Positions 1-64,000 of a stretch of DNA of 64,000 bases are shown piece by piece. The position numbers and the translations under genes are program-made. The DNA lies in the NCBI GenBank assembly GCA_051294375.1, contig CM119264.1, forward strand, positions 13,981,323 to 14,045,322. The letters run 5' to 3'. The notes under the pieces are model-generated. The model worked only from the letters and a program-made list of their open reading frames with translations, had not been told where the DNA came from and ran no database searches. The DNA is from Paraspadella gotoi (taxonomy: Eukaryota; Animalia; Chaetognatha). How positions within the stretch are numbered: the stretch's first letter is position 1; the number at the start of each line of letters is the position of its first letter.

Positions 1-101
1 GCTTTCTCCGTTTGTCCCTAATGCCATTCAAACGTGCGAGTCGCGGGAATGATTTCATCTCTCTCTCTCTCTCTCTCTCCTCGTCTCTCTCCCTCCTCTC
101 T

Positions 102-132
<31 letters not shown>

Positions 133-3100
133 TCTTCTCTCTCTCTCTTCTCTATGGGCCTATAATGATCGTAAATCAACACACCGGTTAAGAAAAATAA
201 GCGATGAAGCGTTATTTGAATCAATCTATTAATAATATCCTTTACGTTATCTCACCACAGAGATTCAGTCCGGGTCAACAATTATCATCATACATTATCG
301 TCGGTCGTCGTGATCTTCGTCGTTCGTACGTCATCCTTCACCTGGATTCCTGGCTTTTCAATGAATTCGAGATTTGTTTTCGGACGGCCACGAGAAGGAT
401 TCCATTGAGCGATCGCTGGCGCGTGACTGTCGCTGCAGGTAAGCGCCGCCTTGTATCTACAGCGGCGGGAAGTCCGCCTGTGGCTGCCTGCTACGCGCAT
501 CGGCAGCAGAGGCCGGGATGGAGCGTCGCCTGCGCTCGCCAGTGGAGAGAGCCGACGCCGCTCGGACGAGGCACTCCGCAAGCCGGCTCGAAGCGAGAGC
601 GGTACCGCGGCGACAGGAGAGAGATAAGTTTTGAAAGTCAATTTCGGGCCAGCGCAGCGCGAAAGCGACTAAGTCGAGCCCGTCCAGGGCGACGGGTTCT
701 GGCAATTTGGACCGCGGGCGCCGCAATTAAATGGGTCCGGCCACAGGTCAGCTGGATGTTAGAAGGTCCCGGGTTTTAGCACCTTTAACCGCGAGGAAGG
801 AGAGCAAGAATTTGGACGGCCAGAAAGTGAAGAGATAAGTAAAGATGGTAAAACTTGACTGCTCACCGCGAGACTGAGCGCAGAGAGACGCCGGTTTACG
901 TCGAAAGTGTGCACGCGTAATAACATATTTTCTTGCGACTTTGTGTTAGTCTAGGTGTGTATGTAGTTCTCCGTGCGCTTTCTGCTGGCAATGGGCCTCG
1001 GGCACTTCCGATGTGAGTATTTTAATTAAACCCTTGATCAGTATTTTGTTATGCGGGAGTCATGGTCATCTGTTTGCTGGTTTGAGAGGGTGCCGCTTGC
1101 TGCATATACGGCACAGGACTGGGTGCGGTGAAGCCGAATGATGACAAGGGGACATGCAATATGCGGCGCGCGAAGGGGGAGCGGAAAGGCGATGCGTGTT
1201 CGGAGCGCACGCGGTGCCGGGTCTGTACAAGCGACGGCAGACTTGTCGTTCGCGCGCGTTCGGCATTAGACGGAATATTGGATAGATTGGCAGCGACACG
1301 CAGACTTTATGATGGGTGCAAGTCTCTGGCTATGACTCGAACTCGTGGAATTCCTGATGGGTGCGCTCTCAAAGACTCTATCGTAGAGAGCGCGGGCTTC
1401 CACTGAGCTAACAGGATCGTGATCATCGAGCTCTTCTCAAAGGTTAAGTGTATTAACGCTCCTGAGAGCATATGACGTGGGTTACGCTCTTGCGTGCAGA
1501 GCGTCCTAGGATGTGTCCGTATAAGGCGAGAGAAAAGTAAACTCGTATGGCATCCTTTTTGCGCATAGTGATTGGTACGCGGCGAGGGTGCAGCTCGTCC
1601 TCCATGACTCGGGCGTAACTCTCTGACCTGGAGGTGAGAGGCTGGTCTAGCGCAAAAAGAGATGGTTCGAGACTGGACATGATGTGTTGCATAGAAGGAG
1701 GCGAAGAATTTGAGGGCTCTCCAAGGACGGTAAAGAGCCTCTCCGGTGCAAGGCTATGAAGCAGATGACCGTGTGAAGTTCATAAACGCCGTTTATACGA
1801 CACTCGGCTGCGGAGATGAAACGGTCAAAGTTATGTGAACTGCCTCATTACTCTGAAAGGTCAGGATCGTATACTACATCCAGACGCTTGTTAACAACAA
1901 AGCCGGACCTGTGGCTTTCGTTTTTGTATGCTCATTCTTCTTTACTCAGTCTAACGTGCTGGTTTTGGGGTGAGAGTACGGACGATTTACATTTTGCCCC
2001 GGTTATTAGTCACATTTTTCGTCAGGATTTGCGTGGCGCATATAAGCCGGCTGCTTGATTGGCACTCCTAAGCGCCATCTGGTCAGGCAGTGGGGATAGT
2101 CTATCTGAATGCTCATGGCTCGAAAGGAAGACAAATACTAGTATGCGTGTCTCACTTTGCATAGTCTATCCATATCGGAGAATTACATACACCGGCCAGC
2201 AGAAACACGAAGTTGAACGCAATTAAATTCATTTTAGAAGGGAGGTGTTTGTGCGGACTTGCGATTTCCACTCCTGTAAAGTGAGTGCTTCAAAGAAGAT
2301 GTTGTTACTTAGCCATTTGCCTACTCTGAAATTTGTTCTCCTTGTGGGAAACTCCAAAAGTAATCAATGACAACTTGGACTTATTGCGGTTCTTCGGCCT
2401 TTCTGTAGTCTCCGCTAATTGACTCTGACGGATAGCTGGGTAAAGCGCAAGTACTCACGCAGTAAGCCCGTACGGCAATGACGCCTTTTATATTAAGCGT
2501 CCCACGATAATAAAAAGCCATTTCCATTCCCAACTACGTTAATTGCCGGGTCCAAAAGTATTGCCGACAGGCTGCGTGGTCTGCGATGCGACAGACCGTT
2601 CCCGCTCTGTGGCGAAAAAACAGAGGAGAGAAATTGGGAGATATAGAAGTGAGGGGAGGGGTACTGTGGCGAGGCGGTGAGACCTACTGAAGAGTGGAGA
2701 GTAAATTGTCGTCGTTCTATCGGGTGACCGTGGCGCAGTGAAACCGGTGTATGATAGAAGCATCGGGGAAGAAATAACCATATGTAGAAAGATCTAGTGT
2801 TCCGTACTAATCCTGAAAAATGTGGACTCAGAGTGGTGACCAAAACAGATGCTGAGTTACTCATGCGCCGCCATGTCCGCAGAACCGAAAGCCGTTTTCG
2901 CCCTCTTGACCGCCGCGAAAAGCAAAAGATTCCGAATCTGTCGATCCGTCGTTTTTGTGTTCTTCGGCGGGGCGTGCGTCAAGCCGTCATGTAATGCGTG
3001 CCGACGTCCATCATTCCGCTTCTACTCCTCTGTTCTCACTTTCTCTTCCCGCTCCCTCAGCCTTCTCGGCTCATTACCCGTCCATCGTCCCTCCCGTTAC

Positions 3101-4607
3101 TAGGGCGCAGCTTTGTGGTCTCGAGATTGGGCGACAGCCGTTGTGACACCGAGCTCGGGGTCAGCCCGCGAGGGTGCTTTCTCTGATCACTGTGGCTCTG
3201 TCTGGCGCCGTCTGTTCTCTTCCTCTCTCTCTCTCTGTCTCTCTCTCTTCCTCGCTCTGCAGTGCTCTCGCGCTCTCTCTGCTCGCGGCTGTCTTTTACT
3301 GCCTCTCTTTGTCTCGCGTATCAGGATCATCGCGCACCGCTCATTAAAGAACATGTCCATAATATATCTATAAGAAATAAAAACAAAAGAGTGATCCTGA
3401 TCCACATTGAAAATTATAGCCCATAGATTAGCAAAGAGGATAGTTACCCTAAGTGCTCGCCGTCCATATATACACGTATATAAATCATTCATTCATCTAT
3501 TATACTAAATATCTCTGTTTCTCCTTGCAATGATCTTCTACTGCCTGACAAATACACCCGATCGTGCTCATCATCTCCGTACTCTCCTCTCTAGTTTTTA
3601 TATGTTATTGAGTCGGCTCACGTATTGTTTTGGGTTTGAGTCTGAGGGAATGAGGTTTTGACAGCGATGACGTCATCGAGCGGATTTGACGCCGTCCGGA
3701 ATCCGGTCGACGTTTTGACGTTGGATTGACGAAAATCTGAAAGAGCCTCCTCCTCCTCCTCCTCCTCCTCCTCTTCCCCATCAAGACATCAAAAGATCAC
3801 AGAATCTCGGGAGTATCTCGGTCTGCAAAAGAAATCATTTTTTATCAGTTATTCATTTTCCTGGTTTTTATAGTAATTTTTTTTTTTCAACTTATTTTTT
3901 TCATTTTTCTTTTATTATTTTTTTGATTGCTTTTTTCTCTTCCTTTCCTTTTTATCATACTTTCTATCTTTCTTTCTATCTTTTCATTTTCTTTATTATC
4001 TTCACCCCCGAAAGTCAGTCTTTTCATCCTCCCTTCATTATTCCCCTCTCGTTTTTTAAAGGGTGCGAAATTCTGAATTAAAACTGCGCCGAATCAAAAT
4101 GGCGGAATTGAAATTGTGCCGAATGAAATCAGCGCCGAGCTGGAAAATTTTTAAAAAAAAAAAAAAAATCGAGACGAAACAAAATTCTGAAAGGGCTAAA
4201 ATTAGATGGCGTTGAACGAAGATTTATATCTATGAATTTAAAACTACATTGTTTCATAATGACGCGGCGGATTTCTTTTAAAAAAAATTTCAAGCCAACA
4301 AAACTAATTAAAGATGCCGAATATTTGGTTCATTTATATGTTAATATCTTCTCGTTCGAGACGATTTATTAATTGAATGAAAATAAAATTGGGATGAACG
4401 ACGACTAAGCAAAGATTATAATACTACTCGTCTGTCGTCGTCGTTCGTCGTCGCGTCGTCGTCGTCGTCGTCGTCGTCGGCGTCGTCGTTCGTCGTCGTC
4501 GTCGTCCATCGCGGCAGTAAAACCTCGTTGAGATGAAAGTGTTTCAGCGATAAAGTCTCAGAATTTCTTCTTGGTGCCCTTGAGGTGGAAACATCATTGT
4601 TGTAATG

Positions 4608-5861
4608 TTTTTATCGAGCCTTGACCGGCGAAGCCGGTCAGGCTCTATAATTTTTAGGGTTGCTTCTTTGTGACGTCGTCGTTCGTCGTCGTCGTGGTCA
4701 CGCTGTTTTCATATATAAAAACTACTACGCTTTTATAGGTTTGGCTGTGACTTACCGTTTTTTTTTAAAATAAAAATTATTATGAAATTATGATAAAAGT
4801 TTTACAAAAGTGTGCGATCATAGTAAGTTAAAAATTTAGATATGGCTTTTCATCTTGAAATAGCTGTGATATTTTCATATACATTTGGATTTAAGTATTT
4901 TTTGTTTGAATTTCCACTTCATTTTGATTTACTGCAATATGCAAATGAGATTATAGTACTCATTAAAATATCCAAATTAGTATATAGAAATGCTTTAAGC
5001 TAATTTACATATTGCAGTAATATAATATTGAAGATGAAATTCAAAAATTTTTTTTTAAATTTCTAATAAAAATTGGGAACTCAAAGGATTTTTTTAATGA
5101 GAAGCTATATCTTAATTTTAATACAAATAAAAATAAAATCTTTTACAAGCTGCGATTGGAAAAAATGGAAAAGTTTCCAATTGTAAACCATTGTAACATT
5201 TTTTGCCTTTCTTTTATTTATTTTTTAATTATATATATTTTTTTTAGGCGCTGCCTTTTCTGAATCGTTTAAAAACGAGTTCAGTTTCTCTCTGTCTCTC
5301 TTTGTGTGCGATCTCTTGCGTGATCGTTCGTTTTTTGAAAAATTCTGATTATTTTTTCTTTCTAAAAACATATATATTTGATCAGGCGCTGCCTTTTCTG
5401 AATCGTTTAAAAAAAAACGAGTTCAGGCTCTCTCTCTCTCTCCCTCCGTCTCCCTTCCGTCTCTCTCTCTTCTCTCTTCTCTCTCTCTCTCCTTCTCTCT
5501 CTCTCTCTTTTTTTTTTTTACAAAAAAAAAATTATTCACTTTGTTTTACCACCGTTTTTTGAAAAATTCTTATTATTTCTTTCCTTCTAAAAACTTTCAT
5601 TATCGCCATTTATTCCCGCGCTTCTTTCTCAATACAAAAATCCCAAATTTACATCTGAGATTTTCGTGAGATTTTTTTTTAGGAAATGTGAAGAATAACT
5701 AACTTCACCTGGATTTCGTGGCCGTTGCGGGGCAACGAGTAAACAATGTCGAGGAACATGACCTAATAACGCGTTACGTGTATATATAAAAAAATCAACT
5801 TGACCGAGATCACGCCGATATAAACAAGAGTGACCTAATATTGCGTATCGTTGGCGGAAAA

Positions 5862-5957
<96 letters not shown>

Positions 5958-6020
5958 TCTCTCTCTTTTTTTTTTACAAAAAAAAATTTATTCACTTGTA
6001 AACGAGTAAACACGTGTTCC

Positions 6021-6062
<42 letters not shown>

Positions 6063-6250
6063 TTCTTCTCTATCTGTCTCTCTCTCTCTTTCTCTCTTTC
6101 TATCTCTTTTTTTTGTACAAAAATAATTTTTAGTCACCTTTTTTTTACCTCCGTCACTGCGCGACGAGTAAACGAGTTCCGGCTCTCTCTATCTCTCTCT
6201 CTCTCTCTCTCTTTTTTTTACAAAAAAAAATTTTTAGTCATTTTTTTTCA

Positions 6251-6286
<36 letters not shown>

Positions 6287-7310
6287 ATGTACGACCGTTC
6301 GTTTTTTTTGAAAAATTCTTATTATTTTTTCCTTCTAAAACTTTTATATCGCCATTTATTTTTTTTCTCTATACAAAATCCCAAATTTACATCCGAGATT
6401 TTCATGGATTCCTTTTAGAAAAAAGGAGAAAATAACTTATAATGCAGGCAATGTCACATGTACATCAGCTTGCTGCTGTACATATAGCTGCTATATGTCC
6501 GGCAATTGCGCGGATTAATTTAATTACAATATATAACTTTCTAACAAAAAAATTTTTTTTTTTTTGTTTTATTACTGTAACTTTGGACCCGGTCGGCCAC
6601 TATGGCAAATTATATCTAAATAGGGTGAGAAAGAGAGATATTGTCAAATTAAACATTACTTTTTTGTTATTCTAATAAATTTTACAATTTTAAAATTGTA
6701 AATTTTTTTAGTGTCATATATTTAATCATTTTTATTCTTTTTTAAAATAATAATTATTTGAGTTGGGATAAATATTTATAAATTAGTTAAATATGCAAAA
6801 TATGAAATTTGACCTCGTCTTGTTTCTTCTTAAAAAAAAGAACAATCTAAAATTTCATTCAAAGGAAAGGAAAAGAGTTCGTCCCTACTCAGATACGTCG
6901 AAAAAACGAGTTCAGCTCTGCAGCTTCTGATTATACTTTATATAAACGAGAGTGAAAACTGACCAGCCTCTCTCACTCTTTCTCTCTCTCTCTCTCTCTT
7001 CTCCTCTCTCTCTCTCTCTCTCTTTCATTCATACACGCATTTGTTTGTTTTATTACGATGAATGACTCATCGCGTCAATGAATTACTATCATCGCATCAA
7101 TGAATGATTATCATCATAATCAATGAATGATTATCATCACATCAATGAATGACTATCATCGCATCAATCATTTGATTTCATCACATCAGTTAATTTTATT
7201 ATCATCGCATCAATTATTGGTTATCATGCATCAATTATTGGTTATCATGCGCATCCAATATTTGGTTAATCATCAAAAGTAGGCTCGATTCCTTATGCTA
7301 TTAGATCTTT
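4608..7310 (+). mobile_element. Helentron-associated interspersed element (HINE / DINE-1-like)
   Basis: A T-run precedes the subterminal repeat ATCGAGCCT (4613-4621), which overlaps the hairpin GAGCC(T)TGACCGGC-GAA-GCCGGTCAGGCTC and is followed by a (GTC)n microsatellite. The inverted partner AGGCTCGAT (7281-7289) is followed by a T-run. The interior holds tandem and duplicated segments. The span may include nested insertions. Confidence 0.55.
7060..7272 (+). repeat. ~22-bp minisatellite (ATCATCGCATCAATGAATGATT-like)
   Basis: About 9 degenerate tandem units just inside the HINE 3' end; an inverted homologue lies at 23740-23865. Confidence 0.8.
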
Positions 7311-7865
7311 TTTTTTTTCATTCTTTTAATGGGGCATTAGAACTTTTTCAGCTCGTCGCTTCTTCAGCTTGTTTGTTCGATCTATTGTGTTTCTTCTTTA
7401 ACTTCAGTTCCAATCATTCTTTCAGGTTTATTTTTAATATTTTTCTTCTATACTTTCTTCTTTTTCTGTTTAGAAAAATATCCCTTATTTATATCTAATA
7501 AAATGAATTAACTACGCATTCCGTCGATTTCCGTTCCATAATCAATAATCAATGTTTCTTAAAGCAAATTTCCTCTAAAATAACTTTGAAATTTAATTCA
7601 GGTTTATCCACTTTTTTGGCGGGAATTTCCTCCAGGTTGACCATTTTAAAATTTTTAAATATGATGTGCAGATGAGTACCCAGATGTGTAGCTTACCAAA
7701 TATATTTATGAGAATTTAAATATTTTATTTTTGTTTTAAAGCAACCGAAATATAATTAGAAATAACCACAAGAGCTAATGCCGTTTTACCACAGCACGTA
7801 CTCTCAAGAGACCAACAATCAGATTGTATGTTTCGCCCAGGCAGGCATTTTAAAAAGCGCTCTCG

Positions 7866-8623
<758 letters not shown>

Positions 8624-9931
8624 TTCTCTCTTTTCTCTCCCAGTCTCCGTCTCTCGACGTCTCGATTCTTTGAATTAAATTCTTACACCTGTCTCTCTCC
8701 CAAATAAAAAAAAACTTCATCTTTTCTTTCCTCCTCCTAATCCTCTCTTCTCGTCTCTCTCATTTCTTTTCTTTTTCTTCTTTTTCTTTTTCTTCTTCAC
8801 ACCATCGCCATATCTTATCTCCCCTTCCACCTCCGTCTCTTTTTCCCTTCTTTCCTCTCCTTCTTTCTTTTCTTTCCTTCTTTCCATCTTCTGCATTTCT
8901 TATCTCCCCTTCCACCTCCGTCTCTTTTTCCCCTCTTTCCTCTCCTTCTTTCTTTTCTTTCCTCCCTTTCCGCCGCCTCCCTCGCTACCCTCTTTATCTT
9001 CATCGATTTCCTTTTACTCTCAATCTCGTTAAAGTCGTCAATTTCGCTCTCAGTTCACTTTGCAGCTTCTGTTTCGAATTTTCCTTTCACTCTTTCTTTA
9101 TAACGCTTTTCTCTCACCTTTTATTGTTTTAAATTGTTACCTTTTTAAAAATGTTGTTTTTTTGCTTTTAACCGAAAGATTGTATATTGATATATGTATA
9201 GACGACATGGATACCGGTATAGGAACACGACTTGAATACATTATCAATAATGTTATGATTATGGCATTCTTGGGCCCAGCTTTTTCTCGTCATTTGAAAA
9301 AGAAGTTGATTAAGCTTATTTTTTCATCGTATCCCCTTTCTATTTTTCTGTCCATCTATCTATTTTCTGATCTTCTCATCCTTTTCTTTTTCTGTTCCTC
9401 CTTTTCCCGCTTCGCACGTTCCTCACATAATCTCTCCCTTTTCTCTCCTTTTCTTTTTCTCCACGTTGACCCACCGACTCAATCGAAAGATGAAAGCCTT
9501 TTTTTTTTCTTCTCCAATTTCAACCAATTTTTTCTCTCCTTCACAAATAATCGAAATAAATTATTTGCGTTGTGAAAGTCAGTCTTTCACTTGAATTCAT
9601 TTCATGTTTTTACAATTTGTTTTTCTTGCTCATCCCATTTCGAACGAAGAGTCTAACGACGACCTTCTCCTTCGATTCCTTCTCTCCTCAGATCTTCTTT
9701 CTCCTTAGTAAAGTTCTCTCGACCCCCAATCTCCTCATTCCGCCCCCACCATTCTTTACTTTTCCTGTTCTTCTTCCTCAGCTCATCTTCCCCATCTCCC
9801 CAACTCCCAGCCTCCTTTCCCTCAATTCCTTAACCTTGGAATCAACATTTACGCGTCTTGATTCCATCATTACCCAAATTGCTCTTTCCTCTCTCGCGTC
9901 TTCGCTCGTTTCACGCTCTCGTCGTCTCTCT

Positions 9932-10016
<85 letters not shown>

Positions 10017-10108
10017 CGCTCGTTTCACGCTTCCTAAATCCTTGCGACTCCTTGTTATTCATTTCTCCCAAGTTCTACGGCCTTCCCGAAGCTTCCCACT
10101 CTCTCTCT

Positions 10109-10189
<81 letters not shown>

Positions 10190-11282
10190 ACCCACCACAA
10201 TGCCGGCCCCAGTAATGGTAAACGCTGCTCAACCATACACAAAAAGCAACGTTTTTCTGTTTATTTCTTTTGTTTCTAAAAACGATTAGTTTAAAACGAT
10301 ACAAGTATTTCTTGGTTTTTCGCTCATCTTTCGGCCCATTTTTTTCAGTCTCAAACATCGCAGCAACCAATACCCCCCCCTACCCTCCCCCCTTCTTTTC
10401 CCAAAGCCTCATTAATCTTGACCCTCGACGAATAACGATCTATTCTTTGAAGAATCTCCCTTTTTCACCGCCATGCTTGACACCCCAACCAAGATGTCGT
10501 TACGGCTATCATTTATAACTTAGTGTTACTCAATCCCATTCGCATTGAAGCATCCTAACTAAAGTAACAAATCTACCTGGTAATCCTTTAGATTTTCTCC
10601 CCAACCATTTTAATTTTTAGTTCCTCACATCCATCGGTCGCCCCACGCCGAGCTGTTCCCTCTGCCACCACCTCCTCCACGGACTTCTCCCCCTCCTCCC
10701 CACAAAGAATCCTCGACCATCCGGTTGTATATTTTTCGCATCAACGCATCTTCGTCGACTATTTTCATCCCTATTATCTCGTTGGAGGAGGAAAAAAGGA
10801 GAACGGGGGATCAGGGGTTGAGCAAAAGAGGACGAGATGAGGAGACGAAGTCAAAGGGGGGGGGGAGAAATGAGAATTGCAGGAGGAAATAGACATTACA
10901 GACCAAAGGGACGATGATTAAAAGGCATCGTTAATAATGTTTGGGCGAGGAGATGAATATTAGACAAGATTTCCTCCGTTTGATGAGAATTGAGAAGTCA
11001 TCAGATTTTTGACGACAAAGTCGAAGACCAAACGAAAAAGAAATGTCTCGAGGTTATTGAACTGTCGAAAATTCTAAAATAGTGGAAAGTCGATGAAAAC
11101 GACGATGAAAACGACGACGAAGACGAGCACGATTAAAGATGACGCAATGACACTGAAGACCACGTTGACGACGACAAAGACGAGCACAATAGACAAGATG
11201 ACGACAAAGACGGCGCCATGATAATCGGAAAATCTTGCAAAATTTGAGGGTCGACTTCATGAAAAAAGTGAAGTTGACTTAA

Positions 11283-12066
11283 GGGGACCCAGTGATAAAA
11301 ATGATATCATAAGCTTAAGGGTCTATCATCAAAGGAATTTGAATGGTGATAGTCATTAATTTTTCTTTGCACGGGAAAGTGGCAAAAAAATTCCTATCTC
11401 TTATTCTAGCGGAAACAAAAATTTAATAATTATGAAAAAAAAATTTAGTTGACCCTACCTAAATATTTATATAATCCATTATTTTATTTTTGCATTAGAA
11501 AGTATTTTTTACTAAATTCCAATTTTTTATTTTTTACTGTACAAAGCTATAATTTTAGGTTTAAGCCTCATTGAACAAAGGCTTTACAAGACTAATATTT
11601 TTTTATTTTTATATTTACTTAAAAGCAGACAAATCAAACCTAAATTCTATTCTTACAGAAACAAAACTGTAATAATTATTAATTAATATTCATATTCATC
11701 CCTTAAATGTATAATTAAACTATATTGATTCCTAATTATAACAATTAAAAATTTAGCAAAAGTACAGAATCTTTCTCTTTTTTATATATTTATATTACTT
11801 CAAAGAGTTTTATTTTCATCCAATTAACAGAATCATTTGAAAAGAAAGTTTAAATAAAATCAGTCGATACCTTAAATTTTGATTCATTCCTAGTTTTTTT
11901 TCTTATAAATTTTTTAAAGAAAATTAAGCTCGCTGATTTTATCGAATTTTTTAACTACTTTCCCAAATGATTATAGAAGAAAAAATTATATGATCAGAAC
12001 CAGCTTAAGTTAAAGGGTCAAACGTTATGTTTTCAGCTTTTTACCCCCCCTGTTCACTTGGTCCCC
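11283..12066. mobile_element. Non-autonomous DNA transposon (MITE), Kolobok-like
   Basis: TTAA on both sides (11279-11282, 12067-12070). Terminal inverted repeats GGGGACCCAGTGA / TCACTTGGTCCCC match at 12/13. AT-rich non-coding interior. A TTAA target with purine-starting termini fits Kolobok rather than piggyBac, whose termini start CCC. Confidence 0.7.
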
Positions 12067-12736
12067 TTAATCGATCTCACGAGAAAAAAATATAAAAAAA
12101 TTTTATTTTGTTATTGATTTGCAAATCGATTCAGTAATTTTTATTTTCACATAAGATCGATCCACAAAATTTTACAAGAAGATGGAATAAAAATCGTTCT
12201 TATGAGGTCGATAGTTGATCTGGCGATATGTACCCACAAAGACGATCACGATTTCGACAAATACAACGATGACCAAGACGGAGACAATTGAGATTACAAC
12301 GAAGAACATGCGGACGACCTCGATGATTATCTAGATGACCATGATGGCAACGACGACAACGACGATTTCTTAGAAATTTTCGTTCATTTCTTCGCCTTCT
12401 TACTCTCGAAATAAACACAATGGACTTTCCTTTTTCACCCTAGTTTTTCTTCCCGGGAGGCTGCCTTTTCTAAAGACGCTTTTCTTTCCACCTTCAGTTT
12501 TTGACCGAATTTGCATCATTTTTCGCTTAGTTTCCTCTTATCTCTTTTTCTCTTTCTTTCTGCTCTTTCTTTTTTGAGTTTCTTATTCTGTTTCCTTTTT
12601 CTTTTTCTCCTCAATGACGTTGGAAATCCCCTTGGCATTCGAAGCTGAGCGGAATGCATCGGTTTGAGTTGGAAGAAAATTAGGAAGAATTTACAGAACT
12701 CGCTCTCTGTCTCTCTCTCTCCTCTACTCTCTCTCT

Positions 12737-12789
<53 letters not shown>

Positions 12790-13199
12790 TTCTCCCTCGG
12801 CTTCATCATCAGTCATCACATTTATGTTTTACCAAAAGCTCGAGGCTCGGAACAACTTTTAACATACTAGGTCTTTTTACGTCGTAAATCAGTCTTCGAA
12901 TGTTCTTTTTTTTGTATTTCCGATTCCATCAAGATTTTATTATGTTTGACGCCATCTGCGATGGTGGCTGGCGAGCGGAAATTTATGAGCGCCGCCGCGA
13001 AGTGGAACTCAAGAAAAGAAGTGAAAAGAGAAAAAAAAGGAAAATGTATGGAGGAGAGAATAGAAAAGTAGATGGAAAGAACTGGAAAAACTGCGAGAAA
13101 ATTGTACAAGAAAAAACAAACTATATTAATGAAAAATAAGAATAGAAAGAAAGAAAAAAGGAAACATTTAAAATGATATAACAACGAAAATAAAAAGAG

Positions 13200-13310
<111 letters not shown>

Positions 13311-14389
13311 TAAAGAAAGAAAGAAAAGAAAAATCTAACAAACCTACATGAAAAAGCAACAATCAAATTATAAGAATAAGTCTGCAGCCAGAAAAAAATC
13401 TAAAAAAAGTAAGAAAAAAAAATAATAATCGAAGAGAGAAAGGTCAGAGTTTCCATCATAACACAAAATCTTTTTCCTTCTGGGAGAATGATAATGAGAA
13501 AGAGAACCAAGCCTCACAAAAAAATAGAGAAAAAATCTGGTATTTCTTATGAATTTTCTTACTGGGAGGAAACAATAACGATGTCGAAACGTTTTGATGA
13601 AAGTCATGTTCAGTTTAAAAATCATTTCATTTTTAACAGTTCGGTCGGAAATTTAAAAAAAAAAAAAAAAACGTCGAAAAATGAGTGCGCGAGCTTTTTT
13701 AGCATTTCCTCGTTTATTTGTGTGTTTCACATCAATTTAAGATATAACAATACCTCGTAAGTATATTTTTTTAAAATTTCTTCAATGATCGTTATTCGAG
13801 TCTTACATTACTTTCTCATTTTTATGGTCACTGTATGAAACGTCAAATTTATCACTACCATCAGCATCGAAGACGCGGCATCGTCATTTATCGTTTGTCA
13901 CTTGTCTCTCTTCTACGTTACTCTTGTTTCATCTCATATTCGCCAGATGTCGTCTCATTCGTCCTCGTCTAATGTCGAATTCTTTTTTCATATTTTCTTT
14001 GTGTTTGTTAGTCATTATCGCTGACTTCGCCGACATCAGCGATCGCACTTCATTCTTCACTTTGTTAAGATTTCTTATTTTTCCTGATGTCTTTTCTTTT
14101 CTTTTCAAATATTTTTTTCGAAATCATTTCAGTTCTGTTCTGATCGAACCTGGTTAGTTCATTGGAGGACGGTTAACTGTTTTTAGGTCAATTTTTGGTC
14201 TCGATGAGAAACCGCGAGGGAGAGAGGAGAGAGAAGGAGAGAGAGAGAGAGAGAGGGAGAGAGAGAGAGAGGAGAGAGAGGAGAGAGAGAGAGAGAAGAG
14301 AGAGATAATATAGACAAGCAAATAAATAAATAATTTAAAAAAAATAAATATATTCAAAACTGATGGAAGAGCGAGAGAAAACAGAAAGC

Positions 14390-14438
<49 letters not shown>

Positions 14439-15319
14439 GAGAGAGAGAGAGGAGGAGAGAATATTGAATATTTGAATATTGAAAGCAAAAGTGGGGCTTG
14501 AAGGCAGTGTTTTACACTTACCTTTAAAAGCTACGTTTTTGAGAAAATTCACTAACTCATAATAGATAACAAGAAACTGATGTATATCTAGCTAATTCTT
14601 CTAGTGTTACAGATTGTGTGGCGCTCTTTCTCAATTTCAGCAATTTAAACATTTAGCTCTTGTCAGAAACTCGGTCCCAAACCCAGCAAAATTTCTATTG
14701 GGAGAAATGTTAAGGTATAAACAGATGTTTGTAGCAAGTGCGATCTATGAGGTACCTATCAAATAATGTGTTTGTGAAAAATAATACGTTTTGTAATCAT
14801 ACAGAGCGGCTGAAATATTTAGCGTATATAGTCAGAGAGTGGAATCGATACTGGCAGAGAGAGAAAGAGAGAGAGAGAGAGGCCAGGAGAAAACACGCAA
14901 AATCAGTGACTTTAATCCGACTGCAATAAAGGAAAAGGAAGGCTTCGGCAACGCATCTGTCTCTTCTCCTTTTTTTTTTATTCTTTCTCGCGTTGTTTGT
15001 ATTTTCAATTTTCTCCGCTTTTTTTAATTTCTTCAAAATATTACGTCGCGAGGCCTTCAAGACGCCAGATTTCTTTCCCTTTTCCTTCTATTCAAATTCC
15101 ATGACAACCATGAATAGAAAAGATGCCAAACCGAAAGGCTTCTGCGAGTGTTGAGTTGCGACGTTAGGGCGCGGCGGAAGGGAAAGGGGGTTGGGGGTGG
15201 GGAGAGAGACGCTAGAAGAAGTCGAAGGGTAAGGAGGCCGGAGGAGGCGTAAATATTTGACATAAATTTTAAAAGCGTTTACAAAACCGGCTGATTTAAC
15301 ATAAATAATTTTTTTTTTT

Positions 15320-15605
15320 GTACAACAAAATCCCAAAAATATTTTTATGGTTAAAAACCTACGAATAATTTTCCCGTCACTTCTCTTAAATTTAGGGCCA
15401 GTCAGTAATAAAATATTAAAATTCTAAAAAGTTGTAATTACTTTTTTTGCATAAGTTTTTGAGCTCTATCAGAATCAATTAAAAAAACTTAAAATATTCA
15501 ACAAAAATTTTTTATACTACGTATATAGCAATATAATAATTTAAATTACTGAATTACTCATGGTTCGGAACATTTTTGCAAAAAAATATTTTAAAACAAT
15601 AATGA
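15320..15605. repeat. Dispersed AT-rich repeat fragment
   Basis: The reverse complement recurs at ~22525-22800 and, truncated, at ~27090-27240 (shared strings GGTTAAAAACCTACGAATAA, GAGCTCTAT, GTTCGGAACATTTTTGCAAAA). Confidence 0.7.
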
Positions 15606-16573
15606 ATACCGATAATGAATTTGTTTAATGCTGTTCCGATTAAAATTTGAATTTGGTCGGCTACAGTTAAACTCAGCAGCGAATTCCGAAGGACTGACCT
15701 TGTTAGCCCGAGTGAACTTGCGGGTGCTAGTCTCAGTTCTGCTCGGTTCGAAGATTAGATTGCCAGGACTGAACTTGGTTAATATCCCAACACTGATTAA
15801 GTAATCATTCAGTTTTTCTGATTCCATCTACCAAAAGATCACGCGATCAGTTTCAGCGATCCCAATAAATCACCCCATCCGTCCCCTTCCCCAAAAAAGA
15901 GACGAAATTTCGGGGGAAAAAACATCTCCCAATGATCAGACAAGAGAGAGAGAGGGAGAGAGAGAGAGAGAGATGCGAAGATGGAATTGCTGGCGCCGGC
16001 GGCGGCGGCGGCGGCGGCAGCGGCGGCTTGTGGGAGGCCAAAAGATCGCAAAGTTGGGAATTAATTGACATCGTGGACGGGAAAGAATTACCAAGGGTGG
16101 CGGGAATACATCGGGAAGGCAACTAAGATGGAAATATTCTGGAATGGAATGATACAGTGATGTGGCTCGCAGCAAGTTTTACCATTGAGCTCAGACTTTG
16201 CATGAGTTTTAAAGAATTGTAAGCTGAATACTTATTTATTCAAATCAATGAAAAAATTTTATATATTTTTTTTTCTTTTTTTAACGTAATTCAATTTTAA
16301 AATTAAAGGACAAAACGACGCCGACTTATCTACAATTATTTAAATATGATGATCAGAAATTCGACGTCGTTAACCATTAACCACGAGGATAAATTTATTT
16401 GAAAAAATAATTTTGAAAACGATTAAACAGATAGTTACTTGAAACAAATACAAAACTAATATTCATTATTTAAACAAACCCAATGATCAATACATTTAAT
16501 TAAAACGTAACCAATACATAACTTGTGCATAACTAATACGTACATAACTAATACAAGCTAACACTGTCTATCC

Positions 16574-17028
16574 TTAAAAAGATGAACACGTCCGAGTTAA
16601 AGACAAAATAATCTCTCTTCTAAAAATTTCCAAGTCAACAGAGCGGACGATGTTGCAATTGGGAGATTTTCCAAGGAAGCCCCTTCTGTCTACGACCATT
16701 TGCCCGGTTGTGAACTCTCCTTTGGTCTCCACGGTGCAGTATTGCAGTTCTTTCTTTATTACGGCATCCGGGAACAAATAAGCCACCGCTGCCACCTCGT
16801 CGCACCACCACTTGCTGTCAATTTTAGGCCGAACGGTTCCGTCCATCCGACGCACAAATTCGGCCATTGGTTTCGCCGCGCGATCCAGGGTGGTCGTCCA
16901 CAAATTCCATTCCATCCGCGTTTGGTGACAAGTCTCCAAACAGATCATCCACGTGGAAGAACAATTGAGATTCTCCAAAGCATATTTGGCCATGGGCGGA
17001 TCGAATCCGAAATTGTACTCGGAACAAG
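16574..17028 (-). CDS. Nucleoside hydrolase terminal exon variant C (full protein ~331 aa)
   Basis: Acceptor ctcttgtttAG|CT, phase 1. Translates (A)CSEYNFGFDPPMAKYALENL...SKWWCDEVAAVAYLFP...YCTVETKGEFTTGQMVVDRR...TCSSF, ending in TAA. Length 455 = 2 + 151 codons. ATTAAA at 16500-16495 and AATAAA at 16399-16394 lie downstream on the minus strand. Confidence 0.88.
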
Positions 17029-17355
17029 CTAAACAAGAGTTTGGGAAAGACAAATGATTGTCATGATTATTAATCAATATTAAAAAAATTAATTTAGTTT
17101 TTAAAGCCTTGCATCGAATAAACTTAATTATTTTACTAGCTGCAATTAAAAAAAAAATAGCCGAGAACGTTCAATTATTTTTATTTAAATAAAACAAAAT
17201 CAACAAGTTTTAAAAGGCGTAACTATAATTAAGTATTGAATTTAATGTCGTTGGTAAGTTTATAAGCAAAAGAGACAATAAAACAGACCATAAGAGGTAC
17301 GATGAGCAACGCATCGACTTGATTTGAGTTGAAACAAATACGTATTAATAATTCC

Positions 17356-17798
17356 TCAAAAATAGATCAAACTGTTGGAGACTTCCTGCTTAAAAGCTTC
17401 CAAGTCAACGTTTGTTACTATGGTAGCATTGGGACGATTGTTGAGATGACGTCGTCTGTCAACGACCATCTGACCATTGGTAAACTCCCCCTTGACCTCG
17501 ACGGTGCAATATTCGTGCTCAGTTTCCAACACGCCGTCAGGAAAAAGCAACACAAAGGCGGCTACCTCGTCGTTCCAATTCTTTTTGAAGCCTTTTTTAC
17601 AAGCCGACTTCTCTATATTTTGAACAAGCTTCGAGATCGGCGAGCCGATTCGATCCAAGGTCTCTCGCCACGATGCCCAACCGACCCGATTTTTCATGCA
17701 GGTCTCCCATCCGACGATCCAAGTCGAAGAACAGCGGAGATGCTCCAGAGCGAACTTGGCAGCGGGGGGATCGAAGCCGAAGTTGAACTCGGCGCAAA
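17356..17798 (-). CDS. Nucleoside hydrolase terminal exon variant B (full protein ~327 aa)
   Basis: Acceptor tttccttcgaccAG|TT, phase 1. Translates (V)CAEFNFGFDPPAAKFALEHL...KKNWNDEVAAFVLLFP...YCTVEVKGEFTNGQMVVDRR...SLIYF, ending in TGA. Length 443 = 2 + 147 codons. AATAAA on the minus strand at 17185-17180. Confidence 0.88.
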
Positions 17799-17956
17799 CT
17801 GGTCGAAGGAAAATATAAATAAATTGGAGGGTTGTTAAAATAAACAACATCGGCTTTAATTTGTTATTAAAAGAGAAAATATATTAATATTAGAGCTGAA
17901 GTTTTCATGTAAAGAAAAAAAAATTCAAAAGGCATGACAAAAATAAATCAACAGAA

Positions 17957-18144
17957 TATGGCAACAGCCGGGTTGCCTGTGATACCCATTGGGATGGGGC
18001 ATCTCACTGTTGGCTTTGGGGGCTTCCGACCCTCAGTGACGCCTCCAGTCACTGGCGCGGTTACCCGAGGACGGTCTCGCTTTGCCAACGCAGAGGGAAG
18101 GCTGAAGGATGGTGGACGTGAGGCGGTGTTAATATACCGCCACA
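17957..18144 (-). mobile_element. 188-bp solo-LTR-like (Gypsy-type) or Ginger-like non-autonomous element, copy 1
   Basis: On the minus strand it reads TGTGGC...GCCATA (5/6 terminal inverted match). It is flanked by the 4-bp direct repeat AGAA (17953-17956 and 18145-18148) and is homologous to 28521-28753. GC-rich within an AT-rich intron. Confidence 0.75.
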
Positions 18145-18463
18145 AGAACTTCTTTCTTTTATGGTCCGATTTCTAAAAGTTGGGACGTCTCCGTTGAACT
18201 CCGTTGAACTATTTTCATTCTTCAGTTTTCGAAAACAATTACAATTCCGTAACTCTAATCCTAACAAAGGTAAAGTTTGACGAAAGAAAACAAGTCTTCT
18301 CTTGGGTACATTGTTGGTAGATAAAAATCTACTTTTAAATAAAAACAAACCATTTTATCTTTGTATAAATTCTACAAACAAAAATTCATAAAATCTACTT
18401 ACAATTAGTAATGTAGAATACAATCACAGATCTTTTTTCGAGATTATTTTTTACAGTATCATC

Positions 18464-18924
18464 TCATGCGCTCAATCGCGACAACGACAACAAAATCTCC
18501 CGGTTGAAGGCGCTCGAGTCGATGGCGGCGACGATAGAGGCGTTGGGCGGCTTCCCGAAGACGTGAAGCCTATCGACAATCATGAGTCCGTCAGTGAACT
18601 CTCCCTTAGTTTCCACGGTGCAGTACTCCCTCTCTTCCCGCGAAACCGACTCCGGAAACAGCATCACGAAGGCGGCCACTTCGTCGAAAAACTTTCTGCA
18701 TGGCGCTGAATTCGGGTGATCTCTCTGCAACGCGATTTCCATCTTCTTCGCAAAGGCCGATATGGGCGTGTCGACGCGATCCAACGACGCCGTTCGCGAG
18801 GGCCACGCCTCTTTAATTTGGAGGCAGGTTTCCAAGGCGACGATTCGCGTCGACGCGCCGGGGAGATTCTCTAGGACGAATTTGGCGGCGAACGAATCGT
18901 AGCCAAAGTTAAATTCGCTGCAAA
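18464..18924 (-). CDS. Nucleoside hydrolase terminal exon variant A (C-terminal half; full protein ~333 aa)
   Basis: Acceptor ttttttcAG|TT, phase 1. Translates (V)CSEFNFGYDSFAAKFVLENLPGASTRIVALETC...PCRKFFDEVAAFVMLFP...YCTVETKGEFTDGLMIVDR...SLSRLSA, ending in TGA at 18466-18464. Length 461 = 2 + 153 codons, with no frameshift. Confidence 0.9.
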
Positions 18925-19279
18925 CTGAAAAAAATAACTTACCTTCGAGAACGCAACGGTGTTGAAAAAAAAGAACGTAGTTTCTTTAGAGTTCAAAAAC
19001 GACGCCAAAAATAATTATAATTTTCTTAAGGTAAAGAATTTTAATTCGAGTAAGCTCTATGTAACAAGTTTACAAAGGTCGCCGTTACTTCTAGATTATC
19101 TTGTTAGTAAAACAACGGAATATTGTTTCTGGCCCAGTTATCTGGTAGAGTTGAACATTTCAAGAAGTGGACTCAGTCAACTCAGAAAACAGAAGCTCGA
19201 CTCTTACTTCATAGTCATAAAAACTATTTCTCTCTGACGCAAGGATTTAAGCCTTCATGACGCTCAATTTTTACTCCAC

Positions 19280-19461
19280 CTTTGAAGTTGGCTTGTCCGG
19301 CGTAGTTCCCGCCCATGATGGTGCAGGATCGAAGCTTCTCGCCGAGTTCGGGGTCTTTCTTCAAAGCCTTGGCCAGATTGGTCAAAGGACCCAGCATTAG
19401 CAGGTCGAGTTTGCCGCGGTACAAGTTCGCCGAGTCGATGATAACGTCGACTGCATCACGG
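19280..19461 (-). CDS. Nucleoside hydrolase coding exon 3 (last constant exon)
   Basis: Acceptor tttcAG|C follows a 74-nt intron. Translates RDAVDVIIDSANLYRGKLDLLMLGPLTNLAKALKKDPELGEKLRSCTIMGGNYAGQANFK, with the GPLTNLA and MGG motifs. The phase-1 donor AAAG|GTGGAG is inferred because it is in phase with all three downstream acceptors and gives the usual N-x4-(A/S)EFN spacing. Confidence 0.9.
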
Positions 19462-19535
19462 CTGAAATCAAAACGAAAATAAATTCTCCTCAAAATTTCT
19501 TTTTCGACCCCCCCCCCCCACATTTCGATCCTAAC

Positions 19536-19728
19536 TCCGGAGGCTGCACGACGTCATCCTTGTCCTCCCGATCGGGCATGTCCCCCAACCCATCGTGTCC
19601 GTGGTAAGGATCTTCTTCTGGAGGAACGTACGGTGTGTCGGTTCGTCCCACGAACGTCTCCACATCGTGTCCACATTTCTTTAGAACGTACTTGACGTTT
19701 TTGTAAGCGTTTATGGCGGAAGTGTTGC
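19536..19728 (-). CDS. Nucleoside hydrolase coding exon 2 (not in the ORF track)
   Basis: Acceptor tttAG|GC completes the Gly codon from exon 1. Translates GNTSAINAYKNVKYVLKKCGHDVETFVGRTDTPYVPPEEDPYHGHDGLGDMPDREDKDDVVQPP-D, with the conserved GN and HGxDGLGD motifs. Donor GA|GTTAGG. Length 193 = 2+189+2. Confidence 0.93.
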
Positions 19729-20932
19729 CTAAATGGATAGTGGGAGGTGAAAATTATTTAAATTTAATTTTATTATTCGTCAATTGTTAGAGAAACAATC
19801 AAATTCGAAAGCCCAACACGTAGAGGCAAAATACCACGTCCAAAAAACAATCTGATATTTCATATCGAGATGACTATTTAGCTTTTAATATAGCTTGATT
19901 ACTGTGTCATAGCTTGTTCTGTTTTTAGTCTCGAACATCAGTTAAATCTTAAAATATACTGTGGGTTAAGAAATAGAGGCGGGAGAGCTAACTCATAGAG
20001 GTGGTAGAAAAAATGTCAGATTAAGCACCTGCCTGGCAAACGAAAATTAGACATTTTTTAAGAACAATCTGAATAGTTAAAGTGATCTCTTACTTTTATA
20101 ATTACCTCCATACTCAATATGATTAATTGTGTTTATCATATATGTATCATGTGTAGAAATAGGCGAAAGTCTATATATATTCTTTATTTCTATTTTTTGA
20201 TTTTAGATCAGATTCAGGTTCGCTTGCAAAAAGTTGTCTACACAAAGTATAATTCATTTATATTCGATATTTTCAAGTCATACATGTAAAAATCTATGAA
20301 AAAACGATTTATAATCATTCTATCATCATTCTATTTTTCTGATCTTAATTTTGTATTATCTTTTTCCTTAATTTTGTCCAAGAGAAACATAAAATTTTGG
20401 AAAGTTGTAGTTTAAAGTCTGTATTATTTAACTTCTTATGCTCTATCAAGGAAATCCATCAAGAAAAAAGTTAAGATCTTATGATTAAATTATAAATTTT
20501 ATTATCCATGTCGATATTAGAATATTGTATTTTAATAGCAACAATAAAAGCATTAAAATCGATACTTTTTAAAAATATCTTACTTAATTTTTTCGACCTT
20601 AAAAGTAGACTTCAAGAAATAAAGTTTTGAACCCCCCCTATATTGAATTTAATTCATGTAGATTTCTAGTTAAAAGATAATTAAATTTATTTTTTTTTTT
20701 AATCTGTTTGAATATGTGGAAAGAGAAAGATAAAAAGAAGAGTTGAAAGGAAAAGCGAAAAAAGAAAAAGATACGAGAAGAGATCGGGAGAGAGAAAGAA
20801 GGAAAAAATAGGAGACGGACAGAAAGAGAGATCCAAGAAACACAGTGAGAGATGATAGGCAGAACAGAGTAAAAGCACAGAAAGACAACAAAGAGACTAC
20901 GGAGTACGGTATCTCAATTTATGAAAAAATAC

Positions 20933-21088
20933 CGTCTTACAGTGGTGACAGCCACGATTTTCGCTCGGTCGGGATTCGCGAGGATGAGAATGATCGCCTG
21001 AGCGTCGTCAAGCCCAAATCCGTGTCGATCAGGACGAGACGCCCGGTCGCGCACTCGATCTACAGATGGGGCTGCAACCATCGGACAT
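20933..21088 (-). pseudogene. Second, indel-containing copy of nucleoside hydrolase exon 1 (probably an uncorrected read or other haplotype; possibly a real duplicate)
   Basis: Near-identical to 25696-25861 (GLDDAQAIILILANPDRAKIVAVTTV is visible), but small indels break the DTDCG motif and the frame. It lies in block 20772-22700, which duplicates 25539-27247 starting immediately after a 25-N gap. Confidence 0.6.
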
Positions 21089-23699
21089 GGCGGGAATTCG
21101 GCGTGAAAAGTATCGGCGCAAACTTGCGATGGTCGAATAATCTTCGCGACTTTGAAAATGTTCAACAGTACGTCGGAAAATCGTAAGAATAAATTGTCCG
21201 ATCAAACATGAAAAAAGAAAACGGCGCGAAAAATTAAAGAGTTGACAAGAGTACTTCTCCCTCTTTTAATATTGTATTTTGTTTATTCAGTTGTAAGATG
21301 CACAAAAATAGATTTCCTTTCTTGATAAAAAATAAAAGATCATAGACTATATACGAGACAATTGAATTACTCCCGGTCAACAGGAAAATTAAATAATTTT
21401 TTTGTGTCCAATCAAAATAGTCTTGTATTAGCTGTGCGGAGTCTATATTACGATCTTCAAGGGTGTTTTAACAAGAATCGAAATTAATTCATTATGGGAA
21501 CCAGGTACTCTGGATAATAAACGAGCTGAGATCTGATGAAAGTCTGACCCTTGTCAATCTTAAGTATGGAGGCCTACCAACCTGTCAAGTCGCAAGATAG
21601 TTTTAAGAAGAAATTTATATGACATCAAGAGGTGTTAAAATTAAGAATAGCCGTTTATTTGGGTTTATGAACATTTTTAGCGGTCACTCGGATTAAAAAG
21701 AAAAGAGAGAAGAGAAAAAACAGCTAGCCATATAGAAGTACGATGGCCACATTTGCCTCACGCTTGCGGTAGTTGTATTTTAGGGTTCAACTTTGGTTTG
21801 ACCAAGTTGCATTTGGAAATCGTCGTTTTCACCCTGAGTCATTTTCTTGTCGTCTGAAATTTATTTATCCCATAAGTTATATACAATGGTTATATACAAC
21901 GTTGTCCGCATATTAAATTTATAAGTTAGAAAATTTTCATCGTTTTTTAGACAAAGTTGGCGATAAGAAAAAAGAAAAGCAAAAAAAGCAAAGAAACTAA
22001 AAAACAAAAAAATGAGTGAGAGATTAAAGCAGAGATTTTTTAATAAGAAAGCTATAAATTTCCCTTATGATTAGTATTAGCTGTTTTTAAAAAAAAAATG
22101 ACATTTGATTCTCTACCCAGCAGCATTCTAAAGAAGAGAGAACTATTTTCTATTTAAAAAAAAACTAAATTGAAGATAAATAAGATGTAAATTTAATTAA
22201 GGAAATAAGATCGAAGGGAAAAAGAAAAAACTGAATTGTATTCTGTCTCCCAGTCTCCGACTGAACCATAGACACAGGTCTTTTCAAATTTTTTTATGTT
22301 GAACTTTTCTTTTATTAAAACGCCCTTTTTTGAAAAAAATTATAAAGCCCATTTTTTGTTTTAAATTTTCCTCCTCTTCTTTCATTCGCCTATTTTTTCT
22401 TGGGATACTCAGAGTCAGAAACCATTGGATCTGGAAAAAGATTAAAAGATATAATTTAGGTAGCGGTAGCCGACCAAATTTAAATTTATAAATGGGAAGA
22501 GCATTAACAGAATCCATTATTGGTATTAGTTATTGTGTTAAAATATTGTTTTTGCAAAAATGTTCCGAACGCATTAGTAATTCGTAATTAAAATTATTAT
22601 ATCTGCCATATAATGTCAAAAAAAATTTGGGAGAATATTTTAAGTTTTTTTAATTGATTTTGAATAGAGCTCAAAAAGTTAAGCAAAAAATGACCTTTTT
22701 TAAAATTTGTCATGTTTTAACACTGACTGCGCTCTAACTTTAATGATAAGTGACTGAAAATTTATTCGTAGGTTTTTAACCATAAAAATATTTTTTGATT
22801 TGTTTAGTTATTTTTTTTTTTTTTGGCTGAGCCATCGTTCGAACGAAGTTCTGAAATCAAGATTTCCTTTATATTTTACTTCTTATTCAAAAACTTGCAT
22901 TAGTCAAGGCCCAATATAAATTATTCAATATGGGTAGATTTTCAAAAGCTTTAGCGTCTTGGGAAGCCAACGGAGGTAGAGCGCGACGAAATTCCCATTT
23001 TATTCATGCCCAAAATGCGTTAATTTTAAATGAAACTGGTCAGACCGTTTTTTCCCTTTTCCCAAAAAACCTGCTTGATCTTTTGTTAAAATAGAAACAA
23101 ATCATACCATATCAGTTATGGTTTCGGATAGCTTATTAGTCTTCTCTACTAGATAAAAAAGAAAAGTTTAAATTCTTTGCAATCTTTGAATGCTGATTAA
23201 AGCAATCAAATGAATGGTTTTTTTAGGTGAAAACTGCTAGTTCAAGCCTTCAATTTTTTTTTGTTCTAAGACCATCGAAAGAAACTGTATTTGTTTTTTA
23301 CTAATTTGTTTTCAGGTAGAGCGCGGGGGTAAATTTAGAGAGTTTAATTAAATTATAGAAGCAAATAGAAAGGATATCAAGTTTTTGCACCGCTAAAAGC
23401 TTTTTTTAAGCGCGTTCCGGTCTGTATTGAAAATCGGTTGACGTAGGTTATCAATGAGACATCAATTAAAAATAAGCATTGATCATGCGCGATCCTGCGG
23501 GCCAGATAAATACCATTATTTTCAAACATGGCTTTACCGTTATTTTTACGTTTTAGAACGGCAGTCTGTAATGAAATGTTTTGAATTTCACGCCTGTGAT
23601 ATTGGCGTTCTAGCGTCGTTTGTCCCTTGTTAGTCTCTTTATCTTATCTCTTGAAGAGACATTAATTATTGTTATGTGATAGTGACAAAACCGTTCAAT

Positions 23700-23870
23700 A
23701 AAAATCTTAAAAGCAATAGGGATCGAGCCTACTTTATGATACCAAATATTGATGCGATGATAACCAAATATTTGATGCGAAGATAACGAAGGATTTGATG
23801 CGATTGATAACCAAAATTGATGGATGCGATGGTGTAATCATGCGATGATAGTCATTCATTTGACGTCACG
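23700..23870 (-). mobile_element. 3' end of a second copy of the same HINE-like family, reverse orientation
   Basis: ATCGAGCCTACTTT at 23722 onward is the reverse complement of AAAGTAGGCTCGAT (7276-7289). It is followed by the reverse complement of the ATCATCGCATCAAT minisatellite seen at 7060-7270. Confidence 0.6.
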
Positions 23871-23877
23871 TGGACTT

Positions 23878-25110
23878 TTGAAAAAGTATGCATATTTTAA
23901 AAAAAAGTATGCTCTTTTTCCAAAGTATGCCTACTTTTTCAAAGTATGCCTACTTTTTTCAAAGTATGCCTACTTTTTTCAAGTATTGCCTACTTTTCAA
24001 AAGTATGCCTACTTTTTTCAAAGATGCATACTTTTTTCATAGTTATGCATACTTTTTTCATAGTATTGCATACTTTTTTCATAGTATGCATACTTTTGTT
24101 CATAGTATGCATACTTTTTTAATAGTTATGCATACTTTTTTCATTTAGTATGCATACTTTTTACTTTTTGAAAAAAAGTATGGCATACTTTTTTCAAAGT
24201 ATGTCATATCTTTTACAAAAGTATGCATATCTTTTCAAAGTTATGCATACTTTTTTTCAAAGTAGCCATACTTTTTTCAAAAGTATGCATATCTTTTTCA
24301 AAGTATGCATATCTTTTTCAAAGTATGCATATCTTTTCAAAGTATGCATACTTTTTAAAAGGTATGCATATCTTTTTCAAAGTATGCATTATCTTTTCAA
24401 AGTATGCATATCTTTTTCAAAAGTATGGCATATCTTTTTCAAAGTATGCATATTCTTTTTCAAAGTATGCATATCTTTTCAAAGATGCATATCTTTTTTC
24501 AAAGTATGGCATATCTTTTTCAAAGTATGCATATCCTTTTCAAAGTATGCATATCTTTTTCAAAGTATGCATATCTTTTCAAAGTATGCATATCTTTTTT
24601 CAATATATGCATATCTTTTTTCAAAGTATGCATATCTTTTTCAACTTGCATATCTTTTTCCAACTTGCATATCTTTCAACTGCATATCTTTTTCAACTGC
24701 ATATCTTTTTCAACTTGCATATCTTTTTCAACTTGCATATTCTTTTTTCAACTTGCATATCTTTTCAACTTGCATATCTTTTTCAACTTGCATATCTTTT
24801 TCACTTGCATATCTTGTTTCAACTTGCATATCTTTTTTTCAACTTGCATATCCTTTTTCAACTTGATTACTCTTTTTCAACTTGCATATCTTTTTCAAAC
24901 TTCTTTTTTCTTTCTGCATATCTTTTTCAACTGCATATCTTTTTCAGCTTGATATCTTTTTTCAACTTGCATTATCTTTTGTCAACTTGCATATCTTTTT
25001 TCAACTTGCATATCTTTTTTCAACTTGCATATCTTTTTCAACTTGCATATCTTTTTCAACTTGCATATCTTTTTCAACTTGCCATATCTTTTTCAACTTG
25101 CATACTTTTA
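23878..25110. repeat. Tandem satellite array, 18-21-bp unit (AAAGTATGCATA(T)CTTTTTC grading to AACTTGCATATCTTTTTC)
   Basis: Roughly 60 head-to-tail units with no unique spacers. It explains the repetitive KYAYLF/MHIFF ORFs in the track. Confidence 0.92.
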
Positions 25111-25695
25111 AACTTGATTACCGACTAAATATCTTAGTCAAATCCGACATTGTTTGCCCAAACTTGTTCATAATAAAAATAAAGCCGGATTCAGATTATG
25201 ACAAAATTTTTTAAATAATAATATCGTCATCATCATTAGTAAATTGAAAATTTAATCGTGAGAGTACGATGCTGCAATTCTTAATCTTGAATTACGATAT
25301 TAAATTGAGTAGTTTAATTAGTAGTTTTGCTGGTGAGATTCAGTCAATATACTTTCAATTTATTACTTCCTTTGGCTCTCTTGTCTTTTCCTTGTTTTAT
25401 TCTGTTATAATTATGTTATTTTTTGTGATTAATATTGTAAAGGATTCCTTTTTTTTCCGAGCTTCGCTCTATTCTATTTTCTCTTAGAGGCCCGCGTTCG
25501 ATCTCTCTCTTTTNNNNNNNNNNNNNNNNNNNNNNNNNTACGAGAAGAGATCGGGAGAGAGAAAGAAGGAAAAAATAGGGAGACGGACAGAAAGAGAGAT
25601 CCAAGAAACACAGTGAGAGATATAGGCAGAACAGAGTAAAACAGAAAGACAACAAAGAGACTACGGAGTACGGTATCTCAATTTATGAAAAATAC

Positions 25696-25861
25696 CGTCT
25701 ACAGTGGTGACAGCCACGATTTTCGCTCGGTCGGGATTCGCGAGGATGAGAATGATCGCCTGAGCGTCGTCAAGCCCACAATCCGTGTCGATCAGGACGA
25801 GACGCCGGTCGTCGGCGTCGCCTCGATTGCTGACCGACTGGGGGCCTGCAACCTCGGACAT
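25696..25861 (-). CDS. Nucleoside hydrolase (IUNH family), coding exon 1, clean copy
   Basis: ATG at 25861-25859 in the context cgccATG. Translates MSEVAGPQSVSNRGDADDRRLVLIDTDCGLDDAQAIILILANPDRAKIVAVTTVD-G, with the family DxDxxxDD Ca2+-binding motif. Ends in a phase-1 donor G|GTATTT (GT at 25695-25694). Length 166 = 55 codons + 1. Confidence 0.92.
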
Positions 25862-27247
25862 GGCGCGTGAATTCGGCGGGAAAAGTATCGGCGCAAACTT
25901 GCGATGGTCGAATATCTTCGCGACTTTGAAAATGTTCACAGTTACGTCGGAAAATAGTAAGAATAATTTGTCCGATCTAAACATGAAAAAAGAAAACGGC
26001 CGCGAAAAATTAAAGAGTTGACAAAGAGTACGTTCTTCTTTTAATATGTATTTTGTTTTATTCATTTGTAAAGAATGCACAAAAATAGATTTCCTTTTTT
26101 GATAAAAAATATTAATAAGTATTCCCATTGAGAACTATTATAACGAGATCAACATTTGAACTTAGCAACTCGACCATGAGGTCTAAATCATGGAAGAAAA
26201 ATATAGAGGGTTAAAATTATAAATAGCCGTTTATTTGGGTTTATGAACATTTTTAGCGGTCACTCGGATTTAAAAAGAAAAGAGAGAAAGAGAAAAAACA
26301 GCTAGCCAATAGAAGTACGGATGGCCACAGTTTGCCTTCACGCTTGCGGTAGTGTGTTTTTAGGGTTCAACTTTGGTTGACCAAGTTGCATGGAAATCGT
26401 CGTTTCACCTGAGTCATTTCCTTGTCGTCTGAATTTATTTATCCCATAAGTTATATACAATGGTTATATACAACGGTTGTCCCATATTAAATTATAATTA
26501 GAAAATTTTCATCGTTTTTAGAACAAAGTTGGCGATAAAGAAATAAAAAAATCAAAAAAAGCAAAGAAACTAAAAAGCAAAAAAATCGGTGAGAGATTAA
26601 GAGAAATTTTTTATAAGAAAGCTACTAATTTCCCTTATGATTATTTTAGCTGTTTTTAAAAAAAAATGACGTTTGATTCTCTACCCAGCAGCATTCTAAA
26701 GAAGAGAGAACTTTTTCTATTTAAAAAAAACTAATTGAAGATAAATAAGATGTAATTTAATTAAGGAATAAGATCGAAGGGAAAAAAGAGAAAACTGAAT
26801 TGTATTCTGTTATAAAACAAAAAAAAGATCCAGTCTCCGACTGAACCATAGACACAGGTCTTTTCAATTTTTTTTATGCTTGAACTTTTCTTTTAAAACC
26901 CCTTTTTTGAAAAAAAATTAAGCCCCATTTTTGTTTTTAAATTTTCCTACTCTTCTTTCACTTCGCCTATTTTTCTTGGGATACTCAGAACCATTGGATC
27001 TGGAAAAAGATTAAAAGATTAAATTTAGGTAGCGGAAGCCGACCAAATTTAAATTTTAATGGGAAGAGCATTAAACGAATCCATTATTGGTATTAGTTAT
27101 TGTGTTAAAATATTTTTTTGCAAAAATGTTCCGAACCATTAGTAATTCGTTAATTAAAATTATTATATTGCCATATAATGGTAAAAATTTTGGGGGGATA
27201 TTTTAAGTTTTTTTAATTGAAAAGTTAAGCAAAAAATGAACTTTTTT

Positions 27248-27684
27248 TCATCGAAGCCCCCTTGCTGCGGCTCCTGCAGCAGCGGACTCCAACACACGCA
27301 CAAAACTCTTTTGCTACTTCCATCGTCGCTTTATGCGTCATTCCTTTCGTCGTCGCTCACACCGTCGCAACTGCTTCCTCCATCGTTCAAAATATCGTCG
27401 TCGTTTCTGTCGATCCCGATCCTGACGAGTCACCCAGTTAGCCAGAATTTTTTTGTTGCAAAAGTAGCGTAGGAAAAAACGACCCTAATCCCTAACCCTA
27501 ATCCCGATCCTAATCCTTAATATATATCCCCTAATCTAACCTTATGCCTCACCGAAACCATAAACAATTAATTCATCGTTCATTCGTCGTTTCTGTCGAT
27601 CTCGATCTGACTCATCCAGCCAAAGGCAAAGAGAGAGAGAGAGAGAGCGAGCTACTCCGTCATACGGCAAGGGGGCTTCGATGA
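27248..27684. mobile_element. 437-bp non-autonomous element bounded by 18-bp perfect inverted repeats
   Basis: TCATCGAAGCCCCCTTGC (27248-27265) and GCAAGGGGGCTTCGATGA (27667-27684). The interior holds short hairpins, (GA)n and a degenerate CCCTAA tract. No clear TSD; the superfamily is not assigned. Confidence 0.65.
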
Positions 27685-28520
27685 TTAAAAAGGATTTTAT
27701 TTTTTTTAAAAGTGAATATGCAATCGATGTGTTTCACGGTTCCCATTTACAGATTTAGGTTTTCCAACAAAGTCGGATGGATAATTTTTATTTTTCTTTT
27801 GCAAAGAAGTCAGCTGCGATGATTTGGCGACGATTTAAGCAGAATGCCGATCGTTGCGAGTCGACGTCGACGAGAACGACGATGCTTAGTACCGGACGAC
27901 GACGACGACGACGACGACGATTATCATCGCAATTATGATCTCGAGTGATTTTTTTTTTTTTTTTTTTTTCGATTTTTTATGTTGTCAAGGATTCATCTTC
28001 AGAACTTACATCTCGAGTAGTTACAGTATTTTGTGTTTTTTAAAAGATCGATTATTCGTAAGAGAGATAAAGCGATCGAGTCGGCGCGATCTTTTTTCCC
28101 CCTTTTTTCCCCTTTTTTCCTCTTTTTTGCTCCATCATACTGACATCATCTCTCCATCACTTCCTCGTGTTCCTTCATCATCTTTACATCATCCTTCCAT
28201 CTTTTTCTCCATCATTCCTCATCGTCATTCCATAATCGCGCAACCGTTTTCTACTTCGAAATCTCGTGGCTCTTTATACCTCATGGGTTCGAGTGGTGTT
28301 CTCGAGTTTCTCTTTCTTTTTCTGATTTTTTTCTCTTTTCTTTTTCTTCTTTTATTACATCTAAGCTGCGAAAACAGGGGCTGCGGCTCAATGAAAAAAA
28401 ATATCGACAATTTCATTCGTATATTATTCTAATAGAAATAGATATGGGTACTAGTTCCTTTTTGTACTTTTAGATTTCAGACTTTTTATATTCAGTATTA
28501 TGAATGAGGAATGAGGATGT

Positions 28521-28753
28521 TGTGGCCGTATATTCACACCGCCTCACGTCCCTTGGCTCACAGGGGGAACGCACCATCACAGGCGTTGCGTTCCATCCAG
28601 TCCTAACGAATTCCATCTGTATTGGCAAAGCGAGACCGTCCTAGGGTAACTGCGCCAGTGACAGGATGCGTCACTGACGGTCGGAACCCCCCAGAACCAA
28701 TAGTGAGATGTCCCATCCCAATGGGCATTACAGGTAACCCGGCCGTTGCCATA
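28521..28753 (+). mobile_element. 233-bp solo-LTR-like or Ginger-like element, copy 2
   Basis: Reads TGTGGC...GCCATA, flanked by a different 4-bp direct repeat, ATGT (28517-28520 and 28754-28757). Homology to copy 1 stops exactly at these termini. It is 45 bp longer internally. Confidence 0.75.
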
Positions 28754-28992
28754 ATGTTACAGAATTTGTTAGATTTAGGTAGAAAAATATCCAATCTTCC
28801 ATTGTTTGTGGCGCTGATAATGTTAATTAACTTTTCTTCATGTAGTACATGCATGAATAATCAAAGATTCGATAAAAAGACTGAAACCAAAAAATAACTG
28901 ACAAAAAGATTCTTGGCGACTTTCAGTTTACAGCGTTGATGAAGCGGATCTCAAAAAATTACTCATTCTGCCTGGAAATAGAAATTCGAGTG

Positions 28993-29043
<51 letters not shown>

Positions 29044-29223
29044 GTTTTTTACGTTTACTTTTCATTCCTTCAAGCCTAGTGTCTCTCTCTCATTTCCTCT
29101 CCTAACTATTCCTGCCCGGTGAAAAAAATGAAAAGATGCTTTGAAACGAAATGAAATGAAAAAAATGAAACCGTTTCATGTGTGAAGAGAAAGTAAGGAT
29201 GACACCTCAAGCGGAAAAATCAC

Positions 29224-29259
<36 letters not shown>

Positions 29260-29331
29260 TCTCTCTCTCTCTCTCTCTCTCTCTTCCTTCTCTCTCTCTC
29301 TCTCTCTCTCTCGTTCTATCTCTCTCTCTTC

Positions 29332-29373
<42 letters not shown>

Positions 29374-29449
29374 TCTGTTCTCTCTCTCATTCTGATCCTA
29401 CTCTCTCTCTCTCGTCTCTCATTCATTTTTCTCACTACAAGTGAAAGGT

Positions 29450-44750
<15,301 letters not shown>

Positions 44751-45905
44751 CTCTCGCTCGAGTCTTCGTAAACAATGAGGCTCCGTATTTTTATCCGAAC
44801 GCTTTACGCGCGGCCACTGCGACGTCGTCGTCGTCGTTTTTGTTTTTCGTATCTGTCGTGGAGGATGGCCGTGACGATGTCGTTGTCGCGTTCGTCCTCG
44901 TAGTCGTCGTTACTATCGTCGTTGCTATCCTCCTCGTCGTCGTCGTCGCCCTCTCGCCACTTTTCTGTGGACGGAATTCCCGACGATAACAGATTTACGT
45001 CCATCGATTTTAGCGAAAACAAAAGGGAAGTCGGACGCACGAACCGCAAAAAAAAAAAAAAAAAAAAAGAACGATAATTCAAATGTGTTGCGCCGATGTG
45101 TCTGCCTTATCACTTGTATTTCTCATGACATGACGTGACATGACATGACGTGAGATCAATACATGACTACAATATCTTTTTAACTTTCTAAGCCCGTGTA
45201 TTTATGACATGCACTGCATCAAAATTCCGTCTTTTATTCATTATTGTTTTAGAATGTCCTGAAGGCGGCGCTAGCAGTCCTTTAGATTTGAGGTTTTTTT
45301 CTGTCTTAACAAATGAGCAACCAACTAAATGGAAATAATATGCATTTTTAATGAAAGTGAGACAGACCGAGTACTCGCGGCGTAACTAAAAACCTCAACG
45401 GACAGAGGAACAGATAGATGGCCGTTTGTTATCAAAAAGAGAACAATATTTGTCAGCTCAATTGGAGCGGTAAAAAGTGGAAGGGGAGGTGAGGTGAATC
45501 TATTGAGGATCCACGAAAGAAAAATTGGAAAATCGAATTTCATTGGGTTAAACTCTCAAAGCAGATGGAGGTCAACTTATACTTCTCTCTCTCTCTCTCT
45601 CNNNNNNNNNNNNNNNNNNNNNNNNNNNNNNNNNNNNNNNNNNNNNNNNNNNNNNNNNNNNNNNNNNNNNNNNNNNNNNNNNNNNNNNNNNNNNNNNNNN
45701 NNNNNNNNNNNNNNNNNNNNNNNNNNNNNNNNNNNNNNNNNNNNNNNNNNNNNNNNNNNNNNNNNNNNNNNNNNNNNNNNNNNNNNNNNNNNNNNNNNNN
45801 NNNNNNNNNNNNNNNNNNNNNNNNNNNNNNNNNNNNNNNNNNNNNNNNNNNNNNNNNNNNNNNNNNNNNNNNNNNNNNNNNNNNNNNNNNNNNNNNNNNN
45901 NNNNN

Positions 45906-46802
45906 TAAAAAAACATCATTTTGCTTTCAAAGCTAAGAAAGTATAGACTTAAGAATAAGTTTTTAAACAGAATAAAGAATTAAAATTGAATTTTGATGAG
46001 CCAATCCCATGGATTGTCTTCATGAGGTGAACTTGACCTTTCCAATATTTTTTTTAGAAATTTCTTTTGTATTCCGGCTCTTTCCGGCTGTCTCTCTCTG
46101 CTCTCTATCTGCTCACTCCTCTCTCTCTCTCCTCTCTGCTCGTCTTCGCTCTTCTCTGCTCTCTCTCTCCTCTCTCTCTCTCGTACGAGCGCTCTCTCTC
46201 TCTCTCATCTCTTCGCTCTCTGACGGCGTTTTTTCGCTTGCTTTGAAAATGAGCAGCGATAAAAAAGAAAACGCGCCCGTTATTGGCGGGGAGAAAATTG
46301 GAAGAGAGGGGAGGCAATTAGAGAGAGAGAGGGAAAAGGAGAGATCAAGAAAAAGAGAGTCATATTTGAGCGGAAAATGACGGGGAAAGGAGTTGGAGAC
46401 AAAAATGTCGCCCTCGAACGAAGCCGCGATTGAAAAAAAAAAGGATGGCGATGAGAAAAGCTTTGTAGAAGCTAAAGTCGAGCTTGGAATAGTCATAAGG
46501 TGAAAGTACGCTATAAAAGTGAGAGAAGAGAAGAGAGAGAGAGAGAGAGACGAGAAGAGAGAGAAGAGAGAGAGAGAGAGGAGAGTTTCAGTGGAGATTT
46601 TTAGCAAGTATTAGAAAAAAGAAGAACAGGTACGAGGAGGTTGAATCTCTATCGCCGAGAAGCGATACCACAGTGAAAGGTTTTTGAAAAGAAGAGAGTA
46701 AGAGATTGGGCATCGTTGAGAGCGTGAAGGACGTGAAGTGAAGTTAAAACAGAAAAGGGCGCCGATTGATGAGAGAGGAGAGAGAGAGAGAGAAGAGAGA
46801 GA

Positions 46803-46851
<49 letters not shown>

Positions 46852-49800
46852 AGAAGACGTTGTGCTCTGAGAAACAGTACTGGTCGATAGTAAGGCAACC
46901 GAACGTAGCTTCAGGGAAGCAAGTGAACTAAAACGAAAAACAGTGAAAGAGGAAAAGAGGAACCCAAAAATAAATTTTTTTGAGAAGGCATTTCGAAAGA
47001 GAAAATTCACCAAAAACAAGATAGCAAAAGGCCGAAATAAAAATGAGAGATCATAATACAGTATGTTTTACAAACAAGCCTAAACGAACAAAAAGAATAA
47101 AGACTGTAGGGTCTTTTTAAAACAACAAAATATAGACCAGAAAGCTGACATTTATAGACCCCCAATTGTTAGCTGTAAAAGCGACCGAGAAGCAAGGCTC
47201 GCAAATATTTGAAAGAATGTACGGCAGGCAATTTCCGAGAGTGGCAGTTTTATTTGAGGTTTGCAGTTGATCTTTGAGGGCGACGCGGTCGGAAAAAAAA
47301 CTAATGGAATGAAAAGGAAATAACAAAATATCGCTAAATAACCTAAGTGACTCGCTTCAAGGCCGAAAGGCACTTAAGTCTTAATTTCTTAGGAAAATAT
47401 TTTTTCGACGATGTTAAATTTGTGAATTGACACACCGTAAATTAACAGCTATTGTTTTATTTTAGATTCAACGATCATCTTTAACCAACTAGTTCTAAAA
47501 TATTATTGTGAAATGTTTGTGTAAACTTCAACTTCAAGTAATATCCTCCCTTATATTATTAATGTTATTTTTTATCTCACTTTTGCCAACTCCTATTTTT
47601 TTTTTTTTTTTTTGGTCTTCAGTCCGCTCGTTTGTTTTCTTTCATATTATTTAACGATCTTCTTTCGCAGGGAAGAACTCGACGCGCCAAATATATCGGT
47701 TCTGAGCCTCGTTACTGTCGCAACGACGGTCAAACATTGTTTTATGGTGCTCGGAATCCGCTCGACTTTGGAGCTCCAAGCTACTTGGCCATTCTTCTCT
47801 GGCAGCATTCTATTTTTAAGGCGAGCCGTCAGATGTTACTGGGCAAGGGAGATGGGCAGACCATCTTCCGCTCGTACGGCCAACTCCGCGATCGGTTTTC
47901 TTCCCTCGTGGCATATCTAGCCCTTTTCTGCACGATGTCATTCTGCGTTCGGCCTCGGCATGGAGAGATCACCGTCAGTCGCGCACGCGAGTGGCAGCCC
48001 GGTCGACAGAGCCGAATCAGAGAGGGCCGTTGGCTTAAAAAGAATCGACCGAGGTAAGAGTTTGACTCTCAACTCATTACGCTCTACCTTTTGCGGAGAA
48101 ATATGAGCACATTTTGAGAGCTCTGCGAACCTAATGTAAGCAGATAAACACAATACTCGCTGTTGCCTTATACTGATATGACTAGAGATAGATTAGTATA
48201 AGCCATGTTTTAATCTTGCAACAGCTGAACGGAAAACTTTGATAATGAACGGGGAACCGCGCGTTCGGAAAAAAGCGGCACTTGAGGAAAGGATGAAAAG
48301 TGATTGGCCATAGCTAAGCCTAGCTAGCGAAATCAGCTGCAATCTTAATGATAATTCGCAAATTTGGATTACGTTCTGTTTTTTTGCACACTCTACTGGC
48401 AGACGAGCGCGGAAGTCAAATATAACCTTATGTAAGCTGCTTGTACCGTTGGTTAAGAGGAGTTAACGATACACTACGAGTGAGGCATCCTGAGAAACAC
48501 AGAACAGCCGAGTCGGTCGGCGTAGTGACAAGTCTTGTGTACAAGGATTACTTCTTGAACGATGAGCAAAAGTGTGGAGAGTTATGGTCACAGCGGCTCG
48601 GGTTTGACATGTGATAGGACCAATATGATGGATAGAAGGAGCAAGTCCTCAGGGCTGTTAAGACTTTGAGGTAATCGCGACCGCTACAGTGACAAAGCAA
48701 ATACAACAGTTACACAATGAGGCAAAAGCGTGAATACACTAGGACTAGTGGACGGTCTTAAGCAAGCTGTGCACAAACGCAGAAGAAGAAAGTGCGTTAT
48801 GAGAACTGTGGGTACTTGAATATGAATACAGTAGCAAGGATAATTCCTGCGTAATGTGGTGTGTGTTACAGCCTCTGAGGCTAACATGTGATTAAAGCCA
48901 GACGTGAAGGATGGTGGACGGTGATGCGAGCGGAACTGAGTGTAATGGTTAAATACGCCAACATCGGTGAAATCTTATTTTTATCACCACAAAGATTAAG
49001 CATAATCAAACGATCGTGTGGTGGCAGATCACTTACTTTGTTTTCTACCTTGTCTGTCGATGTCAATATAAAATTAAATGAGGCGCTTCAGTACAAAACA
49101 TCAATTTAATTTATAACTCTCATAAAGAGACGATCTAAGATCTTTTAAGCCCTCGCCTATATACGACCACGCGCTCTCTGATAGCGAAGTCCATCGACGT
49201 ATATAGTGTATGAGTTTATGCATATCCATGGCGCGCTGTTATTTGCTCTGCTTTCTTTCCATTATTTTTTCTGCCTCTTCACTCGGGTACGCGTCGTCCC
49301 AGATCCACTCCGAGTCTACTCTTTACACTTTGCCTATTACAGTTAATCATTCTTCTTTTCTGCACTCGTTCTCGGAAAATTCTTGGCGTATCTATCTTCT
49401 CAAAATATATTTGCCGGGGTAACAGTCCCTTTTTGTTCCTCTTCTTCGGTCGTTTCTTCACCTAGCTAACAATGCGTCTCGTGCGGTCTCATAAATTGCT
49501 CCACCTTCTTATCTGGGGCTCTATTACTTTTGCTTGTCCTCTTTATCACAGACCCTTACCATCTCCTCTTATCTTTTTTGTTCTTTAGGCCTTGTCTTTG
49601 TGGCTAATCACTGACTCACTGGTGATTATCTTGGTCTCTCTCATCTCTTTCTATTCTTCGCATCTTTCCTCCGTTCTTCTGGTGTTCCTGCTCTCTCTTG
49701 TGATTTTTTCTCTTCGAAGATGCCTTCTGCAAAATTTTATTCAGGATAGTTTGGTCTTCCTCTTTTCCTCTTTTCATCACTTTTTCGTTCTTTTATCTCT

Positions 49801-52491
49801 TCTTTTTCTCATCGGCTCGTTGCTATCTCTCTTCTTTTTCTTGCTTTCTTGCTTCTCTTTCATTGCCTCTGTCCTTACGTCTCTATTTCGTTCCTGCTGT
49901 CCTCTCTCCCCCTCCTCGTTCACCTCCCTCCTTCCTCTGCTGGTCGCCCCTCCTCTCCTCTCGCTCTACGCCCTCTCTCTCCAGGCTTTCCACTCACGCA
50001 GATCACACACGTTAATTTTCTAGACATCTCCTCGTCCCGCTATCACTTCCCTCCTATGTATCAATCTATATCTGTCTCCTCCCACCCTCCCAATCTCAAG
50101 CGCCATTCGTCGTCCAGCCGTCCACCCGGTGGATACTCTTCCCGGCGCAGCCTCCCCACCCCATCTCATGCGCGTGTCCTATACCCTCACCTCAGCCTCC
50201 TCTCTCTCTATCAGCTCTGTTTCGCCTCTCTCTTTTCTTATCCCTCTCACTCTTAATTCTTCTCCTTTCATTATCACGTTTTATCTCGCATGCTTCATCT
50301 ACGCTGTCTCCTCACTTTGTTCTCGCGTCTCTTCTCTGCGTCTCCCATCCGCGGACTTCTACCTCCATACTTCATCACGTTCGTTCCCATATATGGTCTG
50401 ATTCTGTCACGTTCCTCTTCTCTCCATCCTGTTGATTCGATCTCTCCTTCTCTCTCGTCCGATCCTGTCATCCGATCATTCCTGTTCCGCTTCTTTCTTC
50501 TTCGTACTCTCATCGAACATTATCGCCGCATCAAATACGCTCTCCAGTCCGAACGTGCTCTGTTCTTGCACATTCAGCACTTACTTTCCTCGTTTCGCTC
50601 GCTCACCCCCTCCTCGTTCGTATCTCTCGTCACTCCTCTCTATCATCTTCTCTCTATCTCTTCTCTCTCTCTTCTCGCCTCCTATCCTTATCTCTCCTAC
50701 TTTTAACTGCATCTCGTCAAATTCCTGACGGCATATAGATAGTCATCTCGAGTCGTCTCTCCATTTCTTTCTCTCATAATGACTCTCGTGAGTCTTCCTC
50801 TATGCTCTATCTCTCCTCTTCCTCTCTGCTCTCTCTCTTCTCGTCTCTCATCTCTCTCTCTCTCTCTGCATGCTATGCATTGCGCGTTTCGTCTACCTTC
50901 TCTGACAACGTCGTCTCTCTCATATCGTCACTCGTCTCTGCCGTCTTCTGCTCACTTCTCTCTCTCGTCTCTTCTCTTTATTTCTCCCTCTACATATGCT
51001 ACTATCTCTCATTCTGTCAGTGTCGTATCCTTTCGATACCCAGCGCTCTCCTGTTTTGTCTTGTTCATGTTACTCTCCCTTTTTGGCTCATACACTCCCG
51101 ACGTCTATTCCTTGGGATAGGATTTAAATAAGCAAGAGAGATAACGGGCTTTTCGGCGATTTAGAGATCTCAGAGAACTAATCACCAGAGAGAGAGAAGA
51201 GAGAGAGAGAGAGAAGAGAGTACCTCGGTTACTAGATTTTGTAGGACACGAGAGATGTAGAGAGAGAGAAGAGAGAGACTGAGTAAGGAGTAGAAGTAGA
51301 GATGAGAGCTGGAGCATAAGCCATAAACGTCTGAAATTATTCATTGAAGATACCATATAAATAAGACAGGCGTTATTTATTTGTCTGAATGGACATAAAA
51401 CTAGCATCGTTTCTCTCGTTGATAGCTGCCTCGAAATTTCTATGTCTTTCGCGAAGGGATCATCAGAAGCTGGTTATACTTATGGTAGCAGATTGTCGGC
51501 CTCTGCTTGAAATAGGTGAAATTGAACACTGTCAGATGCAATATCCACGAATGTGCTTCATTCTCTCTTCAACCAACCAATTTTCTCATGACTAAACTAC
51601 CATTCTGTCTCACGAGCTCACAAATATATAATAACGGTAATTACTTTAATACTTTTCATAAACGCAATATATAGGAGTTAGTTAGCTGCCCTCAAAGACT
51701 CACGATCTACTGCTGACATCGTGAGGCTTAGGCAAATAGAAAAATTTGTAATATTAGCAATGTCTATACTCTAGTCAAATTCGTATGCCATCTAATTCAT
51801 ACTGTACAAAGTCGTAATAGTTTGTTATCGAAATCGGCGCAATCAGCACGTTCATTTCACAGTTTTCGTGTACGGAGCGGTCTCCGATTACACTTCGTGT
51901 GCATGGAAACCTTAACTTTCCATTCTTGTGACCTAATATCCCGTCATTCGTGCATATCAAATATCTGATCTCTCTTGTAGTTCCACGTTCGAACGGGTGG
52001 ACTTACTGTCCGAAACGACGATCTCTCAGCTTAGTTTCCTCGCATCGACTCGGACTGGTCTCTCTAATGCTACGCAACGACGATCAAATGACGCGGCAAA
52101 CTGAGGACCTAAGCTCGTCTGGCGACCAACATGATTACGTTTTAGGTTTTAGTCGACGTCCTCTGCCCAGTTCCTTCCCGCCTAATAACCGGCTGACGAG
52201 TATTTACGATATTATAATGTTATGTTCTCTGCTGCACCTTTTTCTCTCTTCTATATGTATCAGGAAATATACTGTTATGAGTCGTATCTAGAGAGAGAAT
52301 TTGATGAGTATGTATATTTACCGTCGACATGAGAAAAATGAGGGCGAGAGAGAGGGAAGGCGGGGTGGTCGATACACAAAGGAATAAACTAATAAAAGTG
52401 AAAGGAAGAAAAGGAGAAAGTGGAAGAGGTTAAAGTGTAGGAGGGGGGAAGGGAGTAACAAAGACAGGAAGAAGGAGAGAGAGGAGGTTAG

Positions 52492-52523
<32 letters not shown>

Positions 52524-54211
52524 GCCGAGAGAGAGAGAGACAGCGCGGAATACAAAGAATTAAAAATTTCAAACAAAAAAAATATTGGAAAGTCCAGTTC
52601 ACTGCAAGAAGACGAATCCATGGGATTGGCTGCATCAAAATTCAAATTTTAATTTCTTTATTCTGCGTTTAAAAACTTATTCTTAAGTCTATACTTTCTT
52701 AGCTTTTGAAAGCCAAAATGATGTTTTTTTTTGTTTTTTTTTTTTTTAAAAGGAGGGATAGCAGCTCATTGTTTGCCTAAACATATCTACGGTACGTAAT
52801 CGGGCCGGGGACGGGGGGACAGGGTCGGGCCGCGCCGGCAGGGAAAGACGGAGGAGAGAGAGGAGGACGAGAGAGAGTTGACGAGAGAGACAGGGGAGGG
52901 ATCTGCTTGCCAGAAAGCAGTGTTTCTAAAAGAGGATCAGGCTCCAAACAGCGCCCGAGAAATTCACTGTCCGTCTCCAATGGAGTCGAGAATTTTGTCG
53001 AGAGAAGTTAACCTGACCTTTTGTCATTCTCCAGGACTCGGGAACTATAACATAAGCGAGGCTGCGTTCGACAAATTGCATAGGCAGGCTAAACAGTGGA
53101 TTTTTCCTTACTTCCAATCTCGTGGAGTATAAATAAATTTAGAATGCGCTTCTTGCCTTGTACAATTTATCAGGACCAAATCGTTTTGATTGCATAATAA
53201 ATTGATATAACAAATAAGAAACTGGGAAGGAAAAAAATTAATTGTATCACTACCTCTCCCTACTTATTTATACCATTTATTCATTCATACTTAATAATAT
53301 GTTCTCTTCACACTTCTTTCTCCGCCTTGTCCTCTTTTTTTTTAAAAACGAAAATCGTTTTTCTATAGGTAATTTTTTAAGATTAAACTTGCACATTCCA
53401 CTCCTCACCATTCTGGAACTACAACGGCGTCATGAGAATTACTGCACAAACGTGACAACTTTTCCACTTCTTTTTTCTTTCCAAAAATAAAACACTCATT
53501 TTTAACTACGGAATTTCAAAAAAATTTAAAAAAGAAAATTCGAACGGTCGGCCGTGTCTTTCTTTTTTTAGGAGAGACAGGAGAAAAAAAGTGAAAAGGG
53601 TCAGCGGGTCAGGAGGTGATCTTCTTTTTCTGTTTTTCGTCTGAACCTCTCTCGTGCGGTTGCGATTGAAAAAGTACTAGGGTCTCGGATCCCTCAATTG
53701 GTTCATCTTCTTCAGGTCCTCCTCCTCCCTCTCCTCATCTCTCTGCTCCCGATCTGTCAGGGTATGCTCTCGTCTGCTCCTCATCTCTTTCTTCTCCTTA
53801 TCGAATTTCTACTCATCTTCTCTCTTCTTCTCCTCTCTCTCTCCTCTTCCCCTCTCCTCTCTCTCCCTCTCGTTCTCCAACTATACCTAATATTTCTACT
53901 ATTTTCAAACCGGTTTAATCACTTTCTTTCGTTCTGATTTGCTTTGTTTCTAGCTCATATGTTGAGCGAATGAATATTTCATTGTGTAATATACGTCGCT
54001 AACTTGGCAGTGGATGTATAGTGAACAGGATCTAATATTGACGAGTGTAGGCATTTGTAGCGGCCAGATGCGTAGATCGAAGTTTCCGATAGCACGACAG
54101 GTAAAAGATATTACAGATTATAGAGGACACTAAGTAATTAAGTACGAAACAGTCACACCGCGACTTATTTGGAGTTGAATTGTCATCCCGAGCTTCGCGA
54201 AGAGAGAGAGA

Positions 54212-54294
<83 letters not shown>

Positions 54295-55226
54295 TAAATT
54301 TCTAACTTCCAGGTTCTTTCAGAATCTATTCATTCGCCACTCAAGCTTATGAAGATCAAGAAAAATTGTTCGCCTTGACTTGAGTTGGTTAGTCAAGCCT
54401 TTTCATTTTTTCACAGAAAAAATGAAAAAGGTGAAAAGGCCGTGACCACTGACTAGATCTCAGCTTCCAAGATGCTTAAAAGGGAAGAGAGCGAGAGAAT
54501 AATGCGCGAGAAAAGCAAGAAAAAAAGATCCAGGAATGTGAAGACGGAAGCAAACCTTGGTGACTGAGTCGCTCACAGTATTGGTTTTATGTATTTCGTA
54601 CGTACCTGTAGAAAAATGAATATTCTCATCTATTATTTCGATCTCAAATGAGGCATATTAAATATTAAAGTATAAAAAAATTGCAATTACTTGTTTTTTA
54701 CTAAATTTTATATATATTTTGTTATATTCCTTTCATTCGTTGCGTTTGGTTATAAGAAAAAAAGACTTTTGCGTTCACAACGATTTTTTATTTACAGTTT
54801 AGACTTAGATAGTCATCAGCTGATGAAGACTCTCAAGAGAGCCGAAACATGTACGACTCTCTCAACTGTCAATAAAAATCGTTGTGAACGCAAAAACTGT
54901 TTTTCCTAATATAAAATTTAATAAAATTTAAATATACAATTTAATAAATTTCATTATATAGTATATATTAGATTTAATTATATTCTTTATATAGAGTAAT
55001 TTATATATTTATATATTCGCTGTTAAAGCCTGTTATTTAGACACGATCTTCCTTTAATCCAAATTTTCAGACATCTCGTATTGTCTACTATCGATTCTCT
55101 CGTGTTCACAGACACCAAATCTCAACTCTCCAACAGCCCGTTCTCCAAAACTCGAGTTTCGATTTCGTTCGCGTAAAGACGGAAACGAGAGGAGAGTAAA
55201 TNNNNNNNNNNNNNNNNNNNNNNNNN

Positions 55227-55261
<35 letters not shown>

Positions 55262-55417
55262 CTCTCCCGTTTTTCCTTCTTTGAAAAATGAGCAGCGATA
55301 AAAAAGAAACGCGCCGTTATTGCGGGAAGAAATTGGAGAGAGGGGAGCATTAGAGAGAGAGAGGGAAAAGGAGAGATCAAGAAAAGAGAGTCAATTTGAG
55401 GGAAATGNNNNNNNNNN

Positions 55418-55448
<31 letters not shown>

Positions 55449-58062
55449 GGTGATCTGAGAAAACAGATGTCGATAGTAAGCAACGAACGTAGCTTCAGGG
55501 GAAGCAAGAAACTAAAACATCAAAGAAAAAAGTGAAAGAGGAAAAGAGGAACCCAAAATAAAATTTTTTTGAGGAGGCATTTCGAAATAGAAAAATTCAC
55601 AAAACGAGATAGAAAGAGCGAAATAAAAATGAGAGGATCAATAATACAGTATGTTTTACAAACAAGCCTAAAAAACAAAAGAATAAAGACTGTAGGGTCT
55701 TTTTTAAAACAACAAAATATAGACAGAAAGTGACATTTATAGACCCCCATTGTCAGCTGTAAAACGACCGAAGAAGCAAGGCTGGCAAATATTTGAAAAG
55801 AAGTACGCAGCAATTTCCGAAGTGCAGTTTATTTGAGTTTCAGTTGATCTTGGGCGACGCGTCGGGAAAAAAACTAATGGAAGAAAAGCGAAATAACAAA
55901 ATATCGCTAAATAACCTTAAGTGCTCGCTTCAGGCCGAGAAGGCACTTAAGTCTTAATTCTTTAGGAAAATATTTTTTCACGATTTAATTTTATTGACAC
56001 ACCGTAAAATATACAGACTTTGTTTTTATTTTTAATTCAACGATATTTTAACCAACTAGTTCTAAAAATATTGTAAATGAAAATTCAACTTCAAGTAATA
56101 TCCTCCTTATATTATTAAGTNNNNNNNNNNNNNNNNNNNNNNNNNNNNNNNNNNNNNNNNNNNNNNNNNNNNNNNNNNNNNNNNNNNNNNNNNNNNNNNN
56201 NNNNNNNNNNNNNNNNNNNNNNNNNNNNNNNNNNNNNNNNNNNNNNNNNNNNNNNNNNNNNNNNNNNNNNNNNNNNNNTGTCTCGTTGCTGTTTTTCATT
56301 TTTTACGATCTTCCTTTGGCAGGGAAGGACCTCACGCGCCACACGGTTTCGTAAGCCTCGTACGTCCAACGACGGTCACCATTGTTTATGGTGCTCGGAA
56401 TCCGCTCGACTTTGGAGCTCCAAGCTACTTGGCCATTCTTCTCGGCCGCATTTTTTTAAGGCGGCCGTCAAAAGTTGTTACTGGCAAGTGGCAACATCTT
56501 CCCTCGTAGCGGCCAACTCCCGATCGGTTCTTCCCTCGTGGCATACCCGCCTCATCCCGCGCGGCCCTCACCCCACCGTAAACCGAACCAGAGACTCGTA
56601 AAAATGCTAAGAGTTTCTCTCCTCTTCCTCTTTTCGGAAATGAGATTTTGAATCTCTGCAAACCATGACAATAAAAAATACTCGTTTCCTTCTTGATTAT
56701 ATAATATATAAAAATGTTTTATGACGAGGACTGAAAAAAGGTTCGGAAAGATTGAAAGATGTCGAGTAATTCCATTGTACTAAACACGCACGAAATCAGA
56801 ATTTATGAAATTGAAATTTTGTTACTTTTTTTTTTTTTTTTTTTTTTGGCAAATATCGCGCGGAACATTTGTGTAAGCGCTTTTGGGCGAAGAGTGACAA
56901 CTCGGTGACCGAGAAAACGATCGTCGGCGTATGAAAGTCGTTCAAAAATTCTTGAACGAGAAAAAAGTGTGGATCTTATTTTTCCAAGAGAGCATTCTCC
57001 GGTTGAGCCGATCATCTTGTATCATTTCCCGATATGGGCGCTCTACACTCCATTATTATAACTCTTCTGAGGCCCAATCTTTCCCCTAAAGACGCGTTCA
57101 TATCGAATCATCGCTGATTTATGGTTTTTGCAACCATGGCGCCCTTTGGTTCTCCATCTCCGACCTCCGTCTCTCTTTCACTTTCTTTCTTTCTTTCTTT
57201 CTTTCTTTCNNNNNNNNNNNNNNNNNNNNNNNNNNNNNNNNNNNNNNNNNNNNNNNNNNNNNNNNNNNNNNNNNNNNNNNNNNGAGAGAGAGAGAGAGAG
57301 AGAGAGAGCGGGCATCGCCATAAAGTCTGACTTTTCTTGAGAATCAAAATAAGAAGGCGTTATTTATTTGTTGGACATAAAAAGATGTTTTTTGTTGATA
57401 GCTCCTCGAAATTATTCGCGAAAAGGGAAAGAAGCGGTTATACTTATGGAGAGATTGTCGGCCTCTCTTGAAAATGGTGAAAAGAAACGTCAGATGAATA
57501 TCAGGAAATGTTTATTTTAAAAAATTTATGGATAAAATTGTGAAAAAAAACCGTAATATTTAATACTTCAAAACGATAATAGCGAGTAGCTCCTAAAATC
57601 CCATTCAAATAAAAATTATATATATGTCTATATTATATTATTAATTCATACTTGGCCAAGTCGGATGTGTCCGCAATGCAATCACTTCATTCAATTTCGA
57701 CGATCTCATTTTCGTGATGGAAACTTGTTTCCATTCTTGTGAAAAATCGTAAATCTGAGTCCGACGTCGAACGGGGACAGCCGACGACGACGAAGACGAC
57801 GACGACGACGACAATGACGCGGCAAACTGAGGCTAACTTTGGCGACAACATGATTCGTTTTATTTTTAGTCGACGAAAAAGAAAAGTTGGTTATTTCTTT
57901 TTTTCTTTTTTCTTTTTTTTTTCGTCGACTGAAAATGAAAAGGGAGAAGGCGGGTGTCGATACACAAAGGAAAAACTATAAAAGTGAAAGGAGGAAAGGA
58001 AAGTGAGAGGGGGAGGGAAGAATGAATAGAAGACAAAGAGAGAGAGAGTGAGAGAGATAGAG

Positions 58063-58103
<41 letters not shown>

Positions 58104-59830
58104 AGAGAGAGATGAGAGAGAGAGATGATAGAAGAAAAGTGAAGGAAGAGAGAGAGAGACAGGGAGGGTTGTGCCAGAAAAGCAGTTTTCTAAACGTCCA
58201 AACAGACGCCCGAGAAATCACTTCCGGTCTTTCAATGGAACGAGAATTTTGTCGAGAGAGTTAATGACTTTTGTATTCCAGGACTCGGGACTAAAATAAC
58301 GAGGCTGCGTTCGAATTGCAAGGCAGGCTAAAAGGGATTTTCTTATTTCCAATCGGGAGTATAAATAAATTTTAAATTGCGCTTTGCCTTGAAATTTATT
58401 CAGGAACCAAACTGTTTTGATTGAATAATAAAATTGAATAAAAAATAAAATGGAAAAGGAAAAAAATTAAATTTATCACATCCACTTTTTATAATTTATA
58501 TTCATACTTAATATGTTTAAATTTTTTTTTTTTAAAAAACGAAATCGTTTTTCTTTATAATTAAATAACGATCACTCTCACCATTCTGGAACTACAACGA
58601 ACTACAACTACAACTACAACAACGACGACGACAACTTTCACTTCTTTTTCTTTCCAGAAATAAAACTCATTTTTTATACGATTTCAAAAAAATTTAAAAA
58701 AAAAATTCGACGGTCGTCGAGTTTCTTTTTTAGGAGAGACGGAGAAGGAAGGGTCGACGGGTCAGAGGTCGATCCTTCTTTTCTGTTTCGTCTGACCGTA
58801 ATGTCGCTCTCTCTCTCTNNNNNNNNNNNNNNNNNNNNNNNNNNNNNNNNNNNNNNNNNNNNNNNNNNNNNNNNNNNNNNNNNNNNNNNNNNNNNNNNNN
58901 NNNNNNNNNNNNNNNNNNNNNNNNNNNNNNNNNNNNNNNNNNNNNNNNNNNNNNNNNNNNNNNNNNNNNNNNNNNNNNNNNNNNNNNNNNNNNNNNNNNN
59001 NNNNNNNNNNNNNNNNNNNNNNNNNNNNNNNNNNNNNNNNNNNNNNNNNNNNNNNNNNNNNNNNNNNNNNNNNNNNNNNNNNNNNNNNNNNNNNNNNNNN
59101 NNNNNNNNNNNNNNNNNNNNNNNNNNNNNNNNNNNNNNNNNNNNNNNNNNNNNNNNNNNNNNNNNNNNNNNNNNNNNNNNNNNNNNNNNNNNNNNNNNNN
59201 NNNNNNNNNNNNNNNNNNNNNNNNNNNNNNNNNNNNNNNNNNNNNNNNNNNNNNNNNNNNNNNNNNNNNNNNNNNNNNNNNNNNNNNNNNNNNNNNNNNN
59301 NNNNNNNNNNNNNNNNNNNNNNNNNNNNNNNNNNNNNNNNNNNNNNNNNNNNNNNNNNNNNNNNNNNNNNNNNNNNNNNNNNNNNNNNNNNNNNNNNNNN
59401 NNNNNNNNNNNNNNNNNNNNNNNNNNNNNNNNNNNNNNNNNNNNNNNNNNNNNNNNNNNNNNNNNNNNNNNNNNNNNNNNNNNNNNNNNNNNNNNNNNNN
59501 NNNNNNNNNNNNNNNNNNNNNNNNNNNNNNNNNNNNNNNNNNNNNNNNNNNNNNNNNNNNNNNNNNNNNNNNNNNNNNNNNNNNNNNNNNNNNNTTATAT
59601 AGAGTATATTTGATTCGCTGTTAAAGCCTGTTATTTAGACACGATCTACCTTTAATCCNNNNNNNNNNTGTTAAAGCCTGTTATGTAGACACGATCTTCC
59701 TTTAATCCAAATTTCAAGACATCTCGTATTGTCTACTATCGATTCTCTCGTGTTCACAGACACCAAATCTCCCAACTCTCCCAACAGCCCGTTCTCCAAA
59801 ACTCGAGTTTCGATTCGTTCGCGTAAAGAC
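45906..59830. repeat. Second redundant region: noisy copy followed by cleaner gapped copy
   Basis: Approximate matches: 46200-48300 ~ 55250-56800; 51310-53650 ~ 57305-58800; 55010-55200 ~ 59600-59830; 52565-52730 ~ reverse complement of 45906-46060. A 25-N gap lies at 55202-55226. Confidence 0.8.
47671..48053 (+). other. Possible internal exon of an unidentified gene (second copy at ~56323-56610)
   Basis: GC-rich island bounded by a polypyrimidine tract with ttcgcAG (47670) and by GAG|GTAAGA (48054). The central ~60 nt are identical in both copies. Indel noise prevents fixing the frame, and no domain was recognised. Confidence 0.25.
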
Positions 59831-62595
59831 GGAAACGAGAGGAGAGTAAATTAATTGGCCAATGAATTAACGACCCAGTAAACTAATGGGTCATTTAAGC
59901 AGCGAGTTCACTCGCTCCGAATAAATTGCCTGCCCGATTCGGTAAGTTTCGCAAGTTGTGACTTGTGACGGGAAAAAGGACGGAATCGTCGGGAATTTGT
60001 GAAAGTTGTAAAGAGCGAGTATTCACGAACACTTTAAGAAACCAGCAGAGTCGGATATTGCAACGGTAACCTATCTTTTGGCGAGAGAGGTGAACCAGTT
60101 TAAAACGCTTGATCGGCGCAAGACGCCCGAAGCAATTCGACTACGCGCGAGCGCCAGAAACGTTGGGCGCCCAAAAAGACCTCCAGAGTCCAGAGAAAAG
60201 CTCGTTGGCCTCGTTTTCGCTTTGCGACTGAAATAAAAGGAGAAGGTCGTGGTGGGGGGGAAGGCGAGTAGGCGTGGCGTCCAACTGAGCCGGCAACGAC
60301 GAAGTAAATAGAAATCGGGTGGGGTCGGGCAAACATTCCTCGCTTCGATGGAGGTAAGGTCACAGGGTGACGTCTGGGGGGGGGTGGGCAAATAGAAATT
60401 GAGCCAGAGGGGGGGGGGAGTCGGTCTGTGTTTGTTGACCGACGGTTTAACTCTGTTACCAGAATTTCTCGAAAAAGCTAAATGGATTCAGAATTGACGG
60501 ATTGAATTTTTTTCCATTTTTCGGGAAAGAAACTCGGATTCCATTGAACTAACTTGAATCGCGAGCCATGGAGGACTTGCGGGGGGACCCCAACTTTAGA
60601 AATTAGAAAAGGAAGCCCGAGTTCTACTCACTCACTCGTAGGGCTTCGTTTGAAAGGAAGGAAATGAGCGGCAGGGCACGGAGGTGAAGCAGGGCGGAGT
60701 TGGACTGATAAGGAGGCGTCAAAGCGCTTGCCTTGGGAATGGCAGGGAAAGGGGGAAGGACGGGAGACGGTGGAGGGCGAAAAAGAGAGTCGATGACTGT
60801 TGCACGAACGCCAGGGATTGGTCTATGGAGAAAGGTCAAAAGGTTAGGTGCGTTATTGGGAAGGGAAGGACGGAAAGAAAGAGAAGAGGAAAGACGGAAA
60901 AGGAGAGAGGGAGGAAGGGAAAGAGAGGGAGGGAAAGATTTTTTTAAAAAAAGGAAACGCTGGACGAGGAAAAATAGAGAGAAAATAGAGGGAACGCAGT
61001 TGGGAAATCGGAATGAAGGGGAAAAAAAGCGGAGGTAAAAAAAAAAAGGTTGAAAGACGATATTATCATATGAGAGCGAGTGACAGTGAGAGAGAGGGGG
61101 GGGGGACCGCAAAAGACAGAAAAGAGAAGGAAGCGAGGAAGGGGAAAGATGAAGGAACTTTGTCATAGAATTGGGGTCAGTCGAGGTGAAGAGGAAGGAG
61201 AGTGAAGATAAAAGGAAAAGAAAGGAAATTGAGAAAAGAGACTTTGGCTGAAGTTATGTGAGCCGGGGAAAAAAGGTTGGAAACGGCGATCGTGAAACGG
61301 AGGCTATAAGAGGCAGGGAAAAGGTTGGCCCGTTGACCTATTGTTATCAAATTTAAGGCAACGAGAGGCTTTTTAAAAATGAATATTAAAATGGCGATTA
61401 ATTCCCGGGCCTTAACTAATTAACTAGGAAATGAAATTATGAGATTACTTGACTTAGACAATTTTATAATATCGTAGAAGAAACCAAAGTACTAGATATG
61501 GAGTAGGATACTATAAGATTCGAGTTTATATCGAACAGAATAGAAACCCAGGGTTATTAAACGCAGACTATGAGAGCCGGGTTAAAGGGGTTACCCGATA
61601 AATTTGAAAGGAAGGAGCACCGAGAGAGATCTCAGCCACGAACGAAGAAACGTAAAACTCGAGGTAAGGAAGAGAAAGAGTAAGTCTCGGCCGAACGGAA
61701 CTGGCCTTGATCCAACCAGCAAAGAAAGTTCAACGATGCGGTGGCAGATAATTGACATCCTTGGTCCTTTCGTATAAAGCAATTATTCTTCTTTTTTTTA
61801 GTTCAGCCATTCTTTTGCGATCTTAATTTTCCCTTAAATCACCAATGAACCAAATTAGTGCAACTATTAATTATACATACATTTAACCAACAAAAAGACT
61901 AAAATTCAGATTCGTCTACATTGGGACAGTTGTAACTTTTTTAGGAGCTACTATGTAGCGCCATCCAGCCGTCTGTAAAATTCAATTCCCACTTCCTTCA
62001 AAAGTTCCCTTTATACAATTTAACACAACTTTTTTCCCCGGAAAGATTCCGAATGATAGAAACGTCGCCGAGTCCAAAATAAACCTTAACGCTTGTAGTA
62101 AGAAGGAGTGTGGAAGTAAGGGAGGGGTTTGTTGAATCCGAATTTTGTGTCCGGTTTTTTAAACAGAGAATTAAAATTAAAGTTTACTTTTTGAAAATAT
62201 CAAGCTTGTCATACAAAATTGGATTTTTCGAATTGGTTTTTGGTCAATCAAAACTACACAATCCCAAACTTAACAAACAGAAAATAAACGGAAAAGCTCC
62301 TCCTGGACTCCTACTTTTTTTTTGTGGCCCGAGGGATTCGGGTATCGAAATCTTGTACCCGTAAAATACACTACATAATAAAATTATTAGGACAAAAAGT
62401 TGAAATTATCGTGAAATACAACAGGACAAAAATAAAAGTATAAAAAAAGAAAAAAAAACCCTTCTGAAATTTAATTAAAAGCATTATTTCTGGTTTCTAT
62501 CTTTATTTTTATTTATTTTTTATTTTATGAGCTTTTTTAGTTTATGAGGGTCGAAAGGAATAAAAAAGAGAAGAAAAAAAAATTAAAAAAGAGAT

Positions 62596-62626
<31 letters not shown>

Positions 62627-62638
62627 AGAGGGAGAGAG

Positions 62639-62690
<52 letters not shown>

Positions 62691-63398
62691 TTTAGAGAGA
62701 GAGAAGAAAAAAGAAGAGAGAGAGAGAGATGTCGAAGATAGTAGGGGGGAGTCAGTAATGGTGACACTGACATCCAATATAAAACGTGACAGCACGTTGG
62801 CGCTGCAAAGGAAGGGAGATGGGTGGGGGGGCGTTGTCCAGTGCCAGGACAACGACGACGTTTTCAAAAGGAGAGACCAAAGGCGGGAGGGGCGGGAGGA
62901 GAGAGGGGGAGGCCGCATTGGTCCCCGGACGAAGACCGAGAAGAATAGGGTCGTCAGCGAATCACGATTGTTTGGTGAGAAACTCCTTGTGCGGAGTTTG
63001 ATGTGTGAAACTCGATGTGAAACTGGATGTAAAACGCCGTGCGAATCTGAAGGACACAATGTGGACGGGTCGAAGGTCGACGAGCAACGATTCGGGCTCA
63101 TTGTTGGCGGCGGACTGAGAGAAAAAAATGTCGATTATGGCAACGAAATGGAGACGGGTTTTTTTTTCGACGAAACGATTGGCCGACGGATGATAAATGA
63201 AATCGTTGAAGGTTTCGGGTCACAGAAAACTGTTTCGATTTGCAAATAAAATTTGGAGAAGGAAAGTCAATCGATTGAATACTTCGCATTTTTTTTTTTT
63301 TTTTTTTTTGAGGGAGTTGAAGCGAAAGAAAGTTGGAGATTTCCTATTTTTTTTAGGGATGAAATATTTCAGTCTAGATAAAACATAATAATTTAGGG

Positions 63399-63440
<42 letters not shown>

Positions 63441-64000
63441 CCATTCCATTAGATGCAAGAAGAGAATTTTATTACTGGCGTAAATATTCGAATTTTATCG
63501 GAGATCAAGAGATTTTCGCCGGATTGGCTTGTGAATCCGAAGCCTTGCTGTTTGAAAACTGTCGAAATAGCATCAGACCAAAGCTGGAATACATTAGTCA
63601 TTCTTCGTTTTAGCCCGGATTTGTATTCAATTTTGGATTTGCTGGAAACTGATCGAGGATCGTTTCACCCAACGTAATTTCTCATTACTGACGCTTGATA
63701 TCTCGAAAGGCAACGGTTGTTGCGAGATGGTTATGAAATTGGTACAACCAATATAAAAATATAAAAATAAATAAGCTATCTTGCCCCTGAATTTGGAGAG
63801 GCTTCAATGGTTTATGTTACTGCGGCACTATTTCTCATTGGCAAAATTTATTTTTATCTTTATGATTCTCTCCCCCATTTTCATTTTCCATCTCCCCTCT
63901 TTCCTTTTCCCTCTTTTTTTCTTCCCTACCCAATCACAAATCTTAATCTCCCATACCCCTTTCCCCCCCCCTTTTCCCCGCCCTCCATTTACTCTGTTAT

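Follow-up and report, generated by a model that had tools for sequence, protein, structure and literature searches.

In Paraspadella gotoi, one nucleoside hydrolase gene splices three common exons onto one of three tandem, homologous last exons, and its products are likely three full-length enzymes, probably with different base preferences or catalytic routes. We give this reading a probability of about 0.8. The three joins are of the GT-AG type and lead into open frames, all three last exons are under purifying selection, and the three arose within this lineage. Three different active enzymes would be expected to result.

Gene organization

The gene, a member of the nucleoside hydrolase family PF01156, lies on the minus strand of the window, by which we mean the whole 64-kb stretch of P. 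gotoi DNA that was analysed, taken from a noisy assembly. Its three common exons and its three homologous last exons, referred to as cassettes A, B and C, are as follows:

20938..21324, minus strand: exon 1; covered by RNA from 21324, start codon ATG at 21088, carries the DxDxxxDD calcium fingerprint
19536..19728, minus strand: exon 2, common to all isoforms; GN motif and His-containing loop, PF01156 positions 35-89
19280..19461, minus strand: exon 3, common; Pfam positions 98-155, phase 1 end at GT
18464..18924, minus strand: last exon A; C-terminal half of 152 aa, isoform of 333 aa
17230..17798, minus strand: last exon B; coding 17798-17356, 146 aa, isoform of 327 aa, 3' UTR to 17230
16433..17028, minus strand: last exon C; coding 17028-16574, 150 aa, isoform of 331 aa, 3' UTR to 16433

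Each cassette has a pyrimidine-rich AG acceptor, a phase 1 start, an open frame and its own stop, and each begins just before the motif C-[SA]-E-[FY]-N-F-G. Joining the exons by their coordinates gives open frames of 333, 327 and 331 aa for A, B and C, with 180 codons in common. PF01156 is tiled over positions 1-297 by exon 1 (1-32), exon 2 (35-89), exon 3 (98-155) and any one of the cassettes (159-296/297), the cassettes matching their part of the model with E values of 3e-16 to 4e-21. A sequence-only reading of this DNA had described a phase-1 exon 3 followed by three homologous last exons, and the coordinates, phases, stops and Pfam matches agree with that description.

The same reading held that the spacers between the cassettes lack motifs of exons 1 to 3. 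The A-B spacer measures 665 nt and the B-C spacer 327 nt, whereas exons 1-3 comprise 541 nt of coding sequence. A tblastn search of the whole window, queried with exons 1 and 3 and the three cassettes, found no exon-1 or exon-3 homology in either spacer, in keeping with the claim for these two exons; no DNA homology was found between the two spacers. The insertion thought to fill part of the A-B spacer proved to be a dispersed repeat, accounting for about 190 of the 665 nt:

17957..18144: dispersed repeat in the A-B spacer, with an 88% inverted copy at 28611-28753

A second dispersed repeat family occurs at 15335-15664, 22466-22795 and 27037-27220. Elsewhere in the window, at 44321-44704 on the minus strand, a low-complexity frame has a weak Pfam match to Cwf15/Cwc15 that misses the cut-off (E 2e-4) and is probably compositional.

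Transcript evidence

All transcript data are contigs of one public run (X1) from one study, whose status as RNA is presumed and which may be the source of the assembly; runs X2 and X3 gave nothing. Of the words of 16500-19760, a fraction of 0.54 is present in X1, roughly what the exons make up there. Intron bins without X1 cover (e.g. 18979-19165 and 19914-20100) are consistent with RNA and say no more than that. Introns 1 and 2 are skipped in the contigs, with joints from 20938 to 19729 and from 19536 to 19461. The dispersed repeat at 17957-18144 is very abundant in X1, with many unrelated contigs piling up there.

Three junctions had been predicted from the letters of the window, 19280 to 18924, 19280 to 17798 and 19280 to 17028. 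All three were found in X1 contigs, each of them GT-AG and all using the donor at 19280, the end of exon 3. Over cassettes B and C and exons 2-3 the contigs deviate from the window by 0-2 letters, and the B and C joints are covered by just 30 letters on the exon-3 side. A common upstream exon is spliced to each of the cassettes, in one run and, for A, on a variant allele. The proposal of one gene with a choice among three last exons is supported by these joints from a single common 5' part, together with the purifying selection described below.

The join to A requires separate description. A 44-nt contig identical to the exon-3 end in the window branches to B and C only, while the contig that joins A has one other letter in exon 3, placed by graph logic at 19293, where it falls on the third base of a Gln codon, and a second, synonymous one within A at 18671. 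No join of the window's own exon-3 allele to A was seen in the X1 contig graph. Either the choice of last exon is biased by allele, or a second copy of the gene is present, or low-depth links were lost by contig simplification. Contig depths are 5.7 for the A join, 21.3 for B, 32.5 for C and 55.4 for the window-type end of exon 3. The exon 1-3 contig is single, and a depth of 55.4 against 21.3 + 32.5 fits one source splitting, a match that is a consistency hint only because contig depth is a poor measure of expression.

The B contig ends at 17230, 126 nt past its stop and 11 nt after an ATTAAA (17246), and the C contig ends at 16433, 141 nt past its stop and likewise near a signal-like hexamer (ATTAAA/AATGAA at the B and C ends). 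The A contig does not reach the stop codon of A, breaking off at 18468. No poly(A) tail was present for A, B or C in the X1 contigs.

In the window, assembly indels disrupt the frame of exon 1 (ATG 21088, end 20938), and the X1 contig over 21324-20938, which joins to 19729, differs from the window by 11 other letters and 27 gaps. An open copy of the exon was also found:

25696..25861, minus strand: second exon-1 copy, open; beside the N gap 25514-25538, Pfam positions 1-32

The DxDxxxDD fingerprint is intact in the open copy, and RNA restores a base that is absent from the window copy of exon 1; the RNA contig reads like the open copy at both frame-breaking places that were compared (21016 and the end of the exon). 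The surrounding sequence, 25539-27247, matches 20772-22701 at 88-92%, with differences that are mostly noise-like indels and a match that ends at the gap; most likely the assembly has duplicated one and the same DNA here. A 20-nt tandem array lies at about 23860-25120, near the 25-N gap and this duplicate.

Divergence, selection and origin of the cassettes

The cassettes had been judged by eye to be about half identical and to be old duplicates. Protein identity is 47% for A/B, 47% for A/C and 54% for B/C, and synonymous sites are saturated, with pS of 0.73, 0.79 and 0.75 and pN of 0.34, 0.34 and 0.33 in a codon alignment of the three pairs, so both judgements hold. In all three pairs, zero lies outside the bootstrap interval of pS-pN. 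For A/B, dN/dS is about 0.16, while correction of dS was impossible for the other two pairs because of saturation. The check on selection that had been suggested for A, B and C is answered by these values (pN 0.33-0.34 against pS 0.73-0.79). When neutral copies were simulated at 0.3-0.5 substitutions per site, 0.5-2% of them were stop-free (5000 trials). A, B and C are all under purifying selection. Of the 33 columns conserved in the family, A keeps 25, B 27 and C 25, compared with a median of 29 and a minimum of 25 among homologs.

A tree of 46 C-terminal halves was built from A, B and C and 43 homologs hand-picked from 262 proteins. The three cassettes form one clade (100/96, with the bootstrap not fully settled) that adjoins five single relatives, and the duplications are old but lineage-specific. 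By eye, the junction compares residue for residue with that of the nearest relatives, N-F-K-V-C-S-E against N-T-G-I-C-S-E, where the aligner produced gapped pieces. No pair with a shared front and alternative tails was found among the only five close relatives that the homolog searches gave (P0003, P0004, P0005, P0012 and P0100), a sample too small to establish absence. A metagenome scan returned 47 pattern matches, 0 of which were confirmed.

The swapped half of the active site

In the available text of a review of the family (PMC8910321), calcium is bound by two Asp of DxDxxxDD and by a third Asp far downstream. The residue before this last Asp acts in leaving-group activation and tells the groups apart: group I has His, group II Trp and the metazoan group III Cys (PMC8910321). 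The same text names helix alpha8 as governing purine use and strands beta8-beta9 as the major oligomer surface, and it describes the mechanism and physiological role of the metazoan Cys-type hydrolases as unresolved (PMC8910321).

The DxDxxxDD fingerprint and the His loop are common to the three isoforms, whereas the E-F-N motif, the last Asp and the residue preceding it are swapped. Judging from the order of the fold, alpha8, or the base-contacting helix region, and beta8-beta9 would also fall in the swapped half, which most likely carries the main oligomer surface as well. In an alignment with the 43 homologs the third Ca-binding Asp is kept in all three cassettes, and the residue before it is Phe in A, Asn in B and Cys in C. 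The group III Cys is therefore found in C only. His, the mark of group I, precedes the last Asp in none of the three, and neither does Trp, the mark of group II, the common loop having His. In 120 homologs this position is Cys in 89, Ala in 17, Tyr in 6, Ser in 3, Phe in 2, Val in 2, His in 1 and Asn in 0. The Cys-Asp-Glu of isoform C aligns to the C-D-E motif of PDB 5mj7, which we take to be the C. elegans nucleoside hydrolase; IAG-NH chains were the weakest PDB matches. C keeps the usual animal (group III) state, and A and B are derived. The loop before the last Asp also differs in length in A.

It is likely that the substrate preferences of the three isoforms differ, given where these substitutions fall. 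At the same time, 31 of the 120 homologs (about 26%) have a residue other than Cys here, so the position tolerates change and the differences among A, B and C may be drift. The three isoforms occur naturally, have the same front half and carry Cys, Phe or Asn at the position that defines the groups, which makes them a ready-made comparison for the Cys-type mechanism.

Choice of the last exon

The three acceptors would compete for the common donor of exon 3, and the choice of acceptor would be coupled to cleavage at the chosen exon's own 3' end. Use of a proximal exon would end the transcript, and skipping of it would expose the next. The isoforms so produced would keep the common calcium and ribose fingerprint and diverge in base preference or in catalytic route or rate.

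The common donor is weak (G/GTGGAG, with the slash marking the splice point), and a perfect donor-like site stands close to the first acceptor:

18937..18944, minus strand: donor-like AG/GTAAGT, perfect, 18 nt before acceptor A; one of 2 such 8-mers on both strands of the 64 kb

This site resembles a recursive-splice or decoy site, and it is possible that it serves as one or the other; no X1 contig joint uses it. Downstream of A, no AATAAA or ATTAAA is found until 17860. Read-through to B and C may be favoured by the combination of a weak donor, a donor-like decoy and the absence of a canonical poly(A) signal downstream of A. A shared docking site of the PGRP-LC type was not found above shuffles, the best pairing reaching -12.3 kcal/mol against -10.5 to -17.1 for shuffles; the docking pairing of C alone beat its own shuffles (0/40 as strong, by a margin of 0.1). 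A segment early in intron 3, 19251-19234, can pair at -17.7 kcal/mol with about 17116-17097, a partner that sits about 70-90 nt before acceptor C. This pairing was picked post hoc and is a lead only.

Parallels in clams and amphioxus

RefSeq isoform pairs from Ruditapes (XP_060579043.1/XP_060579044.1) and Mercenaria (XP_053381443.1/XP_053381444.1), found among 345 fetched proteins, have a comparable design. They are automated annotations, known here as protein isoforms. In each pair the first 206 aa are identical and are followed by homologous tails that are 38-39% identical to each other, the residue before the last Asp being Cys in one tail and Val in the other. Each tail is conserved at 74-75% between Ruditapes and Mercenaria. 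Like the Paraspadella gene, these pairs belong to the same family and combine a common front with homologous tails that differ before the last Asp; they differ from it in having two tails and in a breakpoint that follows the E-F-N motif, about 40 residues further on. The clam tails are far from A, B and C in the tree, and because both breakpoint and tree position differ, the clam origin is likely independent. Gene models of Mya (P0006/P0023) hold both clam tails in a row. The clam version is likely an independent two-cassette system, and the pairs suggest that this device has evolved more than once within a single family of housekeeping enzymes, apparently without having been described.

A Branchiostoma pair (P0055/P0059) and a further Mercenaria pair (P0043/P0081) swap an internal homologous segment around E-F-N, and these swaps look like mutually exclusive internal exons. 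Perch isoforms with 205 residues in common were rejected as a parallel, their tails being non-homologous.

Alternative explanations

A stronger version of the preferred reading would make the cassette a catalytic switch that yields three hydrolases with different substrates, one of the Cys type, one with an aromatic-stacking Phe and one of an undescribed Asn type, exon duplication in this enzyme having arisen at least three times in animals (at the 3' end in this lineage and in clams, internally in amphioxus). If so, these natural chimeras would isolate the unexplained leaving-group mechanism of group III. We hold this version tentatively, with the odds somewhat against it. The opposite view, that splicing is real and the isoforms are near-redundant, with duplicated half-genes kept for dosage, for tissue control through the 3' UTR or for stability and the active-site changes being tolerated drift, we regard as rather unlikely. 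It would account for the homologs without Cys before the last Asp (31/120), and it draws on the available text of the same review, in which archaeal nucleoside hydrolases function with neither His nor Trp at this position and the C. elegans group III enzyme has broad specificity (PMC8910321). It sits poorly, however, with the rarity of the residues involved (Asn in 0/120 and Phe in 2/120 homologs), with the altered loop length in A, and with the clam pair, in which this position likewise varies, being Cys in one tail and Val in the other, and both tails are kept across species at 74-75%.

The pattern of joins to A raises the question of whether the window allele uses B and C only, A being used by a second haplotype or a near-identical gene copy, in which case the choice would be allele-specific. 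The A-join contig carries both a variant exon 3 and a variant A and leads to neither B nor C, the window-type contig of 44 nt leads to these two only, a second exon-1 region exists at 25.5-27.2 kb, and the donor-like AG/GTAAGT lies 18 nt before acceptor A. Yet contig simplification may, on general reasoning about assemblers, drop low-depth links and give just such a pattern where an ordinary minor allele is present; the A of the window is intact and under purifying selection; and the differences of the second exon-1 copy, which runs up to a gap, are for the most part noise-like indels. We consider allele-specific use of A improbable. The noise of the assembly could also be taken to mean that the joins are artefacts, processed copies or mis-assembly and that B and C are nonfunctional relics of tandem duplication. 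This is hardly credible in view of exact GT-AG joints at all three predicted places, the match of B, C and exons 2-3 to contigs with 0-2 other letters, and frames that are open despite saturated synonymous divergence. One gene with a choice among three last exons is the explanation that we prefer. Where a locus of this kind is counted as a single gene or as fragments of a pseudogene, such diversity would be overlooked.

Comparison with known gene layouts

The sequence-only reading had likened the gene to a mirror image of the UGT1A and protocadherin design. In the accessible text of one source, UGT1A and the clustered protocadherins combine constant exons with variable homologous exons, the variable ones being first exons chosen by promoters (PMC9013439). 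As in the hydrolase gene, a set of products comes from one locus through constant and variable exons. In the hydrolase, however, the 5' part is common, and the variable exons are 3', lack the fingerprint, stand last and would be chosen at splicing and 3' end formation. The closest precedents are not this design but tandem 3' cassette clusters and insect GSTs.

Tandem 3' cassette clusters include Drosophila pip (a sulfotransferase), PGRP-LC and CG42235, as described in the available parts of two sources (PMC6191721, PMC9013439). In these genes, as in the hydrolase, common 5' exons are spliced to one of several duplicated terminal cassettes, and pip also encodes an enzyme; the hydrolase has the tandem homologous terminal exons, in one phase and with their own stops, that characterize this layout. 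It differs in having three single-exon cassettes, each of them half of one catalytic domain, and no shared docking or selector pairing above shuffles.

A common 5' exon with alternative 3' exons is also described for Anopheles GSTS1 and SOD3 (PMC1797171) and for Drosophila GSTO2A/B (PMC4195677), in the portions of these papers that are available. These are single-domain or small metabolic enzymes in which, as in the hydrolase, the N-terminus is constant and the C-terminal part is swapped, but the hydrolase is of another family and is split inside the active site, just before E-F-N. Anopheles GSTD1 reportedly has a common 5' exon with alternative 3' exons as well. The available text of two papers (PMC9540044, PMC8727960) contains nothing on GSTD1 splicing.

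Within its own enzyme family, isoform C resembles the group III hydrolase of C. elegans in its DxDxxxDD fingerprint and Cys-Asp-Glu, while A (Phe) and B (Asn) are unlike the Cys of that group. It had been suggested that no such arrangement was known for nucleoside hydrolases. The titles found in open-access literature searches and the available text of two family reviews contain no report of an alternative-exon design for this family, and 'splic' or 'exon' has 0 occurrences in one nucleoside hydrolase review; to that extent the suggestion stands, although the clam pairs are already annotated in RefSeq. The layout itself is known, and the nucleoside hydrolase is a further instance of it. Because such layouts are well known, the surprise is limited, and the added interest lies in the swap of a group-defining active-site residue and in the clam parallel.
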